Source: an uncultured Actinomycetota bacterium (GTDB lineage: Bacteria > Actinomycetota > Geothermincolia > Geothermincolales > Geothermincolaceae). From it: a DNA stretch of 64,000 nt. The stretch covers positions 34,623-98,622 of the forward strand of contig CAZETE010000001.1 in the NCBI GenBank assembly GCA_964515075.1. Direction: 5' to 3'. Below the pieces are notes generated by a model. The model was not told where the DNA came from. It saw only the letters and a list, made by a program, of their open reading frames with translations, and did not search any database. The position numbers were made by a program, and so were the translations under genes. Shown here in pieces: positions 1-64,000 of the stretch; position 1 is the first letter of the stretch; every line of letters starts with the position of its first letter.

Positions 1-709
1 CCGCCGCCTGGTTATCGAATGCCGCGAGCCCATCCCCTGCGATCCCTGCGCGGTGGCGTGCAGGCGGGGCGCGCTGGTCATGAAGGGCGGCATCAACGCG
101 CCCCCGTCGTACCGCGGGGAGCGCTGCGACGGCTGCGGCGCCTGCATCGACGCCTGCCCCGGTTCCTGCATATTCCTGGTGGAGGAGGCAGGGGGCGGGC
201 GGACCCGGGTGACCATGGCCTACGACCGGCTGCCGGTCCCCGCCGAGGGGAGCGTGGTGCCGCTGGTCGGCGCGGACGGCAAGGCCCTCGGCGAAGGGAG
301 GGTGTGCCGGGTGAAGAACGCCAAGGCCGACCGGCGCCTGCGTCTGCTGACCGTGGAGGTTGCGGGCGAGCACGGCGCCGAGGTGCGCGGGATCGGGAGC
401 CCGGGCGCCTCCTCGGGGAGGCGCCCGGCGGAGCCGGTCGACCCTCCCCCGGAGGAGGATTACCTGGTCTGCCGGTGCGAGGAGGTCTTCCGTTCCGAGC
501 TGCTCAAGGCGGCCTCCGCGGGGGTGCGGCACGCCGCCAACCTGAGGAGGTTCACCCGCACGGGCCTGGGCCTCTGCCAGGGCAGCGCCTGTGCCGAAAC
601 GCTGCTGAGCGAACTGTCCGGCCTGACCGGGCTGGAGATCGAGCTGCTGGGCTTGCCCCGGGCGCGGCCGCCGGTGCGGCCGGTGGGCCTCGGGAAGCTC
701 GGCGTATAG
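1..709 (+). CDS. Fe-S protein, 5'-partial: 4Fe-4S dicluster ferredoxin motifs followed by a BFD-like [2Fe-2S]-binding domain; probable small subunit of a heteromeric FAD-dependent oxidase/dehydrogenase
   Basis: Frame 2 is open from the window edge. Translation gives CREPIPCDPCAVAC and CDGCGACIDACP (two CxxCxxC...CP motifs), then CRCEEV...CQGSAC (BFD-like 2Fe-2S). Stop TAG at 707-709. A strong RBS GAGGAGGGAG follows, serving the next gene. Confidence 0.6.
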   Translation, partial: RRLVIECREPIPCDPCAVACRRGALVMKGGINAPPSYRGERCDGCGACIDACPGSCIFLVEEAGGGRTRVTMAYDRLPVPAEGSVVPLVGADGKALGEGRVCRVKNAKADRRLRLLTVEVAGEHGAEVRGIGSPGASSGRRPAEPVDPPPEEDYLVCRCEEVFRSELLKAASAGVRHAANLRRFTRTGLGLCQGSACAETLLSELSGLTGLEIELLGLPRARPPVRPVGLGKLGV

Positions 710-720
710 AGGAGGGAGTC

Positions 721-1890
721 ATGGAGGTTCTGAGCGCTGAAGTGGTGGTCATCGGGGGAGGGGTCATCGGCGCCTCCATCGCCTACTACCTGAGCAAGGA
801 GGGCGTGGGAGTGATGATGGTGGAGGCGGAGGACCTCGCTTCCGGGGCCTCGGGAGCTTGCGACGGGTTCCTCTTTCTCCAGTCCAAGCAGCCGGGTGCC
901 CACCTGGAGCTGGCCAGGGAGAGCGTGGCCCTCTACCCGGAACTGGCACGGGAGCTGGACGTGGATATCGAGTACAACCCCTGCGGCGGGCTCATCCTGG
1001 CCCGGAACGCCGACGAGATGAAGGCCTTGAGGGCGGGCGTGAAGAAGATGAAGGGCGCCGGGCTGGACGTGGAGATGGTCACCGAGGCCGACCTGAAGAA
1101 GATCGCCCCGGCCGTGGCCGAGGGGGCCAAGGGAGCTTCCCTGTGCCGGGATGACGCGCAGGTCAACCCCACCCTGCTCACCCTGGGCCTGGCCAAGAAG
1201 GCCGGGGACCTGGGGGCGACCATCCTCGTCAACTGCCGGGTGGACAACATCATCATCATGAACGAGAGGGTCAAGGAACTGAGGACCTCGGTGGGCCCCA
1301 TCCACACCCGCAAGGTGGTCTGCGCGGCGGGCGTGGGGTCCAACCAGATCGGCAAGATGGCCATCATCGACATTCCGGTGATGCCCCGCAAGGGACAGGT
1401 CCTCGTGACCGAGCCCACCGAGCGCGTGCTGGACCACGTGGTGGCCGACTTCGACTACATGCTCGCCAAGACCGGCGGCGACGAGAGCTCCGCCAAGAGC
1501 GAGGAGGCCAAGCGGCTGGGCCTGGGCTTCACCGCCGAGCAGACCGCCAGCGGCAACATCCTCCTGGGGAGCACCCGCGAGTTCACCGGCTTCGACACCG
1601 AGACCACCGCCGAGGCCATCAACGCCATCGCCAAGAACGCCTCGGAGATAATGCCGGCCATCAACGAGCTCGACGTCATCCGGAGCTTTGCGGGGCTGCG
1701 GCCCTACTCCCCCGACGGCCTGCCCATCCTGGGGACGGTCAAGGGGATCAAGGGCTTCTACCTGGCGACCGGGCATTCCGGGGACGGCGTGAGCCTCGCG
1801 CCCATCACCGGCAAGCTCATGGCCGAGCTGATCCTCTACAGCGAGACCAGCCTGGACCTCAAGCCCTTCTCGCTGAAGAGGTTCAAGTGA
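721..1890 (+). CDS. FAD-dependent oxidoreductase, DAO family (glycine/sarcosine/opine oxidase beta-subunit-like)
   Basis: ATG at 721 follows GAGGAGGGAGTC. N-terminal dinucleotide-binding motif VVVIGGGVIGASIAYYL; length 389 aa. The upstream Fe-S subunit fits the two-component oxidase architecture. Confidence 0.85.
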   Translation: MEVLSAEVVVIGGGVIGASIAYYLSKEGVGVMMVEAEDLASGASGACDGFLFLQSKQPGAHLELARESVALYPELARELDVDIEYNPCGGLILARNADEMKALRAGVKKMKGAGLDVEMVTEADLKKIAPAVAEGAKGASLCRDDAQVNPTLLTLGLAKKAGDLGATILVNCRVDNIIIMNERVKELRTSVGPIHTRKVVCAAGVGSNQIGKMAIIDIPVMPRKGQVLVTEPTERVLDHVVADFDYMLAKTGGDESSAKSEEAKRLGLGFTAEQTASGNILLGSTREFTGFDTETTAEAINAIAKNASEIMPAINELDVIRSFAGLRPYSPDGLPILGTVKGIKGFYLATGHSGDGVSLAPITGKLMAELILYSETSLDLKPFSLKRFK

Positions 1891-1909
1891 TGCGGGAGAG
1901 GGAGCGGCC

Positions 1910-3427
1910 TTGAAGGTACTCTTCGTCTACCCCGACTACAAGATCAACGTCGACCAGGACACCGGGAGGGTGACCGGGGTGGAGAGGGGCGGCTGGTACA
2001 TGGAGGGGGCGGCCTCCATCTCCGCCGTGCTCAAGCAGGAGGGCTTCGAGGTCTCCCTCTACCACCTGGTGGAGCCGGAGGACCGGGCGGCCTTTCAGCG
2101 CAGGATCTCGGAGGAGGCCCCCGGGCTCATCGGCTTCATCACCATGACCAGGGAGTACCCCCAGGTGAAGGAGTATGCCCGCTGGGCCAAGGAGGTCACG
2201 GACGCGCCGGTCATCTCCGGCAGCTACCACCCCACCACCAAGCCCGAAGAGGTCATCGCCACCGAGGGCATCGACATGCTCTGCCGGGGGGAGGGGGAGG
2301 ACGCCATGCTGGAACTGGCCCGGGCCCTCCGCTCGGGCGAGGACTACTCCGGCATCCGCAACCTCTGGGTGAAGCGGGGAGGGGAGGTGCTCCGCAACCC
2401 GGTGCGCCCCTTGAGGGAGGACCTGGACACTCTGCCCCTGCCGGACTTCGGCCTCTTCGACTTCTCGAAGCTCGCCAGCACGCAGATCAAGACGGGCGTG
2501 GTCATCCTCTCGCGGGGCTGCCCCTACAGCTGCACCTACTGCTCCAACAAGAAGCTGCGGGAGATCTACCCCAACAAAGGGAGGTATTCGCGCTTCCACA
2601 GCCCGGCATACTCCATCGAATACCTGAAGAAGCTCATCGACACCTGCCCGCAGATCGAGTACCTCAACTTCCGCGACGACATCCTGCCCTGGAAGGGGGG
2701 GTGGCTGGAGGAGTTCACCCGGGCCTACCGGCGGGAGATCGGCCTGCCCTTCATCTGCAACTACCGGGCCAACCTGGTGACGCCGGAGGTGGTGCGCATG
2801 CTGCGCGAAGCCGGCTGCTATCAGATGTTCTTCGGGGTGGAGAGCGGCAACGACTACATCCGCAACACCGTGCTCAACCGGCACATGGACCGCCGGGAGA
2901 TCATCTCCGCCTTCCAGGCCTGCCGGGAGGCGGGGATCAAGACGGTGGCCTACAACATGGTGGGGCTGCCCTTCGAGGACATGTCGTGCGTGCTGGACAC
3001 CGTCAAGCTGAACGCGGAGATCCGGGCGGACATCTCCCTCAACCCCATCTATTATCCTTACCCCGACACCGCCCTCTTCGAGGTGGCGGTGGAGGAGGGG
3101 TTCGTGCCGGCGGCCTACGATTACCGCGAGGACCGCTACGTCGACCAGCCGACGCTCCGCAGGGATCAGCTCTTCTTCGTCCGCCGCTACTTCAAGACCT
3201 TCGTCCGCGCCTACCGCCTGGCCCGCCGCCTGCCGGCTCCCCTGGGCGCGTCGGCGGAGAGGCTGCTGGACGGGGTCTGGCTGAGCCCGCGCCTGCCCCA
3301 CCGCCTGCTGGTCAAGGTGGCCCACCGGCGCGACCTCGCGGTGGAGCGGGCCAAGGAGGCCTTCCGCAAGGCCAGCCCGGAGCTCTACCTCAAGGTGCGG
3401 GACCGCGTCCGGGGAGTGGAAAGGTAG
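1910..3427 (+). CDS. B12-binding domain-containing radical SAM protein (class B radical SAM family)
   Basis: TTG start 20 nt after the previous stop. The N-terminal domain looks like a Rossmann-like cobalamin-binding domain (VLFVYPDY..., GFITMT). Radical SAM cysteine motif CPYSCTYC. Length 505 aa. Confidence 0.8.
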   Translation: MKVLFVYPDYKINVDQDTGRVTGVERGGWYMEGAASISAVLKQEGFEVSLYHLVEPEDRAAFQRRISEEAPGLIGFITMTREYPQVKEYARWAKEVTDAPVISGSYHPTTKPEEVIATEGIDMLCRGEGEDAMLELARALRSGEDYSGIRNLWVKRGGEVLRNPVRPLREDLDTLPLPDFGLFDFSKLASTQIKTGVVILSRGCPYSCTYCSNKKLREIYPNKGRYSRFHSPAYSIEYLKKLIDTCPQIEYLNFRDDILPWKGGWLEEFTRAYRREIGLPFICNYRANLVTPEVVRMLREAGCYQMFFGVESGNDYIRNTVLNRHMDRREIISAFQACREAGIKTVAYNMVGLPFEDMSCVLDTVKLNAEIRADISLNPIYYPYPDTALFEVAVEEGFVPAAYDYREDRYVDQPTLRRDQLFFVRRYFKTFVRAYRLARRLPAPLGASAERLLDGVWLSPRLPHRLLVKVAHRRDLAVERAKEAFRKASPELYLKVRDRVRGVER

Positions 3428-3440
3428 TCCGAAAAGAGCC

Positions 3441-4478
3441 ATGGCGGAATGCATCAACTGCGGGCGCGAGACCGAGCCGGGAAGCTTCTTCTGCCAGGAA
3501 TGCCTGGACTCCATGGCGCCGGGGGAGGAGGAGCGGCAGCCGCAACCCCCGCCGCCCGGCGGCGGGAAGGAGCCGCCCCCGGCGGCCCGCGCGGGGGCCT
3601 CCGCCGGGGACGAACGGCCGTCCGGGCAGGCCATAGACGCGGTCAGGGCCAGCGTCCTCACCCCCCCGGGGGAGAAACGCGTCCTCAAGGCGGCTACCGA
3701 ACCGCCGCAAAGTAAGCCCGGGAAGGGCCGGTCCGAGGCCCCGCGGGAGGGGCCGGACGCCGGAGAGAGGGCCAGGGCGGCCCTCGGGAAGGCGGGACGC
3801 GGCGGCAGGAGGGCGGCGGGAGCCCTCAAGGGAGCCGCCTTCAAGGGCGGACGCTGGCTCAAGGGACTGGCCCTGCAAGAGAGCGCTCCGCTCAAGGGAG
3901 CGGACCTGGCGGCCTGGGCCGTCGGCCTGGGGGCGTCCCTGCTGCTGCTGGCGTCCCTGACCCTCATGGACCTGCTCGAGTTCGCCTGGATGCCGAAGGA
4001 GCCGGACGCCTTCGAGGCGACCTTCTCCCGCCTCAAGGGCTTCGATCTGGGGCTGTTCGGCTACCTGCTCATCGCCTGCGCGGCGCTGATCCTGGTGGTG
4101 CAGGCGTCGAGCCTGGCGGCCGCGAGGTACGGTTGGAGGACCCGCCTCAACCCCTCCTTCCTGGCGGCGGCGCTCTGCCTGGTGGCCCTGGGCCTCCTGC
4201 CCCTGGCGCTGGCCAGCAACGCCGCCATCGTCAGCGCCTCGACCGCCCGGTCGCGGCTGCCCATGGAAGACCTGGGATACGCCAGGAAGTCCGTATTGTA
4301 CGGCGCCTATATCGCGCTCTTCAGCATGGTGGCCGTCTTCGGGGCGGCTTCCTCCATCCTGGCGGAGGAGAAGGCCGTGCCGTACTGGATGGCCTCCCTG
4401 TACGGCCGGTGCAGGGACGGGGTGAAGGCCTTGGCGGGGAAGGCGCGCGGCGGCGGCAGGGGCGGCCTCCATGCCTAG
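3441..4478 (+). CDS. zinc-ribbon domain membrane protein, function unknown
   Basis: N-terminal CxxC...CxxC (MAECINCG...FCQEC). A Pro/Gly/Ala-rich low-complexity linker precedes about 4 predicted TM helices. The gene sits 13 nt after the radical SAM gene, so co-transcription is likely. Confidence 0.55.
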   Translation: MAECINCGRETEPGSFFCQECLDSMAPGEEERQPQPPPPGGGKEPPPAARAGASAGDERPSGQAIDAVRASVLTPPGEKRVLKAATEPPQSKPGKGRSEAPREGPDAGERARAALGKAGRGGRRAAGALKGAAFKGGRWLKGLALQESAPLKGADLAAWAVGLGASLLLLASLTLMDLLEFAWMPKEPDAFEATFSRLKGFDLGLFGYLLIACAALILVVQASSLAAARYGWRTRLNPSFLAAALCLVALGLLPLALASNAAIVSASTARSRLPMEDLGYARKSVLYGAYIALFSMVAVFGAASSILAEEKAVPYWMASLYGRCRDGVKALAGKARGGGRGGLHA

Positions 4479-5322
4479 AAGGGACGGCAGGTCGGGGGCG
4501 GGGACCGCGGGCAGGGGAGCTGGGCGCGTCCTCGACGCCTTCGACGCCTTCATCCTGGACATGGACGGGGTGCTCTACCGCCGCGACGAGCCCATCCGCA
4601 CGGCGGTGGAGTTCGTCGGCCGGCTGGCAGCCGAGTCCAAGGAGGTCCTCTTCCTCACCAACAACTCCCGGTACGGGACGGAGCACTACCGGAGGAAGCT
4701 CAAGGCCATGGGCATCGAGGCCGGCCGCGAAGCCATCCTGACCTCCCCCGAGGTGCTGCGCGAGTACCTGCGTGAGGGCCGGGCGGCGCCGGGCGAAACG
4801 GCCCTGGTCATCGGCAGCCGGGCACTGGAGAGGGAGGTGGAACGGGTGCCGCTCGAGCTGGTCCGCGGCGAGGAGGGCAAGCGCGCGGACCTGGTGGTGG
4901 TGGGGTGGGACACCGCCATCAACTACGAAAAGCTCAAGGCGGCCTGCCTGGCCGTCCACAACGGGGCTGCCCTGGTGGCCACCAACGACGACGCCACCTA
5001 TCCCGCGCCGGAGGGCAAGTGGCCGGGGACCGGGGCCCTGGTGGCGGCGCTGGAGAGGTGCACCGGCGAGCGGGCGGCGGTGGTGGGCAAACCCAACCCC
5101 TACATGATGGAGTGCGCCCTGCGGCGCGTGGAGGCCCCGCGCTCGCGCATCCTGATGATCGGCGACCGGGTGGAGACGGACGTCCTGGGCGGGAAGCGCG
5201 CCGGGTTGAGGACCTGCCTGGTGCTGACGGGGGTGAGCGGCAGGGCGGATGCCGAGGCCGCCCGCCCGCGGCCCGACTACGTGGTCGGGGACCTGACGGA
5301 GCTGGCCGCCGTCCCGCGATGA
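4471..5322 (+). CDS. HAD-IIA family hydrolase (NagD-like sugar-phosphatase)
   Basis: DMDGVLY catalytic motif I (DxDGxL). The internal motif LTNN and a C-terminal GD...TD motif are typical of NagD/HAD-IIA. Start is uncertain. The ATG at 4471 overlaps the upstream stop. Confidence 0.8.
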   Translation: MPRRDGRSGAGTAGRGAGRVLDAFDAFILDMDGVLYRRDEPIRTAVEFVGRLAAESKEVLFLTNNSRYGTEHYRRKLKAMGIEAGREAILTSPEVLREYLREGRAAPGETALVIGSRALEREVERVPLELVRGEEGKRADLVVVGWDTAINYEKLKAACLAVHNGAALVATNDDATYPAPEGKWPGTGALVAALERCTGERAAVVGKPNPYMMECALRRVEAPRSRILMIGDRVETDVLGGKRAGLRTCLVLTGVSGRADAEAARPRPDYVVGDLTELAAVPR

Positions 5323-6050
5323 TCCCCCTCTGGGACCGCAATCCCGCCCGGCGCCTTCCCCTGGTGACCGCGGCCCTGATCCTGGCCAACCTGGCCGTCT
5401 TCCTCTACATGCTGACCTTGAGCCCCTCGGGGCTGGAGACCTTCATCTGCCGCTTCGCGGCCGTGCCCCGGGAGATCTGCAGCGGGCGGCAGCTCCCGGC
5501 CCCGGAGGCGGCGCAGCTGCTCCCGCTGGCAGACCCGGGCATGGTCAAGAACGTCTACCTGGCCCTTGTGACCTGCATGTTCCTGCATTCGGGCTGGCTG
5601 CACCTCCTCTTCAACCTGCTGTTTCTGGCGGTCTTCGGCAACAACGTGGAGGACGCCATGGGGCACCTTGCCTACCTGCTCTTCTACCTGCTCTGCGGGG
5701 TGGCCGCCACCGTGCTGCACGCGGCGGTCTATCCGCAGAGCGCCGCTCCGCTGGTGGGGGCCTCGGGCGCCATCGCCGGGGTGATGGGTTCCTACCTGCT
5801 GCTCTATCCGCGCGCCCGCATCGTCGCCCTGGCCTTCTTCCTGGTCCTGCCCGTTCCGGCCTGGGCCTTCATCGGGGCCTGGGCGGCCTGCCAGTTCCTG
5901 GCGGCCCTGGCCTCGCGGGGCGGCGCGGCGGGGAACGTGGCCTGGTTCGCGCACGCCGGAGGGATGGCCTGCGGGGTGGCGGCGACGCTGGCGTTCTACC
6001 CGCTGCTCAAGGGGAGGCGCGGGCGGCGCGGAGGCCGCGAGGAGGGATGA
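5319..6050 (+). CDS. rhomboid family intramembrane serine protease
   Basis: The ATG at 5319 overlaps the HAD stop (ATGA). Six TM segments; GASGAIAG (GxSG catalytic serine) and a later conserved His (AHAGGMACG). Confidence 0.8.
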   Translation: MIPLWDRNPARRLPLVTAALILANLAVFLYMLTLSPSGLETFICRFAAVPREICSGRQLPAPEAAQLLPLADPGMVKNVYLALVTCMFLHSGWLHLLFNLLFLAVFGNNVEDAMGHLAYLLFYLLCGVAATVLHAAVYPQSAAPLVGASGAIAGVMGSYLLLYPRARIVALAFFLVLPVPAWAFIGAWAACQFLAALASRGGAAGNVAWFAHAGGMACGVAATLAFYPLLKGRRGRRGGREEG

Positions 6051-6053
6051 GGG

Positions 6054-7115
6054 CTAGCGGTCGAACTGCTTGAGGATGGGGTAGGGGTTGACGGCGGCGC
6101 CGCCGCCGGGGTGGATCTCGAAATGGAGGTGGGGAGGGGTTCCCTGGGCGTTGCCGGTGTCGCCCACGTAGCCGATGACCGTGCCGGCCGTGACCCGGCC
6201 GGTCTGCCCGAACTTCTGCAGGTGCATGTAGTAGTAGACGTTGCCGTCGTCGCCCACCAGCCGTATGTAGTTGCCGGCGTTCTTGCCCACGCCGGTGGAG
6301 GCCGAGCCGGAGACGCAGGCCACGCAGGGGGTGCCCATGGAGGCGAAGATGTCGTTGCCCAGGTGGACGCCGCCGACGGCGCGCGGCTCGTGCCAGTCGT
6401 TGGAGTAGGTGTGCGCCCCCTTGACCGGGAAGACGAAGGAGGAGACGGTGGTCTTGCCGCTGGTGGCGCTCCCCCCGCCGCCCCCGCCGCCCGACTGGGA
6501 CATCAGCTGCAGCACCTCCGCGTTGACCGAGGCCAGCAGCCTCTCCTGGGCGGCCAGGGAGGCCTGCAGCTCCATCTGCTTCTGCTGGACCTGCCCCAGC
6601 GCGTGCTGCTTGCGGGCCTTCTGGTCCTCCAGGTCGCGCTGGCGGACGGCGACCTCGCGCCGCAGATCCTTGGTCTGCTTGAAGATGCCCAGGTCCTGCC
6701 CGGCGATGTAGTTGAGGAAGTCGTAGCGGCTGAGCATGTCGTCGATGGAGGTCGACTCCAGGAGCACCTCCACCGCGTTGACCTCGCCCTCCATGTAGAT
6801 GGCCCGGATGCGTCCGGCAAGGATCCTGCGGGACTGGTCGTAATCGGCCTGGGCCTTCTCCAGCTTGCGGGTGTTGTCGGCGATGAGGAAGTTGACGGAC
6901 TCCAGCTCCGAGAGCTGCTGGGAGTACTCGAGGGCCGCCCGCTCGCTCTGGCTCTTGAGCGCGTTGAGCTGCTCCTGCACGCGCTGCGCCTCACCCTGTT
7001 TCTCCTGCAGGGTGGCGGCCCGGGCAGCCGGGGCGGCGGGCCCCGCGCAGAGGAGCACGGCCAGGCTCAAGGCCAGGCAGGCCGACTTGCCAAGCAGCGT
7101 CTTCAAGGCCGCCAT
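6054..7115 (-). CDS. M23 family metallopeptidase with N-terminal signal/TM and coiled-coil domain (EnvC/peptidoglycan DD-endopeptidase-like)
   Basis: Start MAALKTLL follows RBS AGGAGG. Coiled-coil with Q/E-rich repeats, then a Gly linker (GGGGGGG). The C-terminal LytM domain carries the HxxxD and HLHFE motifs. Confidence 0.8.
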   Translation of the reverse strand: MAALKTLLGKSACLALSLAVLLCAGPAAPAARAATLQEKQGEAQRVQEQLNALKSQSERAALEYSQQLSELESVNFLIADNTRKLEKAQADYDQSRRILAGRIRAIYMEGEVNAVEVLLESTSIDDMLSRYDFLNYIAGQDLGIFKQTKDLRREVAVRQRDLEDQKARKQHALGQVQQKQMELQASLAAQERLLASVNAEVLQLMSQSGGGGGGGSATSGKTTVSSFVFPVKGAHTYSNDWHEPRAVGGVHLGNDIFASMGTPCVACVSGSASTGVGKNAGNYIRLVGDDGNVYYYMHLQKFGQTGRVTAGTVIGYVGDTGNAQGTPPHLHFEIHPGGGAAVNPYPILKQFDR

Positions 7116-7265
7116 GTCCGCGTGACGACACCTCCTGCGAAATGCGTTAGAATTATCCGCAACGGCACGCCTCATCATGCTTATTGAAGCACGATGCTGT
7201 TGGCGGTGTCAATGATTGTTAATAACATAGTATAAAATATAATTATTGTTAAAGAAAGGACGGCC

Positions 7266-7997
7266 ATGATCGTCGTCGATTCGCTGGTCAAGTCCTACGG
7301 GAAGAAGCGGGTCCTCGCGGGCATCGACCTGGAGGTGGGGGAGGGGCGCATCTACGGTCTGCTGGGGCCGAACGGCGCCGGAAAGACCACCCTGCTCAAG
7401 CTGCTCTCCTGCCTGCTCCGGCCGGATTCGGGCGACGCCTTCGTGGGCGGGCTCTCCATACGCCGCGAGGCGCGGAGCGTCCGGTCCTCCATCGGGCTGG
7501 TGCCCCAGGAGGCGGCCATGTACGCCAAGCTGTCGGTGGGGGAGAACCTGGCCCTGATGGGCAGGCTGCACGGGATGGAGGCCGCGGACTGCCGGGAGCG
7601 GGCGGACCGGCTGCTGGAGCGGTTGCGGCTTAAGGACGCCGCCGGGACCCGGGCCGAGCACTGCTCCGCCGGGATGCGTCAGGCCTTGAACATCGCCATG
7701 GGGCTGGTCCACCGGCCCCGGGTGGTGCTGCTGGACGAGCCCACGGAAGGGCTGGACCCGGCGGTGCGCCGCGCCGCCTGGGAGCTCTTTCAGGAAATGG
7801 CCGGGGAGGGAAGGACGCTGCTGCTCACCACGCACGTCATGAGCGAAGCCGAGGGATACTGCGACGAGGTGGCCCTCCTCCGATCGGGGGAGATACGCGT
7901 GGTGGGGCCGCCGCGGGAGGTGAGGGAGCGCCTGGTGGGCGAGGCCTCCCTGGAGGAGGTCTTCATGGACCTGCCGGCGGAGAAGGGCCGGGCATGA
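7266..7997 (+). CDS. ABC transporter ATP-binding protein
   Basis: Walker A GPNGAGKTT, ABC signature CSAGMRQ, Walker B LLLDEPT. Confidence 0.85.
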   Translation: MIVVDSLVKSYGKKRVLAGIDLEVGEGRIYGLLGPNGAGKTTLLKLLSCLLRPDSGDAFVGGLSIRREARSVRSSIGLVPQEAAMYAKLSVGENLALMGRLHGMEAADCRERADRLLERLRLKDAAGTRAEHCSAGMRQALNIAMGLVHRPRVVLLDEPTEGLDPAVRRAAWELFQEMAGEGRTLLLTTHVMSEAEGYCDEVALLRSGEIRVVGPPREVRERLVGEASLEEVFMDLPAEKGRA

Positions 7998-9340
7998 GCG
8001 CTTACCGGCAGATCGTCGCCAAGGACTTGAAGATCATCTTCCGCCACCGGCTGCTCCTGGTCATCCTGCTGCTCTACCCCTTCGTGCTCATGGCCATCGT
8101 CGGCCTCACCTTCTCCGAGGACCGTCCCTTCGCCGTGGGCGTGGTGGTGGAGGGGGAGGGCGCCGGGACGGAGAGGGCCGGCAGGGTCTGGATCGAGGGA
8201 GAGCCCTACGGGGCGCTGGAGCTGGTGGAGAGGTTCCTGGGCGAGGTGGCCGGGGTGGAGGAGTACCCCGACCAGGCTTCGGCGGAGCGGGCCCTGCGGG
8301 AGGGGCGCCTGGACGCGGCGCTGGTCATCCCGGCCGGCTTCATCGAGGGCCTGAAGAACCTCTACGAGAGCGCCACCGTCGAGGTCATCGTGGACCAGAG
8401 CAACGTGTTCAGGGCGGCCTCGGCGGAGATGAGCGTGCGGGGGGCCCTCTCCCGCGTCAACCGCAGCGTGGTGGAGGAGAAGCTGCGCGCGGTCATCTCC
8501 GGCCTCGGCGTCCTGGTTTCGGGGGGCGACTTCTTCGGCAGCCAGGTCATCGGCATGGAGGAGGTCATCGAGAATCTCGAGCAGGTCCAGGCTTCCCTGA
8601 CCGACCAGGGGCTGCAGGCGCGCCTGGAGGGAGAGCTCAAGCTGGCCCGGACGGTCATCGAGGACCTCGGCAGCGCCGCCGACTACCTGCGGGGAACGGC
8701 CATGCCCCTGGAGGTGGAGGTCAGCGGGGTCTCCGGACGGGCGCTGGACCTGAGCGAGAGCGTCACCCCGCTGCTGCTGGGCCTGTCCACCCTGTGGACG
8801 GGCATCCTCTGCGCGGCCGTCCTCATGTCCATGGAGGAGGAGGACGGCATGCGCCGGCGGCTGCGCCTCACGAGCATGGGGGACCTCGCCTTCATCTCCG
8901 CCAAGTCCACCACCGCCTTCCTCATCGTCTTCGCGCAGTCCCTGGCCATGGGCCTGATCGCCCTGGCCCTCTTCCCCTCCCTCTCCGCCAGCGTCCTCCT
9001 CTCCCTCGTGGTGGTCTCGCTGACCGCCCTCTCCTCCATCGGCATCGGCATCGGCATCTCCGCCCTGGCGCGGGAGGTGGCTTCCTCCATCATCATCTCG
9101 GTGCTGGTGACCTTCCCGGTGTTCTTCCTCTCCGGGGCCATCTTTCCCTTGAACCGCATGCCCGGCTACCTGCGGGCGGCGGCCCGCCTGATCCCCTTCA
9201 CCTGGGCGTTCGACACCCTCAACGGGGTGATGCTGCGGTCGGACCCCGCCTCCATGGTCCTGCGCGACCTGCTGGTCATCACGGCTTTCGGGGCGGCCCT
9301 GCTCCTCCTGGGGTCCTGGCTGATCAGGCGGACGGACTGA
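7994..9340 (+). CDS. ABC-2 family transporter permease with a large extracytoplasmic loop
   Basis: Overlaps the ATPase stop (operon). TM1, then a ~230-aa soluble loop, then 5 C-terminal TM helices. This is an ABC-2/YhgE-like topology. Confidence 0.75.
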   Translation: MSAYRQIVAKDLKIIFRHRLLLVILLLYPFVLMAIVGLTFSEDRPFAVGVVVEGEGAGTERAGRVWIEGEPYGALELVERFLGEVAGVEEYPDQASAERALREGRLDAALVIPAGFIEGLKNLYESATVEVIVDQSNVFRAASAEMSVRGALSRVNRSVVEEKLRAVISGLGVLVSGGDFFGSQVIGMEEVIENLEQVQASLTDQGLQARLEGELKLARTVIEDLGSAADYLRGTAMPLEVEVSGVSGRALDLSESVTPLLLGLSTLWTGILCAAVLMSMEEEDGMRRRLRLTSMGDLAFISAKSTTAFLIVFAQSLAMGLIALALFPSLSASVLLSLVVVSLTALSSIGIGIGISALAREVASSIIISVLVTFPVFFLSGAIFPLNRMPGYLRAAARLIPFTWAFDTLNGVMLRSDPASMVLRDLLVITAFGAALLLLGSWLIRRTD

Positions 9341-9410
9341 GGGGATGTGTTAAAATGGTCCGTGTTTCCCAAGTAAAGCCGGTTCCGTTCGACGATGAGG
9401 TGGTGATCCC

Positions 9411-10709
9411 ATGGACTATTACAACCCGGTGGAGGTGGCGGACCGGGAGGAACTCGACGCCCTGAAGCTCTCCCGGCTGCGGGCGACGCTGGAGAGGCTC
9501 TACGACAGGGTGCCCTTCTACCGCGGCAAGCTGGCCGAGGCCGGCTTCGAGCCCGGCGACCTCAAGGGCCTCGAGGACCTGGGGAAGCTGCCCTTCACGG
9601 TCAAGAGCGACCTGCGCGACAACTATCCCTTCGGGCTCTTCGCCGTGCCCATGCGGGATATCGTCCGCCTCCACGCCTCCTCCGGCACCACCGGCAAGTC
9701 GACGGTGGTGGGGTACACCGCCTCCGACATCGAGGTGTGGGCCGACCTCATCGCCCGGACCATCGTGGCCGCCGGCGGCACCCCCGACGACGTCGTCCAG
9801 GTGGCCTACGGCTACGGGCTCTTCACCGGCGGGCTGGGCCTCCACTACGGGGTGGAGAAGCTGGGGGCGACGGTGGTGCCCATCTCCGGGGGCAACACCA
9901 AGCGGCAGGTGCGCCTGATGCAGGACTTCGGGACCACCATCCTGGCCTGCACCCCTTCCTACGCCTTGAACATCGCCGAGGTGCTGGAGGAGATGGGGAT
10001 GGGCCTGGACCAGATCAGGCTGAAGGCCGGCATCCTCGGCGCCGAGCCGTGGTCGGAGGAGATGCGCAGGAGCATCGAGGAGCGGCTGGGGATCATGGCC
10101 ATCGACATCTACGGCCTCTCCGAGATGATGGGCCCCGGCGTGTCCATCGAGTGCAGGCAGCAGGACGGCGCCCACATCTTCGAGGACTCCTTCATCGCCG
10201 AGACCATCGACCCCGACACCGGCGAGCTGCTCCCGCCGGGCGAGGTGGGCGAGCTGGTCCTGACCAACATCAACAAGGAGGGCCTCTCCCTGCTGCGCTA
10301 CCGCACGCGGGACATCACCCGGCTGGACTACGAGCCCTGCGCCTGCGGCCGCACCCACGTGCGCATGCACCGGGTCACCGGACGCTCCGACGACATGCTC
10401 ATCATCCGCGGCGTGAACGTCTTCCCCTCGCAGATCGAGATGGTGCTGATGCAGGTGCCCGGGCTCTCCCCCCACTACCAGATCATCGTGGACCGGGTGG
10501 GCACCATGGACATCCTGGAGGTGCAGGTGGAGATGGGCCCGGAGATGTTCTCCGACGAGATCAGGAAGCTGGAGGAGCTGGAGAAGCGCTTGCGGGACGA
10601 GATCCAGAGCTACCTGGGCGTGAGCGTCAAGATCAGCCTCAAGGAGCCCAAGTCCATCCAGCGCAGCGAGGGCAAGGCGGTGCGGGTCATCGACAAGAGG
10701 AAGATCTGA
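9411..10709 (+). CDS. paaK: phenylacetate--CoA ligase
   Basis: Full-length similarity to PaaK. AMP-binding motif SSGTTGK, and YGLSE/GPG and RSDDM motifs. Confidence 0.85.
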
Positions 10710-10727
10710 GAGAGGCGGGGGGCGGAC

Positions 10728-11159
10728 ATGAAAGTGAAGCAGATATCGGTGTTTTTGGAGAACAAGTCGGGCCACCTCTTCCAGGCCTGCGACTGCCTGG
10801 CGCGGCAGGGCATCAACATCCGTGCCCTGAGCATCGCCGAGACCGCCGACTACGGGGTGCTGCGGCTCATCGTCAACGACCCGGCCGCGGCGCGCGCCGC
10901 CCTCTCCGGGGAGGGCTTCACCGTCTCCGAGACCGAGGTCATCGCGGTGGAGGTGCCCGATGAGCCGGGCGGGCTGGCCGCCGTGCTCAAGTCCCTCTTC
11001 GACGCGAACATAAACATCGAATACGTCTACTGCTTCGTGGAGAAGAGCGGGGAGAGCGCCCTGGTGGTCTTCCGGCTGGAGGAGCTGGACCGCGGGGTGG
11101 ACGCCCTGGCGGCGGCGGGCCACGTGGTGCGGCCGGGCGAGGAGGTCTACCGCGTCTGA
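10728..11159 (+). CDS. ACT domain-containing protein (tandem ACT, PaaK-associated)
   Basis: Two ~65-aa ACT-like repeats (ISVFLENKSG..., IAVEVPDEPG...). This gene is a known partner of paaK. Confidence 0.75.
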   Translation: MKVKQISVFLENKSGHLFQACDCLARQGINIRALSIAETADYGVLRLIVNDPAAARAALSGEGFTVSETEVIAVEVPDEPGGLAAVLKSLFDANINIEYVYCFVEKSGESALVVFRLEELDRGVDALAAAGHVVRPGEEVYRV

Positions 11160-11208
11160 CCCGCGGAAGCCGCGGCGCGCGCGTTTCACGGGGAGCGGGG
11201 GCAACGCC

Positions 11209-11685
11209 TTGAAGAGCGGGGCTTACAGGACCGCCGGCGGGCTGGCCGCCTACTACCTGGCGCTCTTCTTTGCGGACCGCTGCCTGATCTCGCCCTTCGT
11301 CTACGGGGGCACCCGCAGCGCCGCCTACACCCCGGCCGGACTGCTGGGGGTCACCGCCCTCTTCGTCCTCCTCGTCGGCCTGCTGCTGCTGGGACCCTTC
11401 CTGGCCGGCAGGGCCAACCGGGCGGCCTGGGCCGCCTGGGGCGGCGCGGCCTTCGCCGTCAACCTGGCAGCCTATGCCCTGGCGTCCCTGGCGGCCGGCC
11501 TGTTCTCGGGAGACCTCTCCGTCCATGCGGGGGTGTCCGTCCACGACGGCGGGTTCTTCGGCGTCCTGCGCCTGGCCTACGTCGTGGCCCTCTATGCCCT
11601 GGCGGCCTGGCTGGGGTGCCGCAGCGGCAGGGCCGCCGAGCGGGGCAGGGCCATGCGGCGCACCGCGAAGCTGGCGGTGGGCTAA
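11209..11685 (+). CDS. hypothetical membrane protein
   Basis: Four predicted hydrophobic helices. TTG start. No recognisable family. Confidence 0.4.
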   Translation: MKSGAYRTAGGLAAYYLALFFADRCLISPFVYGGTRSAAYTPAGLLGVTALFVLLVGLLLLGPFLAGRANRAAWAAWGGAAFAVNLAAYALASLAAGLFSGDLSVHAGVSVHDGGFFGVLRLAYVVALYALAAWLGCRSGRAAERGRAMRRTAKLAVG

Positions 11686-12986
11686 GCGGGGCCGGGGGGG
11701 CCGGCGCCCTCCGGGGACCGCGGGGAGCCGGAAGCCCTGGTACGGCCGGCGGGCCTGATGCGCCCGGGCCGGCGGGGGGGCTTGGCGGCGCGCTTGCGCC
11801 GGGAGAGGCCCTTCTTGTCGATGTTCTCCACGTAATGGAGGATGAAGGCGTAATTGGACTGCAGGTTGCGGGGGTCCACCTCGTCGTAGGCGTCGCGCGT
11901 CGGGGTCTGGCGGCTGCACGGAAGGGAGCCGAAGGTGATGGCCTTGCGCCCCAGCGAGAGGAGGCGGTAGCCGCTCCCCAGCGATGCGCGGACCCTCCCG
12001 GTGGCCAGGCCGTAGTGGGGGTAGACCAGGTTGATGTCCTGGGCCGTGCGCAGCAGGCTGCGGTCGGCGCTGAAGGGCAGGATCAGCCCTTCCTTGCGGA
12101 AACACCTGGGCCTCTCACCACCCAGGCCCTCCAGAAACACCCATGCGGCGCCCTTGAGGTCGGCCCGGTGGCGGCGGATGAAGCGCTTCAAGCCCACGGC
12201 CCCGGGGTCCTCGCAGCCCAGGGCGACCAGCCACAACTCGGTGTTGGAGGGCCGGCGGCCGGCGTAGTGGTGGGCCAGGTTGAGCAGGACCGCCACGCCC
12301 GAGGCGTCGTCGCCGGCCCCGACGGGGTACCCGCGGGCAAGGCAGCGGGAGAGGACGGCCAGGAAGGCGAGGAGCAGGGGGGCCGCCGCGGCCAGGGCCA
12401 GGCGCCAGAGGGTGGCCAGGGTGGCCTCGTCCACCTTGAGGACGGTGGCTCCGGTGAGGAACAACAGCCACATGCCCAGGCCCAGCGAGGACAGGGTGAG
12501 GACGACGACGAAGGGGCGGTAGAGCCGGAAGAACCTCTGCCCGCGGTAGAAGGCCCGGCGGTGGCAGTCGAGGTGGGCCAGGACCACCACCTTTCGCAAG
12601 ACCCGGTCGTAGGGCCGGATGCGCGCCACCACGTTGCCGGAAGGGAAGCGGGGCTGCAGGGCGCCCAGTGCGCTGCGGCCCATCAGCTCCAGGAGCAGCA
12701 ACAACAGCCCCAGGTAATAGAGGAGGGCCGCCGCAATGGGGGAGGAGCGGAAGAAGAGCACCGAGGCCAGCATGGCCGCGCAGCAGGCCGCCAGGGGGGT
12801 GGCGGGGTTGCGGCGGGCCCGGAACTCCTCGTAGGACGGCGCGAGGCCGTCCCGCTTGAAGGCGCTCTCCACGTAGCGGGCCGCAGCCTCCTCCGCGGGG
12901 CTTGCGGGAGGCCTGGGTCCGATGTCGACGGAGAGCTTGCGGACGTGGGACATCATGCCCGCGGAGCGCTTGCGTTGGTCCTTCAT
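11682..12986 (-). CDS. M28 family peptidase with multi-TM insertion
   Basis: ATG at 12986 (MKDQRKR...). Peptidase M28 features are HLDCHRR, a zinc-binding Asp in VGAGDDASG, and CEDPGAVG. A central hydrophobic region is present. Confidence 0.65.
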   Translation of the reverse strand: MKDQRKRSAGMMSHVRKLSVDIGPRPPASPAEEAAARYVESAFKRDGLAPSYEEFRARRNPATPLAACCAAMLASVLFFRSSPIAAALLYYLGLLLLLLELMGRSALGALQPRFPSGNVVARIRPYDRVLRKVVVLAHLDCHRRAFYRGQRFFRLYRPFVVVLTLSSLGLGMWLLFLTGATVLKVDEATLATLWRLALAAAAPLLLAFLAVLSRCLARGYPVGAGDDASGVAVLLNLAHHYAGRRPSNTELWLVALGCEDPGAVGLKRFIRRHRADLKGAAWVFLEGLGGERPRCFRKEGLILPFSADRSLLRTAQDINLVYPHYGLATGRVRASLGSGYRLLSLGRKAITFGSLPCSRQTPTRDAYDEVDPRNLQSNYAFILHYVENIDKKGLSRRKRAAKPPRRPGRIRPAGRTRASGSPRSPEGAGPPGPA

Positions 12987-12993
12987 GCAGATA

Positions 12994-14376
12994 TTATAAC
13001 CAGATGTCAACGGCAAAGAAGAATGCCAGGGTGGAGAGGAGGAGGACGCCGGCGCTCCAGCGGTCCCAGCGGCGCAGGGGGAGGAGCGCTATGACCCAGA
13101 TGAAGTACCACGGCAGGACGTAGCTGGAGGCCAGCAGGAGGGCGAAGAGGGCCCAGAACCAGGTCTTTCCCATATCCCCATCGTCGCGGTAGGTCAGCAG
13201 CAGGCGGTAGAGGACCAGCAGGAGCAGGCACGCCAGCAGGACCGAGGCCAGCGCCCCCCCCAGCGCGGCGGCGGCCCCTTGCGGCAGCATCAGCAGGCGC
13301 AGCAGGCGGCCGAGGGCCCCTTTCAGGTAAAAACCGACGCTGGTGACGTTGGAGATGCGCAGGTTTGCAAGTACGGGCTTGATGATGCCGGGGCCGTCCA
13401 GGTACGGCAGGTAGAGCCCGCCCACGATAAGGGCGGCGGCCGCGGCATAGGCCAGGGCGGTCTTGACCCGTTGGGAGGGCAGGGGCCGGCGGCGCAGGAT
13501 GACGGCCACCGTCATCAGGGTGGGGATGAGCGTGACGTATTTGACGCAGCAGGAGAGGAGCAGGAGGGCTACGCAGTCGAAGTGCCTCTCGCGCTGATAG
13601 CGGTCGAGGGCCAGCAGGGCCAGGGTCATCATCAGCACGTCGACGTGGGCGCCGCCGGCGGAGTGCAGGATGACCAGCGGGTTGAGGCCGTAGACCATGG
13701 CGGCGAAATCCCGGTCGACCCCGTCGGTCCGCGCGGCGACGCGCCACACCAGCCTGATGTTGGCCAGGTGGCAGGCCGCCATGACCGCCTTCAGGAAGAG
13801 GGCGTTGGCGGTGATGTTCCCGCCCCAGAGCAGGTAGCTGAGGCTGCAGAGCATGCCCGACGCGGGGCCGTAGACCATCGCGGTGTTCTTCCAGTTGGGG
13901 GAGATCAGCGCGAGCAGCGGGTCGCCGATGAGGTGCTGGGGGCTGGTAAGGTAGGGGTTGAGGCCGTAGTGGGACTCCATCTTCCCGTAAAGGATCATGG
14001 AGTAGACGTCGCGCGAGAGGATGGGGGGCGCGAGCACCAGGACGGCGGAACATGCCCCCGCGACCAGCAGGACCGTGCGCACGTCGAGGGAGGAACCCTG
14101 CTTGCGGGACAGGTACAGGGCGGCGAAATAGAGCAGGATTAGGAGGAGGAAGGTGGTCAGGGCGAGGGAGTAGAGCTTGGTGAGGTTGCGGGAGGAGAGG
14201 CCCAGGGCGTCGACGGCCGCGCGCACGGCCCCGTTGCGGTAGAGGGATATCTGGGCCGGTGAGAGCTTGCCCACCGCCGGGGTGGGTGAGAGGGCCTGCA
14301 GGCCGCAGAAGAGATAGAGGAGAAGGGTGGCTGCCAGCAGCAGGTTGACGGTCATTCCCTCGCGACGGGCCACCAA
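12994..14376 (-). CDS. GT-C glycosyltransferase family 87 / DUF2029 integral membrane protein (PimE-like mannosyltransferase family)
   Basis: About 11 TM helices with a GT87/DUF2029-like hydropathy pattern. GTG start with RBS GGAGGAG. Confidence 0.6.
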   Translation of the reverse strand: MVARREGMTVNLLLAATLLLYLFCGLQALSPTPAVGKLSPAQISLYRNGAVRAAVDALGLSSRNLTKLYSLALTTFLLLILLYFAALYLSRKQGSSLDVRTVLLVAGACSAVLVLAPPILSRDVYSMILYGKMESHYGLNPYLTSPQHLIGDPLLALISPNWKNTAMVYGPASGMLCSLSYLLWGGNITANALFLKAVMAACHLANIRLVWRVAARTDGVDRDFAAMVYGLNPLVILHSAGGAHVDVLMMTLALLALDRYQRERHFDCVALLLLSCCVKYVTLIPTLMTVAVILRRRPLPSQRVKTALAYAAAAALIVGGLYLPYLDGPGIIKPVLANLRISNVTSVGFYLKGALGRLLRLLMLPQGAAAALGGALASVLLACLLLLVLYRLLLTYRDDGDMGKTWFWALFALLLASSYVLPWYFIWVIALLPLRRWDRWSAGVLLLSTLAFFFAVDIWL

Positions 14377-14465
14377 AGGCTCCTCCCCAGCTCTTGGAAC
14401 GGCGGTAATATAATATGATATAAAGGTTTAATGCACTGCACGATTCAACAACAGGATTATAGCGC

Positions 14466-16367
14466 ATGAAGAAGATATCGCTGGACGCCGTCAAGGGGCC
14501 CGGGGACCTCAAGGGCCTCTCCTACGACGAGCTGGCGGAACTGGCGGAGCAGATCCGCAGGCGCATCGTCGAGGTGACCTCGGTGCGCGGCGGCCACCTG
14601 GCTCCCAGCCTGGGGACGGTGGAGTTGACCATAGCCCTGCACCGGGTCTACGATGCCCCGCGCGACAAGATAGTCTGGGACGTCAGCCACCAGGCCTACG
14701 CGCACAAGCTCCTCACCGGCAGGAACGCGTGCTTCGACACCCTGCGCACGCGCGACGGGGTCTGCGGCTTCACCCGGCGCTCCGAGAGCCCCTACGACTG
14801 CGTGGACGCCGGCCACGCCTCCACCTCCATCAGCTACGCCCTGGCCTTCGCCCTGGCCCGCGACCTGAAAGGGGACGATTACGAGGTGGCGGCGGTCATC
14901 GGCGACGGGGCTATCTCCGGGGGGCTGGCCTTCGAGGGGCTGAACCAGGTCGGTCACCTGAAGCCGCGCATGACCATAGTCTTGAACGATAACGGCATGT
15001 CCATATCCAACAACGTGGGAGCCCTCTCCGGCTACCTGACGCAGCTGCGGCTCAACCCGCACTACGTCCACCTCAAGCGGGACATCAAGGGCGTCCTGGA
15101 CGTCGTGCCGGTCATCGGGGAGAGGGCCGGGCGGCTGCTGCGCGAGGTGAAGGGCCGCCTGAAGAACTTCCTCATAACCGAGTACATCTTCGAGGAGCTG
15201 GGCATCATGTACGTGGGGCCCATCGACGGCCACGATATCGAGGCCTTGGAGCGCGACCTGGAGCTGGCCCGGGAGGTGGAAGGCCCGGTACTGCTGCACG
15301 TCATCACGGAGAAGGGGCGCGGCTACCGGCCGGCCGAGAAGGAGCCCGAGGCCTTCCACGGGACGCCGCCCTTCATCATCACCAACGGCAAGGTGGAGGC
15401 GAAGGAGGTGCCCTCCTTCACCGAGACCCTGGGCCGCACGGTATGCAATATCGCCCGTAAGAACCGCCGGCTGGTGGCGATCACCGCGGCGATGACCCTG
15501 GGCACCGGCCTCAAACGCTTCTCCGAGCTCTATCCCGACCGCTTCTTCGACGTGGGCATCGCCGAGCAGCACGCCGTGACCATGGCGGCCGGCCTGGCCC
15601 TCGCCGGCTTCAGGCCGCTGGTGGCCATCTACTCCACCTTCCTGCAGCGGGCTTACGACCAGGTGGTGCAGGAGGTATGCCTGCAGGGCCTACCGGTGGT
15701 CTTCGCCGTCGACCGGGCGGGCCTGGTGGGGGAGGACGGGCCCACCCATCACGGCTCCTTCGACCTCTCCTACCTCAAGCCCGTGCCCAACCTGACCATC
15801 ATGGCCCCGCGCGACCAGGAGGAACTGCGGGACATGCTCTGGCACGCCATGAGCCTGGAATGCCCGGTGGCCATCCGCTATCCCCGGGGAACCGGAGCCT
15901 CGCAGCGGGTGGAGGACGAGCCCCGCGAGCTGGCGCCGGGCAAGGTCGAGGTGGTGGAGGAGGGCGCGCGGGCCTGCCTGGTGGGCGTGGGCTCGGCCTT
16001 CGGTTATGCGGCCGCCGCCGCCTCGCTGCTCGAGACACGGGCCGGGATCAAGCCCACCCTGGTCAACGCGCGTTTCGTCAAGCCGTGCGACCGCGAGTCC
16101 CTCTGCCGGCTGGCCGGCCGCCACGAGCTGGTGGCCACGGTGGAGGACAACGCCCTGGCGGGGGGGTTCGGGGAGGACGTGGCCGCGCTGGTTTCCGAGG
16201 TGGGCGCGGGCTGCGCCGTCCTCCGTTTCGGGCTGCCCGACCGCTTCATCGAGCACGGGAGGATCGGGGAACTCCACCGCGAAGTGGGGCTGGACGGCGA
16301 GGGTATCGCCTCCCGGATGCTTGAGGCGCTGGCCCGGGGGGCAGCGGGCGGGGAAACGGAGCGGTGA
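14466..16367 (+). CDS. dxs: 1-deoxy-D-xylulose-5-phosphate synthase
   Basis: Full-length Dxs (633 aa). TPP-binding motifs GHLAPSLG and GDGAISGG, and a transketolase-like C-terminus. Confidence 0.95.
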   Translation: MKKISLDAVKGPGDLKGLSYDELAELAEQIRRRIVEVTSVRGGHLAPSLGTVELTIALHRVYDAPRDKIVWDVSHQAYAHKLLTGRNACFDTLRTRDGVCGFTRRSESPYDCVDAGHASTSISYALAFALARDLKGDDYEVAAVIGDGAISGGLAFEGLNQVGHLKPRMTIVLNDNGMSISNNVGALSGYLTQLRLNPHYVHLKRDIKGVLDVVPVIGERAGRLLREVKGRLKNFLITEYIFEELGIMYVGPIDGHDIEALERDLELAREVEGPVLLHVITEKGRGYRPAEKEPEAFHGTPPFIITNGKVEAKEVPSFTETLGRTVCNIARKNRRLVAITAAMTLGTGLKRFSELYPDRFFDVGIAEQHAVTMAAGLALAGFRPLVAIYSTFLQRAYDQVVQEVCLQGLPVVFAVDRAGLVGEDGPTHHGSFDLSYLKPVPNLTIMAPRDQEELRDMLWHAMSLECPVAIRYPRGTGASQRVEDEPRELAPGKVEVVEEGARACLVGVGSAFGYAAAAASLLETRAGIKPTLVNARFVKPCDRESLCRLAGRHELVATVEDNALAGGFGEDVAALVSEVGAGCAVLRFGLPDRFIEHGRIGELHREVGLDGEGIASRMLEALARGAAGGETER

Positions 16368-17141
16368 GGCTGGACCAGTACCTGGTGGAACAAGGTTTCT
16401 ACGCCACCCGCGAGCAGGCCAAGCGGGCCGTGCTGGCCGGTGAAGTGGAGCTGAAAGGACGCAGCGGGCGTCCCAAGCCGGGGGAGAGGGTGGAGAGGGA
16501 CCCCCCGCAGGTGACCATCCGCGAGCCCCCCCCCTTACGTCTCCCGCTCGGGCGCCAAGCTGGCGGGCGCGCTGGAGGGATGGGGCCTCGAGGTGAAGGG
16601 CTTGAAGGTCCTCGACGTCGGCTCCTCCACCGGCGGCTTCACCGACTGCCTGCTGCAGAAGGGGGCGGCGGAGGTCATCGCCCTGGACGTGGGGAGGGGG
16701 CAGCTGCACTGGAGGCTCAGGATGGACCCCCGGGTGAGGGTGATGGAGGGGGTGAACGCCCGCTACCTGGCCCCGGGCGACCTGCCCTTCCGCCCGGAGA
16801 TGGCCGTCGTCGACGTCTCCTTCATCTCCCTGATCAAGGTGCTCAAGCCCCTGGCCGGGGTGCTGGAAGAGGGAGAGAGGGTGCTGGCGCTGGTCAAGCC
16901 GCAGTTCGAGGCGGGGCGCGAGCGGGTGGGCCGGGGCGGGGTGGTGCGCGACCCGGAAGTCCACCTCCAGGTGTTGGAGCGGACCGCGGCGGCGGCGCGG
17001 GAGTTGGGTTTCCACGCCCACGGGGTCATGGAGGCCTCCCCCCGCGGGCGCGACGGCAACCGCGAGTTCGTGCTGCTGCTGGTCAAAGGGCTGGAGCCGG
17101 AGAGCGCGCCGGACTTCGGGGGCGTTACGGGAAAGGAGTGA
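16364..17141 (+). pseudogene. tlyA: TlyA-family 16S/23S rRNA (cytidine-2'-O)-methyltransferase, interrupted by a +1 frameshift in a C9 homopolymer
   Basis: The S4 domain (MRLDQYLVEQGFYATREQAKRAV...VTIREPPP) is in frame 2 up to the C-run at 16526-16534. The remainder (YVSRSGAKLAGALEGW...FtsJ-like MTase...LLLVKGL) is in frame 3 and ends TGA 17139-17141. With 8 C's instead of 9 the reading would be continuous (EPPPYVSR). Confidence 0.8.
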
Positions 17142-17145
17142 GCTG

Positions 17146-17997
17146 ATGCGCGCGGTGGGGTTGCTGCCCAACGTCAACAAGGAAGCCTGCGTGCGCGGGG
17201 CGGCGGAGCTCTCCGCGTGGCTGCGCCGCCGCGGCCTGGAGGTCAGGTTCCTGGAGGAGGACAGCGCGGCCCTGGGGGTCCGGGAAGGGGCCTGCGCTCG
17301 CGAGGAGTTCGCCCGCGGCCTGGACCTCATCGTATCGCTGGGCGGAGACGGCACGGTGCTGCGGGCGGCCCAGCTGGCCTTCCGGCCGGAGGTGCCGCTG
17401 CTCGGGATCAACCTGGGCAAGCTCGGCTTCCTCACCGGCCTGGACCAGGACAACCTCTACGAGGGCATGGAGGAGGTCATCGCCGGCCGCTTCATCGTCC
17501 AGCGGAGGAAGATGCTGGAGTGCCGGGCGCAGGGGGCGGGAGAGGAGCGCAGCTTCTTCGCCCTGAACGAGGTGGTGGTGGGGCGGACCTCCAGGCAGCG
17601 CATGATCCGCTTCGAGGCCTACATCAACCAGCAGTATTTCAACTACTATTCGGGAGACGGGCTGATCTTCGCCACCCCCACCGGCTCCACCGCCTACTCG
17701 CTGGCGGCGGGAGGCCCGGTGGTGGAGCCCAACATAGGCTGCTTCATCCTCACCCCCATCTGTTCCCACAGCCTCACCGCCCGGTCCATCGTGCTCTCGC
17801 AGGCAGACGCCGTCCTGATAACGCCGGCCGATCCGGGCAGCGCGTTCTCCCTCTCCATCGACGGCATAGAGGAGGTGATCCTCGATCCGGGAAGCGAGGT
17901 GCACCTGGCCCTCTCCCGCCACGTGAAGCTGGTCAAGCTGCCGTCATACTCCTTCTTCCGGCTCATACGCGAGAAGTTCAAGTTCCCGGAGGGCTGA
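17146..17997 (+). CDS. nadK: NAD(+) kinase
   Basis: GGDGT motif (SLGGDGTVL) and an NADK C-terminal domain. Conserved tlyA-nadK-recN order. Confidence 0.9.
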   Translation: MRAVGLLPNVNKEACVRGAAELSAWLRRRGLEVRFLEEDSAALGVREGACAREEFARGLDLIVSLGGDGTVLRAAQLAFRPEVPLLGINLGKLGFLTGLDQDNLYEGMEEVIAGRFIVQRRKMLECRAQGAGEERSFFALNEVVVGRTSRQRMIRFEAYINQQYFNYYSGDGLIFATPTGSTAYSLAAGGPVVEPNIGCFILTPICSHSLTARSIVLSQADAVLITPADPGSAFSLSIDGIEEVILDPGSEVHLALSRHVKLVKLPSYSFFRLIREKFKFPEG

Positions 17998-18000
17998 AGG

Positions 18001-19755
18001 GTGATCAAGGCGCTCACCATCCGCAACCTGGCCCTCATCGACGAGGTGAGCGTGGATTTCGCGGCGGGCTTCAACGCCTTCACCGGGGAGACCGGCGCGG
18101 GCAAGACCATCATCATCACAGGGCTCGACCTGCTGGCCGGCGCGCGCGCCGACTCCGGGCGCGTCCGCGCGGGGGAGGAGCGGCTGGAGGTGGAGGGGCT
18201 CTTCTCCTGCGACCCCCACGGCCGGGTGGCCCGGCTGCTCGAGGAATCGGGGCTGGAGGGCGGAGGCGAGGCGGGCGAGGTGGTGGTGCGGCGGGTCATC
18301 TCCCGCGAGGGCAGGAACCGCTGCTGGGTCAACGGCAGGATGTGCCCGGCCTCCGTCCTGACGGAGCTGGGGGAGTTCCTGGTGGACATCCACGGGCAGC
18401 ACGAGCATCAGCGCCTCCTCGATCCCCGCAACCACCTGGAGTACCTCGACCGCTTCGGGGGCGACGGCCACCTGGAGCTCGTAGCGCGCTATCGCGAGGC
18501 CTATTCCGCCTGGCGGGAGGCCCGCGGGAGGGCCGAGGGGGCGCGCATGGACGAGGCCGAAAGGCTTCAGCAGGTGGACATCCTGCGCCATCAGACCCGG
18601 GAGATCGAGATGGTCGACCCGGCGGAGGGGGAACTGGAGGGGCTGGAGGAGCGGCGGCGCCTGATGCAGAACGCCGAGTTCCTCTACTCGCAGGCCGGGG
18701 AGGCGCGCGCGGCGCTGTGCGGCGAGGGCCCGGACGGCACGGATGCCCTGGCCGCGGCCGTCTCCGCGCTGGCCAGGGTGGAGGGGATCGACCCGCGGCT
18801 GGGACGGCTGCGCGAGGAGCTCGAAGACGCGGCGGCGCGGGTGGACGAAGTGGCTCGCGAGCTGCGGGGATACCTGGAGGGGCTGCAGTTCGAGCCGGCC
18901 GCCCTGGAGGAGGCGGAACGGAGGATCTTCGACCTGAAGGACCTCATGCGCAAGTACGGCCCTTCCCTCGAGGAGGTCAGGGCCTTCGCCGCGAGGGCCG
19001 CCGAGCGCCTGCGCGTGCTGGAGGACTACGAGGCCGGCCTGGCGAGGCTGGAGGCGGCGGCGGTGGAGAAGGAGGAGGAGGCGGCGGCGCTGGCGGCGGA
19101 GTTGAGCGCGGCCAGGCGCGAACTGGCCGTCCGGCTGAGCGGAGCGGCCGCCGCCGAACTGGCCGGGCTGGGGATGGAGGCGGTGAGGTTCGCCGTCGAG
19201 ATGGGGGAGCGGGAGGTCCCCGGGGAGTCCGGGGGCGACTCGGTGGAGTTCACCATCTCCCCGGGGCGGGGCGAGCCCGCGCGTCCCGTCGCCAGGATCG
19301 CCTCGGGCGGAGAGCTGGCCCGGGTGATGCTGGCCCTGAAGATCGTCCTGGCCCGCGCCGACGAGGTTGACGTGCTGGTCTTCGACGAGGCGGATGCGGG
19401 GATCGGAGGGCTGACGGCCGGGCGCGTCGGTGAGAAGATGGCGCAGCTGGCCGGCTGCCATCAGATCATCACGGTGACCCACCTGCCCCAGATAGCCGCC
19501 TGCGCCGACGCGCAGTTCCGCATCTTAAAAGGGGAGAAGGGGGGCCGTCCGGTAACGCGCATCAAGAGGCTGGATGCCCGGGGACGCCGCGAGGAGCTGG
19601 CCCGCATGCTGGGGGGGGCCGGGGAGTCGGCGCTGCGCCACGCCGACGAACTGCTGAAGGCGGCGGCTTCCGGTGGCGAGGCCGGAAGCGGGCCGGCGGA
19701 GGGCCGCCGCGGGAAACGGCCGCAGGGAGCCCCGGGCACTCTACCGGGTATCTGA
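18001..19755 (+). CDS. recN: DNA repair protein RecN
   Basis: GTG start. SMC-like N-terminal Walker A GETGAGKT, a long coiled-coil, and a C-terminal signature/Walker B (DEADAGIGG). Confidence 0.9.
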   Translation: MIKALTIRNLALIDEVSVDFAAGFNAFTGETGAGKTIIITGLDLLAGARADSGRVRAGEERLEVEGLFSCDPHGRVARLLEESGLEGGGEAGEVVVRRVISREGRNRCWVNGRMCPASVLTELGEFLVDIHGQHEHQRLLDPRNHLEYLDRFGGDGHLELVARYREAYSAWREARGRAEGARMDEAERLQQVDILRHQTREIEMVDPAEGELEGLEERRRLMQNAEFLYSQAGEARAALCGEGPDGTDALAAAVSALARVEGIDPRLGRLREELEDAAARVDEVARELRGYLEGLQFEPAALEEAERRIFDLKDLMRKYGPSLEEVRAFAARAAERLRVLEDYEAGLARLEAAAVEKEEEAAALAAELSAARRELAVRLSGAAAAELAGLGMEAVRFAVEMGEREVPGESGGDSVEFTISPGRGEPARPVARIASGGELARVMLALKIVLARADEVDVLVFDEADAGIGGLTAGRVGEKMAQLAGCHQIITVTHLPQIAACADAQFRILKGEKGGRPVTRIKRLDARGRREELARMLGGAGESALRHADELLKAAASGGEAGSGPAEGRRGKRPQGAPGTLPGI

Positions 19756-19794
19756 GGGCGGACCGCGGCCGCGGCGGTTGTCGTGGGCGGCGCC

Positions 19795-19800
19795 TATAAT
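19795..19800 (+). promoter_or_regulatory. perfect TATAAT -10 hexamer in the recN-pyrG spacer; candidate pyrG promoter with a ~190-nt leader
   Basis: TATAAT at 19795-19800; the upstream TTGTCG is not at optimal spacing. The leader contains an 8-bp inverted repeat GGCCGGGA...TCCCGGCC enclosing a pyrimidine tract CTCTCTCTACTTTTTTT. Confidence 0.3.
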
Positions 19801-19993
19801 GCAGTCCTGACGGAGCCATTGAAGCGAGGGCCGCAAAGGACTATGCTATGTTAAAACGAGTGGAGAGAATGGCGGCAACAAGCGGAACGCCGGAAGGGCA
19901 AGGCGGGCACGGGAGTATCCCTCGGCCGGGAGGGATGCTCTCTCTACTTTTTTTCGGACGGAGGCGTCCCGGCCTATACGGGGGAGGTAGAGC

Positions 19994-21661
19994 ATGGCGG
20001 TGAAGTACATCTTCGTGACCGGCGGGGTGCTCTCATCCCTGGGAAAGGGCATCACCGCGGCCTCCCTGGGACGGCTGCTCAAGTCCCGGGGCCTCAAGGT
20101 GACCATGCAGAAGATGGACCCCTACATCAACGTCGACCCCGGGACCATGAACCCCTTCCAGCACGGCGAGGTCTTCGTCACCGACGACGGCACCGAGGCC
20201 GACCTCGACCTCGGCCATTACGAGCGCTTCATCGACGAGCACCTGGGCAGGGAGAACAACGTGACCACCGGCAGCGTCTACTGGTCCATCATCGCCCGCG
20301 AACGCAAGGGCGAGTTCCTGGGCGGCACGGTGCAGGTCATACCCCACGTGACCAACGAGATCAAGGACCGCATCCTGCGGCTGGCGCGGTCCAGCGAGGT
20401 GGACGTGGTCATCACGGAGATCGGCGGGACCGTCGGCGACATCGAGAGCCTGCCCTTCCTCGAGGCCATCCGGCAGCTCAAGAAGGACGTGGGCCCGGAG
20501 AACGTCATGTACATCCACGTCAGCCTGGTGCCCTTCGTGGGCCCGACGGAGGAGCTCAAGACCAAGCCCACCCAGCACAGCGTGAAGGAGCTGCGCTCCA
20601 TCGGCATCCAGCCCGACGTCATCGTCTGCCGCTCCAGCCGGCCCATCACCCACAACCTCAAGGAGAAGATCTCCCTCCACTGCGACATCGACTTGGAGGC
20701 GGTGGTCACCGCGGTGGACGTGGACTGCATCTATGAGATGCCGTTGATCCTGCAGAGGGAGGGGCTGGGGGATTACCTGGTCAGGCACCTCGGCCTGGAC
20801 CACACGGTGGAGGACCTGAGCGAGTGGGAGGAACTGGTTCGGCGCATCCGGGAGTCCACCGAGGAGGTGTGCATCGGGGTGGTGGGCAAGTACGTGGACT
20901 TGAAGGACGCCTACCTGTCCATCATCGAGGGCCTCAAGCACGGCGGCTACGCCCACGGGGCATGCGTGAAGATCCGCTGGATGACCTCCGACGACATCAA
21001 CCCGGACAGCGCGGGCGAGAGCCTGGAGGGTCTGCACGGCATCCTCGTGCCCGGCGGGTTCGGGGAGCGCGGCGTGGACGGCAAGGTGGAGGCCATCCGC
21101 TACGCGCGCGAGGAGCGGGTGCCCTTTCTGGGGATCTGCCTGGGCCTGCAGTGCGCGGTCATCGAGGCCAGCCGCAACCTCTGCGGGCTGAAGGGGGCCA
21201 ACAGCTCCGAGTTCGATCCCCACACCGAACACCCCACCATCGACCTGCTGCCCAGCCAGAGGGAGATCGACGAGATGGGCGGAACCATGCGCCTGGGCCT
21301 TTATCCCTGCAAGATCCAGGAGGGGACCCTGGCCCACGCCCTCTACCGGGAGGAGATCATCTACGAACGGCACCGCCACCGCTACGAAGTCAACAACCAC
21401 TACCGCACGGCCCTGCAGGGGGCCGGGATGATCTTCTCCGGCCAGTCCCCGGACGAGAAGCTGGTGGAGATAATCGAGCGCGCCGACCACCCCTGGTTCA
21501 TCGCCGGCCAGTTCCACCCCGAGTTCAAGTCGCGCCCCAACCGCCCCCACCCCCTCTTCCGCGGCTTCATCGGGGCGGCGCTGGAGCGGAAGAGGCTGCT
21601 CGAGGGGGGCGGCGTTAAGGCGGAGGGGAAGGCCGGCGACGCCGCCCGGCCCTCCTTTTGA
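19994..21661 (+). CDS. pyrG: CTP synthase
   Basis: Full-length PyrG. The N-terminal synthetase domain begins KYIFVTGGV; the C-terminal glutamine amidotransferase carries GICLGLQ. Confidence 0.95.
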
Positions 21662-21684
21662 GGGCGGCGGCCGGGGAGGGCTCC

Positions 21685-22812
21685 GTGGGAAGGGACCCGC
21701 TGGTGGAGTTGTTCCTCAAGCTCGTCTCCATCGACAGCGAATCCTTCAAGGAGGGCGAAGCGGCCCGGTTCGTCGTCGATCTGCTGCAGGGCTGGGGGGT
21801 GAAGGTGGGACGGGACAGGGCCGGAAGGGCCATCGGCTCCGACGCGGACAACCTCTACGTCAAGCTGCCGTCGCGCGTCAAGGCACCGCCGCTCCTGCTC
21901 AGCGCCCACCTGGACACGGTCTCCCCCGGCAGCGGCGTCAGGCCGGTGGTGGGAAGACGGACCATCCGCAGCGCCGGACGGACCGTGCTGGGGGCCGACG
22001 ACAAGGCCGGCGTGGCCATCATCCTGGACATCCTGCGCGACGCGGCGGAAGGCCGCCTGCGGGCCGGGCCGCTGGAGGCGCTGTTCTCCATCGCCGAGGA
22101 GGAAGGGGTCCTGGGGATCAGGCACGCGCGGCTGGGGAGGCTCAAGGCCCGCCAGGCCCTGGTGCTGGACGGAACCGGAGAGGCCGGGGTCATCGTCAAT
22201 GCCGCACCCGCCCACGACGTCCTGGACTTCGTCTTCCGCGGCCGGCGGGCCCACGCCGGAGTGGAGCCGGAGAAGGGGGTGAACGCCATCTCCGGCGCCG
22301 CGCGGGCCGTGGCCCGCATGAAGCTGGGGAGGCTGGACGCCGAGACCACCGCCAACATCGGTATCATCGAGGGCGGCTGCGCCACCAACATCGTGCCCGA
22401 AGAGGTGAGGGTCAGGGGGGAGGTCCGTTCACGCAATCCCGCGAAGCTCGAAAGGCAGCGGGAGAGGATGATCGAGGCGGCCCGCGCGGTCGAGGAAGAG
22501 GGCCTGGAGGTCGAGGTGCGGGTGGAGCGGGCCTACGAGGGCTACTTGGTTCCGGCCTCCGACCCCCTGGTGCGGACGATCAAGCGTGCCGGGGCGGCCG
22601 AGGGCCTGCGGATGCGCGTGCGCCCTTCGGGCGGCGGCAGCGACGCCAACTTCCTCAACGCCAGCGGGATCAGGGCGGTGGTGCTGAACACCGGCGCCTA
22701 CGAGCCCCACTCGGAGCGGGAGTACCTGGACCTGGCGGAGTTCAAGCGCTCCTCCGCCGTCTGCAGGCGGGTGGTGGAGATGTTCGCCGGAACGGGAGGA
22801 GGGGCGGCGTGA
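21685..22812 (+). CDS. M20/M42 family metallohydrolase (peptidase T / tripeptidase-like)
   Basis: GTG at 21685 after GGGGAGGG. A TTG at 21658, overlapping the pyrG stop, is an alternative start. M20 metal-binding motifs SAHLDTV, GADDKAG and EEEG are present. Confidence 0.75.
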   Translation: MGRDPLVELFLKLVSIDSESFKEGEAARFVVDLLQGWGVKVGRDRAGRAIGSDADNLYVKLPSRVKAPPLLLSAHLDTVSPGSGVRPVVGRRTIRSAGRTVLGADDKAGVAIILDILRDAAEGRLRAGPLEALFSIAEEEGVLGIRHARLGRLKARQALVLDGTGEAGVIVNAAPAHDVLDFVFRGRRAHAGVEPEKGVNAISGAARAVARMKLGRLDAETTANIGIIEGGCATNIVPEEVRVRGEVRSRNPAKLERQRERMIEAARAVEEEGLEVEVRVERAYEGYLVPASDPLVRTIKRAGAAEGLRMRVRPSGGGSDANFLNASGIRAVVLNTGAYEPHSEREYLDLAEFKRSSAVCRRVVEMFAGTGGGAA

Positions 22813-23375
22813 CCGCGGCGAAGGACACCGGCGGCTACCGGACCCTCTCCAGCCGGGCGCTCTTCGAGGGGGCGGTGGTCCGGCTCTTCCTGGACCGGGT
22901 GCGCCAGCCCGACGGCAAGGCGGTGGAGCGCGAGGTGGTGCGCCACTGGGGGGCGGTGGGGGTGGTGGCGCTGGACGACGCGGGGAGGCTCTACATGGTG
23001 AAGCAGTACCGGCACGCCCCCGGGGAGGTGCTGCACGAGATACCCGCGGGAAAACTGCTGCCGGGGGAGGATCCCCTGGACTGCGCGGCGCGCGAACTTG
23101 AAGAGGAGGTGGGGGCGAAGGCCTCTCGCTGGTCCCCCCTCTGCAGCTTCTACACCTCGCCCGGCTTCTCCGACGAGGTGCTCCATCTCTACCTGGCGGA
23201 GGACCTGACGGAAGGGGAGCCTCGCCCGGAGGAGGACGAGTTCCTGGAGGTCTACAGGGTGGACCTGGAAGAGGCGCTGCGCATGGTCTGGCGGGGCGAG
23301 GTACGCGACTCCAAGACCATCGCCGGCATCGCCCTGACATTTGTAAAATTGGGGTCAGGCCCCAAATCCACTTGA
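22809..23375 (+). CDS. NUDIX hydrolase (ADP-ribose pyrophosphatase-like)
   Basis: Nudix box GKLLPGEDPLDCAARELEEEVG. The last 11 codons plus the stop are encoded by REP copy 1. Confidence 0.8.
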   Translation: MTAAKDTGGYRTLSSRALFEGAVVRLFLDRVRQPDGKAVEREVVRHWGAVGVVALDDAGRLYMVKQYRHAPGEVLHEIPAGKLLPGEDPLDCAARELEEEVGAKASRWSPLCSFYTSPGFSDEVLHLYLAEDLTEGEPRPEEDEFLEVYRVDLEEALRMVWRGEVRDSKTIAGIALTFVKLGSGPKST

Positions 23376-23379
23376 CCGT
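23341..23379 (+). repeat. REP-like hairpin element, copy 1 (core GGGGTCAGGCCCC)
   Basis: TTGTAAAATTGGGGTCAGGCCCCAAATCCACTTGACCGT. Imperfect palindrome AATTGGGG-tcagg-CCCCAAATT. A near-identical 39-nt copy lies 56 nt downstream. Confidence 0.7.
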
Positions 23380-23396
23380 GCGCGAAATTACTGAAA

Positions 23397-23435
23397 TTGT
23401 TAAATTGGGGTCAGGCCCCAAATCCACTTGACCGT
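23397..23435 (+). repeat. REP-like hairpin element, copy 2 (direct repeat of 23341-23379)
   Basis: TTGTTAAATTGGGGTCAGGCCCCAAATCCACTTGACCGT; 38 of 39 nt identical to copy 1. Confidence 0.7.
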
Positions 23436-23493
23436 ATAGTGCTGGCGCCGGTGGCGGCATCTCGGCAGCATCACCGGAGATAAGGAGGGAAGC

Positions 23494-24600
23494 TTGAGAT
23501 TAGGGGTACCGAAGGAAGTGATGGACCACGAGTTCCGTGTCGGGCTGACGCCGCATGGGACTCGCGAGTTGGTGAACCAGGGCCACACGGTGCTGTTGGA
23601 GACGGGGGCGGGCGAGGGCTCGGGGTTCTCCGACGAGGAATACGTCAACGCGGGGGCCTCCCTGTGCGGGGAAGCCGGCGACCTCTACGCGGAGTCGGAG
23701 CTGATCGTCAAGGTGAAGGAGCCTCAGCCCGAAGAGTTCGGGATGCTGAGAGAAGGGCTGATGCTCTTCTGCTACCTGCACCTGGCGGCCCATCGCGAGG
23801 TGACCGAGGAATTGATGTGCAGGGGGGTGACCGCCGTAGGCTACGAGACCGTCGAGGAGAACGGCGAACTGCCCCTGCTGGCGCCCATGAGCGAGGTGGC
23901 CGGGCGCCTGTCGCCGCAGATCGGGGCGCATTACCTGGAGAAGCAGAACGGCGGGAGGGGCGTCCTGCTCAGCGGCACCACCGGTGTGGCGCCGGCGGAA
24001 GTGGTGGTGCTGGGGGCGGGCATGGTGGGCTTCAACGCAGCGATCATGGCCACCGGCATGGAGGCCCGCGTGATCGTGCTGGACCGGGACTTGAAGAAGC
24101 TCAAGTACCTCGAGAACAACCTGCAGGGGCGCATCTCCACCCTCTTCTCAAATCAATACAACGTCGCGGAGGCCGTTGCCCAGGCCGACCTGGTCATCGG
24201 GGGACTGCTGGTTCCCGGGGCACTGGCGCCGCGCGTTCTGACCGAGTGGATGGTAAGGGAGATGCAGCCCGGCGCGGTCTTCGTGGACGTCTCCATTGAC
24301 CAGGGAGGCTGCTCGGAGACTTCCCGGCAGACCACCCACTCGGAACCGGTCTATACGATGCACGGCGTCACCCACTACTGTGTCGGGAATATCCCGGCAG
24401 CGGTTCCCCGGACCTCCACGTTCGCCTTGACCAACTCCACCCTGCCCTACGTGGAGCGCCTGGCGGGCCTGGGGTTGGAAGAGGCCTGCCGGCGGTACCC
24501 GGGGATGTGCTCGGGAGTCAATGTCATGGGCGGCGCGGTCACCTCCCGGCCGGTGGCGGATTCGCTGGGTCTGGAATGCCGTCCGCTCGAGCAGAAGTGA
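23494..24600 (+). CDS. ald: alanine dehydrogenase
   Basis: TTG start after AAGGAGGGA. NAD-binding motif VVVLGAGMVG; full-length AlaDH/PNT family. Confidence 0.9.
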   Translation: MRLGVPKEVMDHEFRVGLTPHGTRELVNQGHTVLLETGAGEGSGFSDEEYVNAGASLCGEAGDLYAESELIVKVKEPQPEEFGMLREGLMLFCYLHLAAHREVTEELMCRGVTAVGYETVEENGELPLLAPMSEVAGRLSPQIGAHYLEKQNGGRGVLLSGTTGVAPAEVVVLGAGMVGFNAAIMATGMEARVIVLDRDLKKLKYLENNLQGRISTLFSNQYNVAEAVAQADLVIGGLLVPGALAPRVLTEWMVREMQPGAVFVDVSIDQGGCSETSRQTTHSEPVYTMHGVTHYCVGNIPAAVPRTSTFALTNSTLPYVERLAGLGLEEACRRYPGMCSGVNVMGGAVTSRPVADSLGLECRPLEQK

Positions 24601-24622
24601 ATTGGGGTCAGGCCCCGAATTC
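24599..24622 (+). repeat. REP-like hairpin, forward orientation, overlapping the ald stop codon
   Basis: GAATTGGGGTCAGGCCCCGAATTC. Confidence 0.7.
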
Positions 24623-24659
24623 ATTTTCGCAGCTGAGAACCGGTGGCCGAGAAAAAGGT

Positions 24660-24684
24660 GAATTTGGGGCCTGACCCCGAATTG
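24660..24684 (-). repeat. REP-like hairpin, inverted orientation (forms a BIME-like inverted pair with 24599-24622)
   Basis: GAATTTGGGGCCTGACCCCGAATTG. Loop CCTGA is the reverse complement of TCAGG. The two units are separated by 37 nt. Confidence 0.7.
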
Positions 24685-24698
24685 AGGGAGGAGGCGAG

Positions 24699-25625
24699 AT
24701 GGGGCACCCCGCCGGTTGGGAGGGTTACCAGAGGGAGTTCATGGTCTACCTCCGGGTGGAGAAGGGACTTTCTTCCAACACCATAGACGCTTACGGGCGC
24801 GACGTCGGCAGGTATATCGATTTCTTAAGGAGCAGGGGCCTGACATCGCCGGAGTCGGTGAGCCCCATTGACATAACCGCCTTCCTCAAGCTGGAGAAGG
24901 CGCGCGGAATCTCTGCGGCCTCGCAGGCCAGAAGGATCAGCTCCATCAGGCGTTTCCACCTCTTCATGGTGAACGAGGGCCACACCTGGAACCTGCCGAC
25001 AGCCGAACTGAGGACGCCGCTCATGCCCCGCCGCCTCCCCCGCGTGCTATCACAGGCCGAAGTGGCGAGGCTGCTCGACCAGGAGGCGGTTGAGGACGCC
25101 GCCGGCCTGCGCGACCGGGCCATGCTGGAGACCCTCTATGCGGCGGGCGTGCGCATCTCCGAGCTGACCTCCCTCGACTTGGAGGACCTGGACCTGGAGG
25201 GGGGCGAGTTGAGGGTGACGGGCAAGGGGGGCAAGGAGAGGGTGGTGCCCCTGGGCTCGCAGGCGGAAGAGCGCCTGGCGAAGTACTTGAGCTTCGGGCG
25301 GCCGCGGCTGCTGCAGGGCCGTTCCTCGCGGGCCGTCTTCTTGAACCAGCGGGGAGGACGGCTCGGCCGCAACGGGGCCTGGCGCATCATCAAGGAATAC
25401 GCGGAAAGGGCGGGGATGGGAGGGCGAGTCACCCCCCATACCCTGCGCCACTCCTTCGCCACCCACCTGCTGGAGAACGGCGCGGACCTGCGCTACATAC
25501 AGGAACTGCTGGGTCACGCGAGCATCTCCACCACGCAGGTATATACCCACCTGAGCAAGGAAAAGGTCAAGGAGATATACATGGCGGCGCACCCGAGGGG
25601 CGGAAGGAGGGCGGCGGCCCGATGA
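24699..25625 (+). CDS. xerD: site-specific tyrosine recombinase XerD
   Basis: Phage-integrase N-terminal SAM-like domain. Catalytic RHSFATHLLENGADLRYIQELLGH...Y motif. Confidence 0.9.
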   Translation: MGHPAGWEGYQREFMVYLRVEKGLSSNTIDAYGRDVGRYIDFLRSRGLTSPESVSPIDITAFLKLEKARGISAASQARRISSIRRFHLFMVNEGHTWNLPTAELRTPLMPRRLPRVLSQAEVARLLDQEAVEDAAGLRDRAMLETLYAAGVRISELTSLDLEDLDLEGGELRVTGKGGKERVVPLGSQAEERLAKYLSFGRPRLLQGRSSRAVFLNQRGGRLGRNGAWRIIKEYAERAGMGGRVTPHTLRHSFATHLLENGADLRYIQELLGHASISTTQVYTHLSKEKVKEIYMAAHPRGGRRAAAR

Positions 25626-26803
25626 TCGACAGGCTCATCTGGGTGGTGCTGGACGGCGTGGGCGCCGGGGCCCTGCCCGACGCCGGACTCTACGGGGACG
25701 AGGGGGCCGACACCCTGGGAAACGTCGCCCGCCGCTGCGGGGGGCTGCGCCTGCCCGAGCTCGAGCGCCTGGGGCTAGGAAAGCTCCACCGCGTGGAGGG
25801 ACTTTCGCCGGAAGTGAGGGCGGAAGGGGCTTACGGGCGCCTGGCCGAGGCCTCCCCCGGCAAGGACTCCGCCACCGGCCACTGGGAGCTGGCGGGGGTG
25901 ATCGTCCCGGAGGCCTTCCCCACCTACCCGGAAGGCTTCCCGCCCGAGGTCTTGCACGAGTTCGAGGGGCGCACCGGATGCGGGGTGCTGGGAAACCGCG
26001 CCGCCTCGGGCACGGAGATAATCAACGAACTGGGAGAGGAACACTGCGCCACCGGGCTTCCCATCCTCTACACCTCGGCCGACTCGGTCTTCCAACTGAC
26101 GGCTCATCGGGAGGTCATCCCCCCGGAAAGGCTCTACTGGATGGCCCGGCAGGCGCGGGAGATGCTCACCGGCGAGCACCTGGTCTCGCGGGTCATCGCC
26201 AGGCCCTTTGCCGGGGAGGCCGGGAGCTACGCCCGCGTGCCCGAGGAGCGCCGCGATTTCCCCCTGGAGCCCCCCCGACCCACCCTGCTGGACCGCCTGC
26301 GCGAGGCTGGCAGGCCGGTGGCCGGCGCCGGAAAGATAGGCGACCTCTTCGCCGGGCGGGGCCTGCTCGAGTGCGAGCACACGCGCGACAACCGCGAGAC
26401 CCTCGCCAAGCTGCACGGCCTCATGGACAAGTACCGCGGCGGCCTGATCATGGTGAACCTGGTGGACTTCGACACCGCCTACGGCCACCGCAATGACGTA
26501 GGCGGTTTTTACCGGGCCTTGCAGGAGTTCGACGCCGCCCTTCCCGCGCTCAAGGCAGCCATGCTCCCCGGCGACGCCTGCTTCATCACCTCCGACCACG
26601 GCTGCGACCCCACCCATCCGGGAACCGACCATACGCGCGAATACGGCATCTTCATGGCCTTCGGGGAGGGGATAGAGGAGGACGCAGGCGTGGGCGACCG
26701 CTCCACCTTCGCCGATGCCGGGTCCACGGCGGCCGAGCTGCTTGGCCTCCCGTGCGAGCTGGACGGGGAGTCGTTCGCCGGGCTTATCGGGAAGAAGGGG
26801 TGA
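25622..26803 (+). CDS. deoB: phosphopentomutase
   Basis: Overlaps the xerD stop. Metalloenzyme-superfamily motifs DGVGAG, TSDHGCDP and DSATGHWE. Confidence 0.9.
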   Translation: MIDRLIWVVLDGVGAGALPDAGLYGDEGADTLGNVARRCGGLRLPELERLGLGKLHRVEGLSPEVRAEGAYGRLAEASPGKDSATGHWELAGVIVPEAFPTYPEGFPPEVLHEFEGRTGCGVLGNRAASGTEIINELGEEHCATGLPILYTSADSVFQLTAHREVIPPERLYWMARQAREMLTGEHLVSRVIARPFAGEAGSYARVPEERRDFPLEPPRPTLLDRLREAGRPVAGAGKIGDLFAGRGLLECEHTRDNRETLAKLHGLMDKYRGGLIMVNLVDFDTAYGHRNDVGGFYRALQEFDAALPALKAAMLPGDACFITSDHGCDPTHPGTDHTREYGIFMAFGEGIEEDAGVGDRSTFADAGSTAAELLGLPCELDGESFAGLIGKKG

Positions 26804-26841
26804 GGGAAGGGGGAGGGCGGGGGCCCAGGAAGGGGAAGAGC

Positions 26842-29505
26842 TTGGAGGTCATCGTCAGCCATACCAACGCCGACTTCGACTCGCTGGCCAGCATGGTGGC
26901 GGCGAGCAAGATCTATCCGCGCGCCGGGATGGTCCTCGCCGGGGCGGTCAACCGCAACGTGCGCGAGTACCTCTCCCTCCACGGGGACATGCTGGAGTTC
27001 TTAGACCTCAACTCCCTGGATCTCGAGGCGGTCACCCGGGTGATCATGGTGGATACCCGCTCGGCCGACCGCGTTGGCGACCTGGGGCCGGTGGCCCGCC
27101 GCGAGGGCGTGGAGGTATTCGTCATCGACCACCACCCCCGGGCGCAGGGGGACCTGGAGGGCGCCCACGACCTGAGCGAGCCCGTGGGGGCCACCACCAC
27201 CATCCTGGTGAAGCTCCTGCGCAAGCTGGAGATACCCGTCAAGCCCTACGAGGCCACCCTCTTCGCCCTGGGCATCCACGAGGACACCGGCTCCCTCACC
27301 TACGCCGGGACCACTTACGAGGACGCGGAGGCGCTGGCTTGGCTGATGGGCATGGGCGCCAGCCCCGCGGCCGTCTCGCTCTTCTTAAGACGGGTGCTCA
27401 CGCCGCCCCAGCACGACCTGCTCAACCGGCTGCTGGCCTCCTTCCGCTATCACGACGTGAAGGGCATCCGGGTGGTGACGGCCGCGGCGGAGCCGGAGGA
27501 GTACGTGGACGGGGCCTCGGCGGTGACCTCGCGGGTGGTGGAGTTGGAGAACCTGGACGTCTTCTTCGCCCTGGTGCGCATGGACGACCGCGTGCTGGTC
27601 ATCGGCCACTCGCGCCTGCCCGACGTCAAGGTGGACCGCATCCTGGCCGGCCTGGGGGGAGGGGGGCACGCCGAGGCGGCCACGGCGCTGGTGCGCGGAG
27701 CGCGGCTGGAGCGGCTGGAAAAGGAGCTGATGCAGTCGGTGCGCAGGCTGGTGCGCCCGCAGTTCTCGGCCGCCGGCATCATGACCGCCCAGGTGCGCAC
27801 CCTGCAGGAGAAGACCACCATCACGGAGGCCTCGAAGCGCATGGAGAGGACCGGGCACACCGCCTTCCCGGTAGTCGATGAGCAGGGGCGCCTGGTGGGC
27901 CTGATCTCCCGCAAGGACCTCAACCGGGCCGGCCACCACGGCCTGGGGCACGCGCCGGTCAAGGGGTTCATGTCCCGCAACATCGTCACCGTCGGGCCCG
28001 ACGCCACCATCCAGGAGATGCAGTCGAAGATGCTGGAGAACGCCATCGGCCGCCTCCCGGTGCTGAAGGGCGAAAGGATCGTGGGCATCGTCACCCGCAA
28101 GGACCTGCTGCGGGCCATGCACGGAGCTTCCTACCTGCGCGCCGGCCGGGCATCGCCGGCGCATTCCGTTCCGCGGCCCAGCGTCCTGGAGACACTGCGG
28201 CACATCCTGCCTCCGGAGACCCGGAGCATCCTTAAGGCCGTCTCCCGGCTGGCCGAGGAGAGGGGTTACGACGCCTTCCTGGTGGGCGGGATGGTGCGCG
28301 ACCTGCTGATGGGCCGGAGCGACTCCGACGTGGACCTCGTGGTGGAGGGGCGCGGCATCGCCTTCGCGCGCCTGCTGGCGAAGGAGCTGAAGGGCCGGAT
28401 GCGCTCGCACAAGAAGTTCGGGACGGCGGTGATCGTGCTGAAGTCGGGGCTGCGCATCGACGTGGCCACGGCGCGGACCGAGTACTACCCCTACCCGGCG
28501 GCGCTGCCCCAGGTGGAGACGGCATCCATCCGCCAGGACCTCTACCGCCGCGACTTCAGCGTCAACGCCATGGCCGTCTCGCTGACCGGCGAGAGCTACG
28601 GTGAGCTGCTGGACTTCTTCGGCGGCCGGCGCGACCTGGAGAAGCGGCAGATCCGCATCCTGCACAACTTGAGCTTCGTGGAGGACCCCACCCGCATCTT
28701 CCGTGCGGTCCGATTCGAGCAGAGGTTCGGCTTCACCATCGAACCACAGACCGAGGCCATGGCCCGCCGCGCCGTCGAGATGGAGTTCGTGGGGGAGCTG
28801 ACGGGACCGCGCATACGCGAGGAACTGGTGGACATCCTCTGCGAGCCCTCCTGCATCCGCGCGGTGAAGCGCTTGGAGGACCTGGGGGCGCTGCGGCGCC
28901 TCCATCCCGACCTGGCCTGCGACGCGGCCATGGAGCGCAGGTTCAAGCGGCTCGACCGCTACCTGCCGTCCTTCGCAAAGCTCTGTTCAAGGATTCCTCC
29001 GGAGGACGGCGCGGAGTCCCCGCCCCCCTTCCAGCGCTGGATACCCTACCTGGCCGCGCTGCTGGAGGGCCTGGGAGAGGGGGTGGACGCCTGGGCCGCG
29101 CGGATGCGCATGAAGCGCAACGACCGCCGCAAGCTGCTGGCCTGCCTCCGGGAGCCCGCCGCCGCGGCCGCGGACCTCAAGCGGGGAGGGGACCTGCGCC
29201 CCAGCGTCCTGCACCGCCGCTTGGAGTCCCTGCCCCAGGAGGCGCGAGCCTGCCTCTACGCGCAGGGAGGGGAAGCCGTCCGGAAAGCCATGGCTGTATA
29301 CTATGAGAGGGCCGCGGCGGGCGGTGTCGCCCTGACCGGCCGGGACCTGGAGGAGATGGGCCTGGAGCCCTCGCCTCCGTATGCGCGGATACTGGCAGAG
29401 GTGACCGGGGCGGTACTCGACGGCGAGGTGAAGGGCCGCAGGAGCCAGCTGGCCATGGCCAGGCGGCTGGTGCGGGAGGAGAAGAAGGAGAAGGGAGAGG
29501 GATGA
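26842..29505 (+). CDS. CBS domain-containing CCA-adding tRNA nucleotidyltransferase (DHH-DHHA1 + 2xCBS + polyA-polymerase head + HD)
   Basis: TTG at 26842 after GGAAGGGGAAGAG; a GTG at 26800 is an alternative start. DHH motifs (VSHTNADFDSLASM, IDHH). Two CBS domains, then GGMVRD...DVDL nucleotidyltransferase motifs. Confidence 0.8.
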   Translation: MEVIVSHTNADFDSLASMVAASKIYPRAGMVLAGAVNRNVREYLSLHGDMLEFLDLNSLDLEAVTRVIMVDTRSADRVGDLGPVARREGVEVFVIDHHPRAQGDLEGAHDLSEPVGATTTILVKLLRKLEIPVKPYEATLFALGIHEDTGSLTYAGTTYEDAEALAWLMGMGASPAAVSLFLRRVLTPPQHDLLNRLLASFRYHDVKGIRVVTAAAEPEEYVDGASAVTSRVVELENLDVFFALVRMDDRVLVIGHSRLPDVKVDRILAGLGGGGHAEAATALVRGARLERLEKELMQSVRRLVRPQFSAAGIMTAQVRTLQEKTTITEASKRMERTGHTAFPVVDEQGRLVGLISRKDLNRAGHHGLGHAPVKGFMSRNIVTVGPDATIQEMQSKMLENAIGRLPVLKGERIVGIVTRKDLLRAMHGASYLRAGRASPAHSVPRPSVLETLRHILPPETRSILKAVSRLAEERGYDAFLVGGMVRDLLMGRSDSDVDLVVEGRGIAFARLLAKELKGRMRSHKKFGTAVIVLKSGLRIDVATARTEYYPYPAALPQVETASIRQDLYRRDFSVNAMAVSLTGESYGELLDFFGGRRDLEKRQIRILHNLSFVEDPTRIFRAVRFEQRFGFTIEPQTEAMARRAVEMEFVGELTGPRIREELVDILCEPSCIRAVKRLEDLGALRRLHPDLACDAAMERRFKRLDRYLPSFAKLCSRIPPEDGAESPPPFQRWIPYLAALLEGLGEGVDAWAARMRMKRNDRRKLLACLREPAAAAADLKRGGDLRPSVLHRRLESLPQEARACLYAQGGEAVRKAMAVYYERAAAGGVALTGRDLEEMGLEPSPPYARILAEVTGAVLDGEVKGRRSQLAMARRLVREEKKEKGEG

Positions 29506-30176
29506 ACTTCAGCCCCGGCAACGTCGAGACCGCCGTCTACATGCTGGTGGGCCTGGTCATCGGGGTTATCTTCCACGAGGTCATGCACGGCTACGCGGCC
29601 TACCGCTCCGGCGACACGACCGCCAAGAACGCCGGCAGGCTGACCCTCGACCCCGTCGCCCACGTCGACCCCTTCGGCACCCTCATCCTCCCCGGCGTGC
29701 TCCTGCTCCTCAACGTCCTGGGGATGAACAGCTTCATCATCGGCTACGCCAAGCCGGTGCCCATCAATCCCTTCGCCTTCCGCAAGCGCTCCGCCATCAT
29801 CTGGGTGTCGCTGGCCGGCCCGCTGACCAACCTGCTCATCGCCGTGATCTTCCTCGCGGCGGCCAAGGTGGCCTACGAGGCGGGAGGCGACAACGGTGTG
29901 TTCAACAGCCTTGCCGTGCTCCGGATGATCTACGCCTTCACCTACATAGCCTACATCAACAGCATCCTCTTCGTCTTCAACCTCATCCCCATACCCCCCC
30001 TGGACGGGTCGCGGGTGGTGGGTTACTACCTCAAGGGACAGGCCCGCGACTTCTACCGCTCCATCGAGCCCTACGGCATCCTCGTCCTCCTGGTATTCCT
30101 CTCCATCTTCTCGGTGGCCTTCACCTCCATCGTCAACGGCTTCTTCAACTTCCTGGCGTCTCTGGTGGGATTGTGA
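29502..30176 (+). CDS. site-2 protease family (M50) zinc metalloprotease
   Basis: HEVMH (HExxH) in TM1 and a later LDG motif. Six TM segments. Confidence 0.7.
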   Translation: MNFSPGNVETAVYMLVGLVIGVIFHEVMHGYAAYRSGDTTAKNAGRLTLDPVAHVDPFGTLILPGVLLLLNVLGMNSFIIGYAKPVPINPFAFRKRSAIIWVSLAGPLTNLLIAVIFLAAAKVAYEAGGDNGVFNSLAVLRMIYAFTYIAYINSILFVFNLIPIPPLDGSRVVGYYLKGQARDFYRSIEPYGILVLLVFLSIFSVAFTSIVNGFFNFLASLVGL

Positions 30177-30200
30177 CGGGCCGCCGCGGGCGGGACGGGC

Positions 30201-30749
30201 ATGGCTGAGCTGCGCAACCTGCCGGCCAAGGCGCTCACGCTGGCGCTGGCGCTCTCTCCGTCGCTGCGGCCCGCCTTCGAGCGGGAGTGCGCCTGCCTGA
30301 GCCCGTCCGAGTACGCGCTGGCTTCGCGCATGGGCCGCTACGACCGGGCCCACGCGGCGCGCATGGCGGCGGAGGCCCCCGGCGACCTGGTGCTCAAGCG
30401 GGCGGCCCTCCTGCACGACGTGGGCAAGGCCGACCCGCGCCTAAACTTCGTCCGCAGGGTGCTATATACTAGCCTGGAGTTGTTCGCGCCCTGCCTGCTG
30501 AGGCGGGTCCTGGCCGGGATCGAGACCCGGGCGGCGGGAGGCACCGCCAGCGAGCGGACGGAATCGCTGGCGGGCACCTGGGCGCGGGCGTTCTACGCCC
30601 AGGCCCACCACGCCGCCCTGGGCGGCGAGCTGCTCGAGCGGGCGGGCTCCGACGCGGAGGTCGTCGCCCTGGTGGCCGGCCATCAGGGCGCGCCGGATGC
30701 CTGCGGCGAGCGGGCGCGGCGCCTGCGCGAGCTGGACCGCAGAAAGTAG
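30201..30749 (+). CDS. HD domain-containing protein (putative phosphohydrolase)
   Basis: H...HD signature (LLHDVGK) and downstream His residues. Confidence 0.45.
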   Translation: MAELRNLPAKALTLALALSPSLRPAFERECACLSPSEYALASRMGRYDRAHAARMAAEAPGDLVLKRAALLHDVGKADPRLNFVRRVLYTSLELFAPCLLRRVLAGIETRAAGGTASERTESLAGTWARAFYAQAHHAALGGELLERAGSDAEVVALVAGHQGAPDACGERARRLRELDRRK

Positions 30750-30761
30750 AGGGAGGGACGC

Positions 30762-31763
30762 ATGGACAAGGGAGCGGGCGGGGAGAGGAAGCGCATCCTC
30801 ACCGGCTACCGGCCCACCGGCAAGCTCCACCTGGGCCACCTCCACGGCAACCTGGGGCGCATGCTCGAGCTGCAGGAGGAGGCGGAGTGCTTCTTCTTCG
30901 TCGCCGACTGGCACGCCCTGACCACCGAGTACAGGGAGAGCGAGCCCCTGCACCGCTACGTGGAGGAGATGGTGCTGGACTGGCTGGCCGTCGGGCTCGA
31001 CCCCGAGAAGGCCCATATCTACCGCCAGTCCGACCTGCCGGAGATCGCCGAGCTCTTCCTGGCCCTGGCCATGATCATCCCCCTGGCCTGGCTGGAGAGG
31101 GTACCCACCTACAAGGAACAGCTGGCGCAGCTCAACCACAAGGAGATCAATACCTTCGGCTTCTTGGGGTACCCGGCGCTGCAGGCGGCGGACATCCTCT
31201 CGGTGCGGGCCGACGCGGTGCCGGTGGGGGAGGACCAGCTGCCCCACCTGGAGCTGACGCGGGAGATCGCCAGGCGCTTCAACTTCCTCTACGGCGAGTA
31301 CTTCTCCGAGCCCGCCTCCATGCTCTCGCGGTTCACCCGCATCCCCGGCACCGACGGGCGCAAGATGAGCAAGAGTTACGCCAACGCCATCAACCTGGAC
31401 GACTCCCCGGAGGAGATCTCCGCCAGGGTGAGGGAGATGATCACCGACCCGGCGCGCAGGACCCGCAAGGACAGGGGGGACCCCGACAGGTGCGCGGCCG
31501 TCTACCAGATGCACAAGATATACTCCCCCGACCGGCTGGAGGAGATCGGGGAGAACTGCCGGACCGCCGGCTGGGGCTGCGTGGACTGCAAGAAGCTGCT
31601 GGCGGAGAGGATCATCGACTCCTTGTCGGACTTCCGCCGGCGCCGCGCCGCGCTGGCCGCCCGGCCGGGCGCGGCCTGGGAGGTGCTGGAGGAAGGGCGG
31701 CGGCGGGTACAGCCCATCGTGGCGGGCGTTCTCGGGGGGGCCCGGGAGAAGATGGGGCTTTGA
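30762..31763 (+). CDS. trpS: tryptophan--tRNA ligase
   Basis: Class I motifs: HIGH-like TGKLHLGH and KMSKS. Confidence 0.9.
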   Translation: MDKGAGGERKRILTGYRPTGKLHLGHLHGNLGRMLELQEEAECFFFVADWHALTTEYRESEPLHRYVEEMVLDWLAVGLDPEKAHIYRQSDLPEIAELFLALAMIIPLAWLERVPTYKEQLAQLNHKEINTFGFLGYPALQAADILSVRADAVPVGEDQLPHLELTREIARRFNFLYGEYFSEPASMLSRFTRIPGTDGRKMSKSYANAINLDDSPEEISARVREMITDPARRTRKDRGDPDRCAAVYQMHKIYSPDRLEEIGENCRTAGWGCVDCKKLLAERIIDSLSDFRRRRAALAARPGAAWEVLEEGRRRVQPIVAGVLGGAREKMGL

Positions 31764-31785
31764 GGGCCCGCGGGCGGGAGGTCAA

Positions 31786-32556
31786 TTGGGCTATCAGGTG
31801 AAGATAGACGTCTTCGAGGGCCCCTTCGATCTGCTGCTCAGCCTCATCTCCAAGCGGGAGATCGACATCTATCAGGTGGCCATCGCGGACATCACCGAGG
31901 AGTACCTGGCCTGGCTGGAGAACATGCGCTCCCTCGACCTGGAGATCGCCACCGAGTTCCTGCTCATCGCGGCCACCCTGCTCAAATTGAAATCGGACGG
32001 CCTGCTGCCCAAGCCGCCGTCGGAAACGCACGACGAGTTCCCCGCCGACTCCCGCGACGAGCTGGTCTGGCGCTTGATCGAGTTCAAGAAGTTCAAGAAC
32101 GCGGCGGAGGAGCTGGAGAGGCGGCTGGAGTTCGAGGACCGCTACTTCTACCGGGCGGTGGAGGTGGAGGAGCAGTTCCGCGACCTCGTCCCCGACGTGC
32201 TCTCCGGACTGGAGCTCCGCCAGCTGACCGAGGCGGCGCTCCGCCTAACCTTAAACGAGGCGGAGACGGGCGTGGACGTCTCCCACATCGCCCCCATCCG
32301 CATCAGCATCAAGGACTACATAGAAAAGATGCTGGACGCGCTGGAGCGGGTGGAGGAAGCCGACTTCGTCGACCTCACCCGGGGGTGCGCAAGCCGGCTG
32401 GAGGTCATCGTCTGCTTCCTGGCCATCCTGGAGCTCTACAAGTGGGACATCGTCTCCATCAGGCAGGCCCGCCGTTTCGGCGAGATCAAGGTCAGGCGCA
32501 ACCGCAGGATAACCGACGCGGAGGTGGACGAGATGTACGACCACCTCTCGGAATAG
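31786..32556 (+). CDS. scpA: segregation and condensation protein A
   Basis: Kleisin N-terminus FEGPFDLLLSLI; followed by scpB. Confidence 0.85.
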   Translation: MGYQVKIDVFEGPFDLLLSLISKREIDIYQVAIADITEEYLAWLENMRSLDLEIATEFLLIAATLLKLKSDGLLPKPPSETHDEFPADSRDELVWRLIEFKKFKNAAEELERRLEFEDRYFYRAVEVEEQFRDLVPDVLSGLELRQLTEAALRLTLNEAETGVDVSHIAPIRISIKDYIEKMLDALERVEEADFVDLTRGCASRLEVIVCFLAILELYKWDIVSIRQARRFGEIKVRRNRRITDAEVDEMYDHLSE

Positions 32557-32575
32557 CCGGGGTTCGAAGAGGAGG

Positions 32576-33301
32576 ATGAGCATGGAACTGAAGCCCATCG
32601 GCGGGAACGTCTGGAAGCGCTCGAGCAGGCCCTCGACCGCCCCGGAGGGCTACCTGGAGATCCGCAACATCGTGGAGGCCCTGCTCTTCGTCTCGGACGA
32701 GCCGCTCCGCGTGGAGAGGATCCGGGAGGTGGTGGACGCCGACGAGGCCACCGTCGCCGACGTCCTGGCCGACCTGCGGCAGGAGCTCCTGGAGGACAAC
32801 CGGGGCATCCAGCTGCGGGAGGTCGGGGGCGGCTGGAAGCTCCACACCCACCCCGCCTACGCCGACTACATCCAGCGGCTGCTGCTCTCGGAGAAGCGCG
32901 GCCGGCTCACCCGTGCGGCGCTGGAGACCCTGGCCGTCATCGCCTACATGCAGCCCATCACCCGCGCGCAGATAGCCGCCGTCCGCGGCATCCAGTCGGA
33001 GTCGGTGGTCAAGGTGCTGGAGGGCTACCGCATGGTGCGCGAATCGGGCAAGGAGAGCGCCCCCGGCGGCCCGGCGCTCTACGAGACCACGCCCGAGTTC
33101 CTGGAGCAGTTCGGCTTGAATTCCATCGAGGACCTCCCGCCCCTGGAGACCTTCGAGCCCGACCAGGCGGCCGTTGAGCAGATCAAGCGCTCCCTGCTGC
33201 CCTCCGGGGAGCCCCCGGCGCCCGCCGCGGAGGCGTCAGGGAGCGTCGAACCGGCGGAGGCGCCAGGAGGCCCTGACGCGCCGGTAGGAGAAGAGGAATA
33301 G
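32576..33301 (+). CDS. scpB: segregation and condensation protein B
   Basis: ScpB winged-helix repeats (EALLFVSDEPL..., LETLAVIAYMQPITRAQI). Acidic C-terminus. Confidence 0.85.
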   Translation: MSMELKPIGGNVWKRSSRPSTAPEGYLEIRNIVEALLFVSDEPLRVERIREVVDADEATVADVLADLRQELLEDNRGIQLREVGGGWKLHTHPAYADYIQRLLLSEKRGRLTRAALETLAVIAYMQPITRAQIAAVRGIQSESVVKVLEGYRMVRESGKESAPGGPALYETTPEFLEQFGLNSIEDLPPLETFEPDQAAVEQIKRSLLPSGEPPAPAAEASGSVEPAEAPGGPDAPVGEEE

Positions 33302-33369
33302 CCCCGCCGCCGCCGGGGCGCAGCACGCGGCACCCCTCATCCGCGCCCTGCCTGCCCCCGCGCGGCGCG

Positions 33370-34110
33370 TCAGCGCAGGCCCAGGGCCCTGAACAGCGCC
33401 TCCACCTCCCCGGGCGAGAGCTCGCGCCACTCGCCTTCGGGCAGCTTCTTTAAGCTCAGGGGGCCCAATGCGGTGCGGACGAGGTCGGTGACCTCAAGCC
33501 CCACCGCGGCGCACATGCGGCGCAGCTGCCGCTTCCAGCCCTGCTGGATGACGAACTCCAGGGCCGTCGCCCCGCTCTCGCGGCCCAACACCCGCACCCT
33601 GGCGGGGGAGGTCCTGCCCTCCTCCAGCTCGATCCCCTCCCGGAGGCTCTTGAGCGCCCCGGGCGACACGCCGCCCTCCACCCGCACCACGTAGGTCTTG
33701 TCCACCCCGAAGCGGGGGTGCGTGACGCGGTTGGCGATGAAGCCGTTGTTGGTCAGCAGGAGCAGCCCGCGGCTGTCCCTGTCCAGACGGCCTACAGGAA
33801 AGTAACGGCCCTCCTGGCGGAAGAGGTCGAGGATGGTGGGGCGGCCGTGGGGATCGCTCAAGGTGGTGAGGTAGCCGCAGGGCTTGTTGAGCAGGAAATA
33901 GCGGGCCTCCGCCTGCGTGTCCAGCGCGATGCCGTCCACCTCGACGGTGTCCGAAGCCGCGTTCACCCGGGTGCCCGGCACTCTCACCGGCTCCCCGTTG
34001 ACGGACACCCGCCCGGCCGCGATGATCCCCTCGCAGGCCCGGCGCGACCCCAGCCCCGCCGCCGCCAGAACCTTCTGCAGCCTCTCGCCCCGCTCCTCGC
34101 GCTCCTTCAT
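33370..34110 (-). CDS. rluB: 23S rRNA pseudouridine synthase, RluB/RsuA family
   Basis: N-terminal S4 domain (RLQKVLAAAGLGSRR). Catalytic motif FPVGRLDRDSRGLLLLTNNG. Confidence 0.85.
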   Translation of the reverse strand: MKEREERGERLQKVLAAAGLGSRRACEGIIAAGRVSVNGEPVRVPGTRVNAASDTVEVDGIALDTQAEARYFLLNKPCGYLTTLSDPHGRPTILDLFRQEGRYFPVGRLDRDSRGLLLLTNNGFIANRVTHPRFGVDKTYVVRVEGGVSPGALKSLREGIELEEGRTSPARVRVLGRESGATALEFVIQQGWKRQLRRMCAAVGLEVTDLVRTALGPLSLKKLPEGEWRELSPGEVEALFRALGLR

Positions 34111-34203
34111 GGAAAGAAATATAACACTTAAGGGGTGTGGCCTTCACGCACGCGATTGATTAAACTATATAGGTGCACCGAGCGTACAGGGAATGGAGGA
34201 AGC

Positions 34204-34566
34204 ATGCACCTGCGAGCCATCAGGGGAGCGATACTCTGCAAGGAGGACACCAAGGAGGCCATCAACGCCAAGACCTCCTTCCTGCTTGACGAGATGATCA
34301 AGCGCAACGACATCAGGCCCGAGGACATCGTGGACATCATCTTCACCGCCACCGAGGACCTCACCGCCGAGTTCCCCGCGGCGGCGGCGCGCCAGGCGGG
34401 CCTGGCCCACGTGCCGCTGCTGTGCGCCAAGGAGTTGAGCATCGTCGGCGGCACCACGGGCTGCATCCGGGTGCTCATGCACTTCTATACCCGCAGGCAG
34501 CCGCACGAACTGCGCCATCCGTATCTCGAGGGGGCCCACCAGCTCAGGACGGACCTCCCCGAGTAG
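34204..34566 (+). CDS. aroH: chorismate mutase, AroH class (monofunctional)
   Basis: Collinear with B. subtilis AroH (IRGIRGA...PEDVVQ...FPA...GG...CIRV.M...Y). Confidence 0.85.
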   Translation: MHLRAIRGAILCKEDTKEAINAKTSFLLDEMIKRNDIRPEDIVDIIFTATEDLTAEFPAAAARQAGLAHVPLLCAKELSIVGGTTGCIRVLMHFYTRRQPHELRHPYLEGAHQLRTDLPE

Positions 34567-34653
34567 GCATCGCAGCAGACGGTCCGCAAGAGCAAGGGAG
34601 CCCGGGCCCGCGGCCGGGCTCTCGTTTGACTATTGGAAGGGGAAGTGGTGCGC

Positions 34654-35667
34654 ATGGTCATCGTGTTGAAGGAGCCCATCCGGCAGGAAGATATCGACGC
34701 CATCGTGGAGAAGCTGGCGAGCGTCGGCGCGGAGGCCCACATCTCCCGGGGCCGCTTCAAGACCCTCATCGGGGTCATCGGCGACCGCGAGACGGTGATG
34801 CAGATCCCCTTCGAGGCCTATGCCGCGGTGGAGGCCGTGGTCCCCATCATGAAGCCCTACAAGATGGTCAGCCGGGAGTTCAGCCCGGAACCCGTGACCA
34901 TCCGGGTGGGGAGCGTCGAGGTGGGGCCGGGCACCTTCTCGGTCATCGCCGGGCCCTGTTCGGTGGAGAGTGCGGAACAGGTCATGCAGGCGGCCGGCGC
35001 GGCCCGGCGGGCCGGGGCCACCCTCTTCCGGGGCGGGGCCTACAAGCCCCGCACCTCGCCCTACGCCTTCCAGGGGCTGGGCGAGGAAGGCCTGAAGATG
35101 CTGGCCGCGGCGCGCGAAGCCACCGGCCTGCCGGTGGTCACCGAGGTGCTGGACACCAGGGACGTGGAGGTGGTGGCGGAGTACGCCGACGTGCTGCAGG
35201 TGGGCACGCGCAACATGCAGAACTTCCTGCTATTGAAGGAGATCGGGAGCATCCGCAAGCCGGTGCTCTTGAAGCGGGGCATGAGCTCCACCATAGAGGA
35301 GTGGCTGATGGCCGCGGAGTACATCGCCAAGGAGGGCAACCACGACGTGATCCTCTGCGAGCGGGGCATCCGCACCTTCGAGACCGCCACCCGCAACACC
35401 CTGGACATCTCGGCCGTACCGGTGGTCAAGGGGCTCACCCACCTGCCGGTCTTCATCGACCCCAGCCACGCCACCGGCCGGCGCGACCTGGTGGAGCCGC
35501 TCACCCGGGCGGCCCTGGCGGTGGGCGCCGACGGGGTGATGGTGGAAGTTCACCCCAACCCGGCCGAGGCCCTCTGCGACGGACCGCAGTCGTTGAACAT
35601 GGAGGAGTTCGCCTCCCTGATGCGGGGCCTGCGGGAGATCTGCGCCGCCTTCGGCAGGAAGATGTAG
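34654..35667 (+). CDS. aroF: 3-deoxy-7-phosphoheptulonate (DAHP) synthase, class I-beta with N-terminal ferredoxin-like regulatory domain
   Basis: IAGPCSVES, LFRGGAYKPRTSPY, and a KDO8P-like core. A ~75-aa N-terminal ACT/FL regulatory domain is present, as in the Thermotoga-type enzyme. Confidence 0.85.
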   Translation: MVIVLKEPIRQEDIDAIVEKLASVGAEAHISRGRFKTLIGVIGDRETVMQIPFEAYAAVEAVVPIMKPYKMVSREFSPEPVTIRVGSVEVGPGTFSVIAGPCSVESAEQVMQAAGAARRAGATLFRGGAYKPRTSPYAFQGLGEEGLKMLAAAREATGLPVVTEVLDTRDVEVVAEYADVLQVGTRNMQNFLLLKEIGSIRKPVLLKRGMSSTIEEWLMAAEYIAKEGNHDVILCERGIRTFETATRNTLDISAVPVVKGLTHLPVFIDPSHATGRRDLVEPLTRAALAVGADGVMVEVHPNPAEALCDGPQSLNMEEFASLMRGLREICAAFGRKM

Positions 35668-35674
35668 GGGCCGC

Positions 35675-36787
35675 GTGGAGAGGACGGGGATCATCGGGAC
35701 GGGGCTCATCGGGGGCTCCCTGGCCCTGGCCCTCAAGCGGCAGGGCCTCGGCGGGGAGGTGCTCGGTTACGATGCCGACCCCGCCAGCCTCGAGCGCGCC
35801 CTTAAGATGGGGGCCGTCGACGCCGCCTGCGCCTCGGCGGCGGAGCTTGCCGCCCGCTGCGGCCTGGTGGTGGTGGCGGTGCCGGTCGGGGTCATCCCGC
35901 GGGTGCTTGCGGAGATCGCCGCCCACCTCGAGGCGGGCGCGCTGGTCATCGACGTGGGCTCCACCAAGGAGAGGATAGTGCGCGCGGCCGCCGAATCCCT
36001 GCCCGCGGGCGCGGTCTTCGTGGGCGGTCACCCCATGGCCGGTTCCGAACGCCAGGGGATCGACAACGCCACACCCGACCTCTTCGTCAACGCCGCCTTC
36101 ATCTTCACCCCCACGACGGACTGCGCGGCCGAGACCCAGGCCTTCCTCTCCCAGACCTTCACGGCCATCGGGGCCAGGGTCATCTTCATGGACCCGCGGG
36201 TGCACGACCGCGCCGTTTCCATGGTCAGCCACCTGCCGCACGTCCTGGCCTTCGCCCTGATGAACGCGGCGGGGGAGGAGGGCCGCGAGGTGCGGGGGAT
36301 GGGGCACATCATCTCCGGCGGCTTCCGCGACATGACCCGCATCGCCTCGTCCGACCCCTCCCTGTGGGCCGGCATCCTGCTGGAGAACCGGGCGGAGGTG
36401 GGCCGCGCCCTCGGACTCTTCGGCCGCTATCTCGAGGAACTGAGGAAGGCGCTCGCCGCGGAGGACGCGGCGGCGCTGGAGGAGGCCATCGAGCGCGCCC
36501 GCTCCAGCCGGCTGGAGATGATGCCGGCCCTGCGGACCGTGCTGCAGGAGCTCTACACCCTCTCCATCCCGGTGGACAACCGACCGGGCATCGTCTCGGA
36601 GATAACCCTGGCCATGGGGGAGAAGGGCATCAACATCGAGGACCTGGAGATCGCCCATCCCCTGGAGGGCGAGGTGGGGCTGCTCAAGGTCTACGTGCGG
36701 GGGGCGGAGGCCGCGGAATCCGCCCGCGAGGTGCTCGCCGGCAGGGGCTTCCGGCTCAACCTGGAAAAGTCGGTGAGGGGCGCTTGA
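35675..36787 (+). CDS. tyrA: prephenate dehydrogenase with C-terminal ACT domain
   Basis: GTG start. NAD-binding IIGTGLIGGS, the PDH catalytic region, and a C-terminal ACT domain. Confidence 0.85.
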   Translation: MERTGIIGTGLIGGSLALALKRQGLGGEVLGYDADPASLERALKMGAVDAACASAAELAARCGLVVVAVPVGVIPRVLAEIAAHLEAGALVIDVGSTKERIVRAAAESLPAGAVFVGGHPMAGSERQGIDNATPDLFVNAAFIFTPTTDCAAETQAFLSQTFTAIGARVIFMDPRVHDRAVSMVSHLPHVLAFALMNAAGEEGREVRGMGHIISGGFRDMTRIASSDPSLWAGILLENRAEVGRALGLFGRYLEELRKALAAEDAAALEEAIERARSSRLEMMPALRTVLQELYTLSIPVDNRPGIVSEITLAMGEKGINIEDLEIAHPLEGEVGLLKVYVRGAEAAESAREVLAGRGFRLNLEKSVRGA

Positions 36788-36792
36788 GCGAG

Positions 36793-38067
36793 ATGCGCTT
36801 CAACCCGGTCGACCGGCTGGAGGGCGAGCCGCGGATCCCCGGCGACAAGTCCATCTCCCACCGCGCGGCCATCCTCGGGGCGCTGGCCCGGGGGGAGACG
36901 AGGGTCAAGGGCTTCCTGCGGGCCGAGGATACCCTGAGCACCCTGCGAGCCCTCGGGCGACTGGGGGTCGAGTACCGCCTGGAGGGCAACGATCTCACCG
37001 TCCAGGGAAGGGGTTATGCCGGCCTGCAAGAGGCGGTGGGCGACATCGACGTGGGTAACTCCGGCACCACCATCCGCCTGCTTGCCGGCGTCGCGGCCTC
37101 CTGCCCCTTCACCACCAGGCTCACCGGCGACGCCTCCATCCGCCGCCGCCCCATGCGCCGCATCATCGACCCCCTCACCCGCATGGGGGCGGAGATAAGC
37201 GCGGCGGGGGAGGGCGACCTGGCCCCGCTGGAGATCGTTGGCGGCGGCTTGCGCGGCATCGACTACCGGCTGCCCATCCCCTCGGCCCAGGTCAAGTCGG
37301 CGGTGATCCTGGCCGCCCTCAACGCCCAGGGCCCCACCACCATCGCCGGGGACCGCGGCTCGCGCGACCACACCGAGAGGATGGCCCTGCACCTGGGGGC
37401 GGACCTGGAGCTGTCGCCCGCAGGCATCACGGTCAACCCGACGGTGTTGCGGGCGGGGGAGATGGACGTCCCCGCGGACATCTCCTCGGCCGCCTTCTTC
37501 CTGGCCGCGGCGGTGCTGCTGCGCGGTTCGCGGATCTCCCTGCGGGGCGTGGGGCTCAACCCCACCCGGGCCGGCTTCCTCGCCGTGCTCAACTCCATGG
37601 GGGCCATGGTCACGGAGGACTCCTACGAGGTGCGCGACGGAGAGCCCCGCGGCGACCTGGCGGCGCGCGGCGCCCGGCTGCGGGGGGTGGAGATAGAGGG
37701 CTGGCGGGTGCCCGGCCTCATCGACGAGATACCGCTGCTGGCGGTGGTGGCCACCCAGGCCGAGGGGGTCACCAGGGTGAGCGGCGCCGAGGAGCTGCGC
37801 CACAAGGAGAGCGACCGCCTGCGGGCCATCATCTCCCAGCTCGAGCTGATGGGCGCGGACGCCCGCGAGGAGGAGGGCGGGTTCTCGGTGAGGGGGCCGA
37901 CGGGGCTGAAGGGCGCCCGCGTCAGGTCCTTCGGGGACCACCGCATCGCCATGAGCCTGGCGGTGGCCGCCCTCTGCGCCCGGGGGGAAACGGTGATCGA
38001 GGGGTGGGACTGCGTGAACATCTCCTTTCCCTCCTTCGCGGAGACCCTGCGGGGGCTGGCCAGGTGA
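36793..38067 (+). CDS. aroA: 3-phosphoshikimate 1-carboxyvinyltransferase (EPSP synthase)
   Basis: PGDKSISHR motif, LGNSGTT and RPM motifs. A TTG at 36784 is an alternative start. Confidence 0.9.
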   Translation: MRFNPVDRLEGEPRIPGDKSISHRAAILGALARGETRVKGFLRAEDTLSTLRALGRLGVEYRLEGNDLTVQGRGYAGLQEAVGDIDVGNSGTTIRLLAGVAASCPFTTRLTGDASIRRRPMRRIIDPLTRMGAEISAAGEGDLAPLEIVGGGLRGIDYRLPIPSAQVKSAVILAALNAQGPTTIAGDRGSRDHTERMALHLGADLELSPAGITVNPTVLRAGEMDVPADISSAAFFLAAAVLLRGSRISLRGVGLNPTRAGFLAVLNSMGAMVTEDSYEVRDGEPRGDLAARGARLRGVEIEGWRVPGLIDEIPLLAVVATQAEGVTRVSGAEELRHKESDRLRAIISQLELMGADAREEEGGFSVRGPTGLKGARVRSFGDHRIAMSLAVAALCARGETVIEGWDCVNISFPSFAETLRGLAR

Positions 38068-38747
38068 GCGGGCGCGTCATCGCCATCGACGGACCGGCCG
38101 GTTCCGGCAAGAGCACCGTGGCCCGCAGGCTGGCGGAGCGCCTCGGCTTCGACTACATGGATACCGGCGCCATGTACCGCGGGATCACCTGGCTGGCCCT
38201 GCGCGGTAAGGTGGACCTGGACGACGAGGAAGGGCTGACCCGGCTGGCGGCGGAGACGGAGATCGACTTCGAGTACGACCGCCGCCGCAGTCAGCCCTAC
38301 CGGGTGCTCCTCGACGGGAAGGACGTCACCAGCGAAATCCGCTCCAGGCCGGTCACCGCCCACGTCAGCCGGGTCTCCGCCGTCGCCGGGGTGCGGGAGG
38401 AGCTGGTGAGGAAGCAGCGCGAGATGGCCGCCGGGCGCGACGTGGTCATGGAGGGGCGGGACATCGGCACGGCGGTCTTCCCCGGGGCCAGGGACAAGTT
38501 CTTCATAAGCGCCTCGCTGGAGGAGCGGGCCCGCCGCCGCTGCGAGGATTACCGCCGGGAAGGCATCGATTTCGACGAGGAGGCCGTCCGGCGCGACCTG
38601 AAGAGAAGGGACCTCTATGATACCAGCCGCCCCCTTTCGCCCTTGAGCGTGGCCTGCGGGGCGGTGGTCATCGACACCTCCGACCTCACCGTGGAACAGG
38701 TGGTGGAGGAGATGATCGGGCGCTTGGGCGGCGGAGGAGCGCCGTGA
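38064..38747 (+). CDS. cmk: cytidylate kinase
   Basis: GTG overlapping the aroA stop (GTGA). P-loop IDGPAGSGKST and a GAMYR motif. Confidence 0.9.
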   Translation: MSGRVIAIDGPAGSGKSTVARRLAERLGFDYMDTGAMYRGITWLALRGKVDLDDEEGLTRLAAETEIDFEYDRRRSQPYRVLLDGKDVTSEIRSRPVTAHVSRVSAVAGVREELVRKQREMAAGRDVVMEGRDIGTAVFPGARDKFFISASLEERARRRCEDYRREGIDFDEEAVRRDLKRRDLYDTSRPLSPLSVACGAVVIDTSDLTVEQVVEEMIGRLGGGGAP

Positions 38748-40066
38748 GGCGCCGGCCGGTAGCCGTTCCGGAGCCCGCGGTCGTAGAGGGGGTGGAGGAG
38801 GCCTCCCCCCTCCGGGGAGAGGTCGCGCCGGGGGACCGGCTGGTCTCCATCAACGGGGTGCGCCCTCGCGACCTCATCGAGTACATGCTGGAGGAGGGCT
38901 GCGGACGGGTAGAGCTGCGGGTGGAGGCGGCGGGAGAGGAGAGGGTGCTGAGGGCCGCCGCGGAGCCCGGGCGGGGGCTGGGGCTGAGTTTCTCAGACCT
39001 GGTCTTCGACGGCATCCGCACCTGCCGCAACGCCTGCGTCTTCTGCTTCGTCGACCGCATGCCACCGGGGCTGCGCCCCTCCCTCTACCTCAAGGACGAC
39101 GACTGGCGCCTCTCGGTGCTCTCGGGCAGCTTCATCACCCTGAACAACCTGGGAAGGGAGGACGTCCGGCGCATCCTTGAACTGCGGCCGCACCCCCTCT
39201 ACGTCTCCCTGCACTCCACCGACCCGGGCCTGCGCGACCGCATGATGGGGGGGAAGAGGTCGGCCGCGGCGCTCAAGCTGCTGCGCAGGCTGATCGACCT
39301 GGGGGTCGAGACGCACCTGCAGGTGGTGCTGTGCCCCGGGCTCAACGACGGCCAGAGGCTGGAAGAGACCCTCCGGGGCGCGCTCGACGCCTTTCCCGCC
39401 GCCTCGGTGGGCATCGTTCCGGTGGGGCTCGGCAGGCCGGGCGGGGGGGAGGCCCTTGAGCCGGTGGGGGAGGGCGGGGCGGCGCGCGTGCTGGAGGCGG
39501 TGGAGCGCTTTCAGGCCGTGGCCCGGGGCCGGCTCGGGAGACGGCTCTTCTACGCGGCGGACGAGTTCTATATACTGGCGGGTGCGCCCTTTCCGCCGGC
39601 GGGGGAGTATGAGGGCTTCCCCCAGTTGGAGAACGGCATCGGTCTGGCCCGCGATTTCATCGACGCGGCCCGGGAGGCGCTCAAGGAGCGGGTGGAGCGC
39701 GCGGTCCCGGCCCGCACGGCGGTGCTCACCGGCGGGCTGGGCGCCGGGGTGCTGGAGGAGGCCCTGCGCTTCCCCGGCGGCGGGCAACCGGCGGGCGTGG
39801 AACTGGTGAGGGTGGAGAACCGCCTCTTCGGCCCCGGGGTCACCGTAACCGGCCTGGCGGCGGGGGCGGACGTGAAGAGGGAGTCGGATGGACTTAAGGG
39901 ATACGGGAGGGTGCTGGTGCCCGCGGTGATGCTGCGCGACGGCGTGTTTCTCGACGGCCTGGGCTTCGAGGAGCTGCGGAAGGACGCCGCCTCCCCCGTG
40001 CGCATAGTCGAAAATGACGGCGCGGCGCTGGTGGAGGCGCTTTATGAGGCGGAGGAGGGGAGCTAG
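38744..40066 (+). CDS. DUF512 domain radical-SAM-like protein with N-terminal PDZ domain
   Basis: PDZ-like N-terminus (GDRLVSINGVRP) and cysteine motif CRNACVFCFV. The cmk-DUF512-der arrangement is conserved. Confidence 0.7.
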   Translation: MRRRPVAVPEPAVVEGVEEASPLRGEVAPGDRLVSINGVRPRDLIEYMLEEGCGRVELRVEAAGEERVLRAAAEPGRGLGLSFSDLVFDGIRTCRNACVFCFVDRMPPGLRPSLYLKDDDWRLSVLSGSFITLNNLGREDVRRILELRPHPLYVSLHSTDPGLRDRMMGGKRSAAALKLLRRLIDLGVETHLQVVLCPGLNDGQRLEETLRGALDAFPAASVGIVPVGLGRPGGGEALEPVGEGGAARVLEAVERFQAVARGRLGRRLFYAADEFYILAGAPFPPAGEYEGFPQLENGIGLARDFIDAAREALKERVERAVPARTAVLTGGLGAGVLEEALRFPGGGQPAGVELVRVENRLFGPGVTVTGLAAGADVKRESDGLKGYGRVLVPAVMLRDGVFLDGLGFEELRKDAASPVRIVENDGAALVEALYEAEEGS

Positions 40067-41401
40067 TTGCTGCCCCTGGTGGCCGTAGTCGGCCGTCCCA
40101 ACGTGGGCAAGTCCACCCTGGTCAACCGGATCATCTCCAGCCGCGAGGCCATCGTGCAGGAGGAGCCCGGGGTGACCCGCGACCGCAACTACTACGTCGC
40201 CGAATGGCGCGGACGCCGCTTCGGCCTGGTGGACACCGGGGGGCTGGACCCGGGGGCCCGCGACGAACTGACGGCCGGGATGGGGGAGCAGGCCCGCTAC
40301 GCGGTCCGGGAGGCCGACCTGGTGCTGCTGACGGTGGACGCCCGGGACGGGCTGACCGCGGCGGACGAGGAGGTGGCGGAGATCCTGCGGGGCCTGGACC
40401 GCCCCATCATCCTGGTGGTCAACAAGGTGGACAACCCCCGGCGCGAGGAGGCGCTGACCGCCGACTTCCACCGCGCCGGCTTCCCGCTAACCGTGGCCGT
40501 ATCCGCCCTGCACGGCCTGGGAGTGGGAGAACTTTTGGACGAGGTGGCGGAGGCCCTCCCCCCCAAGTCCCCGGAGGAGGAGGAGGAATCGGGCGAGAGG
40601 CCCCTGACCGTGGCCATCGTCGGCCGTCCCAACGTGGGCAAGTCGTCCCTCTTCAACCGCCTCGTGGGGCAGGACCGTTCGCTCATCCACGACCAGCCGG
40701 GCACCACCCGCGACAGCGTGGACATCCGCGTGGAGATGGGCGGGCAGCCGGTGACCTTCGTGGACACCGCCGGCTGGCGGCGCCGGTCGCGCATCGTAAG
40801 CGAGGTGGAGTACTTCTCGGTGGTGCGCCTATGGAGGACCCTGGACCGCGCCGACGTGGCCCTGCTGCTCATCGACGCCACCGAGGGGGTGACCGACCAG
40901 GACCAGCGCATCGCCGCTCGCATCCGCGACGACGGGCTGGCCTCCGTGGTCGTCCTCAACAAGTGGGACCTGGCCAGGGAGGGCGAACGGGCGCGCGAGC
41001 TGGTGGAGGACGCCCGGGAGGACCTGGAATTCATCGCCTACTCGCCCATCCTGCGCGCCAGCGCGCTGACCGGCTGGGGGACGGATAAGATCATGCCCGA
41101 GGTGATGCGGGCCCACGCCAACTGGCGGCAGCGCATCCAGACCTCCCACCTCAACCGGTTGAAGGAGGAGCTCATCCTGCGCACCCCGCCTCCCTCCAGG
41201 CGCGGCAAGCAGCTGCAGATCTACTACATCACCCAGGTCCGCAGCGCCCCGCCGGAGTTCGTCTTCTTCGTCAACGACCGCGGACTGGCCCGCCCGGAGT
41301 ACCACCGCTTCCTGGAGCGGCGCATCCGCGAGACCTTCGACTTCACCGGCACCCCGGTGCGGGTGGCCCTCAAGGGCAAAAAATCCGGGGTCAGGCCCTG
41401 A
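40067..41401 (+). CDS. der: ribosome biogenesis GTPase Der (EngA)
   Basis: Two G domains (GRPNVGKST and GRPNVGKSS; DTGG/DTAG; NKxD) and a KH-like C-terminus. The final 6 codons plus stop lie inside the left REP/TIR. Confidence 0.9.
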   Translation: MLPLVAVVGRPNVGKSTLVNRIISSREAIVQEEPGVTRDRNYYVAEWRGRRFGLVDTGGLDPGARDELTAGMGEQARYAVREADLVLLTVDARDGLTAADEEVAEILRGLDRPIILVVNKVDNPRREEALTADFHRAGFPLTVAVSALHGLGVGELLDEVAEALPPKSPEEEEESGERPLTVAIVGRPNVGKSSLFNRLVGQDRSLIHDQPGTTRDSVDIRVEMGGQPVTFVDTAGWRRRSRIVSEVEYFSVVRLWRTLDRADVALLLIDATEGVTDQDQRIAARIRDDGLASVVVLNKWDLAREGERARELVEDAREDLEFIAYSPILRASALTGWGTDKIMPEVMRAHANWRQRIQTSHLNRLKEELILRTPPPSRRGKQLQIYYITQVRSAPPEFVFFVNDRGLARPEYHRFLERRIRETFDFTGTPVRVALKGKKSGVRP

Positions 41402-41467
41402 CGGGAATTGACGAAACCTGCGATAACCCGGGAGAGGGCATCCGGGAAAGTCGCCCCCGGGATTAAA

Positions 41468-41496
41468 TTGACATATAATATAAGTTATATATAATA
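41468..41496 (+). promoter_or_regulatory. sigma70-like promoter of the RAYT gene (TTGACA - 17 nt - ATAATA), predicted leaderless transcript
   Basis: -35 TTGACA at 41468-41473; -10 ATAATA at 41491-41496. Both are AT-rich islands in GC-rich DNA. The -10 abuts ATG 41497, and the second ATG at 41503 sits at the expected +1. Confidence 0.5.
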
Positions 41497-42495
41497 ATGA
41501 ACATGACTCGACCGCTGCGCATCGAGAAGAGGGAAGCCTTCTATCACGTCATCACCAGGGGGAACCGGGGTGACGATATCTTTGCCAATGACGGGGACAA
41601 GCTCTATTTCCTCGACCACCTTGGCAGAGCCGCCACAAAGTACAGCGCAGTCTTCTACGCGTATTGCCTCATGAGCAATCATTATCACCTGCTCATCGAG
41701 ACGAAAGAGCCCAACCTCTCCTCGGTCATGCATTATATCAACTCCTCTTTTGCCTCCCATTTGAGGAAGGGCAGGGAAGTGGGGCACATCTTCGCCGGAC
41801 GCTACAAGTCCATCCTTGCCGAAAAGGGAGAAAGCATAGCCCCCCTCAGCCGGTACGTGCACCTGAACCCGGTCAGGGCCTCGCTGACGGCGATGCCAGA
41901 AGAATACCACTGGTCCAGTTATCGTTATTTCGTTGAGAGGGGCGCAGTTCCGGGCTGGCTCGATACTTCTTGGCTGGTGGGGTCGTTCGGAGGAACGCTC
42001 GAGGCTGCCAGGAAACGCTACCGAGACTACGTCGAGAACGGAACCTTCGAGGAGTTCTCCTTCGAGCTAGACTGCCGGCAAGCGGGAAGAGAGCCGGTAG
42101 CCGGCAGCGTGGAGCGGGAAGCCCCCGGAAAGGAGGAACGGGCCAGGGAGGGCCTTCCGCCAGTGGGTCCCCCCGGAGGTAGTTTCGTCAAGCCCGTACG
42201 GTTGAGCGACCTGCATACGGCCGCCTGTTCGTTCTATTCACTGGAAAGGCTCGACGGAGAAGGCGGTGGGCTGGACGGGTACTGCAGGCGGGCACGGAAC
42301 ATGTTCATCTGGCTCGCGCGGGAATATACCGCTGCGCAGAACTGCGAGATAGGGAATTACGCGGGAGGGCTCAGCAGTTCCGGCATAACCCAGCAGTTCC
42401 TGCGCACCAACGAGGCGTTGAAGCGGGGGAAGGAATGTCCGGATAGATGGCGCCACGAAGCCCAAGCGATTCTGTCAATTCTCGTCAGGGCCTGA
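41497..42495 (+). CDS. REP-associated tyrosine transposase (RAYT; IS200/IS605-family Y1 HuH transposase-like)
   Basis: YHVITRGNRGDDIF, HuH motif AYCLMSNHYHLLIE, GRYKSIL and YVHLNPV are typical of TnpA-REP. Length 332 aa. The stop lies inside the right TIR. The true start may be ATG 41503 (leaderless). Confidence 0.8.
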   Translation: MNMTRPLRIEKREAFYHVITRGNRGDDIFANDGDKLYFLDHLGRAATKYSAVFYAYCLMSNHYHLLIETKEPNLSSVMHYINSSFASHLRKGREVGHIFAGRYKSILAEKGESIAPLSRYVHLNPVRASLTAMPEEYHWSSYRYFVERGAVPGWLDTSWLVGSFGGTLEAARKRYRDYVENGTFEEFSFELDCRQAGREPVAGSVEREAPGKEERAREGLPPVGPPGGSFVKPVRLSDLHTAACSFYSLERLDGEGGGLDGYCRRARNMFIWLAREYTAAQNCEIGNYAGGLSSSGITQQFLRTNEALKRGKECPDRWRHEAQAILSILVRA

Positions 42496-42506
42496 CCCCG
42501 GATTGG

Positions 42507-42515
42507 TGCTATAAT
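42507..42515 (+). promoter_or_regulatory. extended -10 element TGCTATAAT immediately downstream of the right TIR; candidate plsY-gpsA promoter
   Basis: TGnTATAAT lies 48 nt upstream of the plsY ATG. Confidence 0.4.
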
Positions 42516-42562
42516 CTACGATACGTTCGGCTCCCAGTGGTGTTAGACTTACCGGTGACGAC

Positions 42563-43186
42563 ATGGCGAAATACCTGTGGCTGCTAGCTTCCTACCTGGT
42601 GGGATCCATACCCACCGGCCTCTGCGTCTCCAAGGTGGTCTACCGCTCGGACCTGCGCCGGCTGGGCAGCGGCAACATCGGGGCCACCAACGTCCTGCGG
42701 AACTACGGCTTCCAGCCCTTCCTGGGGGTGCTCATCCTGGACATGTCCAAGGGCGTGGTGGCGGTGCTGGTGGCCAGGGCGCTGGGCCTGGGGCAGCCGT
42801 GGGTGATGGCCTGCGGGCTTCTGGCCATAGTCGGCCACAACTGGTGCATCTGGCTCGGGTTCTCCGGAGGGAAGGGCATCGCCACCTCGGCCGGGGTCAT
42901 CGTGGCGGCCTTCCCCTGGCCGGTTATATTCGCCACCGCCTGCGCCTTCCTGGCCTTGGTGCTGGCCACGCGCATCATGTCCGCGGGCTCCCTGGCGGGC
43001 GCGGCGGCCTTCCCCCTGTCGGCCCTGGTATATTACCGCGGGGAGTTGGGGGAGAACTGGGCCATGCTGGCCTTCAGCGCGGCGGCGGCGGGCTTCGCCG
43101 TACGCCGGCACCGCGAGAATATCGGGCGGCTGCTCCGGGGCGAGGAGCCGAAGCTGTCCCTTAAGCGCCGGGGGAGCGGTAGTTGA
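42563..43186 (+). CDS. plsY: glycerol-3-phosphate acyltransferase PlsY
   Basis: GSGNIGATN motif; 5 TM helices. Confidence 0.9.
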   Translation: MAKYLWLLASYLVGSIPTGLCVSKVVYRSDLRRLGSGNIGATNVLRNYGFQPFLGVLILDMSKGVVAVLVARALGLGQPWVMACGLLAIVGHNWCIWLGFSGGKGIATSAGVIVAAFPWPVIFATACAFLALVLATRIMSAGSLAGAAAFPLSALVYYRGELGENWAMLAFSAAAAGFAVRRHRENIGRLLRGEEPKLSLKRRGSGS

Positions 43187-44220
43187 GGGCGGGGGTCGTC
43201 GGCGCGGGGTCCTGGGGCACCGCCTTCGCGGCCCTCCTGGCCAGGCAGGGCCTGGAGACGGTGCTGTGGGCCCGGGAACCGGAGGTGGCTGAGGGGATCA
43301 ACGAGGGGCGCAGGAACCCCTTCTTCCTCACCGACTGCGTCCTCCCCGAGGGGCTCTGGTGTTCCGGCGACCTGGCGGAGGTGGCGCGCGGCCGGGACCT
43401 GCTGGTGATGGCGGTGCCCTCCCAGTGGGCGGGGGAGACCGCCGCAAGCCTCAAGGGGCTGGTGGGGCCGGAAACCGCCGTGCTCAACCTGGCCAAGGGA
43501 TTCGACCCGGCGACGCGCGAACGCCTCTCCGTGGTCATCGGCCGCAACGCCGGCGTGGAGGAGCCCCGTTTGGCCGTGCTCTCCGGGCCCAACCACGCCG
43601 AGGAGGTGATCCGGGGGGTGCCCAGCGCCGCGGTGGTGGCCTCCTCGGACCGGGAACTGGCCCGCCGGCTGCAGCGGGCCGTCAACACCCCCTACTTCCG
43701 CATCTATACCAACCGCGACGTGGCGGGAGTGGAGGTGGGGGCCGCCTACAAGAACGTGATCGCCATCGCCGCCGGGGTGGTGGACGGCATGGGCCTGGGG
43801 GACAACACCAAGGCCACCCTGGTCACGCGGGGCTTGAGCGAGGTCATGCGCTTCGGGGCGGCCCTGGGGGCGCGGGAGTGCACCTTCTCCGGGCTCTCGG
43901 GGATCGGCGACATCATGGTCACCTGCTACAGCCGCCACTCCCGGAACCGCGGGCTGGGCGAAAAGATCGGAGCCGGCATGACCCTGGAAGAGGCCACTCG
44001 GGACATGAAGATGGTGGTGGAGGGGGTATACGCCACCGGCCTGGTCTTCGAGATAGCCCGGGAGAGGGGCGTCGAGGTCCCCATCGCCGGCGCCGTCCAC
44101 GGCCTGCTCCAGGGCGGGACCACCCCCGCCCGGGCCCTCGTACGGCTCATGACCCGGCGGCTCAAGGAGGAGTCCTCGGAGGAGAGCATCATCTACGGGG
44201 CGGAGCCGGAGGAACGCTAG
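43183..44220 (+). CDS. gpsA: NAD(P)H-dependent glycerol-3-phosphate dehydrogenase
   Basis: TTG overlapping the plsY stop. VVGAGSWGTA Rossmann motif, and the KN and GLS motifs of GpsA. Confidence 0.9.
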   Translation: MRAGVVGAGSWGTAFAALLARQGLETVLWAREPEVAEGINEGRRNPFFLTDCVLPEGLWCSGDLAEVARGRDLLVMAVPSQWAGETAASLKGLVGPETAVLNLAKGFDPATRERLSVVIGRNAGVEEPRLAVLSGPNHAEEVIRGVPSAAVVASSDRELARRLQRAVNTPYFRIYTNRDVAGVEVGAAYKNVIAIAAGVVDGMGLGDNTKATLVTRGLSEVMRFGAALGARECTFSGLSGIGDIMVTCYSRHSRNRGLGEKIGAGMTLEEATRDMKMVVEGVYATGLVFEIARERGVEVPIAGAVHGLLQGGTTPARALVRLMTRRLKEESSEESIIYGAEPEER

Positions 44221-44474
44221 GGGAGACCCGCCGGCGCCGCCAGAGGGGGCCTCGCCCGGATAAAGGCGAAAGCAGCCTTCCCTGGCGGGACTGCTGCTTT
44301 CCGGGTGGGGCGTTGGATCTCGTGGATCCCAACGGTTATCCTCTCAACGTCAGGGAAATGATAACCCGCCACGCAACGAGGGCATAGTGGCTGAAAGTAT
44401 GATTTTTTCCGTTTTGGTAGGATTGCTTAACCCTTACTCAACATAAGATATATTATCGGCGGTACCGGGGGGGT

Positions 44475-45038
44475 CTATGAGGGGGCGCCGCCGCGTCCGT
44501 CCTCAAGCAGTGACGCCAGTTCCTCCAGCCAGGCCAGCTCCCCCCGGTAGACCTCGATCTGGCGGCGGCAGATGCTCGCTGCCAGCTTTTCGGCCAGCCC
44601 TCCGACCAGGCCGGACAGGGACTCCAGGCGCGCCGCCCAGCCGGCCATCCTCCGGGAGACGCTCTCCGCGCGCCTCTCCAGGGCCAACAGGGTCTCACCG
44701 ACGTCGAGGGACTCTGGAAACTCCAGGGCCAGGCAGAACTCGTTGCGGAGGGGCTCGGGCGAAGAAAGCTGTTCGTACAGGAGGTCCGAGAGGCGCTCCC
44801 TGCCCGTTGCCGTGAGACGGTAGACGCTCCGTTGCGGCCCCTTGCCCGGCCTCTCGGTGACGGAAGCCAGGCAGCCCTGCCCCTCTAAGCGGGCGCAGGC
44901 CTTATAGGCCGCGACGTCGCTGACCCTGATCCAGTCGCGCAGTCCGCGCGCGTCGACCTGGCGGGCTATATCGTATCCGTGGCGCGGCTTCTCCGCTATC
45001 AGCCCCAGGACCAGGAGATCTATGGCTTGCACGGCCAC
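44475..45038 (-). CDS. PadR family transcriptional regulator
   Basis: LLVLGLIAEKPRHGYDIARQV winged-HTH of PadR. GTG start; an in-frame GTG 6 nt downstream is an alternative. Confidence 0.8.
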   Translation of the reverse strand: MAVQAIDLLVLGLIAEKPRHGYDIARQVDARGLRDWIRVSDVAAYKACARLEGQGCLASVTERPGKGPQRSVYRLTATGRERLSDLLYEQLSSPEPLRNEFCLALEFPESLDVGETLLALERRAESVSRRMAGWAARLESLSGLVGGLAEKLAASICRRQIEVYRGELAWLEELASLLEDGRGGAPS

Positions 45039-45043
45039 CTCTT

Positions 45044-45062
45044 ATAATTAACGGTTAATTAT
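45044..45062. promoter_or_regulatory. perfect 19-bp AT-rich palindrome ATAATTAAC-G-GTTAATTAT immediately upstream of padR; candidate PadR operator/promoter
   Basis: 9-1-9 dyad with zero mismatches inside a 60-bp AT-rich island containing TATAAT-like hexamers. Confidence 0.4.
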
Positions 45063-45078
45063 ATAACTATTATATAGC

Positions 45079-45687
45079 TTAACCCGGGAGTCCGCCGTCG
45101 GCGGCGTTGATGAGGCGCGAGACCACCTCCGAGGCGAGCATCTTCAATTCGAAGACGTTGAGGTAGTGAGGGGCGGAGGCATCGAAGAGGATGCTGGCCG
45201 AGGCCGGGAACTCCTCGTCGGAGTCCCAGAAGATGAAGAGCAGGTTTATGCGGGGAAAGGCCTGAAAGACCATCCCGGCGTCGCCCTGGCTGACCCGCGT
45301 GCCGCCCAAGCGCCCTCCCGCGTCCACCAGGGCCTGCAGGCCGCCGTCGAAGCGGTTCTTGAGGCGGTCCTCCACGGTGTCGGCGAAGCTAGAGGAGTAG
45401 AAGAGGCCGTCGGGGAGCTCGCGGTAAGGTATCCACTGGTGGGAGGGGGGCACCCCATCGGCCCGGTAGAGGTAGAGCAGGGCCAGGAGCTTCAGGGTGA
45501 AGGTGGAGAGGAAGTCGGGCATGGAAAAGGCGAGCCCGGGATGGGTCAGGCCTATGCTCCAGCGGAGGAAGGGTATCTCGAAAGCCCCTGAAGAGAAGGA
45601 GACCCCCGCCCTTTCGGCCACGTCCTCCGGATCGCGGCTGCGCAGGTAGCGGCTGGGCTCCTCGAAGGGGTCGCCCTTCTCCGTCAA
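45079..45687 (-). CDS. hypothetical protein, possibly DUF3786 family; last gene of the nrd operon
   Basis: The ORF overlaps the nrdG stop. The candidate TTG start at 45687 is in frame; the upstream ATG in the track overlaps nrdG by 85 nt and is judged unlikely. No catalytic motif recognised. Confidence 0.4.
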   Translation of the reverse strand: MTEKGDPFEEPSRYLRSRDPEDVAERAGVSFSSGAFEIPFLRWSIGLTHPGLAFSMPDFLSTFTLKLLALLYLYRADGVPPSHQWIPYRELPDGLFYSSSFADTVEDRLKNRFDGGLQALVDAGGRLGGTRVSQGDAGMVFQAFPRINLLFIFWDSDEEFPASASILFDASAPHYLNVFELKMLASEVVSRLINAADGGLPG

Positions 45688-46427
45688 GACGCCGCCCTCT
45701 GTCCCTGGTCGTTGGCCAGCCCGCCCCTGACCGTGGTGGGCAGCAGGACCGAGAGCTTCTCCGCCCACTGGGCCAGCAGGCGTTCGGGGTAGGGTTTCAC
45801 ACCCTCGTAAGAGGGGTCGAGGGTGCCCTGCGGGCGGAACTGCTGCAGGACCAGGGCGCGAGCGCCCGCCAGCCGTTGGGCGATCTGGCGCAGGTCAGAC
45901 AACTCCACCAGTCCGGGAACCACCGTGCAGCGGAATTCGTGCTCAACCCCGCTTGAGCGGATGATGTCTATGGAGCGGAGGATGTCCTCGACCGAGACGG
46001 GCGAGCGGGTGGCCAGGGGGTATTTGCCCAGGGAGGTCTTGACGTCCATGGCCACGTAGTCGACCCTCCCCTCCCCCACCAGCTGCCGCAGCATATCGGG
46101 ACGCGAGCCGTTGGTGTCCAGCTTGACCTCGAAGCCCAGGGAGCGCGCCGCGCCGGCCAGTGCCGGCAGGCCGGCGTGGAGGGTGGGCTCTCCCCCGGTC
46201 AGGCAGACGCCGTCGATCCAGCCGCGCTTCTCCTCGAGCCAGGCGGCCACGTCCTCCCAGGAGATACCGGCCCGCGCCCCTCCCTCCCCCGCCTCCCCCA
46301 GCAGGGAGGCGTTGTGGCAGAAGGGGCAGCGGAAGTTGCAGCCCCCCAGGAAGAGCACCGTGCAGATCCTGCCGGGCCAATCCAGCATGCTGGTGGGAAG
46401 GATCCCCCGCAAAGCGATCTCCTGCAT
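45684..46427 (-). CDS. nrdG: anaerobic ribonucleoside-triphosphate reductase activating protein (radical SAM)
   Basis: CNFRCPFCHN radical-SAM cluster motif; 247 aa. Confidence 0.85.
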   Translation of the reverse strand: MQEIALRGILPTSMLDWPGRICTVLFLGGCNFRCPFCHNASLLGEAGEGGARAGISWEDVAAWLEEKRGWIDGVCLTGGEPTLHAGLPALAGAARSLGFEVKLDTNGSRPDMLRQLVGEGRVDYVAMDVKTSLGKYPLATRSPVSVEDILRSIDIIRSSGVEHEFRCTVVPGLVELSDLRQIAQRLAGARALVLQQFRPQGTLDPSYEGVKPYPERLLAQWAEKLSVLLPTTVRGGLANDQGQRAAS

Positions 46428-46439
46428 GCCCCGCGCCCC

Positions 46440-46685
46440 TCAGTTGGCGGCCGAGTCGATCTCCCGAGGGTTGGGCACCTCGCAGCGCCAGGCCCGCACC
46501 TCGTGGCCGTCGTCGTCGGTCATCAGGACCGAGGGGGTGCACTGGATGCCGTAGAAGGCCGCCTCCGCCAGCCCTTCCACCTGGTCGAGGTCGAAGATCT
46601 GCACCTCGCCCGCGAACCCCCTCACCGCCTCCTTGGCGGCGGGGCACTTCGGGCAGTCTTGCTTGACGAAGAGTTTAAGATACAA
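46440..46685 (-). CDS. glutaredoxin-like / NrdH-like small redoxin (thioredoxin fold, CPKC active site)
   Basis: 81 aa. KQDCPKCP active-site CxxC and TPSVL cis-Pro region. Located between nrdD and nrdG with overlapping ends. Confidence 0.6.
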   Translation of the reverse strand: MYLKLFVKQDCPKCPAAKEAVRGFAGEVQIFDLDQVEGLAEAAFYGIQCTPSVLMTDDDGHEVRAWRCEVPNPREIDSAAN

Positions 46686-48843
46686 GCTTCAGCCCTCCCT
46701 TCCCGGCCTCCCGGCCGTCAGCCTCGTTTGACGCGTTCAAGTTGGAAAGGGCGGTACGGCCCCGGTCCCTCAGCTCCCCCATCTTGCCCCGGTTCCAGGT
46801 GGAGATCTTGGAGAAGTAGCCCACGATGCGGGTGATCCCGTAGACGTCGCCCGAGTCGCACAGCGGGCAGCGCTCGTGCAGCCCGCGTGAAGTGCGGCGG
46901 CAGTCGTTGCACACGGTGAACTCGGGCGAGAAGGCGATCTGGGAGGAACGGGTGTTGCGGAAGGTCTTCTCCACGAAGCTGCGGATGGAGCGGGGGTCCG
47001 GCTCGTGCTCGCCCAGCCAGATGTGGCAGATGGCCCCGGCGTCGATGAGCGGGTGGAAGAGGCTCTGCTTCTGGATGCGCTCGATGTAGTCGATGTCTTC
47101 TTCCACGTTCAGGTGGACGCTGTTGGTGTAGTAGAACTCCCCGCTCTCGAGGTTGCCCTTGATCACCCCGGCGGTCTGCTCCGGGAAGTACTTGGCGTCC
47201 AGCTTGGCCAGCCGGTAGCCGCTGGATTCGGCGGGAGACTCCTCCAGCACCAGCTGGATGCCGTACTGCTCGGAGAGGCGCTTGCAGGTCAGGTTCATGT
47301 GCGCGATGACCTTGAGCCCGAACTTCAAAGCGTCCTCCGATTCGTGCAGCTGCTTCCCGTAGTGGTGCTGCACCAGCTCGTTGAGGCCGAGGATGCCGGC
47401 CAGGTAGGTCAGGCGGTCCAGGCGCAGGTAGTCGTCGCCGTCCTTGGCGGCGCAGAGCATGGAGAGCGGTCCGGTGACCCCCAGGTCCAGCAGGCCGGCG
47501 ATGAAGGCCTTCTTCTGCAGGTGGGCCTTGGCCACCAGCTGCAGGGCCTTGTCCAGCTCGTTGAAGAGGAGCTCGTCGGAGCCGTTGGCCTTGAAGGCGA
47601 TGCGCGGCAGGTTGATGGTGATGTTCTGCAGAGCCGAGAAGCGCATCTTCTCCGGGGTCCTGGTCTCCTGGAGGTCCTCGTCCTTGAGCTTCAGCTTGAG
47701 CCGGCAGCACTGGGAGACGGTGATCTCGTCCCCCCGGTCGAAGACGAAGTAGGTGATGCCCTGATGCGCCGCCACCCTGCAGGCCAGGTCGAGGAACTCC
47801 TCGTGTCCCTCCGTGGAGAAGAAGTCCTCGCTGATGTGGAGCAGCGGCTTGGGGAAGACGAAGGTCTTGCCCATGGCGTCCCCCTCCAGGTAGACCTCGA
47901 AGAGCGCGGTGATGAAGGCCTGCATCTCCTGCTCGTAGTCCTTGTACTTCTTGCCGGTGTACCTGCCGCCCGGACCGATGGCCGGGGTCTCGCGGAAGTG
48001 CCGGGGGACGTTCCAGTACAGGTTGAAGTCGGTGAAGACCACCTGCGAGCCCCGCGCCCCGGCCAGCTGGTTGAACTCGTAGATGAGCATCTGGGCCAGC
48101 TGCTTGATGCGCGGGTACTCCAGGCCCGTGAGGAAGGGGGCGAAGAACATGTTCACCGCCTCCCAGCCGATGGCCCCGGCGTAATAGGACTGGAGGGTGG
48201 AGGCCATCTTGACCATGTGCCCGATGAGCACCTCGGGGTGCTTGGCCGGGCGGGAGGTGGAGGTGATGTTGGGCAGGGACAGCCCGTACTTCTTTATGTA
48301 CTCCAGGCTGTGCCCGCCGCAGTAGGGCCGGACGATGAAGCCCAGGTCGTGCAGGTGGATGTCCCCCACCATGTGGGCCTGGGCCACGTCCTCGGAGAAG
48401 ACCTTGCGCATGGCGTAGTCCTTGAGGATGGCCTCGGCCAGGGTCAAGTTGATGGATTCGGGGTTGTGGGTGGTGTTGCTGTTCTCCTTGTTGGCGTTGA
48501 GGATGATCTGCTCCACGTCGTACATGGGCAGCCCCAGCTGCGAGTGCTTCTTGTGCAGGGTGTTGTGGCCCCGCTTGAGCAGCTCCAGGTCCACCAGCTC
48601 GCGGATGATGGAGGTGGTTACGGTGTTCATCTTCGAGGAGACGATGGTCTGCTCCACCGCGCCGGCGATCTCCTCCGCCAGCGGCCGGGCCATCCCCGTC
48701 TCCAGCACCAGCGAGGTGACGATCTTCTCCGGGTCCCAGAGGTTTATCTCCTCCTTGGAATAAGTGCTGACGAGGAGGGCGATGTCCGTGGTGTCGCCCG
48801 CCGCGCCCGTCCTCTTCACTACCTTGATCTGACTGGCCCCCAT
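46675..48843 (-). CDS. nrdD: anaerobic ribonucleoside-triphosphate reductase (class III, glycyl-radical)
   Basis: ATG at 48843 after GAGGAGGTAGAC. N-terminal ATP-cone. C-terminal Zn-ribbon CNDC...CPLC. Glycyl-radical motif RIVGY near the C-terminus. Confidence 0.9.
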   Translation of the reverse strand: MGASQIKVVKRTGAAGDTTDIALLVSTYSKEEINLWDPEKIVTSLVLETGMARPLAEEIAGAVEQTIVSSKMNTVTTSIIRELVDLELLKRGHNTLHKKHSQLGLPMYDVEQIILNANKENSNTTHNPESINLTLAEAILKDYAMRKVFSEDVAQAHMVGDIHLHDLGFIVRPYCGGHSLEYIKKYGLSLPNITSTSRPAKHPEVLIGHMVKMASTLQSYYAGAIGWEAVNMFFAPFLTGLEYPRIKQLAQMLIYEFNQLAGARGSQVVFTDFNLYWNVPRHFRETPAIGPGGRYTGKKYKDYEQEMQAFITALFEVYLEGDAMGKTFVFPKPLLHISEDFFSTEGHEEFLDLACRVAAHQGITYFVFDRGDEITVSQCCRLKLKLKDEDLQETRTPEKMRFSALQNITINLPRIAFKANGSDELLFNELDKALQLVAKAHLQKKAFIAGLLDLGVTGPLSMLCAAKDGDDYLRLDRLTYLAGILGLNELVQHHYGKQLHESEDALKFGLKVIAHMNLTCKRLSEQYGIQLVLEESPAESSGYRLAKLDAKYFPEQTAGVIKGNLESGEFYYTNSVHLNVEEDIDYIERIQKQSLFHPLIDAGAICHIWLGEHEPDPRSIRSFVEKTFRNTRSSQIAFSPEFTVCNDCRRTSRGLHERCPLCDSGDVYGITRIVGYFSKISTWNRGKMGELRDRGRTALSNLNASNEADGREAGKGGLKLVS

Positions 48844-48862
48844 GTCTACCTCCTCGATATCC

Positions 48863-49324
48863 TCACTTATCGGTTTTCTTGGTGAGCTCTCCCAACTCCT
48901 CCTGGAACTGGGAGACGTCCTTGAAGTCCTTATAGACCGACGCAAAGCGCAGATAGGCTACTTCGTCGATCTCCTTGAGCTTCTTGAGGACTATCATACC
49001 TATGGCCACCGACTTAATCTCCAGCTCGCCCCGCGCTCGCAGCTCCGCCTCTATCCCTTCCATGGCCTCCTCCACCTTCTGCCGACTGGCCGGGCGTTTC
49101 TCGAAGGCCTTGACCAGGCCGGCCACGACCTTCTCGCGCTTGTAGGGCACCCGCTCCCCGCTGCGCTTGATGACCATCGCCGGTATCTGCTCATATCTTT
49201 CGAAGGTGGTGTAGCGCGATCTGCAGTCGAGGCATTCCCGCCTCCGCCTGATCACGTTGCCCCCCTCGGAGGAGCGGGAATCAACGACCCTGCTGTCCCG
49301 GTGGCCGCAGAAAGGACACTTCAT
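48863..49324 (-). CDS. nrdR: transcriptional repressor NrdR
   Basis: MKCPFCGH...CLDC zinc ribbon plus ATP-cone; 153 aa. Confidence 0.9.
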   Translation of the reverse strand: MKCPFCGHRDSRVVDSRSSEGGNVIRRRRECLDCRSRYTTFERYEQIPAMVIKRSGERVPYKREKVVAGLVKAFEKRPASRQKVEEAMEGIEAELRARGELEIKSVAIGMIVLKKLKEIDEVAYLRFASVYKDFKDVSQFQEELGELTKKTDK

Positions 49325-49375
49325 GCCGTCTTCTCCCTTCGACCTTCACCCCTACATCTTGTGGCTTACGCATTA

Positions 49376-49403
49376 ATATTAGCACAACATATGGGCATGT
49401 CAA
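49376..49403 (-). promoter_or_regulatory. sigma70-type promoter of the nrdR-nrdD-grx-nrdG operon (TTGACA-16-TAATAT) with two NrdR-box-like AT-rich dyads
   Basis: On the minus strand: TTGACA (49398-49403), a 16-nt spacer CCCATATGTTGTGC, then TAATAT (49376-49381). A second CACAAGATGTAGG element lies at 49351-49364. The two elements are ~31 bp apart centre to centre. Confidence 0.5.
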
Positions 49404-49724
49404 GGGTATTTCGGCTGATTTTCCGGGGTAATTTCCAGAAAAAGCCAAAGTCTTGATTTATACTGAAGGCTGTTCTTGAACCATTGGTATAAAGTTAATG
49501 GATGAATTGAGCATTAACATTCAGAACTGGAGTACAGGATGAGGATGCCGATTCGGGCGACTAACGCTGTCTGCCTGCGTAAACCCTTAATCGAACTGCG
49601 GAACGGGCAGTCGGCAAGCGCCTGCCCGTCATGGCGCGGATGCACGGGCGTATAGCCTGAAGAAATCGTTGAGGGATTTGCGGGCTCCCCTCACGTCGAT
49701 TACGGACTCTATACCTCGACTAAA

Positions 49725-49774
49725 GGCATTTTGCCGGGCCCGGCAAGGGGAAGGGCCCGCCGGGGGGCGGGCCC
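49725..49774 (-). terminator. GC-rich hairpins downstream of the DUF1858 gene (candidate intrinsic terminator)
   Basis: Minus strand: GGGCCCGCCCCCCGGCGGGCCC, then TTCCCCTT, then GCCGGGCCCGGC, then AAAATGCCTTT. There is no clean U-tract. Confidence 0.35.
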
Positions 49775-49801
49775 TGAAGGCATTGCGCAGTCGGGACGCT
49801 C

Positions 49802-49999
49802 CTACTTCTCCGCCTCGGCCTGGTTGAGCGCCTTGACCAGTCCGTCAACATCGATGCCGTGGGCCAGGGCCCCCTGCTCGATGTTCTCGTAACGGGCCAC
49901 GGAGCATCCGACGCAGTGCAGTCCGTGCTCCAGGAAGACCCTGACGGTCTGCGGGTTGTTCTGGACCACTTCCTGGATGGTCATGTCCTTGGTGATCAT
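49802..49999 (-). CDS. DUF1858 domain protein (hybrid-cluster-protein-associated redox disulfide protein-like)
   Basis: 65 aa. CVGC motif and the conserved DUF1858 layout (IQEVVQNNPQTVRVFLEHGLHCVGC). Confidence 0.65.
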   Translation of the reverse strand: MITKDMTIQEVVQNNPQTVRVFLEHGLHCVGCSVARYENIEQGALAHGIDVDGLVKALNQAEAEK

Positions 50000-50071
50000 A
50001 CGGCTTCCTCCTCTCCTGCGGGTCGCCCCGGCGATTTTACCCTCCTAGGATAATCTCCGCCGCGCCCTGCG

Positions 50072-50446
50072 TCAATGATCGGGAAGGCCTTCGCCGGCGG
50101 CGGGCTCGATGCCGTACTTCACGAGCAGCGCCCGGTAATCCTTCTGGTAGAAGACCTTGCACTTGATCTCGGGGTAGAGCTCCTTGAGCCGCCGGACCTT
50201 CTTGTTCTTCTTGGTCACCAGCTTCTGGTTGAGGGTGGTGAGTTCGATGTACTGGTCGTAATCGGGAAGGTAGAAGTCGGGGGTGAACTTCTGCACCGGC
50301 CTGCCGGACTTGTCCCAGGCGATATCGAAGGAGCGGGGCTCGTACAGCCAGGCGATCTGATAGAAATCGAGGATGCGGGCGAACTCCTGTTCGCTGCGGT
50401 GGGCGAATCTGACCTCGTCCCACTTGCGGTAAACGGGCTCCTCCAT
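50072..50446 (-). CDS. hypothetical protein (possible PD-(D/E)xK-like fold)
   Basis: ATG at 50446 after GGGGAAGG. 124 aa; PDFYLPDYDQYIELT segment. No confident family. Confidence 0.45.
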   Translation of the reverse strand: MEEPVYRKWDEVRFAHRSEQEFARILDFYQIAWLYEPRSFDIAWDKSGRPVQKFTPDFYLPDYDQYIELTTLNQKLVTKKNKKVRRLKELYPEIKCKVFYQKDYRALLVKYGIEPAAGEGLPDH

Positions 50447-50457
50447 GCCTTCCCCGA

Positions 50458-51501
50458 TCAGCCGAAATCCTTCTTCTTGCGGGACATCTCCTCCAGCTTG
50501 GCCAGCTGGTCGACGGTGCCGATGGCGATGAGCGAATCCCCCGCCTCGAGCCTTAAGCCCTTGGGCGGCTTGGTGTTGAAGCCGCCGCCCTTTTTCTTCA
50601 CCGCCAGGATCAGGGCGCCCGAGACGGAGTAGATCTTGGCCTCCTCGATGGTCGGGCCGTCCAGGAAGGATTGGGCATAGATCTCCACGTCGTCCAAGCG
50701 CCATTCCAGGCTCTCCACGTTGAACTCGATGTAGTCACCCCGCGTCACCAGGTCTAGGTAGTCCCAGACCAGCGGCTTGAGCAGCATGGCCGCCATGCGG
50801 TGGCCGCCGATGGAGTGCGGGGAGATGACCCGGTCGGAACCGGCACGGCGCAGCTTGGGCTCGGACTCCTCGTTGTTGCAGCGCGAGACGATGAAGAGGT
50901 GGGGGCAGAGCTCGCGGGCGGTGAGGGTGACGTAGAGGTTCTCGGCGTCGGAGGAGAGCGCCGTCACCAGCCCCTTGGCCCGCTCGATGCCCGCCGCCCG
51001 CAGGGTCTCGTCGTCGGTGGCGTCGCTCTTGATCACGGTGAAGCCCATCTCCAGGGCCGCATCCGCCACCTCCAGGTCCTTTTCGATGACCACGAAACTG
51101 ACGCCGGCCCCGGAGAGGTCCATGGCGATATACTGGCCCACCCTGCCGTATCCGCAGAGTATGTAGTGTCCGAGCAGGTTGTCAATCTCTTTCCTCATCT
51201 TCCTCCTCCCCATGAGTCCGGACATGCGCCCCTCCACCATGAACTCGACCGTGCTGGCCAGGGCATAGGCCACGGTGCCCACGCCCGCGAGGACCAGGAG
51301 GATGGTGAAGATCCTCCCGTCGGTATTGAGGGAGAAGGTCTCGCCGTAGCCGATGGTGGTCAGGGTGATGATGGTCATGTACAGCGCGTTCAGGAAGTTC
51401 TGCTCCTCGATGAGCATGTAGCCTAGCGTGCCGACGGTGATGATCGCCGCCAACAGGAGCAGGGCGTTCCTCAGCTTTCGCAAGGATTGCTGCAACGGCA
51501 C
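50458..51501 (-). CDS. potassium channel protein (2-TM pore with TIGYG filter plus RCK/TrkA-N and TrkA-C domains)
   Basis: GTG start. Selectivity filter TTIGYGE; NAD-binding-like GYGRVG. Confidence 0.8.
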   Translation of the reverse strand: MPLQQSLRKLRNALLLLAAIITVGTLGYMLIEEQNFLNALYMTIITLTTIGYGETFSLNTDGRIFTILLVLAGVGTVAYALASTVEFMVEGRMSGLMGRRKMRKEIDNLLGHYILCGYGRVGQYIAMDLSGAGVSFVVIEKDLEVADAALEMGFTVIKSDATDDETLRAAGIERAKGLVTALSSDAENLYVTLTARELCPHLFIVSRCNNEESEPKLRRAGSDRVISPHSIGGHRMAAMLLKPLVWDYLDLVTRGDYIEFNVESLEWRLDDVEIYAQSFLDGPTIEEAKIYSVSGALILAVKKKGGGFNTKPPKGLRLEAGDSLIAIGTVDQLAKLEEMSRKKKDFG

Positions 51502-51584
51502 CGTCCTTACCGGTTAAGGGCCACACGACAGCGGCCGCCAGGCCCGCGTCCCCCTCCGGGCCGACACCCGCGCCCCCGGGCCCT

Positions 51585-52058
51585 TCAGCCCTCGAAATCC
51601 TCCGGCTTGACACTGTCTAGGAAGTCACGGAAGCGCTCGATCTCCTCCTCGTCGTCGGTCTGGATGAAGACGCTGGCTTCCGAAAGAACCTGCTCGGAGG
51701 CGAAGATGGGGACCTCCATGCGCACCGCCAAAGCGATGGCGTCGCTGGGGCGGGCGCTGATCTCGTAGGCCCTCCTGCCCTGTTCGAAGGTCACGTCGGC
51801 GTAGAAGGTGCCCTCCTTCAAGTCGGAGATGACCACCTTCTTCATGGACACCGAAAGGTCGTCCAGGATGTTCTTCATCAAGTCGTGGGTCATGGGACGG
51901 GCCGTCTCGATGCCCTGCAGGGCGAAGGCGATGGCGGTGGCCTCGAAGGCGCCTATCCAGATGGGCAGGAAGCGCTCGCCCTTCCTCTCCTTGAGCAGGA
52001 CGATGGGCTGGTTGGCGGGCAGCTCCACCCGCACCCCGATCAGCGTCAACTCGATCAT
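51585..52058 (-). CDS. bifunctional nuclease family protein (DUF151/BFN domain)
   Basis: The ATG start MIELTLIGVRVEL (aa 15 of the ORF, which opens at a TTG) matches the conserved BFN N-terminus. PIWIGAFEATAIA motif and a UVR-like C-terminus. Confidence 0.75.
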   Translation of the reverse strand: MIELTLIGVRVELPANQPIVLLKERKGERFLPIWIGAFEATAIAFALQGIETARPMTHDLMKNILDDLSVSMKKVVISDLKEGTFYADVTFEQGRRAYEISARPSDAIALAVRMEVPIFASEQVLSEASVFIQTDDEEEIERFRDFLDSVKPEDFEG

Positions 52059-52134
52059 ATCCAAGCCGGACCCCTCTCCAAGACTCCGTCGATATATCAA
52101 TTATTCTCTGTTTGCGCGCTTTCACCTACCAACA

Positions 52135-52764
52135 TTATATTTCATTGCCGGGGGATTTTATACTCGAGGAGCCGCCGCCGGGAGGGGGCGCGCCGGGCCC
52201 AGGGCCTTCGAGGGGGCGGATGAGGGGGTCCTGCTTGAGGCGGCGGATGTCCGGGAGGTTGCGGTAGAGCTCGTCCAGGTCGAGGCCGTAGCCGACGACG
52301 AAGCGCTCGTCGACCTCGAAGCCGCGGAAGCGCACCTCGAGGTCGGCGATGCGGCTGCGCTCCCTGTCCAGCAGGGTGCACACCTCGAGGGAGCGGGGGC
52401 CCCTCTCCTTGAGGACCCTGAGGATGTACCCGAGGGTCAGGCCGGTATCTATGACGTCCTCGACCATCAGCACGTCCTTGTCGCGGATGCTTGAGGAGAG
52501 GTCCCGGGTCAGCCTGACGGTTCCGCTGGAGCCGCGTTCCTGGGCATAGCTGGAGATGGCCATGAAGTCGACGGAGAGCGGGAGGTCGATGCGCCTGATC
52601 AGGTCGGCCAGGAAGATGAAGCTCCCCTTGAGGATGGTCACCAGGGTTATTGCGGCAGACCCTCTGGAGGCGTAGTAGTCGGAGATGTCCCGCCCCAGCT
52701 CGGCGGTGCGCCGGGCTATCTCCTCCCGGGTGATCAGGGGCTCGGAGAAGGCGCTCAAGTCCAC
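52135..52764 (-). CDS. hpt: hypoxanthine phosphoribosyltransferase
   Basis: GTG at 52764 after CCGGGAGGG. PRPP-binding VLMVEDVIDTGLTL. ~25-aa Pro/Gly-rich C-terminal extension. Confidence 0.8.
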   Translation of the reverse strand: MDLSAFSEPLITREEIARRTAELGRDISDYYASRGSAAITLVTILKGSFIFLADLIRRIDLPLSVDFMAISSYAQERGSSGTVRLTRDLSSSIRDKDVLMVEDVIDTGLTLGYILRVLKERGPRSLEVCTLLDRERSRIADLEVRFRGFEVDERFVVGYGLDLDELYRNLPDIRRLKQDPLIRPLEGPGPGAPPPGGGSSSIKSPGNEI

Positions 52765-54191
52765 CGGAGCCCTCCCGGCATCGTCAGGGCCCCGGGGACC
52801 AGGAAGCCCAGGATCCTGCCGGCCGCCGCGAAGATCGACGCGATGAACGCCCAGGCCCGCCCGGCCGGTCCCGGCGACGGTGCCGCCTCCTGTGCCTCCA
52901 GGGCCACCACCACGGGGGTGCCGTCCGGGTTCACCGTCAGGGAGCCCAGGGCCTGGCCGTCCTCGACCGGGTAGTCCGCCCACGCGCGGTACTCCATGGC
53001 CCCGGACATCGCCGCGTTCAGGCGGTCCAGGCGCACCGTCCTGACCAGGTCGGCGGGGGAGGCGACCGAGACCTCGCCCCCCGGCAGGTTGCCCACCTTG
53101 ATGCGGAAGAGCTCCTCGCCCGCCCGCGCGTAGACCACCCTGCAGAAGCTGACCATGCCGTAGTCGAGCAGGGCGGCGCAGTCCTCAAAGAAGTCCTCTC
53201 CCCCGTTGAGGACCACGGCGATCAGCCGCCTGCCTTCCGCTTCGGCCGACCCCACCACGCAGAGGCCGGCCGGGACGGTATAGCCGGTCTTGATCCCGGT
53301 GGCCGAGGGATACATTCCCAGGAGGCGGTTGTGGTTGGTCGCCACCCGGGGCCACTCGTTGCCGGGGGACGGCGGCAGCTGGTACTCGTCGGTGACCACG
53401 ATCTTTCGGAACTCCGGGTTGTCCATGCAGTAGGAGGCGATGGCCGCCAGGTCGCGGGCGGTGGTGCGGTGGCCCGGGGCGTCCAGGCCGCTGGGGGTGA
53501 CGAAGTTGGAAGAGGTGGCCCCCATCTCCGCGGCGCGCTCGTTCATGAGCTCGGAGAAGGCCTCCACCGAGCCCGAGACCTTCTCGGCCAGGGCCACGGC
53601 GGCGTCGTTGGCGGAGCGCAGGAGCAGGGCGTAGAGGAGTTGTTCCACCGTAAGGGTCTCGCCCTCCTGCAGCCAGATCGACTGCTCGGGGGTGGCGGCG
53701 GCCCTCTTGCTGATCAGCACCCGTTCGGAGAGGGAGCAGCGCTCCAAGGCGATGATGCCGGTGAGGATCTTGGTGGTGGAGGCGTTGGGCAGCGGCTCGT
53801 CCGCGTTGTCCTCGAAGAGGACCTGTCCGGAATCGGGGTCGACCAGGATGGAGGAGCGCGCGGTTATCTGCGGCGGCGTCACCCGCTGCGGCGCCGCGGC
53901 CAGCAGGGCTTGAAGATCGTCGCGGTTGGCGGCGGGGAGTTCCACCGTGCGCACGGCCTCATCGCCCCGGAAGCCAATGGCCTCAAAGGCCGCCGTCAGC
54001 AGGCACAGGGCGAAGAAGCAGGCCAGGCAGAGCAGGGTCGCGGCGGCGACCCTGCGGCGGCGGCGGGCGGCCGCTCCCCTCGCGCGGCGGGCTCGAGCCC
54101 GCCGCTCCTCCACCCGTTTCCGGGCCGCCTCCATCCTCTCCTGCGCTCCCGCCCGGGCGGGATAAGGCCTCTGTTCGCGTTCCATGGTCAT
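52755..54191 (-). CDS. D-alanyl-D-alanine carboxypeptidase (serine-type, PBP5/DacB-like) with basic cytoplasmic tail and TM anchor
   Basis: SxxK active site NASTTKILT; SGN-like and KTG (GIKTGYT) motifs. The 3' end overlaps the hpt start by 10 nt. Confidence 0.8.
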   Translation of the reverse strand: MTMEREQRPYPARAGAQERMEAARKRVEERRARARRARGAAARRRRRVAAATLLCLACFFALCLLTAAFEAIGFRGDEAVRTVELPAANRDDLQALLAAAPQRVTPPQITARSSILVDPDSGQVLFEDNADEPLPNASTTKILTGIIALERCSLSERVLISKRAAATPEQSIWLQEGETLTVEQLLYALLLRSANDAAVALAEKVSGSVEAFSELMNERAAEMGATSSNFVTPSGLDAPGHRTTARDLAAIASYCMDNPEFRKIVVTDEYQLPPSPGNEWPRVATNHNRLLGMYPSATGIKTGYTVPAGLCVVGSAEAEGRRLIAVVLNGGEDFFEDCAALLDYGMVSFCRVVYARAGEELFRIKVGNLPGGEVSVASPADLVRTVRLDRLNAAMSGAMEYRAWADYPVEDGQALGSLTVNPDGTPVVVALEAQEAAPSPGPAGRAWAFIASIFAAAGRILGFLVPGALTMPGGLRWT

Positions 54192-54306
54192 ATATATTAG
54201 GCGTCGGGCGGGGAATTATCCAGAAGCGGTCATGGCTGAGGGGCGAGGCCGGCCGGCCCGGGGCCGGCCGGGGGGCCAGAACCGGTGCGGCCGGGGGGTC
54301 GCCGCG

Positions 54307-55047
54307 CTAGAACAGCGGCCTGTAATCGAGCTGCTTCAAGTAGGGCTTGACCCGGTTCTTCAGCAGCAGGTCCTTGAGCTCCCGGCTGAGGCTGGTCAGC
54401 TGGATGAGGTTCTCCACGGCCGCCCGCCTGGCCTCCGGGTCCTTCTGGCGCAGCAGCGGGTAGATGATCCCCTCCAGGAACTCATCCTCCTTGTCCGTCA
54501 GGTTCTTGTACATCTTGAGGTGGCGGGGCTCGATGCCGTAGCGGAGGAAGTCGTTGGCCAGCCGGATGATCTTGACGTCCTCCTTCTCGTAGTACTCGCC
54601 GTCCTCCCCCTGGTGGGAACAGATCAGCCGGTACTCCTCGAGTTCCGTGGCGAAGGAGGCGGGGACGTTGAGCGCTTCCTCCAGGTCCGCCTTGAGCACC
54701 ACGGTCTCGTCGGTCATCTCGTCCTCCCGCAGCAGGGGGGCGTCATCGAGGTAGCCGGCGGAGAGGTCGGACGCCTTGATGCGGCCGCTCTCTATCTCCT
54801 TGAGCTTCTCCTTGATGACCTTCAAGGGGAGGTAGCGCTCCTTCTGCAGGCGGAGGATGAAACGGAGGCGCTGCTCGTCCGACCTGGAGTACTTGCGGTA
54901 GCCGCTGGGCGTCCGTTCCGGCTGCAGCAGCCCCTCCGTCTCCAGGAAGCGGATCTTGGAGATGGTCAGGTCGGGAAACTCGCCGTTGAGCGACTTGAGG
55001 AGCTCCCCGATGCTGACCAGGTCCTTGCGCTTTTCCGTTTCCGCCAT
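54307..55047 (-). CDS. MerR family transcriptional regulator
   Basis: N-terminal MerR HTH (VSIGELLKSLNGEFPDLTISKIRFLETEGLL). Positional equivalent of M. tuberculosis Rv1828, next to the FHA protein. Confidence 0.8.
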   Translation of the reverse strand: MAETEKRKDLVSIGELLKSLNGEFPDLTISKIRFLETEGLLQPERTPSGYRKYSRSDEQRLRFILRLQKERYLPLKVIKEKLKEIESGRIKASDLSAGYLDDAPLLREDEMTDETVVLKADLEEALNVPASFATELEEYRLICSHQGEDGEYYEKEDVKIIRLANDFLRYGIEPRHLKMYKNLTDKEDEFLEGIIYPLLRQKDPEARRAAVENLIQLTSLSRELKDLLLKNRVKPYLKQLDYRPLF

Positions 55048-55049
55048 GG

Positions 55050-55526
55050 CTACCCCTTCGCGCCGCCCTGGAAGAAGAGCATGCGGAACTTGCCGATCTG
55101 GACCTCGTCGCCGTTCTTCAACGACGACCTGTCGATTCGCTCCTTGTTGACGTAGGTGCCGTTGAGCGAGCCGATGTCCACGATCTCGTATCCCCGGTCG
55201 GTCAGGCGGATCTCGGCGTGGCGGCGCGACACGGTGATGTCGTCCAAGAAGATGTCGCTCTCGGGATGGCGGCCGGCCGTGGTGACGTCCTTGGCGACCT
55301 GGAAGCGGGCACCGGCATCCGGGCCTTTCTTGATGATCAGCACCACTTCGCCGGAACGCAGCGAGGCGGAGGGGGGGGTGATCTCGATCTCGTCCCCGCC
55401 CTCAACCTCAATCACAGGTAAACCCGTGGTCGGGTCCAGGGGACCTCCGGAGCCCTGCGCGGAGCCGCAGACATTGCAGTACCTGCTCTCTGCAGTCAGT
55501 TGCGCACCGCACCTTTCGCACTTCAT
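55050..55526 (-). CDS. FHA domain-containing protein with N-terminal zinc ribbon (GarA/OdhI-like)
   Basis: CxxC...CxxC at the N-terminus. FHA core GRHPESDIFLDDITVSRRHAEI...GSLNGTYVN. Confidence 0.8.
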   Translation of the reverse strand: MKCERCGAQLTAESRYCNVCGSAQGSGGPLDPTTGLPVIEVEGGDEIEITPPSASLRSGEVVLIIKKGPDAGARFQVAKDVTTAGRHPESDIFLDDITVSRRHAEIRLTDRGYEIVDIGSLNGTYVNKERIDRSSLKNGDEVQIGKFRMLFFQGGAKG

Positions 55527-55652
55527 ACGGCTAACCCCCGTAAATCGTCCGGTACCGTTGGCCTTTCCGGCCGTCCTAAAACATTATAACAGCAAGTCCG
55601 CGTAGTTGAAGGGGCCCTCGAGACCGTAAGCCGCAGCCGCTTGGCGGCGGGG

Positions 55653-55931
55653 TCAGAAGGCCTCCCCGTCCTCAACCTTACCTGAAAGGACGGCCGAAAG
55701 CCTCAAGATGTCCTCCTCCGAGAAGAGTGAATCGCCGCCGCGCAGCCTCTCCTTCTTGCGCTTGACGATCTCGGCGCGGAGTATGTCTATCTTGCCGTGC
55801 AGGATGCGCCGGCGGTAAGAGATCTCCCTCTCCTCGCGCAGCATGGTGTTGAGGATCTCCTTCAATTCCTCGTCGGACCTCTTCTCGAAATCGATGAAGA
55901 TGTCCGCGGCGCTCGAATCATGCGAATCCAT
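55653..55931 (-). CDS. hypothetical small protein (92 aa, acidic N-terminus, basic helical C-terminus)
   Basis: ATG after GGGGAGGAG. No recognised domain. Confidence 0.45.
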   Translation of the reverse strand: MDSHDSSAADIFIDFEKRSDEELKEILNTMLREEREISYRRRILHGKIDILRAEIVKRKKERLRGGDSLFSEEDILRLSAVLSGKVEDGEAF

Positions 55932-55995
55932 CAAGCTCCTCCCCTCGCCTGTCGCCTTCAAACATTCTAGCACAGACGTCGGGCGAAGTAACGGG

Positions 55996-56811
55996 TCAGT
56001 GGAGTTGCGACCATGCGGTAGAGGTATAGGCTTGCAGCAGCGAGTCGGCGGCGGCCCTCTCGGCCCCGGTAAGCTCGCCCGGCACCAGCCGGACGCGGAA
56101 CTCGGACTCAAAGCCGTGCCTGAAAGCAAGCGCTATCTCGTCCCAGGAGGCGCCGACGGTCAGCTCTTCCAGGCAGGTGCAGGCGCGTGCGTATTCTCTC
56201 GGCTCCTCCCCGGCCTCGTCCGCGGTGCCGGAGAGCAGGCTGAAGAGGAGGTCGCCGTGGTCCTTGAGGGGGATGGTCCCGTGCTGCAGGATGGCGCCGC
56301 CCCTGCGGGTCTGGGCGCTGCCGCAGAGCTTGCGCCCGCCCGCCTGCAGGTCGGCGGAGGCGGGCGCGGAGAAGCAGGCCCGCACGCCGGATCGCCCGCC
56401 GCCGCGCGGCACCAGTCCGGCGTCAATCCCCAGGGCCGCCAGCGCCGCGATTATCCCCCGGCAGATGAACGCGTAGGACTCCTCCACCCCCTGCGGCATC
56501 CGCGCCGAGGGTGGCAACACCAGCGAGTAAGTGAAGTCGTCCTTGTGCAGGATGGCCTTTCCCCCGGTGGGCCGGCGGACGACGTCGAACCCCCTGCGCC
56601 GGCAGGCCTCCGGATCCGCGTGGCCGGCGGGCTGAAAGCGGCCCAGGGTGAGGGCGGGAGGGTCGAAGCGGTAGAACCTCAAGGTCGGCGGGAAGCCCTC
56701 GGCGGACGCCGATTCCAGCAGGGCCTGGTCCAAGGCCATCTGGCGGAACCCGTCGGCGGCGGTGGCCGGCAGGAGCCTCCAGGCAGGCGGTCTCGAGTTC
56801 TTCCCCGGCAC
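55996..56811 (-). CDS. lipoate--protein ligase / octanoyltransferase family protein (BPL/LPL catalytic domain)
   Basis: LplA/LipM-like RFYRFDPPALTLGRFQ and a GGKAILH lysine motif. N-terminal start uncertain. Confidence 0.7.
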   Translation of the reverse strand: MPGKNSRPPAWRLLPATAADGFRQMALDQALLESASAEGFPPTLRFYRFDPPALTLGRFQPAGHADPEACRRRGFDVVRRPTGGKAILHKDDFTYSLVLPPSARMPQGVEESYAFICRGIIAALAALGIDAGLVPRGGGRSGVRACFSAPASADLQAGGRKLCGSAQTRRGGAILQHGTIPLKDHGDLLFSLLSGTADEAGEEPREYARACTCLEELTVGASWDEIALAFRHGFESEFRVRLVPGELTGAERAAADSLLQAYTSTAWSQLH

Positions 56812-56817
56812 GGCCGC

Positions 56818-57351
56818 TCAGACCAGTTCGGCCTGCATGACTTCGCTGAGCTGGGAAAGGATGAAGGCGTCGGTCTCGGTGGAGAGCGAGGCCACGCCCT
56901 CCTTGAAGACGCTTATGCCGTAACCCCGCATGGCCCCGTCGAGGGCGGTGGCATAGACGCAGATGTTGGTGAGCACGCCGGTGAGATAGAGGCGGCCCAC
57001 GCCGCGCTCGCGCAGCAGCAGGTCGAGGTCGGTGCCGAAGAAGGCGGAGTACCTGCGCTTCCGGAGCAGGTACTCGCCCGGCCGGGGCGCCAGCTCCTCC
57101 ACCACCTCGCCCCCCCAGGTGCCCTGCAGCGCATGGGGCGGCCAGGCCTTGAACTCGGTGTCGTCCGGGAGGTGGGCGTCGGCCACGAAGACCACCGGTA
57201 TTTTAGCGGCGCGCGCCGCCTCCAGCGCCCCGGCGACGACCGGCACGATGCGCCCGGCGCCCGGCACCGCAAGCGCACCCTCCTCCTTGATGAAGTCGTT
57301 GAGCATGTCGATGATCAGCAGCGCGCCGTCCGGCTTGAACCCTATCTCCAT
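56818..57351 (-). CDS. isochorismatase-family cysteine hydrolase (nicotinamidase-like)
   Basis: LLIIDMLNDF, and catalytic triad context D...K...C (TNICV). Start at ATG 57351 after AAGGGAGAG; the ATG at 57369 is an alternative. Confidence 0.75.
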   Translation of the reverse strand: MEIGFKPDGALLIIDMLNDFIKEEGALAVPGAGRIVPVVAGALEAARAAKIPVVFVADAHLPDDTEFKAWPPHALQGTWGGEVVEELAPRPGEYLLRKRRYSAFFGTDLDLLLRERGVGRLYLTGVLTNICVYATALDGAMRGYGISVFKEGVASLSTETDAFILSQLSEVMQAELV

Positions 57352-57383
57352 CTCGCTCTCCCTTTCCATCGGGGCCTCAGCGT

Positions 57384-59879
57384 TCACGATACGAAGCCTC
57401 GGATGAGGGCCAGCAGCTCCTCGACGGTGGCCTCGCAGCGCTCGGCGTCGGCCGCGTCGGCGATGACGTGCAGCACCGGCTCTTCCGAATCGGGCAGGAC
57501 CAGGACCCAGTCGTCGCCGTCCAGGAAGATCTTCAGCCCGTCGGTGAGGTCCACGCGGCGGTCGGCGCTCCACTCGCGCATGCGGCGCATGATCAGCCCG
57601 ATATTCTCCCACGAGGTGGAGAACTCACGGGCCTGGTAATGGAAGGCGGGCAGCTCCGCCAGCTCGACGCTCAAGGGCCGTTCGGGGAAGGTGAGCAGCT
57701 CCAGCAGCTTGACCAGGCTGATCATCCCGTCGTAAGCCGGAAGGAAGGCGGGGAAGATGTATCCCCCCGCGCCCGCCCCGGCGAAGACCAGGTCTTCCTT
57801 GAGGGCGGTATACATCAGGGCGTTGCGGCTCACCTTGGTGCGCAGCACCGGGCTGCCCGACGCCGCGGCCACAGCCTCCACCGCCGAGGTCACGGTGACG
57901 GGAACGGCGATGCGCGATCCGCGGTGCCTGGCCGTGACCAGGTGCGAGAAGAGGAGCAGGGCCGAGTTCAAGTCGACGTGGCGCCCTGCGTCGTCGAGGA
58001 GGAAGAGCCTCTCGCCGGAGCTGTCGATGACCGCGCCGAGGTCCGCCCCGGACTCCTTCACCAGCCCGGAAACCTGCTCGATATTGCGGGTAAGGGACTC
58101 GAAGCCGAGGGAGGCCCGGTGCTCGTCGACGTAGGAGTTGAGGCTGAGCAGGTCGCACCCCAGGCTTCCCAGGATGCTCGGGAGCAGCGGACCGGTGCTC
58201 CCGAAGGCGCAGTCCACCACGATCTTGAAGGCGCGCCGGCGCACCCGCTCCGCCTCCACCTGCTCCAACAGCGACTTGGTGTAGGCCTCCACGGCGCGGT
58301 GGGGAAAGCCGATGGCCCCCATCTCCTGGCCGAAGGCGCGGCGGAAGTTGGCCTGGGAGAAGACCTTCTCGATGTTGCGCTGCAGTCCCTCGGAGAGGTC
58401 GATGCCCTCTCCGTCCATGAACTGGATGTCTACGGACTGCGGCTCCACGGGCGAGGTGCGGACGTCGATGCCCCCCGCCGAGCGCTGGGCCCGGATGGTG
58501 AAGCGGTTGACGGGTATGGGGGAGATCTCCAGGTCGGAAACGTTGACCCCGGTGGCGTTGAGCCCGGTGATGATGGCGCGTTTGATGGTGCGGGCCTGCC
58601 GGGAAGCGTCCCGGCTGGTGACCACCTGGGAGTTGCGCGGCAGGATGGAGCCGTAGGCCATGGCCATGCGCAGGGCGTGCTCCGGGGTGATGTCCACGTT
58701 GGTGATCCCCGAGACGATGCCGTTTCCGAAGAGGGTGCGCATGCCCTTCGATTCCCAGATTATGCTGGTGTTGACGGTGGCGCCCGCCTCGATGGTCTTG
58801 AACGGATAGATCTTCACGTCGTGGTTGATGCGGACGTTCTCCCCCACCAGACAGTCGTCGCCGATGACCACCCCCTCCTCCACGCGCACGTTGGATTTCA
58901 GGTCGCAGTTCTTGCCGACGACGCACCCCCTCAGGTGGGAGCCGCCTCCCACGTAGGTGTTGTCGAAGACGATGGAGCGGTGGACGAAGGAGCCCGCCTT
59001 GACCGCCACGTTCTCCCCGATGACCGCGTACTCGCGGAGGGTGGCACCGGCCTCCACCTTGCTGTGGGCGCCGATGACCGCCGGACCCGTGACGCTGGCG
59101 CCCTCCGCGATCTCCGCCTCCTCCCCCAGCCAGATGCCGCGGCTCACCTGGAAGCCGGGGGGAGTGACCTCGACCTTGCCGTCCAGCACGTCTTTCTGCG
59201 CGCTCAGGTATTGGGCGAAGTTGCCCACGTCGCACCAGTACCCCTCGGCCACGTACCCGTAAAGGGGGTAGCCCTCCCTGAGCAGCAGGGGGAAGAGGTC
59301 CTGGCTGAAGTCGAAGGGGCCCTCGCCGGGGATGTGCTCGAAGATGACCGGGTCCAGCACGTAGATGCCGGTGTTGATGGTGTCGGAGAAGACCTGGCCC
59401 CAGTTGGGCTTCTCCAGAAACCGCTCGATGCGGCCTTCCTCGTCGGTGACCACGATGCCGAACTCCAGGGGGTTGGCCACGCTCACCAGCACCAGGGTGG
59501 CCACGGCGCCCTTCTGCCGGTGGAAGTCGACGGCGCGGGTCAGGTCGATGTCGGTGAGGGCGTCGCCGCTGATGACCAGGAAGGGTCCGTCCAGATAGCC
59601 GCTGCAGTTCTTGACGCTGCCGGCGGTGCCCAGGGGGGTCTTCTCCAGGGCGTAGGTGAGGCTTACTCCCCACTGCGACCCGTCGTCGAAGTAGCTGCTG
59701 ATGTTGGTGGGCAGGAACTGCAGGGTGGCGTAGAGGTCGGTTATCCCGTGGGCGTGCAGCAGGTTGACGATGTGCTCCATGATGGGCCGGTTCACCACCG
59801 GCAGCATGGGCTTGGGGATGCTGGAGGTCAACGGGCGCAGGCGAGTACCCTGCCCTCCCGCCATGATCACTGCCTTCAT
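57384..59879 (-). CDS. bifunctional sugar-1-phosphate nucleotidyltransferase / phosphohexomutase (NTP-transferase + LbH + PGM/PMM domains), 831 aa
   Basis: N-terminal MKAVIMAGGQGTRLRPLT and left-handed beta-helix hexapeptides. The C-terminal alpha-D-phosphohexomutase domains carry the active-site Ser loop TSRDAS and a GIVVTDEEGR-like motif. Confidence 0.8.
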   Translation of the reverse strand: MKAVIMAGGQGTRLRPLTSSIPKPMLPVVNRPIMEHIVNLLHAHGITDLYATLQFLPTNISSYFDDGSQWGVSLTYALEKTPLGTAGSVKNCSGYLDGPFLVISGDALTDIDLTRAVDFHRQKGAVATLVLVSVANPLEFGIVVTDEEGRIERFLEKPNWGQVFSDTINTGIYVLDPVIFEHIPGEGPFDFSQDLFPLLLREGYPLYGYVAEGYWCDVGNFAQYLSAQKDVLDGKVEVTPPGFQVSRGIWLGEEAEIAEGASVTGPAVIGAHSKVEAGATLREYAVIGENVAVKAGSFVHRSIVFDNTYVGGGSHLRGCVVGKNCDLKSNVRVEEGVVIGDDCLVGENVRINHDVKIYPFKTIEAGATVNTSIIWESKGMRTLFGNGIVSGITNVDITPEHALRMAMAYGSILPRNSQVVTSRDASRQARTIKRAIITGLNATGVNVSDLEISPIPVNRFTIRAQRSAGGIDVRTSPVEPQSVDIQFMDGEGIDLSEGLQRNIEKVFSQANFRRAFGQEMGAIGFPHRAVEAYTKSLLEQVEAERVRRRAFKIVVDCAFGSTGPLLPSILGSLGCDLLSLNSYVDEHRASLGFESLTRNIEQVSGLVKESGADLGAVIDSSGERLFLLDDAGRHVDLNSALLLFSHLVTARHRGSRIAVPVTVTSAVEAVAAASGSPVLRTKVSRNALMYTALKEDLVFAGAGAGGYIFPAFLPAYDGMISLVKLLELLTFPERPLSVELAELPAFHYQAREFSTSWENIGLIMRRMREWSADRRVDLTDGLKIFLDGDDWVLVLPDSEEPVLHVIADAADAERCEATVEELLALIRGFVS

Positions 59880-59900
59880 GTAGCTCCTCCAGGCTCCGGG

Positions 59901-60584
59901 CTAGGCGAGATAGTCCATGACCAGCACCCGGGTGGACTCCGGGAGCGCGGCCCGGTCGAGGTAGACCGCTTCCTTGCCGGCGTAGGCCACGTCTGAGAAC
60001 CTCTCGGCGAAGGGCTCCACTCCCTGCAGGGAGAAGTTCAAGGGCTCGGTCTGGTAGTGCATGGGAACGGCGATGCGCGGGGACACCGCTCGCACCACTT
60101 CCTCCGCCCCGGCGTCGTCGATGGTGAAGGTCCCTCCCACCGGGACGAAGAGCACGTCGACGCCGCGCAGCCCCTCGAGCTGCCCGGGCTCGAGCCGGTG
60201 GCCGAGGTCGCCCAGGTGGGCGAGGCTTATCCCGGCCATGCTCCAGCGGAAGATGATGTTGGAGCCGCGGTCGGCGCCCCCTCTCGCGTCGTGGGCCGAC
60301 GGCAGCCCCTCGATCTCCAGCCCCCCGCTCGAGCGGTGGCGCCCGGGTTGGCTGATCACCTCCGGACTCCCCTGCAACCCGCCCACGTTGGCGTGGTCAT
60401 AGTGGCCGTGGCTCACCAGCACCAGCGCCGGCTCCAACTCGGGGAAGGCGTAGCCGATCTGCGGGTCGTAGGGGTCGGTGGCCACGATATTCCCCCGGTC
60501 GTCGGATACCAGGAACAGCGAGTGGCCGTACCAGGCGATGCTGACGAAGGGCGGGGAAACGCGGCTGCGCGGAAACTCGCTCAA
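59901..60584 (-). CDS. MBL-fold metallo-hydrolase
   Basis: HGHYDH motif. TTG start overlapping the pgsA stop (TTGA), after AAGGAGGGG. Confidence 0.75.
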   Translation of the reverse strand: MSEFPRSRVSPPFVSIAWYGHSLFLVSDDRGNIVATDPYDPQIGYAFPELEPALVLVSHGHYDHANVGGLQGSPEVISQPGRHRSSGGLEIEGLPSAHDARGGADRGSNIIFRWSMAGISLAHLGDLGHRLEPGQLEGLRGVDVLFVPVGGTFTIDDAGAEEVVRAVSPRIAVPMHYQTEPLNFSLQGVEPFAERFSDVAYAGKEAVYLDRAALPESTRVLVMDYLA

Positions 60585-61213
60585 GCGGACCCCTCCTTGA
60601 GATTCCTCAGGATATCTATACCCCGGTAGACGTAGATGAAACCGCTGAGGTAGGAGAAGGCCACCCCCATGCAGAAGGGGACGAACCCGTACCAGCTGAC
60701 GGGCAGGGAGTCCGAGATCCACCAGGTCCGCGTGTTCAGTATGAGGAAGAAGCATATCGCCCCGAAGAGAAAGGCGGTGGCCGCCTTCCCCGTCCAGTGC
60801 ACCGCCAGCCGGTCCCGGACTTCCTGGCGGTTGATGCCCACCAGGGGCGCGCCCGCCAGCATCAGGACGTCCCTGGAGACGATGAGGATGCCCATCCACA
60901 GCGGCAGGAACCCCTTGATCATCAGGGACAGCAGCACCGAGATGACCAGCAGCCGGTCGGCCAGGGGGTCCACCAGCTTGCCGAACTCGGTGATGGTGTC
61001 GGTGCGCCGGGCTATCTGCCCGTCGATGAAGTCCGTCGAGGCGGCGAAGAGGAAGGTGAAGAGGGCCGCGTAATGCCACCCGTCGACGGCCTCTTTCGAG
61101 GAGGCGAAGATGAACCAGACGATCAGGGGAACGAGCAGCAGTCGCAGCACCGAGAAGATGTTGGCCAGGTTGCGGGAGAGCCAACCCCTTTCGCCGGCGC
61201 CCGTTCCCTCCAT
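60581..61213 (-). CDS. pgsA: CDP-alcohol phosphatidyltransferase (PgsA-like)
   Basis: DFIDGQIARR...G...DPLAD signature. ATG at 61213 after AGGAGGTG. Confidence 0.8.
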   Translation of the reverse strand: MEGTGAGERGWLSRNLANIFSVLRLLLVPLIVWFIFASSKEAVDGWHYAALFTFLFAASTDFIDGQIARRTDTITEFGKLVDPLADRLLVISVLLSLMIKGFLPLWMGILIVSRDVLMLAGAPLVGINRQEVRDRLAVHWTGKAATAFLFGAICFFLILNTRTWWISDSLPVSWYGFVPFCMGVAFSYLSGFIYVYRGIDILRNLKEGSA

Positions 61214-61250
61214 CCTGCCACCTCCTAAACAAGCCTGCCCGCCGCCTAAT

Positions 61251-61278
61251 GGAAAAGGCCCGCATGAGGCCTTTTTTG
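61251..61278. terminator. bidirectional intrinsic terminator hairpin between tRNA-Pro and pgsA
   Basis: AAAAGGCC-cgcatga-GGCCTTTTTT. An A-tract and a T-tract flank an 8-bp stem including the A:T pairs, so it is competent on either strand. Confidence 0.45.
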
Positions 61279-61356
61279 TGGTCGGGACGAGAGGATTTGA
61301 ACCTCCGACCTCTGGACCCCCAGTCCAGCGCGCTAACCAAGCTGCGCTACGTCCCG
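61279..61356 (-). tRNA. tRNA-Pro (anticodon GGG), genomically encoded CCA
   Basis: Manual fold: acceptor CGGGACG/CGTCCCG; D-stem GCGC/GCGC; anticodon stem CTGGA/TCCAG with loop CTGGGGG (G37 is typical for Pro); T-arm GGAGG-TTCAAAT-CCTCT; discriminator A; CCA. Confidence 0.85.
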
Positions 61357-61383
61357 CCGTCATGCCGTCCACGGCACGCAGGT

Positions 61384-61392
61384 ATTATAGCA
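61384..61392 (-). promoter_or_regulatory. extended -10 TGCTATAAT upstream of tRNA-Pro
   Basis: On the minus strand: TGCTATAAT about 27 nt upstream of the tRNA 5' end. This is the same 9-mer as at the plsY promoter. Confidence 0.35.
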
Positions 61393-61423
61393 CAGACGGG
61401 GAAGGAGGCGCCGGCAAGGGCTC

Positions 61424-63427
61424 TCAAGGGGCGTAGACGGAGACCCGGTCCCTCCCCTGCCGCTTGGCCAGGTAGAGCGCCTGGTCGCTGCGGTGGATGA
61501 GCTCGGCCCCGTCCGCGGCGTCGACCGGGTAACAGGCTACCCCGATGCTGATGGTCAGGAGGCCCTCCGGCTGCTCTTCCTCGAAGGGAAAGCGGTGGTC
61601 GCGCACCACCTTGCGCAGGCGCTCGGCCAGGAAGGAGACGTCTTCCTTGTCCAGCTCCGGGGCGAGCACCGAGAATTCCTCCCCCCCGTAGCGGAAGACC
61701 GTGTCCACGTCGCGCACGCTCTCCTGCAGCAGCCTGGCCAGTATGCGCAGCACCTCGTCCCCCATGGGATGCCCGTGACGGTCGTTGTACCACTTGAAGT
61801 GGTCGATGTCGATCATGATGAAGGAGAGGGGGTGGTCATAGCGCACGGACCGCTTGACCTCCTCCTCCAGGATGCTGGCCAGGTAGCGCCGGTTGTAGAG
61901 GCCGGTCAAGGCGTCGGTGATGGCCAGCCGGTTGATCTCGTCGAAGAGGTGGGCACGCTCCACCGCCATGCCCACCTGCTCGCCGATGGCATTGGCCAGG
62001 GTCGCGTCGCTCTGGGTAAAGGTGCCCTGGTAGCGGCTGGCCAGGTGGAGGATGCCGTAGACGTTGTTGGAGCTCTTGATGGGAACGCAGAGGATGGACC
62101 TGACCCCCCTGTCCACCCGCAGGTTGGGGCAGCGCTCGTCGCTGGATACGTCGTCGGAGAGGAAGGGCCTGTCGTTGCAGAGCACGAAGCACGAGTCGAT
62201 CCGCTCGAAGGGCCGGCCGATGTTGTGCTGCCGGTACTTGTCGCTGAAGCCGAAGTGGCGCACCGGCTCCAGCAGGCCGGTCTCGTGGTTCAAGATGTTG
62301 ATCAGCGCCATGTCCGCCGCGAAGAGTCCGCGCACCACGTCCAGGGCCAGGGTGTAGATATGGTCGATGGAGGAGACGCTGCCGATGGCGTCGACCACCC
62401 GGATGAGCGAGGAGAGCTGGGCCACGTTCTCCTCGGAGGAGCGGTAGAGGATGGCGTTCTCCAGGTACAACGAGACGTGGGCGGAGACCAGCTCCAGCAG
62501 ACGCGCGTCGCGCCGGTGGAAGCGGCGCATCCCCGTCCGCCCGCAGAGGGCCACGTAGCCGATGTTCTTACCCCGGGAGAGCAGGGGCACGATGAGGCAG
62601 TCGCGCAGGGCGGCGTCGGGCCCGGGACCGCCGTGCCCTCCCGGCAGCAACAAGGCCCCGGGGCCCGTAGCGGCCGGGTCCAGGGCCTGCAGGCCGTCCG
62701 CGGCCGCGGAGAAGGCCTCCAGGTCCTCCTCGGGCACCCCCAGGGCGGGCAGCTGCAGCCGCAGGGTGCGGTCTTCGCCCTCGAAGAGGTAGACGAGCAC
62801 CATCTTGGCCTTGAAGTTCTGGGCGATCACCGACGCCAGGGCAGTCACCACGCCGGAGAGGGCCGGGGTGGAACTGCCGGCCTGGGAGATCCGGTAGAGC
62901 AGGGTCAGCTTCTGGCGGTCGCCGTTGACCAGGGAGGTCACGTAGACGTCCAGGGCGGTGGAACCGACGATGTAGGCGTAGCGCAGGGCCAGCAGCGCCG
63001 CAAGGTCATCGACGCCGGTGGTCTCGCTGGCCAGCAGGACTAAAGAGAAGGCGGCAAGCTGCAGGGCGCCGGTGGCCAGGGCCCCCGGCACCCCGAAATA
63101 GGATCCGGCGATGAGCGGCAGGATGCCCAGCAGCAGGTAGAGGTTGGAACTCACGCCGCCCGTTGCCGCGATCATCAGGAAGATGGCGGCGAAGTCCACT
63201 GAGGCCACTATAAAACGCAGGCTGCCCTGGTAGGAGAAGCCCTTGGGCCAGATGCCGTAGACCATGTTGCAGGCCGCGTAACAGCCGCAGAGGATGTAAG
63301 CGAAGGCCTTGTTGACCTCGCCCCCGGTGTATTCCGGGCTGAACTGCACAAAGGCCAGCACGATGAAGATGAGTATCCAACGGAAGACGTGTTCTCGCCG
63401 GAACACGTCCGCATGGGTCAACTCCAT
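61424..63427 (-). CDS. diguanylate cyclase: N-terminal multi-TM sensor region, two GAF domains, GGDEF domain (GGEEF active site)
   Basis: ATG at 63427 after AAGGAAGGGG. DALTGLYNRRY, RYGGEEF active site, and an RxxD I-site candidate upstream. Confidence 0.85.
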   Translation of the reverse strand: MELTHADVFRREHVFRWILIFIVLAFVQFSPEYTGGEVNKAFAYILCGCYAACNMVYGIWPKGFSYQGSLRFIVASVDFAAIFLMIAATGGVSSNLYLLLGILPLIAGSYFGVPGALATGALQLAAFSLVLLASETTGVDDLAALLALRYAYIVGSTALDVYVTSLVNGDRQKLTLLYRISQAGSSTPALSGVVTALASVIAQNFKAKMVLVYLFEGEDRTLRLQLPALGVPEEDLEAFSAAADGLQALDPAATGPGALLLPGGHGGPGPDAALRDCLIVPLLSRGKNIGYVALCGRTGMRRFHRRDARLLELVSAHVSLYLENAILYRSSEENVAQLSSLIRVVDAIGSVSSIDHIYTLALDVVRGLFAADMALINILNHETGLLEPVRHFGFSDKYRQHNIGRPFERIDSCFVLCNDRPFLSDDVSSDERCPNLRVDRGVRSILCVPIKSSNNVYGILHLASRYQGTFTQSDATLANAIGEQVGMAVERAHLFDEINRLAITDALTGLYNRRYLASILEEEVKRSVRYDHPLSFIMIDIDHFKWYNDRHGHPMGDEVLRILARLLQESVRDVDTVFRYGGEEFSVLAPELDKEDVSFLAERLRKVVRDHRFPFEEEQPEGLLTISIGVACYPVDAADGAELIHRSDQALYLAKRQGRDRVSVYAP

Positions 63428-63429
63428 CC

Positions 63430-64000
63430 TCAGCCCCTTCCTTCTTCCCGGCCGGGGCTGCCGTCCGCTCCCGCCGGGGGGCGTGCGCGCAGGACCGCGG
63501 AGGCCAGCGCGTCCCGCGCCTCCTCCAGGCCTTCGCCGCTCAGGGCGGAGACCTGCACCGCCTCGGGGTACCTCCGCTCGAGGCCCCTTCTTTCCTGAGT
63601 ACCACACCTGTCGATTTTGTTCAACAGGTCGAGGCGGGGGATCCCCTCCGCGCCGATCTCCGCGAGGACGTCGAGCACCGAGGCGGTCCTGCGTTCCGTG
63701 TCGGCGGCGGAGGCGTCGATGACGTGGACGATGCAGGAACTCTCGGCCACCTCCTCCAGGGTCGACTTGAAGGCCTCGATGAGCTGATGCGGCAGGTTGT
63801 CGATGAAGCCCACGGTGTCGGTCATGACCGCGGCGAGACCGGGCCCCAGGTGGAGGCGGCGGGTGGTGGAGTCGAGGGTGGAGAAGAGCCGGTCCTCCAC
63901 CGGGACGGAGGCGCGGGTCAGGCGGTTGAGCATGGTGGACTTGCCGGCGTTGGTGTAGCCCACCAGCGAGAAGGAGAAGAGTCCCTGCCTGGCCCGCCGC
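63430..64000 (-). CDS. hflX: GTPase HflX, 5'-partial (N-terminal region lies beyond the window end)
   Basis: G1 LVGYTNAGKSTMLN, DTVGFI, NKID. The reading frame stays open to position 64000. Confidence 0.85.
   Translation of the reverse strand, partial: RRARQGLFSFSLVGYTNAGKSTMLNRLTRASVPVEDRLFSTLDSTTRRLHLGPGLAAVMTDTVGFIDNLPHQLIEAFKSTLEEVAESSCIVHVIDASAADTERRTASVLDVLAEIGAEGIPRLDLLNKIDRCGTQERRGLERRYPEAVQVSALSGEGLEEARDALASAVLRARPPAGADGSPGREEGRG

Follow-up and report, generated by a model that had tools for sequence, protein, structure and literature searches.

The gene tlyA lies on the plus strand of the window, by which is meant the whole 64-kb stretch of DNA that was analysed (GC content 68%), between dxs on its 5' side and nadK on its 3' side, with recN following nadK. 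The order dxs-tlyA-nadK-recN is common to the closest relatives. The reading frame of tlyA in the window is interrupted by a run of nine C's at 16526-16534 (CGC GAG CCC CCC CCC TTA CGT), and it is uninterrupted only in a C8 allele that was found in sister samples. The C9 run is the longest homopolymer of the window. The features of the locus are as follows.

14466..16367, plus strand: dxs (1-deoxy-D-xylulose-5-phosphate synthase), the 5' neighbour (TIGR00204, 762 bits)
16364, plus strand: GTG start codon of tlyA, overlapping the dxs stop codon (GTGA), as read from the sequence
16364..16534, plus strand: 5' part of tlyA in frame 2 (PF01479 S4; TIGR00478 positions 1-45), ending ...IREPPP
16526..16534, plus strand: C9 homopolymer that carries the extra C (+1C); three sister read sets have C8 here
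16535..16537, plus strand: TTA, the first frame-2 codon past the tract in the C9 allele (8 of 11,565 codons)
16536..17141, plus strand: 3' part of tlyA in frame 3, comprising the linker (YVSR...) and an FtsJ-like class I methyltransferase (PF01728, 133 bits; GC3 0.96)
16538..17146, plus strand: out-of-frame frame-2 tail of a 260-aa open reading frame (ORF), rich in Arg, Gly and Pro (GC3 0.45)
16602..17141, plus strand: 179-aa ORF from a TTG, with a partial methyltransferase domain; the gene-caller product P0007, known from a protein record
17146..17997, plus strand: nadK (NAD kinase), the 3' neighbour (profile match)
18001..19755, plus strand: recN (TIGR00634, 529 bits)

From the GTG at 16364, frame 2 reads MRLDQYLVEQ...VTIREPPP (in full MRLDQYLVEQGFYATREQAKRAVLAGEVELKGRSGRPKPGERVERDPPQVTIREPPP), an S4-like domain that matches the Pfam S4 domain (PF01479). 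From 16536, frame 3 reads YVSRSGAKLAGALEGW..., or over a longer stretch YVSRSGAKLAGALEGWGLEVKGLKVLDVGSSTGGFTDCLL..., and continues to the TGA at 17139-17141, with a match of 133 bits to Pfam FtsJ (PF01728), the FtsJ-like methyltransferase domain. The codon-position GC 3' of the tract follows the same division, the GC3 being 0.96 for frame 3 and 0.45 for frame 2. The open stretch of frame 3 begins at 16515, and the switch of frame can therefore lie nowhere but within 16515-16535, i.e. at the tract. This exact coincidence of the homology-defined frame switch with the C9 tract is the non-random feature of the locus. The tract encodes PPP, in its C9 as in its C8 form, where the S4 domain meets the interdomain linker, and the TTA that follows it in the C9 allele is among the four rarest sense codons of the genes of the window (8 of 11,565 codons). 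No family was matched by the out-of-frame tail (16538..17146), and the displaced methyltransferase part shows no decay of its codon bias.

With one C removed from the tract, the gene encodes 258 aa, and this protein matches TIGR00478 (TlyA family) over the full length, profile positions 1-228, with 228.4 bits (curated cut-off 185.8 bits); PF01479 occupies its residues 1-29 and PF01728 its residues 58-239. The unrepaired 260-aa frame-2 ORF scores 22.8 bits with the same model, entirely from its first 47 residues. A preliminary description of this DNA, made from the sequence alone, had named the gene tlyA and placed a +1 shift within the C9 tract, and both statements are borne out, the first by the full-length match of the repaired protein to TIGR00478 and the second by the S4 domain in frame 2, the FtsJ domain in frame 3 and the switch in GC3. 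The repaired protein shares with the TlyA family (M. tuberculosis Rv1694; C. jejuni Cj0588) the S4-like N-terminus, the aromatic-Val-Ser-Arg linker and the FtsJ-like class I methyltransferase; the locus differs from that family in that the ORF is broken by +1C at the domain boundary. Against the equivalog model NF049952, which bears on the type I/type II subtype, repaired TlyA scored 171 bits, with a cut-off of 250. TlyA enzymes of type I methylate 23S C1920 only, and those of type II both 23S C1920 and 16S C1409.

The junction of tlyA with nadK is compact. The frame-2 stop codon of the shifted ORF (TGA, 17144-17146) shares one base with the ATG of nadK (17146-17148), and an AAGGAG ribosome-binding site lies ahead of nadK at 17133-17138. 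On the minus strand, opposite dxs, tlyA and nadK, an ORF of 587 aa (15690-17453) has a weak coding signal and was rejected as a shadow ORF of high-GC DNA, of a kind that an automated caller could wrongly call.

A collection of 5.8 billion proteins was searched. It holds on record P0007 (179 aa, from TTG 16602 to 17141), which is identical to the C-terminal part of TlyA, and, in the same 90% cluster, P0121 (258 aa), which is exactly the repaired TlyA. The reading that eight C's would give an uninterrupted EPPPYVSR is therefore realised in nature, in the form of P0121. It had also been foreseen that gene callers might report a 260-aa fusion, a forecast at odds with the records, in which the sole call for the C9 allele is the 179-aa P0007 from the TTG at 16602. 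An exact look-up of the Dxs protein returned no record, a search with the N-terminal 189-residue protein for fragmentary alleles of other samples returned none closer than the known matches, and among the representatives of the genome collection the best match was a relative with 76% identity.

The tract was recovered in Logan contigs of four sequencing runs.

SRR15734599, contig L081: 4,566 nt, window 15611-20176, 0 mismatches, C9
SRR15734601, contig L083: 2,342 nt, 0 mismatches, C8
SRR15734600, contig L084: 1,753 nt, 1 mismatch, C8
SRR15734598, contig L085: 1,050 nt, 1 mismatch, C8

The C8 contigs of SRR15734601, SRR15734600 and SRR15734598 encode P0121. The mismatches in the sister contigs are 16661 G>A in tlyA and 17298 T>A in nadK, which are read as synonymous third-position changes and which, as far as contig sequences can tell, indicate strain microdiversity in those samples; L084 ends at 17297, adjoining the second of these sites. 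The four consecutively numbered runs evidently sample one strain, in which tract length would be the sole difference at the tlyA locus apart from the synonymous 16661 G>A. The preliminary description had held that tlyA would be intact if the reads supported eight C's, and eight C's are present in the assemblies of three sister runs, with nine in that of SRR15734599, the run that matches the window. Since C8 agrees with the length in all relatives, C8 is ancestral and C9 derived.

The same organism was met elsewhere at 100% DNA identity, in an unrelated NCBI metagenome (GCA_002049745.1; L094, MTKY01030979.1) and in the later run SRR31357137 (L082), and a strain of slight divergence, whose NadK (variant P0123) carries two substitutions, was met in ERZ3460579 and SRR12799670 (L090/L091). 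The contigs of the divergent strain begin 460-515 nt 5' of nadK, with the tract outside their reach, the contig of SRR31357137 begins at window 16928, and that of GCA_002049745.1 is likewise without the tlyA tract. A scan of JGI metagenomes with the two flanks and a tract of variable length between them (ACCATCCGCGAGCCCCCC N{0,8} TTACGTCTCCCGCTC) gave 0 matches, and no JGI protein exceeded 72% identity, so the species appears to be absent there. A full-text literature search on the five SRA run numbers returned no paper.

One tract was compared across runs as a control, the C8 at 55371-55378 in a gene for an FHA-domain protein, and its length does not vary among SRR15734599, SRR15734601 and GCA_002049745.1, each with 0 mismatches. 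This second C8 tract stands in the context ATC ACC CCC CCC TCC, in a minus-strand gene (55050-55526) whose 158-aa product combines a zinc-ribbon with an FHA domain and is OdhI/GarA-like. The remaining 8-mers of the window (at 13254 and 19611) and fifteen 7-mers sit within long intact ORFs; the second of these 8-mers, a G8 tract at 19611-19618, lies inside recN and leaves its frame undisturbed. A coding-frame map of the 64 kb found no change in the frame of the coding signal away from a stop codon except that in tlyA, and ten adjacent same-strand ORFs, when scanned with Pfam, gave different families with complete domains and no further split gene. The stable control tract, the lack of any other split gene and the undecayed codon bias of the displaced part of tlyA together speak against a homopolymer artefact of a general kind. 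Runs of G or C of 7, 8, and 9 or more numbered 18, 4 and 1 in the window, against 45, 15.6 and 5.4 expected from shuffles. The mere presence of a run of at least 9 is not above chance (1 observed, 5.4 expected from composition), and the depletion of long G/C runs is consistent with selection against slippage-prone runs.

The origin of the tract may be traced through its relatives. The six closest homologues (68-77% identity) read R-x-R-P-P-[FY]-V-S-R where R-E-P-P-P-Y-V-S-R is found here. The codons of the nearest relative are GAG CGC CCC CCG TTC, with a run of 6, those of other close relatives CGG CCT CCC or CGC CCG CCG, and those of the C8 allele here GAG CCC CCC CCT TAC. When the C-tract length was counted in relatives, as the preliminary description had proposed, C8 was found in the three sister runs, and among more than 80 other tlyA loci no run longer than 6 was seen at this position; where PPP is encoded at tlyA loci elsewhere, the codons are broken up by CCG. 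By this comparison the first step was a single change of CGC (Arg) to CCC, merging the adjoining C's into C8, and the second would be one replication slip from C8 to C9. To judge from these loci, the tract is a mutational hotspot that is young and confined to this lineage, and it is no conserved device. An Arg-to-Pro change that had already crippled the C8 protein was considered and rejected, since 23 of 174 homologues carry PPP[YF]VSR, in a column that varies. With PPP normal for the family, the C8 protein is predicted to be functional.

The C9 tract is probably genuine, the product of a slipped-strand event that added one C to this lineage-specific C8; C9 is the consensus in the SRR15734599 population and in the deposited bin, with C8 as the consensus in three sister samples. 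The difference in tract length between near-identical populations, the two C9 assemblies and the stable control C8 together favour a real slipped-strand indel over an assembly error. Sequencing or assembly error, pseudogenisation and phase variation had been offered earlier as explanations without ranking, and the comparison of C8 with C9 now places a slipped-strand indel, giving a fresh null allele, ahead of assembly error. On this reading the event is a commonplace slippage mutation, polymorphic within the population and with both alleles documented, and no genetic element of a new kind. Free of other lesions, with its codon bias intact and with 0 substitutions relative to the C8 allele, the C9 event is, on these signs, very recent. 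In the species, then, tlyA is intact; in this sampled population it apparently is not.

It is rather unlikely that C8 is present everywhere and that the extra C is a sequencing or consensus artefact, i.e. a homopolymer miscall or PCR slippage in the SRR15734599 library that was inherited by both assemblies. Such an artefact would account for C8 in three of the four sister runs on otherwise identical sequence, it would fall at the longest homopolymer of the window, hence its most error-prone site, and homopolymer indel calls are known as unreliable (PMC8339072). C9 does occur in two different assemblies, but the window assembly and the Logan contig L081 were possibly built from the same reads and may not be independent sequencing observations, so that their agreement rules out an assembler quirk and leaves room for an error at the level of the library. 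An artefact sits poorly, however, with the undisrupted state of the other C8, the G8 and the fifteen 7-mers, and with the equal length of the control C8 in SRR15734599 and in the other data sets. There are 0 other broken genes in the 64 kb, unlike typical error-prone long-read assemblies, and a consensus +1 error at an 8-mer would be unusual for short reads at the coverage implied by Logan contigs of 4.5-9.5 kb and a contig of 226 kb.

If the slipped-strand insertion is real, translation of the C9 allele would yield the S4 domain and then approximately 200 out-of-frame residues, ending at the nadK start codon, and the S4 domain would be parted from the linker and the methyltransferase domain. 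Ribosomes would be delivered to the nadK start much as with the intact gene. Because the out-of-frame tail is open as far as the TGA at 17144-17146, which overlaps the nadK ATG, we expect the insertion to have no polar effect on nadK or recN. TlyA of M. tuberculosis depends critically on its N-terminal domain to recognise the ribosome, and its methyltransferase domain is a poor binder of SAM when the linker (residues 60-63, including Trp62) is missing (PMC9168844); the counterpart of Trp62 here is the Tyr of YVSR. Given that the M. tuberculosis enzyme requires both its N-terminal domain and its linker, neither fragment encoded by the C9 allele should work, and by analogy the allele would be a null or a strong hypomorph with respect to 2'-O-methylation at 23S C1920 and, in the case of a type II enzyme, at 16S C1409 too.

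Loss-of-function mutations in tlyA lead to capreomycin and viomycin resistance in M. tuberculosis (Maus et al. 2005, as cited in PMC9168844), and loss of TlyA methylation is described as lowering the activity of both drugs in mycobacteria (PMC9168844 and references therein). A capreomycin or viomycin consequence in this organism would follow solely by mycobacterial analogy. The same non-essential enzyme would be inactivated in both settings, and the 2'-O-methylations on which optimal tuberactinomycin binding depends would be expected to disappear; the difference is that the lesion here is a homopolymer hotspot, in place of scattered point mutations and indels, and that it lies in an environmental organism that is uncultured and for which no drug exposure is known.

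Some full-length TlyA may plausibly still leak from the C9 allele through +1 slippage, since CCC CCC CCC is followed by the rare codon UUA. The sequence CC[C/U]-[C/U] is a known +1-slippery class on which tRNAPro slips by +1, and in E. coli CCC-C at the second codon position, beside the start codon, is reported to shift by +1 at a level of approximately 1% (PMC4519876). The locus shares with this class, known also from work on m1G37 and EF-P, CCC codons that precede a C or U, a row of three prolines and a rare codon after them, and differs in that slippage here would be the by-product of an accidental mutation instead of a conserved recoding signal, with an efficiency that is probably low. A slip of -1 in the tract would bring the gene back, so that the locus could act as a mutational on/off hotspot.

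A stronger claim, that selection keeps the C tract as a reversible switch of rRNA methylation by TlyA, with subpopulations that are resistant to ribosome-targeting peptides of the tuberactinomycin type or altered in the properties of their ribosomes, is improbable. We likewise give little credence to a newly evolved C8/C9 switch through which subpopulations would carry ribosomes without the TlyA 2'-O-methylations and would maybe be refractory to tuberactinomycin-type peptides of neighbouring actinomycetes, with +1 slippage leaving a trickle of enzyme in the OFF state. To our knowledge, no natural phase variation of an rRNA-modification enzyme has been described in an environmental community. 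What such a switch would explain is that ON (C8) and OFF (C9) forms both occur in near-identical populations, with flanks that differ by 0-1 mismatches, that the tract is of a length known to sustain phase variation in high-GC bacteria elsewhere, that the OFF state is predicted to be non-polar on nadK, and that a coding C8 is retained conspicuously where long G/C runs are depleted (1 against 5.4 expected). The tract, however, is not conserved (a run of 6 in the nearest relative and of no more than 6 at the other loci) and nothing points to its maintenance over the long term, a single switch event is seen, with no mixed alleles within a sample, reversion or selective agent in evidence, and one chance mutation that rose by drift fits the data equally well.

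Homopolymer phase variation is known from the 7C tract of M. tuberculosis glpK (10.1101/717272) and, genome-wide, from tracts of at least 7 in that organism (PMC10334774). With the glpK type the present locus has in common a coding G/C tract of at least 7, silencing by +1, the presence of both alleles in close populations and potential reversibility, and it differs in that the tract is not conserved in related species and that one switch was observed. Should mixed or alternating alleles prove true, the homopolymer on/off behaviour of M. tuberculosis would be extended to an environmental bacterium and its rRNA methyltransferase, and a link to susceptibility to peptide antibiotics could be put to the test; otherwise the case is a routine homopolymer indel.

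That C9 is instead the normal functional form, with TlyA produced through efficient programmed +1 frameshifting, or else through transcriptional slippage along the run of C's, is highly improbable, for although the CCC run, the PPP stall motif and the rare 0-frame UUA make a good +1 slippery context on paper (PMC4519876), an in-frame C8 allele exists in the same species with 100% flanking identity, 0 of more than 80 orthologous loci need a shift here, the fold of 16500-16640 (z = +0.82 against shuffles) gives no stimulatory RNA structure, no Shine-Dalgarno-like element stands at the short prfB-type spacing (the sole such element, AGGTGA, is 11-17 nt upstream), and the reported CCC-C slippage of approximately 1% is not efficient. 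The resemblance to prfB-like +1 frameshift genes, one of sequence only, lies in a slippery P-site codon followed by a slow 0-frame codon (CCC CCC CCC UUA); the conserved requirement for a shift and the stimulatory element of those genes are both absent here.

The break of tlyA in the genome bin is no basis for calling gene loss at the level of the species, an intact allele being present in sister samples. Nor should the break be silently repaired as an error, as the evidence favours a real allele. With C9 taken as a real allele, the locus is a mutational hotspot caught soon after its birth, in which one Arg-to-Pro change led to C8 and C8 to a null allele in one population.

The window also bears on the identity of the organism. 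Genes for an RsiG-like protein, the OdhI-like FHA protein and a MerR regulator of the FtsR_Actino type (208 bits, cut-off 150) lie together on the minus strand at 54307-56132, and the pair formed by the last two mirrors the arrangement of Rv1827-Rv1828. The OdhI/GarA-like FHA, FtsR_Actino and RsiG-like genes point to an affinity with the Actinomycetota, and the gene content of the window suggests an organism in or near that phylum. One tRNA gene, at 61282-61356 on the minus strand, is the only Rfam match of the window over the gathering score.

Follow-up and report, generated by a model that had tools for sequence, protein, structure and literature searches.

The closest described relatives of the system discussed here are the REP palindromes of bacterial genomes and the tyrosine transposases that accompany them. 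[quoted passage not shown] The same authors described RAYT-like genes, named TIRYTs, that lie between inverted repeats sharing the sequence GGGGWSAS and that display overlaps on the transposase gene, designated 3'ov (PMC3733652). TIRYTs form subclass 2.1 of the HuH transposases and carry a DnaA_C-like domain (Quentin et al. 2018; PMC6006769), and REPs are also found immediately after the stop codons of rayt genes (Nunvar et al. 2010; PMC2817692). A phenomenon of the present type, comprising REP-supplied stop codons and REPs at ORF C-termini, is thus already known in kind (PMC3733652). The present case differs in its host, in its head sequence, which is devoid of GTAG, and in offering a set of orthologous junctions that are either filled or empty.

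The case comes from a 64-kb stretch of DNA (hereafter, the window; 68% GC) from an uncultured Actinomycetota lineage in the neighbourhood of the Geothermincolia and "Solincola". Our reading, to which we assign a probability of roughly 0.8, is that the window carries a REPtron/TIRtron, that its repeats supply the C-terminal tails of a NUDIX protein and of the GTPase Der together with the stop codon of ald, and that, at the transposase gene, the overlap between gene and repeat is a feature apart, of ancestral origin. A more distant parallel is provided by the Rickettsia palindromic elements (RPEs), which enter genes in frame, lengthening the encoded proteins by internal peptide segments. To our knowledge, RPEs have no dedicated transposase. 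These and other MITE-like repeats resemble the window repeats in that a mobile palindrome is translated within a host protein without destroying it, but the repeats of the window affect only the extreme C-terminus and the stop codon. RPEs are likewise mentioned in PMC3733652.

The transposase gene (41497..42495, plus strand), present as one copy in the 64 kb, encodes a Y1 (HUH) tyrosine transposase of the RAYT/TIRYT kind of 332 aa. Residues 15-122 match the Pfam family Y1_Tnp (E = 1.3e-9), the IS200-like catalytic domain, and both the H62-Y63-H64 (HUH) motif and the tyrosine motif S118-R119-Y120-x-H-L-N-P-V-R-A are invariant in an alignment of 10 sequences. The NCBIfam model REP_Tyr_transpos (NF047646) is covered over its whole profile (4-146 of 146) at 60.2 bits against a cut-off of 80; the enzyme would be a member of a related subclass and not a canonical RAYT. 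Its C-terminal region matches Bac_DnaA_C at 16.7 bits (E = 0.0078), and that of the homolog P0243 at 26.6 bits (6e-6), each below the Pfam cut-off of 31.5. Homologs are approximately 320 aa in length, are often labelled RayT or transposase by their sources, and in many instances bear a precomputed PF08299 assignment, while a search of PDB sequences with the transposase returned no meaningful match. Directly before the ORF lies a predicted sigma-70-type promoter (TTGACA-16-TATAAT; 41468..41495, plus strand) that matches the consensus at 12 of 12 positions and ends 1 nt before the first ATG. The second ATG, at 41503, aligns with the starts of the homologs and is the probable true start of the gene, and the placement of the promoter relative to this codon suggests a leaderless transposase mRNA.

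The gene is enclosed by two inverted repeats of 31 nt with a single mismatch between them. The left repeat (AATCCGGGGTCAGGCCCTGACGGGAATTGAC; 41382..41412, plus strand) encodes the end of der, and the right repeat (42474..42504, minus strand) encodes the transposase C-terminus, ...SILVRA, and its stop codon. The last codons of the gene read ctc gtc agg gcc tga, and the TGA (42493-42495) is situated within the right repeat, just as the preliminary description of this DNA had stated. The sequence GGGGTCAG is present in both repeats and fits GGGG[AT][CG]A[CG], that is, GGGGWSAS; the transposase TGA corresponds to the TCA in GGGGTCAG read on the opposite strand. This arrangement recurs among 37 distant homolog loci, namely metagenome loci with clear terminal inverted repeats (TIRs) of the form GGGGTCAG...TTGAC and its variants. 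The GGGGWSAS motif occurs in the TIRs of 18 of these, with close variants (GGGGTCGC, GGGTCACA) in most others, and the transposase stop is found within the right TIR, in a conserved CTGACCCC end, at 32 of the 37 loci. The C-termini of the homologs are conserved as well (ILSI[FV][KR]G, followed by the stop). Because the C-terminus is conserved and the stop lies inside the right TIR at so many loci, the overlap is an ancestral, family-wide part of the right repeat and not the product of an insertion. It is here that a contrary proposal has its best footing, namely that the repeats evolved from gene ends, or that ORF calling or assembly produced the overlaps as artefacts: in the transposase gene, conserved C-terminal residues are encoded by the right repeat, as though gene end and repeat were co-evolving.

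A sister genome contains a homolog (L018:4495-5500, minus strand) that is 46% identical over the catalytic domain and is split across at least two frames, representing either a pseudogene or assembly indels. It is flanked by the dispersed REP type, and its TGA lies in the right REP. The right flank is a fully palindromic variant, GGGGTCTGACCCC, and the homolog is preceded by an AT-rich block (about 5500-5540) similar to that found before the transposase gene of the window.

The inverted copies that flank the transposase gene belong to a repeat that is dispersed in the genome, with four further core copies in the window. The system resembles the described TIRtrons in its Y1 HUH transposase of ~320-330 aa, in inverted repeats that start with GGGGTCAG, in a putative C-terminal helix-turn-helix-like region (the DnaA_C match of the window protein being sub-threshold), in repeats that are also dispersed as singles or dimers, and in the 3'ov type of overlap with the 3' end of the transposase gene. 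It is unlike them in its host, an uncultured Actinomycetota lineage mentioned in neither PMC3733652 nor PMC6006769, and in its dispersed copies (AAATTGGGGTCAGGCCCCAAAT), which have diverged from the transposase's own repeats (AATCCGGGGTCAGGCCCTGAC). With the GTAG REPs, REPINs and RAYTs of E. coli, Pseudomonas and Stenotrophomonas, the system shares short palindromes, often arranged as inverted doublets, downstream of co-directional or convergent genes, as well as repeats that flank a tyrosine transposase gene, which in the window may likewise be single and vertically inherited. Further shared features are copies that encode C-terminal residues and a head that gives the flanking ORF its stop codon, which is the TAG of GTAG in those systems and the TAA or TGA of CT[A/G]AATTT in this one. 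Unlike those systems, that of the window has no GTAG head, and its transposase, twice the length of theirs, scores under the RAYT equivalog cut-off. Judged by these sequence features, the system would be a TIRtron/REPtron composed of a TIRYT-type transposase (subclass 2.1) and GGGGWSAS-type repeats, an assignment that would extend REP/TIRYT systems to an uncultured group of Actinomycetota.

The core of the repeat, GGGGTCAGGCCC, occurs in the window as six copies at three loci. The 13-mer core is thus counted 6 times against 0.97 expected from shuffles of the window, and the 32-mer AAATTGGGGTCAGGCCCCAAATCCACTTGACC, found exactly at 23346-23377 and again at 23402-23433, has an expectation of 0 in the shuffles. 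The four orphan copies, of a related short palindrome, comprise one direct pair and one inverted pair. The direct pair, R1 (23341..23379, plus strand; family-conserved part ~23346-23372) and R2 (23397..23435, plus strand), is identical at 38 of 39 positions and does not constitute a REPIN; R1 covers the TGA of the NUDIX gene and the 7-10 codons before it, and R2 is intergenic between this gene and ald. The inverted pair, R3 (about 24599..24623, plus strand) and R4 (about 24658..24684, minus strand), forms a REPIN-like doublet between ald and a xerD-like gene, R4 ending a few bases before the ribosome-binding site of the latter. With a palindrome bearing a 7-bp stem and an inverted doublet that forms a long hairpin, the family conforms to the REP/REPIN type, and the tetranucleotide GTAG, sought at the repeat end as the mark of the GTAG-REP superfamily, is absent from the head consensus of 29 units. 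An Rfam search of the window detected no RNA family at the repeats, its sole match being a tRNA gene (61282-61356, minus strand). In the REP-free relative L038, the two spacers that correspond to those occupied by the repeats measure 36 and 18 nt, part of each being the ribosome-binding site of the downstream gene, and their equivalents in the window measure 118 and 98 nt; the repeats would, in essence, create the spacers that they occupy.

The NUDIX gene (ADP-ribose pyrophosphatase-like; 22809..23375, plus strand) ends with aaa ttg ggg tca ggc ccc aaa tcc act tga, encoding a REP-derived tail. If the element starts at ~23346, as given by copy-to-copy alignment, the TGA (23373-23375) and ~9 codons lie inside R1. 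The left boundary of R1 is ambiguous, as the KL codons ahead of the core match the native KL of the REP-free relative L001 codon for codon, and the REP-derived part may be just 7 codons; the residues that are clearly foreign are GSGPKST, with the stop, and these only. The preliminary description had assigned the last 11 codons and the TGA to this copy. The TGA is indeed inside R1, but the count is not sustained, with 10 residues having been listed, 9 being indicated by copy alignment and 7 by orthologs.

Comparison of the NUDIX-ald junction across the window and the relatives L001, L002, L037 and L038 reveals how variable this gene end has been. In the two relatives with no REP at the junction, the protein ends with ILKLRGA (L001, 82% identical) or ALRMRERR (L038, 73%), and distant orthologs have a native ...LxLRGxY... 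tail in common. The window protein ends with FVKLGSGPKST inside R1, that of L002 (80%) ends with KLNLGSGKSGVRP, encoded by a REP remnant that is followed by a copy of the transposase-repeat type, and that of L037 (77%) ends with SRKTPFGVRPQSE, read in another REP frame at an inverted doublet, with its TAA in the right arm of the REP. Because the native tails of REP-free orthologs differ, the repeat-encoded residues of NUDIX, and of Der as presented below, are replacements, and at least two independent events have struck the junction. Strain variants of the window NUDIX protein differ by 2-3 residues, one of which lies in the 8-residue REP-encoded tail at codon 186 (23367-23369; GPKST versus GPEST), and this variation suggests weak constraint on the tail.

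A native remnant downstream of the repeats of the window was sought, and none was recognised with confidence. Between R1 and R2, GTGCGCGAA resembles ATGCGCGAA of L038, and ACTGAAATTG resembles the L001 tail. As a displaced remnant of the native NUDIX end, this spacer is suggestive and ambiguous at once, because ACTGAAATTG is also a variant of the REP head. In L001 (6556-6630), an unrelated long palindromic repeat (gtcattgcgaggagcgcagcgacgaagcaatc ... gatcgcttcgctatcgctcgcgatgac) follows the NUDIX stop in place of the GGGGTCAGGCCCC repeat. In L002 (2295-2338), two REP cores lie 16 nt apart (ctggggtcagg taaatcc ggggtcaggccctga), and the contig ends 7 nt past the stop.

A comparable end is found at der (EngA GTPase; 40067..41401, plus strand). 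The gene closes with aaa aaa tcc ggg gtc agg ccc tga, and its TGA and last 5-6 codons, (K)SGVRP, are contained in the left inverted repeat at 41382-41412, which agrees with the earlier placement of six codons and the stop in this repeat. The Pfam KH_dom-like domain closes at residue 436 of the 444 in Der. Among the closest orthologs, which are 75-83% identical, the protein ends with LKGKKKRPPR, KKKRPK, KKKRT or KKKRA, as against LKGKKSGVRP in the window, and the der-plsY spacers of L003 and L004 contain neither repeat nor transposase. The window tail is thereby a repeat-encoded replacement of 5-6 residues. In the contig with the 83%-identical Der, this spacer (L003:4541-5148) is occupied instead by a toxin-antitoxin-like pair made up of a small ORF and a gene with a PIN domain.

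The order der-RAYT-plsY is also found in L039, the transposase of which is 99% identical, and in a JGI contig (Der 82% and RAYT 61% identical) in which Der, at the protein level, ends with KKKRPK; this recurrence fits vertical inheritance of the arrangement. In L039 (9880-9976, equivalent to window 41376-41470) the TGA of the left repeat reads GGA, and Der is extended by 23 residues to 467 aa, ending with ...SGVRPGRELAKPAITREGASGNWAPGLN. The assembly has a coverage of just 3.5x and GGA for TGA could be an error, and the variant, taken as it stands, indicates that repeat-supplied stops can be lost.

For both proteins, then, alignment with REP-free orthologs reveals native tails (KKKR-type in Der; ILKLRGA or ALRMRERR in NUDIX) that are not encoded by repeats, and the replacement of C-termini envisaged in the preliminary description is upheld in these two cases. 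It does not extend to the transposase, the end of which is conserved and ancestral, nor to ald, in which the stop codon alone is affected. Beyond the window, the idea generalises to the REP tails of L002 and L037, to the TAA stops of a sister genome, and to the homolog loci of the transposase, of which, by mechanical ORF calls, 19 have a co-directional ORF upstream, with 7 of these 19 ORFs terminating within the left TIR.

These comparisons weigh heavily on the proposal that the repeats derive from gene ends or that the overlaps are artefacts. The native NUDIX tail of L001 (ACTGAAACTG) does resemble the REP head variant ACTGAAATTG. Against this, the REP-free orthologs of both NUDIX and Der end differently, and the same repeat is present at unrelated loci in many genomes. 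The NUDIX and Der tails of the window recur identically in independent NCBI, Logan and ENA assemblies, and the overlaps are therefore not an assembly artefact. P0103, a distant NUDIX ortholog ending with KGVRPGDL, was considered as a fourth REP tail and rejected, its "GVRP" being encoded by ggc gtc cgt cca, which is not the DNA of the repeat. The proposal thus seems largely refuted for NUDIX, Der and ald, stands for the transposase gene only, and as a general account is highly improbable.

At ald (alanine dehydrogenase; 23494..24600, plus strand), the overlap is minimal. The G and A (24599-24600) of its TGA (24598-24600) open the R3 head, GAATT followed by GGGGTCAGGCCCC, so that the earlier view of this TGA as the first bases of the REP is correct for these two letters, but the T falls outside R3 (24599-24623). 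The stop codon alone is common to gene and repeat, with no codons replaced. In the sister genome, the orthologous ald-xerD doublet is present, and the ald stop is a TAA 11 nt before the core.

This doublet provides the main argument for a selected function, by which the hairpins would be kept at stop codons for their effects on mRNA, whether through stabilisation of 3' ends, termination or attenuation between the genes of an operon, or a slowing of terminating ribosomes that tunes the upstream gene. Work by Liang, Rudd and Deutscher in 2015 reportedly found that E. coli REPs within ~15 nt of stop codons tune the expression of the upstream gene. R3 and R4 fold together into one long and very stable hairpin (24602-24680; -51.7 kcal/mol, z = -6.5) that extends from 2 nt past the ald stop to just before the next ribosome-binding site, and the window and the sister genome, at ~82% protein identity, have each kept the ald-xerD doublet. 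It has also been argued that REPs between co-directional or convergent ORFs are transcribed and act post-transcriptionally (PMC3733652). Single copies, on the other hand, form a hairpin (TTGGGGTCAGGCCCCAA) with a stem of 6-7 bp that is no better than shuffled sequence (z about -1), and the terminator search gave one weak terminator-like match only. Repeats are patchily present at the same junctions among close relatives, and the GPKST/GPEST variation together with the stop loss in the TIR of L039 suggests weak constraint. Selection for such effects is, on balance, a doubtful explanation for the overlaps.

The relation between repeats and stop codons was pursued further with an exact-pattern 19-mer REP scan of GTDB representative genomes, a set that does not include the source genome. 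Single exact 19-mer matches in many unrelated phyla were treated as chance or as distant family members and were not used. In the sister MAG CAWFDJ01 (the L001 genome; ~82% protein identity), REPs are located at 12 loci, mostly as inverted doublets, amounting to about 20 units in an assembly that may contain indel errors. A survey of REP copies for overlap with the 3' ends of coding sequences, also raised in the preliminary description for the whole genome, was run on this sister genome. All eight high-GC3 genes that end at most 25 nt from a REP core stop at a TAA in or just before the head, compared with 12 of 66 other genes (Fisher p = 8.4e-6). Five of the eight TAA stops are at -7 from the core (TAAATTTGGGG), one is at -6 and two are at -11. 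L014 offers a further instance, in which an incomplete third ORF of 88 aa, cut off by the end of the locus, lies across the doublet from the other gene and likewise terminates at a TAA 11 nt before the core, in symmetric position; it fell under the length filter and was left out of the eight.

The head that precedes GGGG has, over 29 units, the consensus C-T-[A/C/G]-A-A-[T/A]-T-T, and 17 of the 29 show a stop triplet at position -7 or -6. Around REPs, the worst-frame distance to a stop has a median of 71 nt compared with 684 nt for random window positions, a difference confounded by neighbouring genes. Such regularity might reflect targeted insertion, in which the transposase inserts 3' of a short AT-rich target that at 68% GC would be almost only stop codons (T[A/G]A); the head-adjacent stop triplet would then belong to the target and not to the element, and the overlaps would result from target choice and not from selection among survivors. 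Insertion adjacent to a target is well established for IS200/IS605 elements. The phasing is fixed, with the sister-genome TAA at -7 in five genes, at -6 in one and at -11 in three, 23 of the 29 units have a T at position -7, with -6 being either A or C, and different lineages have REPs at one and the same NUDIX-ald junction. However, the 3' arms are the complement (AAATT[T/C]A) of the T[A/G]AATTT head, and the stop triplet therefore belongs to the palindrome itself. Stop triplets are also carried by heads at which no gene terminates (R2, the second copy of L001 and the first copy of L026), NUDIX and Der are translated across head and core in other frames, and no empty site was found by which to define a target. 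Heads that face a gene 3' end contain stops in 11 of 13 cases and other heads in 9 of 16, which is not a significant difference. Targeted insertion is an unlikely account of the overlaps.

A related and tentative thought, which we consider improbable as it stands, is that the stop triplets, both the T[A/G]A of the head and the TGA of the CTGACCCC end, constitute the context of an insertion target or cleavage site, or a selected "stop-armoured" design. If this were so, the element could colonise the only free space of compact GC-rich genomes, the stops of housekeeping genes would be systematically supplied by elements, with C-terminal tails turning over repeatedly at hot-spot junctions, and transposase expression could become tied to repeat structure through translation termination within the repeat.

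The preferred reading is that of a REPtron/TIRtron whose repeats supply these gene ends. By analogy with RAYT and IS200/IS605 enzymes, the transposase would mobilise the repeats as single-stranded DNA. Gene spacers in the lineage are tiny (18-36 nt in the REP-free relative), and persisting copies would be mainly those lodged right at gene 3' ends because hardly any space would be free elsewhere in the genome. These positions would be made tolerable by the edges of the repeat, which are AT-rich and bear stops (a T[A/G]A some ~6-7 nt before the core, a TGA that in the TIR variant directly follows the core, and a TGA in ..TTGAC), as a gene with its native stop displaced, deleted or mutated would be terminated within a few codons inside the repeat. 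The resulting NUDIX and Der tails, situated past the conserved domains, look neutral. Insertion into the last codons would lead to the same end state as insertion beside the native stop with stop loss or a small deletion thereafter. The earlier statement that REPs insert into 3' coding ends consequently holds insofar as stops lie in or against repeats, but not as a description of the route, as the stop loss in L039 illustrates. No empty-site allele was found in a near-identical strain.

Repeats regarded as "extragenic" can by such means rewrite the last residues and the stop codons of essential genes such as der, and in this lineage they have done so repeatedly at one junction. Annotators of GC-rich MAGs may expect repeat-derived tails (…GVRP, …GSGP) and unusual TAA stops, and the filled and empty orthologous junctions described here form a clean set for studies of how such elements choose, or survive at, their sites. 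Contigs of the relatives also tend to break at the repeats, those of L002 and L037 ending at or near REPs, and breaks that are induced by repeats would fall exactly at gene ends. Finally, a MAG of the Thermoanaerobaculia (L005:1100-1330) contains a tandem array of GGGGTCAGGCCCCGAATT-like units with a period of 17-19 nt, in which the same core is displayed in a quite different arrangement.

Follow-up and report, generated by a model that had tools for sequence, protein, structure and literature searches.

A probable TIRtron with two-part terminal inverted repeats in the der–plsY spacer of a deep-branching Actinomycetota-like lineage

The systems closest to the unit analysed here belong to the TIRYT/TIRtron class, whose terminal inverted repeats (TIRs) carry the motif GGGGWSAS (Di Nocera, De Gregorio and Rocco, 2013; PMC3733652). 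This class corresponds to subclass 2.1.2 of the TnpA_Y1 proteins (Quentin et al., 2018; PMC6006769) and, in the scheme of Bertels et al. (2017; PMC5581495), to RAYT group 1. Class 2 is defined in the former by the signature Y---NP, and the same source gives group 1, or subclass 2.1, as the largest RAYT-like group (about 15% of strains) and subclass 1.1 as the only one found in the Actinobacteridae. In the literature we found no TIRYT with a biochemical characterisation, so that every step of TIRYT activity proposed below is by analogy. The 1.1-kb unit described here separates der from plsY and is probably a TIRtron encoding a TIRYT (subclass 2.1.2, RAYT group 1), that is, a single-gene unit with two-part 31-bp TIRs that was acquired horizontally. 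It fits the class because REP-type traits fail, a DnaA-like tail is present and the ends carry GGGGWSAS. It adds a member to a described class and overturns no current understanding.

The unit consists of one intact gene bracketed by inverted arms. Between the arms the ORF list holds a single reading frame (41497..42495, 332 aa), which contains YHV, NHYHLL and YVHLNPV, and a second ORF is absent within the unit. The GC content of the unit is 0.579 against 0.680 for the window (the whole 64-kb stretch of DNA that was analysed), and GC3 is 0.725 in the TIRYT gene against 0.91–0.945 in der, plsY and gpsA. An Rfam search of 41000–43000 gave no match. The original prediction of one HuH/Y1 gene inside the unit was confirmed by comparing the protein with the Pfam Y1 model (Y1_Tnp, PF01797), which scored 38.6 bits over residues 15–122 (cutoff 23), with the HuH and Tyr residues present; the model matched 19 of 19 family members. 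In Foldseek the best fold match was E. coli TnpA_REP (4ER8, E 3e-6, TM 0.73), and the IS608 and ISDra2 TnpA structures were matched as well. The class 2 signature is present as Y120-VHL-N124-P125: the family alignment shows no variation at Y120, H122, L123, N124 or P125 but some at the V position, and Y120 is presumed to be the catalytic tyrosine. Compared with the 99% sister strain (L004) the gene shows 16 synonymous and four non-synonymous changes. Of the latter, three fall in a disordered linker and the fourth in a loop (residue 256). The gene is under purifying selection. A tblastn search of 72,556 plasmids returned no full-length homologue, only N-terminal matches at 30–41%.

In the structural model the 330-aa protein has two domains, with the disordered linker (residues 187–230) preceding a helix-turn-helix domain like domain IV of DnaA. 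The family profile matched DnaA domain IV in the PDB (1J1V, E 8e-8), and the modelled domain (pLDDT 83–94) matched 3PVP and 1J1V in Foldseek with TM 0.78–0.80. It should be noted that Pfam Bac_DnaA_C scores 15.4 bits in this protein, under its threshold of 31.5, and is detected in nine of 19 family members; the C-terminal helix-turn-helix extension of TIRYTs (Bac_DnaA_C, HTH_23 or HTH_28) is thus present here by profile and fold, with the Pfam match sub-threshold. The likeness to DnaA domain IV (1J1V, 3PVP) covers both fold and profile over the C-terminal 100 or so residues, whereas the DHTTV segment, which contacts bases in DnaA, is aligned with S-S-[SA]-[IV] in the TIRYT family and the candidate TIRYT target, ATTGACA, is distinct from the DnaA box (TTATCCACA). 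A point against the present reading is the argument of Quentin et al. (2018; PMC6006769) that GGGGWSAS bears no resemblance to a DnaA box.

As had been claimed, AATCCGGGGTCAGGCCCTGACG at 41382–41403 has its exact reverse complement at 42483–42504. The inverted repeat extends to 31 nt with 97% complementarity (41382–41412/42474–42504, a single mismatch at arm position 23) and is the sole one that long with more than 90% complementarity across the window. The description of the 22-bp repeat as perfect holds for this strain but is strain-specific, as the sister strain differs by T>G in the left arm, a change that also abolishes the der stop codon. The long bounding TIRs of the TIRYT class (here 31 nt at 97%) are likewise found in four homologues. 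Each end has two parts, an outer GGGGTCAG (41387–41394, and 42492–42499 on the minus strand), which fits GGGGWSAS, and, at a distance of about 21 nt, an inner TTGACA. This layout is common to distant homologues, and TIRs of the form GGGGTCAG...TTGACA overlapping the stop codon are family-wide (L021, L024, L025 and L022); for P0002 (JGI 3300075153) we infer TIRs from the C-terminus ILSIVRG only. The outer left TIR supplies the final five codons of der (SGVRP) plus its TGA stop, as judged from the tails of relatives, whose native C-terminal sequence (KKR..) is replaced here. The right TIR encodes the last seven codons of the TIRYT gene (S-I-L-V-R-A and the stop region), the TGA stop at 42493–42495 lying within it. 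The left TIR is present a second time, in degenerate form, nearer the TIRYT gene (Table 1). The alignment score of this inner copy was reached by 1–3 of 500 shuffles, its distance to the start codon (about 29 nt) is typical of the family, and no similarity was found between it and the solo repeat type described below. The further claim that each end is a REP-type hairpin did not hold, the 5-bp GTCAG/CTGAC stems having folding energies of −3.1 to −3.6 kcal/mol (z +0.5 to +0.9 versus shuffles), and the GTAG tag of REPs was not found at the flanks of the unit. The GTCAG..CTGAC palindrome was also considered as a functional hairpin and rejected, its folding being insignificant and the ends of L021 and L025 lacking it. 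The G/C stem has the support of a single compensatory example (L025, AGGT/ACCT).

The TIRYT gene probably starts at ATG 41503, judging by the M-[A/V]-R-P-L-R-I-E with which its homologues open. In the left end the inner TTGACA, supplied by the degenerate copy, serves as the −35 box in a consensus promoter, the −10 element of which ends 7 nt upstream of this ATG, so that a leaderless or near-leaderless mRNA is predicted. The same promoter design occurs in homologues L021 (12/12), L024 (12/12) and L025 (10/12). In the accessible portions of the TIRYT/TIRtron literature no mention was found of an inner TTGACA serving as −35 box or of a leaderless design. On the other side of the unit we infer that TGCTATAAT acts as the −10 element of plsY; it is conserved at the empty junctions of relatives as CTGCTATAAT.

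Table 1. Features of the unit, its flanking genes and the dispersed TIR-like repeats, in window coordinates.
Feature	Position	Strand	Basis or remark
Two direct TIR-like copies AAATTGGGGTCAGGCCCCAAATCCACTTGACC, 56 nt apart	23341..23435	+	between Nudix-like ORF and ald
Inverted TIR-like pair	24598..24684	24598–24637 +, 24645–24684 −	between ald and xerD-like gene
der, upstream flank	40067..41401	+	ORF list, tails of relatives
Outer left TIR AATCCGGGGTCAGGCCCTGACGGGAATTGAC	41382..41412	+	outer motif GGGGTCAG plus inner TTGAC; sequence, homologue ends
Inner degenerate second left-TIR copy ATCCGGGAAAGTCGCCCCCGGGATTAAATTGACA	41439..41473	+	gapped local alignment to both TIRs
Sigma-70 promoter TTGACA-16-TATAAT	41468..41495	+	12/12 consensus matches
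TIRYT gene	41503..42495	+	ATG 41503; ORF-list start 41497
HuH codons H62-Y63-H64	41680..41688	+	invariant in 19 family members
Y120-V-H-L-N124-P125 codons	41854..41871	+	alignment; class 2 Y---NP signature
DnaA-domain-IV-like helix-turn-helix domain, about residues 232–331	42190..42492	+	profile, model, fold match
Right TIR, minus-strand reading AATCCGGGGTCAGGCCCTGACGAGAATTGAC	42474..42504	−	repeat search, homologue ends
Putative plsY extended −10 element TGCTATAAT	42507..42515	+	directly after right TIR; read from sequence
plsY	42563..43186	+	

Comparison of the der–plsY junction across relatives bore out the expectation that the two genes are uninterrupted elsewhere, empty sites being found in three of them (L017, L027 and L029). 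Occupancy is patchy: a TIRYT is present in two lineages, three junctions are empty and one (L028) holds a PIN toxin–antitoxin pair, a distribution that requires the gene to have been either lost two or three times or gained twice at the one site. The second TIRYT is a 61%-identical homologue at the same junction, where Der is 82% identical, and a Der adjoining a TIRYT is 94% identical to the Der whose junction carries the toxin–antitoxin pair. No solo TIR or footprint was found at the empty or toxin–antitoxin junctions (L017, L027, L028, L029). The proposed insertion between der and plsY therefore stands in so far as the unit is present there, but a simple fresh insertion does not, given the 61%-identical homologue at the same junction and the purifying selection. 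For this protein cluster and its 99% relative one genomic context is on record. Breaks of Logan contigs at the TIR termini (L006 = 41382–42503; L001-3 start at 42477) were considered as evidence of mobility and downgraded, because contigs of another homologue break at a fixed point, most likely on account of SNPs close by that differ between samples.

The predicted recurrence of the repeat core at two other loci was verified. The window contains six copies of the 12-mer GGGGTCAGGCCC, where base composition predicts about 0.07; four of the copies lie outside the unit (23351+, 23407+, 24604+ and 24678−), and an nhmmer profile found the same six in the window and none further. The direct pair keeps the TIR spacing (GGGGTCAG...N...TTGAC), and the inverted pair folds into a long hairpin that resembles a REPIN (−27.1 kcal/mol, z −6.7). 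That these solo repeats are cognate to the TIRs is plausible but unproven, because a core of 12–13 nt and the spacing are all that the two have in common. A scan with 20 nt of the TIR across a genome collection that does not include the host genome gave ten matches, mostly coding or chance. A few repeat-like sites among the matches lie in Rokubacteria and Actinomycetota MAGs.

The unit had been read as a classical REP-associated RAYT flanked by its own REPs (a REPtron), which would seed a genome-wide REP/REPIN population. Several results point that way: 4ER8 is the best structural match, REP_Tyr_transpos (NF047646) is the only NCBIfam match, the core 12-mer is strongly over-represented, and one of the dispersed pairs is inverted and looks like a REPIN (z −6.7). 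The NCBIfam score, however, falls short of the cutoff (60.2 against 80 bits); a single-sequence phmmer search of the PDB gave only noise and missed 4ER8, which the family profile finds only at E 0.22; the protein has the extra DnaA-like domain; and the gene is flanked by 31-bp TIRs, which lack a GTAG tag and whose hairpins are insignificant. Quentin et al. (2018; PMC6006769) moreover report that REP-like structures were not found beside subclass 2.1 genes. We consider a REPtron highly improbable. What survives of the original reading is an enzyme between near-perfect inverted repeats, a layout already described as TIRYT/TIRtron.

Two further explanations were weighed. If the unit were an active, self-mobilising insertion sequence bounded by its TIRs and recently and independently inserted at der–plsY, the near-perfect repeats, the foreign composition and the difference in presence and absence among very close relatives (including the PIN toxin–antitoxin pair in L028) would be accounted for, as would the stand-alone 1,122-bp contig of a short-read assembly that spans exactly 41382–42503, and Bertels et al. 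(2017; PMC5581495) rate group 1 the most IS-like of the RAYTs. Such breaks in assemblies are, however, also produced by plain SNPs, and the 61%-identical homologue at the same junction implies long residence; the single genomic context recorded for the protein and its 99% relative, the lack of a visible target-site signature and the absence of a full-length homologue from the 72,556 plasmids also weigh against recent movement, which makes this an unlikely explanation. Still less likely, in our view, is a domesticated DNA-binding protein that moves no DNA, with the TIRs as its operators and the dispersed repeats as unrelated relics or terminators. A single-copy gene under purifying selection that keeps its position at 61% identity would suit such a role, as would the autoregulation suggested by a −35 box inside the repeat and the location of the REPIN-like pair, which lies just where a gene would be expected to have its terminator. 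Against it, HuH, Tyr and NP are invariant in distant homologues although a pure DNA binder would not need them, the right TIR is conserved despite having no promoter, and loss of the TIRYT gene in close relatives implies that it is not essential.

As a TIRYT, the protein would be a class 2 HuH/Y1 single-strand DNA endonuclease/transferase recognising its own ends. In the most plausible scheme the helix-turn-helix domain would bind the double-stranded inner box, repressing its own promoter as well, and the HuH/Tyr domain would cleave and rejoin single-stranded DNA near a small hairpin (G/C stem, TCAG loop) by means of Y120 and a metal held by H62/H64 in the manner of TnpA_REP and IS200/IS605 TnpA. 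Repeats derived from the ends may be dispersed or maintained in trans, the gene itself remaining single-copy. The history of the TIRtron would then have been horizontal acquisition into the der–plsY spacer in an ancestor of the lineage, followed by inheritance, loss in some relatives and, in this genome, a rearrangement that left a duplicated left end, now overlapping the 3′ end of der. Tentative, and rather unlikely, is the idea that the two-part TIR is a dual-recognition site, the DnaA-like domain having been retargeted from TTATCCACA to ATTGACA, the −35 hexamer, so that one binding event would both mark the double-stranded ends and shut off the gene while HuH would act on the GGGGTCAG hairpin when single-stranded. 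Repeat pairs would be mobilised in trans, including the inverted copies bracketing the alanine dehydrogenase gene, and the 1,122-bp contig could correspond to an excised circle. Such a circle, or a tandem, could join ...CCCCGGAT to AATCCGGGG..., with GGAT meeting AATCC at the junction.

The locus and its homologues offer a compact, testable anatomy consisting of an outer hairpin motif, an inner −35 box and an end-encoded C-terminus and stop, together with a DnaA-like domain that may read the inner box. The der–plsY spacer emerges as a landing site for small modules, a TIRYT in two lineages and a PIN toxin–antitoxin pair in another. The expectation that an Actinomycetota host would be notable was right in that the class is extended to a deep-branching Actinomycetota-like lineage, beyond the subclass 1.1 of Quentin et al. 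(2018), but the novelty is modest, as more than 5,800 homologues occur in metagenomes across many phyla. Among known systems, IS200/IS605 TnpA (IS608, ISDra2) has the same catalytic fold and presumably the same single-strand chemistry, with no visible duplication of the target; those elements, however, have subterminal hairpins instead of TIRs, a TnpA of about 130–150 aa, many copies and often tnpB, whereas here there are TIRs, a 330-aa two-domain protein, one context and no second ORF. E. coli TnpA_REP (RAYT group 2; 4ER8) with its REP/BIME repeats is alike in the HuH/Y1 fold (TM 0.73), the Y---NP signature, a single-copy gene and cognate flanking repeats. It differs in being 165 aa long without a helix-turn-helix domain, in its 16% identity to the protein of the unit, which scores below the NCBIfam cutoff, and in its REPs, which are GTAG-tagged stable hairpins in hundreds of copies. 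The closest likeness is to the TIRYT/TIRtron class, with which the unit has in common a RAYT-like Y1 protein of about 320 aa with a C-terminal helix-turn-helix domain of the Bac_DnaA_C type, long flanking TIRs with GGGGWSAS of which the right one overlaps the 3′ end of the gene, membership of the TIRs in a small repeat family found as pairs, and a single-copy, patchily distributed gene. It departs from that class in its deep-branching Actinomycetota-like host and in its duplicated left end, where the outer copy, still intact, is fused with the stop of der and the degenerate inner one provides the promoter.

The DNA between der and plsY ends in the exact 22-bp inverted repeats around one ORF that had been predicted originally, and these extend to 31 nt with one mismatch; the inverted-repeat search of the 64-kb window returned no other repeat of 31 nt with more than 88% complementarity. 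The TGA of the unit's ORF lies inside the right arm. The GC content of the unit is 0.579 compared with 0.680 for the window, and the GC3 of its gene is 0.725 compared with 0.91-0.945 in der, plsY and gpsA. The terminal inverted repeats (TIRs) contain GGGGTCAG, which fits GGGGWSAS, and the 12-mer GGGGTCAGGCCC is present in exactly six copies in the window (about 0.07 expected); a profile built from those six found no further copies of this type there. The REP-type hairpin that had been proposed for each end did not hold up, as the 5-bp GTCAG/CTGAC stems are no stabler than shuffles (z +0.5 to +0.9). The lowest-GC stretch of the window lies elsewhere, at 46675-49324 (0.565 around 48600), where the minus strand appears, by sequence recognition only, to carry a 756-aa anaerobic ribonucleotide reductase-like ORF and a 153-aa NrdR-like ORF; this stretch may be compositionally foreign.

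Features of the unit, its ends in homologues and the der-plsY junction in relatives (positions refer to the window)
Feature	Position	Sequence or extent	Remark
Left arm	41382-41403	AATCCGGGGTCAGGCCCTGACG	exact reverse complement at 42483-42504 (window sequence)
Extended inverted repeat	41382-41412 / 42474-42504	31 nt, one mismatch	inverted-repeat search
der ORF	40067..41401		terminating TGA inside left arm
ORF enclosed by arms	41497..42495		only ORF between the arms
Promoter	41468-41495	TTGACA-16-TATAAT	12/12; same design as in homologues
Intact outer left copy	41382-41412		57 nt farther out than inner copy; extends into der
Inner degenerate left copy	41439-41473		gapped alignment; score reached by 1-3/500 shuffles
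Direct pair of repeats	23351, 23407	AAATTGGGGTCAGGCCCCAAATCCACTTGAC	56 nt apart
Inverted doublet	24604(+), 24678(-)	long hairpin, -27.1 kcal/mol, z -6.7	REPIN-like arrangement
L021 inverted repeat		TGGGGTCAGCCCTTGAAGATTGACA	25/25
L024 inverted repeat		GGGGTCAGCCCCTGACAATTGACA	24-28 nt
L025 inverted repeat		AGGTGTCAGACCTACAC(A/T)TTTGACA	25 nt
L022 inverted repeat		GGTCAGCCCTCGAA, then TTGAC/GTGACA	
L004 junction		98.9% nucleotide identity, whole locus	unit present as in window
JGI contig junction		Der (P0134) 82%	P0002, 328 aa, 61% identical, between der and plsY-gpsA; native der tail KKRPK kept
L028 junction		Der 83% to window, 94% to P0134	small ORF and PIN-domain protein, toxin-antitoxin-like
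L029 junction		Der 78%	empty
L027 junction		Der 75%	empty
L017 junction		Der 67%	empty

The predicted identity of the product as a HuH/Y1 transposase was borne out: Pfam Y1_Tnp is matched at 38.6 bits (threshold 23) over residues 15-122, and H62-Y-H64, R119, Y120, H122, L123, N124 and P125 are invariant in a 19-sequence alignment, giving the HuH motif and the class-2 'Y---NP' signature (Quentin et al., PMC6006769). The single NCBIfam match, to the REP-associated tyrosine transposase equivalog, scored 60.2, under its cutoff of 80. Bac_DnaA_C is matched weakly (15.4 bits), and a precomputed match to it is present in many of the homologues; over 5,800 of these, about 320 aa long, are known from metagenomes and MAGs across a wide range of phyla (Nitrospirota, Desulfobacterales, Synergistetes and others). 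Compared with the PDB, the profile of the 19-sequence alignment matched DnaA domain IV (1J1V, E 8e-8, positions 232-314) and, marginally, Escherichia coli TnpA_REP (4ER8, E 0.22). The AlphaFold model (pLDDT 77.5) has two domains, with residues 187-230 disordered; the N-terminal domain is nearest 4ER8 (E 3e-6, TM 0.73) and then IS608/ISDra2 TnpA, and the C-terminal one can be superposed on the DNA-binding domains of DnaA (3PVP, TM 0.78; 1J1V, TM 0.80). Between the window and L004, the locus of a 99%-identical sister strain, the ORF (a TIRYT, i.e. a RAYT-like gene bounded by long TIRs) differs at 20 nucleotides, 16 synonymous and four non-synonymous (three in the disordered linker, at residues 202, 227 and 229, and one at residue 256, within a C-terminal-domain loop), which shows that the gene is functional and constrained. 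The unit is a real, functional feature, and its catalytic and DNA-binding domains are both intact and under constraint.

Four distant homologues (38-44% identity) were compared together with their flanking DNA, and inverted repeats were found around the gene in all four (L021, L022, L024 and L025). The ends have a two-part layout, with a GGGGTCAG-type motif outside and (A)TTGACA about 21 nt further inward. In every case the right repeat overlaps the last ~7 codons and the TGA of the gene, which accounts for the C-terminal sequence that family members have in common, I-[LM]-S-x-[FV]-[KR]-G-stop. The left inner TTGACA forms the −35 box of a predicted promoter of sigma-70 consensus type (12/12 in L021 and L024, 10/12 in L025), and 5-7 nt separate the end of its −10 from the start codon. 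The position of the window promoter predicts a leaderless mRNA from the ATG at 41503, a start that also agrees with the N-termini of homologues. Its TTGACA is part of the left repeat's degenerate inner copy, whose distance from the gene is typical of the family, and the right end pairs with the outer copy, not the inner; the presence of both copies indicates that the left end has been duplicated in the window. Another case of multiplied ends is seen in a more distant family member (P0115, L030 1070-1190), where the variant end AAAAGGGTCAACTCTCCA has two or three additional tandem copies directly downstream of the gene. A short G/C stem around a TCAG-containing loop can be drawn in all ends and is kept with other bases (AGGT/ACCT) in L025, which is suggestive but a single compensatory case.

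The sequences show that the catalytic and the DNA-binding domain are intact and constrained, that the two-part ends are conserved, that a promoter is placed in an end and that end-like repeats are dispersed; the mechanism that follows is proposed. Single-strand tyrosine chemistry is established from the structures and biochemistry of 4ER8, IS608 and ISDra2, and by analogy with TnpA_REP and IS200/IS605 TnpA the tyrosine would cleave and rejoin single-stranded DNA beside a small hairpin. In TIR-bearing insertion sequences binding at the promoter-carrying end generally represses the element's promoter, and protein bound at the left end would likewise repress that of the unit. We hypothesize that the DnaA-like domain may read the inner ATTGACA box; in Quentin et al. 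(PMC6006769) the DnaA-box comparison is made with the outer GGGGWSAS motif only. In the profile alignment S-S-[SA]-[IV] takes the place of the base-contacting DHTTV segment of DnaA, which is compatible with an altered binding specificity.

Cognate REPs had been predicted at two other loci, and repeats sharing the core are present at both. The copies at 23351 and 23407 have the outer motif and TTGAC spaced as in the TIRs, and both pairs match the 'dimeric' TIR repeats of Di Nocera et al. (PMC3733652). As identity with the TIRs is confined to a 12-13-nt core and the spacing, the cognate link is likely rather than proven. An alanine dehydrogenase gene (23494..24600; GC3 0.873, somewhat under der, plsY and gpsA) is flanked on both sides by inverted TIR-like repeats within 23341-24684 (23346-23371 and 24658-24683, 26 nt, 88%); these could be intergenic repeats placed by chance or could bound a cassette. 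Similar repeats were seen in other genomes. In an Actinomycetota MAG (CAZEAU010000029.1, L014 2665-3092) a ~40-60-nt unit containing TTCGGGGTCAGGCCCGG is clustered eight times between genes, with a core in common with the window repeats and no Y1 gene within the 8 kb examined. In two Rokubacteria MAGs intergenic sites (L011 5209-5228 and L015 675-694) reproduce exactly the 21 outermost nt of the window TIR, AATCCGGGGTCAGGCCCTGAC; about 3.8 kb from its site L015 encodes a 313-aa Y1 homologue (4460-5401) with 37% identity across the first 185 query residues (the N-terminal domain).

The nearest named homologues of the window Der are from Actinomycetota MAGs and 'Candidatus Solincola sediminis' (57-60% identity), which makes an Actinomycetota-like host reasonable to assume. 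When relatives were ranked by Der identity to the window, an empty der-plsY site was found in L029, L027 and L017. Compared with empty sites, the window lacks the native last der codons and ~60 nt of spacer, and conservation of the extended −10 of plsY, TGCTATAAT, is seen immediately past the insertion point. The simplest reading is that an ancestor shared by the window and P0134 lineages acquired the TIRYT, that it was later lost in places and that the left end was rearranged secondarily on the window's branch; gain of the gene on two separate occasions at the one spacer is a less simple possibility. For the unit's protein, as for its 99% relative, a single genomic context is on record, and no full-length homologue on a plasmid was found among 72,556. 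Small modules appear to have landed in this spacer repeatedly; in L028 (4541-5148) a 58-aa ORF and a PIN-domain protein (VapBC-like) replace the TIRYT. In L004 (9888-9976) a T>G substitution within the left TIR, corresponding to window 41399, abolishes the der stop and leaves the repeat at 21/22, and the called Der lengthens from 444 to 467 aa, reading through the TIR. Independent short-read assemblies break exactly at the outer TIR bases (L006, 41382-42503; L005, 40861-42503), contigs L001-L003 start at 42477, and in one sequencing run the unit is a stand-alone 1,122-bp contig (L006). Such breaks are compatible with extra junctions, whether these come from other copies, other alleles or a circle joined at GGAT|AATCC; breaks of this kind in a further homologue probably result from plain SNPs.

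Quentin et al. 2018 (PMC6006769) describe TnpA_Y1 subclass 2.1 and equate it with the TIRYTs of Di Nocera et al. 2013 (PMC3733652); their subgroup 2.1.2 has a C-terminal Bac_DnaA_C, HTH_23 or HTH_28 domain, no nearby REP-like structures and a patchy taxonomy. TIRYTs are RAYT-like genes with long TIRs on both sides ('TIRtrons'), GGGGWSAS being common to many of the repeats, some of which belong to modest families of singles, dimers or groups (PMC3733652). Of the RAYT group 1 sequences of Bertels et al. 2017 (PMC5581495), 291/292 fall in subclass 2.1 (PMC6006769). Bertels et al. rate this group as the most IS-like: 6.3% of it are duplicates, 1.2% is on plasmids, and its flanking 16-mers have ~12 copies per replicon. 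In the literature searched no experimental work on TIRYTs was found, and the term was confined to PMC6006769 and PMC3733652. The original prediction of a RAYT with its own REPs stands as regards a RAYT-like HuH/Y1 gene, flanking repeats and related repeats elsewhere, but its filing under REP genesis does not, and the unit should be refiled under TIRYT/TIRtron (RAYT group 1, subclass 2.1.2), a class already described. To that class it adds a member from an under-sampled host lineage, together with details that may be undescribed: a −35 box formed by the inner motif, a leaderless mRNA design, duplication of the left end and a C-terminus written by the right end.

Follow-up and report, generated by a model that had tools for sequence, protein, structure and literature searches.

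Does the oxygen-sensitive (class III) ribonucleotide reductase (RNR) of an uncultured Actinomycetota bacterium draw its electrons from formate or from a small redoxin encoded in its own operon, and does the uncharacterised DUF3786 protein encoded downstream take part in this chemistry? Both questions are raised by one locus in a window of 64,000 nucleotides, the whole stretch of DNA analysed. Its features are as follows.

49802–49999: DUF1858 gene (TIGR03980, 98 bits)
49376–49403, minus strand: predicted sigma-70-type promoter, TTGACA-16-TAATAT with a TG upstream of the -10 element, from a promoter scan
49382–49397, minus strand: predicted NrdR box 1, tgcCCATATgTTGTGc, read from the sequence and overlapping the promoter spacer
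49349–49364, minus strand: predicted NrdR box 2, ccaCAAgATgTAGggg, 33 bp downstream of box 1
48863–49324, minus strand: nrdR, 153 aa (PF22811 and PF03477; TIGR00244, 198 bits against a cutoff of 125)
46675–48843, minus strand: nrdD, 722 aa (PF13597, 494 bits; TIGR02487, 440 bits)
46440–46685, minus strand: redoxin gene, 81 aa, TTG start, CPKC motif (family and PDB sequence matches)
45684–46427, minus strand: nrdG, 247 aa (TIGR02495, NrdG2, 193 bits; PF04055)
45079–45687, minus strand: DUF3786 gene, 202 aa, TTG start (PF12654, 161 bits against a cutoff of 27)
45043–45063, no strand assigned: perfect palindrome TATAATTAAC-G-GTTAATTATA, from a repeat search, between the DUF3786 and padR genes
44475–45038, minus strand: padR-family regulator gene, 185–187 aa (PF03551), possibly the sixth gene of the operon

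The five minus-strand genes nrdR-nrdD-redoxin-nrdG-DUF3786 described in an earlier note on this DNA were borne out by family matches, and independent calls on public contigs gave the same lengths for the redoxin, NrdG and DUF3786 products (81, 247 and 202 aa). The true start of nrdD is the ATG at 48843, preceded by a GAGGAGG ribosome-binding site, and its product contains no intein. Tight packing with overlapping ends was seen at two of the four junctions, nrdD/redoxin (11 nt) and nrdG/DUF3786 (4 nt, TTGA, with the DUF3786 TTG start lying on the nrdG stop codon), but nrdR/nrdD and redoxin/nrdG are separated by gaps of 19 and 12 nt. The TTGA overlap fits the translational coupling of DUF3786 to nrdG that had been proposed, although such an overlap is confined to the nearest relatives. 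The same gene order, continued by padR, was found in 18 of 19 related genome loci with DUF3786 identities of 50–77%, a recurrence far beyond chance. The locus is a genuine operon for a class III RNR with its own small redoxin. An Rfam search of positions 44000–50500 returned no riboswitch or other RNA element.

A single promoter had been postulated ahead of the operon, and the TTGACA-16-TAATAT site was found there and is kept in 14 related loci. In the alignment of these loci the promoter and both NrdR-box-like palindromes are retained without gaps, and the TTGACA element is invariant. The promoter scan yielded five promoter-like sites against 1.1 expected. Box 1 has the gap-free consensus CAAyATwTwGTG among relatives, and the ACAAnATnT core of box 2 is invariant in 14/14 aligned loci. 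We take the two palindromes to resemble the published NrdR-box consensus; published boxes are spaced 31–32 bp apart, and the spacing here is 33 bp. The nrdR product combines a Zn ribbon with an ATP-cone and belongs to the corresponding repressor family. With a repressor gene and predicted tandem boxes overlapping the promoter in 14 loci, the locus carries both marks of putative NrdR control.

The residues of NrdD are those of a class III enzyme. Its C-terminus holds the glycyl-radical motif RxxGY in the form RIVGY (Gly675), preceded by a four-cysteine Zn ribbon (residues 645/648/659/662), as aligned to the Thermotoga maritima (Tm) and P. copri enzymes. The finger-loop thiyl cysteine, Cys380, aligns with Cys290 in the MGCR motif of T4 NrdD, and the bottom-face (beta-A) Cys175 aligns with Tm Cys125. 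The finger loop reads S-Q-C379-C380-R, a double cysteine without methionine that aligns with Tm SCCR (328–331) and with the MGCR loops of T4 and S. thermophilus (St) NrdD. Where MGCR has its methionine and glycine, this loop has Gln378 and Cys379, so it is not of the NrdD1, formate-dependent type. Because LEESPAE aligns with Tm IEQVPAE, Glu534 corresponds to Tm Glu495; the same position is Tyr in T4 and St and Leu in P. copri, three formate-type enzymes that all carry MGCR in the finger loop. NrdD2 enzymes are defined by a third cysteine together with this glutamate (PMC4493059), and both (xCCR and the Glu495 equivalent) are present here. Glu534 also separates the enzyme from NrdD3, in which the double cysteine is accompanied by neither glutamate nor methionine. 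The presence of glutamate and absence of methionine go with reduction by thioredoxin only, and the SCCR loop of the Neisseria bacilliformis enzyme makes a disulfide that is reduced by thioredoxin (PMC9669993). All linked NrdDs with readable positions contain YC[GS], S[QE]CCR and LE[EQ]xPAE. Set against the formate- and thioredoxin-dependent subgroups, the combination of Cys175, methionine-free QCCR and Glu534 is that of the thioredoxin type. Judged by these residues, the active site of NrdD is of the kind to which a thioredoxin-like protein, not formate, supplies the electrons, with the redoxin as its putative reductant. The earlier proposal of a thiol redoxin in place of, or alongside, formate is thus supported by the active-site signature and by gene context.

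The redoxin has CPKC at residues 11–14, a cis-proline (Pro51), a GLAEAAFY motif and an extra Cys49/Cys68 pair; Cys11, Cys14 and Pro51 are invariant in the family alignment. Its AF2 model (pLDDT 95.5) has the order beta-alpha-beta-alpha-beta-beta-alpha with the N-terminal CxxC on helix 1, and was matched by Foldseek to many thioredoxins with a probability of 1.0 and TM scores of 0.65–0.79. Fold order, CxxC and cis-Pro loop place the protein in the thioredoxin-fold superfamily. It lies under the curated cutoffs of all named redoxin families, at 21.6 bits for glutaredoxin PF00462 (Pfam gathering threshold 22.9) and 21.9 bits for Thioredoxin_3 (cutoff 24.8). NrdH-redoxins are marked by a CVQC active site and a WSGFRP motif; the redoxin has neither, and its phmmer match to NrdH (1h75) is marginal (E = 0.02). 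The best solved-structure sequence match was an MJ0307-type thioredoxin (PDB 1fo5, E = 1e-4). The label glutaredoxin-like given to it earlier is best replaced, the protein being closer to the small thioredoxins of the MJ0307 type than to either glutaredoxin or NrdH. With these thioredoxins (TIGR00411) it shares a length of ~80–85 aa, a CPxC motif and a minimal thioredoxin fold. It nevertheless falls outside TIGR00411, since its score of 27 bits is well short of the family cutoff (92.75), and differs from MJ0307-type proteins in its own GLAEAAFY motif and its exclusive nrd context.

That context is highly consistent. All 80 metagenomic redoxin homologs (40–99% identity) adjoin nrdD and/or nrdG, mostly between both, which upholds the expected co-occurrence of the redoxin with nrdDG. 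The nrdG gene lies directly downstream in 72/80 loci and nrdD upstream within ~550 nt in ~73/80; remote relatives have the redoxin in the same position. The redoxin therefore represents a small family almost exclusive to the nrdD/nrdG context. Its bond with nrdG is at least as close as that with nrdD, because seven loci contain nrdR-redoxin-nrdG with no nrdD within 5 kb. At three other loci (L109, L112 and L113) it stays with nrdD and nrdG is missing.

The nrdG product is an NrdG2-type radical-SAM activase, exceeding the equivalog cutoff of 131 bits and carrying the CX3CX2C cluster motif as CNFRCPFC. Putting these elements together, we consider it probable that the operon is under NrdR control and that its class III RNR depends on a redoxin dedicated to it. 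NrdG would place the glycyl radical on Gly675 of NrdD. In each turnover Cys175 and Cys379 would be oxidised to a disulfide with Glu534 acting as base, a scheme modelled on that proposed for the Neisseria bacilliformis enzyme, and the 81-aa CPKC redoxin would re-reduce this disulfide. The redoxin would in turn be recharged by a reductase encoded outside the operon; in a glance limited to ORF N-termini across the window, neither a thioredoxin reductase or ferredoxin:thioredoxin reductase nor a formate enzyme or second RNR stood out. NrdR, sensing (d)ATP, would bind both boxes over the promoter and repress the whole unit including its own gene. DUF3786 would be co-transcribed with the operon and, here, translationally coupled to nrdG.

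The tight association with nrdG would also suit a role for the redoxin in activation and not in turnover, keeping the cysteines of NrdG or of the C-terminal Zn/glycyl-radical domain of NrdD reduced for radical installation while another donor supplies the turnover electrons. The position directly upstream of nrdG in most loci and the seven loci without nearby nrdD would fit such a role. However, every readable linked NrdD has the Cys-Cys and Glu signature and none has the methionine required by the formate route, and at L109, L112 and L113 it is nrdD that the redoxin accompanies. We regard a purely activating role as improbable, and activation and turnover roles are compatible with each other. 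Far less credible is a formate-dependent or dual-donor NrdD, with a general-purpose thioredoxin that merely resides in the operon. Some sources do label close homologs ‘ribonucleoside-triphosphate reductase (formate)’, although this naming is automatic, and most double-cysteine NrdDs elsewhere retain the methionine and might accept either donor (PMC9669993). Against this stand the methionine-free QCCR or ECCR loops of all relatives examined, the presence of Glu534, and a redoxin family confined to nrd contexts in 80/80 loci.

Among the closest known systems is the thioredoxin-dependent NrdD2 of Neisseria bacilliformis and Tm (Wei et al. 2014). It shares with the present enzyme the bottom-face cysteine, a methionine-free double-cysteine loop (SCCR in N. 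bacilliformis, QCCR here), the active-site glutamate, a C-terminus with glycyl radical and Zn ribbon, and activation by an NrdG protein. In sequence, the solved Tm enzyme is nonetheless distant (phmmer E = 3e-21). For the Neisseria enzyme the housekeeping thioredoxin system was shown to work, whereas a dedicated 81-aa redoxin is encoded in the operon here; nrdR also comes first, and beyond nrdG lie DUF3786 and padR. Methanosarcina barkeri NrdD3, studied by Wei et al. in 2015, reportedly works with an NrdH-like redoxin and a ferredoxin disulfide reductase. The M. barkeri operon is given in Table 1 of PMC9176816 as encoding a small thioredoxin-like electron carrier with a class III RNR, an arrangement that the present operon shares. 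NrdD3 lacks the active-site glutamate (PMC4493059, PMC9669993), in contrast to Glu534 here, and the present operon has no ferredoxin disulfide reductase gene. Class Ib nrdHIEF operons likewise co-encode a dedicated ~80-aa CxxC redoxin with the RNR, and NrdH is a detectable structural neighbour of the redoxin, but that RNR is an aerobic di-metal/tyrosyl enzyme. The formate-dependent NrdDG systems of E. coli and phage T4 (NrdD1) share the NrdD fold family, glycyl-radical motif, Zn ribbon and NrdG; they differ in having MGCR and, where Glu534 stands here, Tyr or Leu; they lack the third cysteine, and their operons encode no redoxin.

The last of the five genes encodes a true PF12654 member, matching profile positions 1–175 of 176; the earlier wording ‘DUF3786-like’ named the right family but was too weak. 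A profile search of 1.84 billion representatives gave a family size of 3,600 clusters. The AF2 model is very confident (pLDDT 95.5), and a PDB fold search with it gave no match below E = 0.2. A likeness to SRPBCC/START and IclR ligand-binding domains was weak (TM ~0.2), and no function was drawn from it. No conserved cysteine and no cofactor motif were found, which makes an accessory that is non-catalytic or binds small molecules the likeliest identity for DUF3786. Pfam reportedly links DUF3786 with a putative Fe-S domain; none occurs among the best 150 profile matches. These matches contained no informative domain fusion, with one exception, a single protein joining LacI, periplasmic-binding and two DUF3786 domains that may be a miscall. 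One paper mentioning DUF3786 was found, and it is unrelated.

DUF3786 is syntenic with the nrd operon in 18 of 19 genome loci and in 22 metagenome loci. The association with nrdDG suggested earlier therefore stands for Geothermincolia-like Actinomycetota and for one sister arrangement, but not around 61 more distant DUF3786 genes. In a tree, most nrd-linked copies fall in one clade; those of L109 and L113 lie in a sister group alongside copies without nrd linkage. Filtered neighbours of the distant genes included no universal partner, and unfiltered neighbour clustering was noisy because high-GC genomes yield spurious ORFs.

It is quite possible, if short of an even chance, that DUF3786 is a lineage-specific passenger, inserted downstream of nrdG, kept there by operon inertia and perhaps acting with padR. 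Of 80 genome loci carrying DUF3786 homologs, 61 have no nrd genes within 10 kb, and contexts elsewhere are heterogeneous: an acyl-CoA dehydrogenase with a Prx-Grx fusion, GGT with an amidohydrolase, aldo-keto reductases and others. In other lineages with the nrdD-redoxin-nrdG core, dcd/dut or NUDIX genes take its place, and its pairing with padR is as conserved as that with nrdG. Conversely, the linkage holds over ~40 loci in which DUF3786 has diverged to 50% identity, survives insertion of a NUDIX gene, and recurs in a second, sister arrangement, nrdD-redoxin-dut-DUF3786-queC, at 39% identity; thioredoxin-fold genes also recur beside DUF3786 in an unrelated lineage. DUF3786 may, with odds likewise short of even, act in the redoxin or dNTP chemistry of the operon. 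That it is a hitherto unrecognised accessory of class III RNRs reduced by redoxins in deep-branching Actinomycetota seems unlikely. If it were, it might couple the dedicated redoxin to an electron source or low-molecular-weight thiol, or else bind nucleotides and act on the dNTP pool; its fold would have no solved counterpart, and the 3,600-cluster domain would gain its first functional anchor. If DUF3786 is irrelevant to the RNR, the finding is a well-annotated, unsurprising operon.

Few redoxin-dependent class III RNRs have been studied, and the route by which electrons reach them in the cell has been little charted. In this locus and those related to it, a compact redoxin family occurs solely beside nrdD/nrdG and solely with methionine-free Cys-Cys/Glu NrdDs. 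This exclusive pairing allows the rule that the reductant can be predicted from the active-site signature to be tested cleanly in nature, and makes the redoxin a likely physiological partner for in vitro work on enzymes of uncultured anaerobic Actinomycetota. As for the large uncharacterised DUF3786 family, its linkage here provides a concrete setting in which its role can be tested.

The DUF1858 gene noted earlier upstream of the operon is real. It was ruled out as an operon member: a GC-rich hairpin follows the gene and synteny is inconsistent, being absent in most relatives, which makes it a separate unit. At the other end, padR starts 40 nt downstream of DUF3786 with no terminator predicted between them; it follows DUF3786 in 18/19 genome loci and is a member of the conserved gene cluster. 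The palindrome in this interval is a candidate PadR operator and/or padR promoter.

Open-reading-frame listing and family scans returned five genes on one strand (minus), at the coordinates given in the earlier note.

Features of the operon and its flanks (window positions)
49802-49999: gene for a DUF1858 / hybrid-cluster-protein-associated redox-disulfide domain protein, 65 aa, CVGC motif
49760-49795: GC-rich hairpin GGGCCCGCCCCCCGGCGGGCCC after the DUF1858 gene
49403-49376, minus strand: promoter, TTGACA, spacer of 16, TAATAT, with TG upstream
48863-49324, minus strand: nrdR (TIGR00244, 198 bits)
46675-48843, minus strand: nrdD, 722 aa from an ATG preceded by a GAGGAGG ribosome-binding site (PF13597, 494 bits)
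46440-46685, minus strand: CPKC thioredoxin-fold redoxin, 81 aa, TTG start
45684-46427, minus strand: nrdG (TIGR02495, NrdG2, 193 bits)
45079-45687, minus strand: DUF3786 gene, 202 aa (PF12654, 161 bits)
45043-45063: perfect 21-bp palindrome TATAATTAAC-G-GTTAATTATA in the AT-rich 40-nt DUF3786/padR spacer

Lengths of the redoxin, nrdG and DUF3786 genes were the same as in public gene calls, and the gene earlier termed DUF3786-like proved to be a true family member by its PF12654 score. Overlapping ends, previously claimed throughout, were found at two of the four junctions (nrdD/redoxin, 11 nt; nrdG/DUF3786, 4 nt, TTGA); gaps of 19 and 12 nt separate nrdR from nrdD and the redoxin gene from nrdG, respectively. 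The 4-nt overlap is limited to the nearest relatives. Of two NrdR-box-like palindromes, spaced by 33 bp, one overlaps the promoter spacer and the other follows shortly after the -10 element; both are kept, like the promoter, without gaps in 14 related loci. No RNA elements were found in the operon region by Rfam search.

To map the active site of NrdD, the protein was aligned pairwise, by profile, to every solved NrdD. Cys175 matches the bottom-face cysteine of the Thermotoga maritima enzyme (Cys125), and the finger-loop segment S-Q-C379-C380-R matches T. maritima S328-C-C-R331 and the M-G-C-R of T4 and S. thermophilus. Glu534 (LEESPAE) corresponds to T. maritima Glu495 (IEQVPAE), a position held by Tyr in T4 and S. 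thermophilus (YSTPAE/YSTPSE) and by Leu in P. copri. Gly675, the predicted glycyl-radical site, lies within RIVGY, preceded by a four-cysteine Zn ribbon. In the subtypes of Wei et al., as summarised in PMC4493059, NrdD2 has a third cysteine and the glutamate, NrdD3 the third cysteine without the glutamate, and NrdD1 neither. An analysis of 1,375 class III sequences (PMC9669993) assigned to clades that have the glutamate and lack the finger-loop methionine the traits linked to use of thioredoxin only; in the SCCR enzyme of N. bacilliformis, one finger-loop cysteine and the beta-A cysteine form a disulfide that thioredoxin then reduces. With QCCR, the glutamate and no methionine, the window NrdD matches the signature of thioredoxin-only enzymes, and it departs from the formate type and from NrdD3 in the features that define each. 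Comparison with formate- and thioredoxin-dependent subgroups, as the earlier note had proposed, thus places the enzyme with the thioredoxin type.

The redoxin narrowly missed the Pfam cutoffs of Thioredoxin_3 and Glutaredoxin and scored far under that of the MJ0307-family model. Among solved sequences it came closest to MJ0307 thioredoxin (E = 1e-4); the match to NrdH was marginal (E = 0.02). An AF2 model (pLDDT 95.5) has a minimal thioredoxin fold, which Foldseek matched with probability 1.0 to short thioredoxins, a B. subtilis RNR-complex chain, BC3987 and NrdH. The family is small (19 clusters by word-indexed search), with the CxxC cysteines Cys11 and Cys14, Pro51 and a GLAEAAFY motif invariant. 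A further pair, Cys49 just ahead of the cis-Pro loop and Cys68 in WRCEVP, is present together in the closer clade alone, and remoter members have other residues at both positions (Ser/Thr and Gly), which suggests a second disulfide, structural or regulatory.

Co-occurrence of the redoxin with nrdDG, which the earlier note had proposed to score, was very strong. A metagenome scan returned 80 loci (40-99% identity), and nrdD and/or nrdG adjoined the redoxin gene in all 80, an exclusively nrd context. The gene directly upstream was nrdD in 64/80, with nrdD 400-550 nt off in about eight more. Three remote redoxins (47-55% identity) also lie between nrdD and nrdG, with dcd/dut after nrdG. In seven metagenome loci (L122, L139, L144, L147, L151, L152, L167) the order is nrdR-redoxin-nrdG, and nrdD is missing from the surrounding 5 kb; L109, L112 and L113 show the converse, nrdD-redoxin with no nrdG found at the locus. 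All redoxin-linked NrdDs with readable positions, the most distant at 48% identity, share YC[GS], S[QE]CCR and LE[EQ]xPAE; seeming exceptions fall at intein junctions.

In the mechanism that we propose, NrdG would put the Gly675 radical in place, Cys175 and Cys379 would be oxidised at turnover with Glu534 as the base, and the operon redoxin would re-reduce the cysteine pair. A reductase encoded elsewhere would recharge the redoxin (none was evident in the 64-kb window on a cursory look), and NrdR would repress the whole unit. The main rival reading is that the redoxin acts in activation, not turnover. Its tight pairing with nrdG, directly downstream in 72 of the 80 metagenome loci, favors such a role, as do older E. 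coli data as far as these are cited in the literature; the two roles could coexist. By sequence and gene context, the system is of the same kind as the thioredoxin-dependent class III RNRs already described in N. bacilliformis and T. maritima. A dedicated redoxin inside an RNR operon follows the same logic as M. barkeri NrdD3/NrdH and class Ib nrdHIEF.

Many close NrdD homologs carry inteins placed exactly at the catalytic cysteines (L005 / P0082, P0133, L013; relatives' loci and proteins). A 222-aa mini-intein (SYLGD...YSHN, followed by C) directly precedes the Cys175 position, and an intein of ~430 aa (CLHPE...THN, followed by C) directly precedes the finger-loop Cys-Cys. The L013 nrdD (4034-8572) is a 1512-aa ORF with two inteins; the window nrdD has none.

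In the searchable literature we found no account of a separate family of bacterial redoxins restricted to nrdD-nrdG operons with Cys-Cys/Glu-type enzymes, or of lineage-specific recruitment of DUF3786 and padR. The DUF3786 question is the part of the finding that could grow. A genome scan with the family alignment returned 80 DUF3786 loci. Each of the 19 closest (50-77% identity) comes from an Actinomycetota MAG, with Candidatus Geothermincola and Candidatus Solincola among them; nrdR-nrdD-redoxin-nrdG-DUF3786-padR is kept in 18, and the contig of the 19th is too short to tell. None of the remaining 61 (29-46% identity; Anaerolineae, Thermoleophilia, other Actinomycetota) has nrd genes within 10 kb. 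The suggested association with nrdDG thus stands for one lineage and one sister arrangement and fails at the 61 more distant loci, and DUF3786 is a real, conserved gene recruited to the nrd operon in that lineage.

Metagenomes added 22 nrd-linked loci, and most nrd-linked proteins form one clade in a neighbour-joining tree. Its sister group holds two kinds of locus: a second nrd arrangement, nrdR-nrdD-redoxin-dut-DUF3786-queC (L109, L113; 39% identity), and actinomycete genes with an overlapping gamma-glutamyltransferase and a divergent amidohydrolase alongside. Two non-nrd arrangements recur (L087/L088 5001-6526; L029, L033, L061, L068): the one just named, in some Actinomycetes, and one in Anaerolineae, where genes for a CBS protein and an acyl-CoA dehydrogenase precede DUF3786 and a peroxiredoxin-glutaredoxin fusion lies downstream. 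Elsewhere, aldo-keto reductases are neighbours in one further lineage, and Thermoleophilia neighbours are assorted, with no shared pattern. About 15 loci of the linked clade have a NUDIX hydrolase gene between nrdG and DUF3786 (L013, 9552-9962; also L009, L011, L018, L097, L100, L102, L103, L105, L110, L114, L115, L133), and other lineages (L081, L084, L109) have dcd/dUTPase after nrdG or the redoxin gene; the window operon has neither.

Beside DUF3786 there is a loose thiol-redox theme (thioredoxin-fold genes in two independent lineages, gamma-glutamyltransferase in a third), and dNTP-pool genes (dut, dcd, NUDIX) repeatedly join these nrd operons; both themes are too weak for a functional assignment. 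DUF3786 as a family counts about 3,600 clusters (50% identity; E <= 1e-3), and its best matches are nearly all single-domain proteins of about 200-240 aa. The alignment has conserved YRELPDGLFY and ILFDA..YL motifs and no conserved cysteine. Searched against the PDB, its AF2 model (pLDDT 95.5) gave no hit with an E-value under 0.2. The top-scoring relative in the representative library, P0200 (763 aa), joins a LacI HTH, a periplasmic-binding domain and two copies of DUF3786; the protein may be a true fusion to a regulator, which would hint at ligand binding, or may result from an error in gene calling.

The padR gene begins 40 nt past DUF3786, with no terminator predicted between them, and follows DUF3786 in 18/19 genome loci; it is probably part of the conserved cluster. 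The 21-bp palindrome in the spacer probably serves as an operator for PadR, as the promoter of padR, or as both. On the other flank, a TIGR03980 match (98 bits) confirms the DUF1858 gene that the earlier note reported upstream. Only the nearest relatives (L001, L003, L004) have it directly before nrdR, and given this and the hairpin that follows it, we treated it as a neighbour outside the operon. Upstream of DUF1858, the minus-strand ORF 50072-50704 matched nothing in Pfam or NCBIfam; part of it overlaps a TrkA-type channel gene (50458-51501), and its true start is therefore probably internal.
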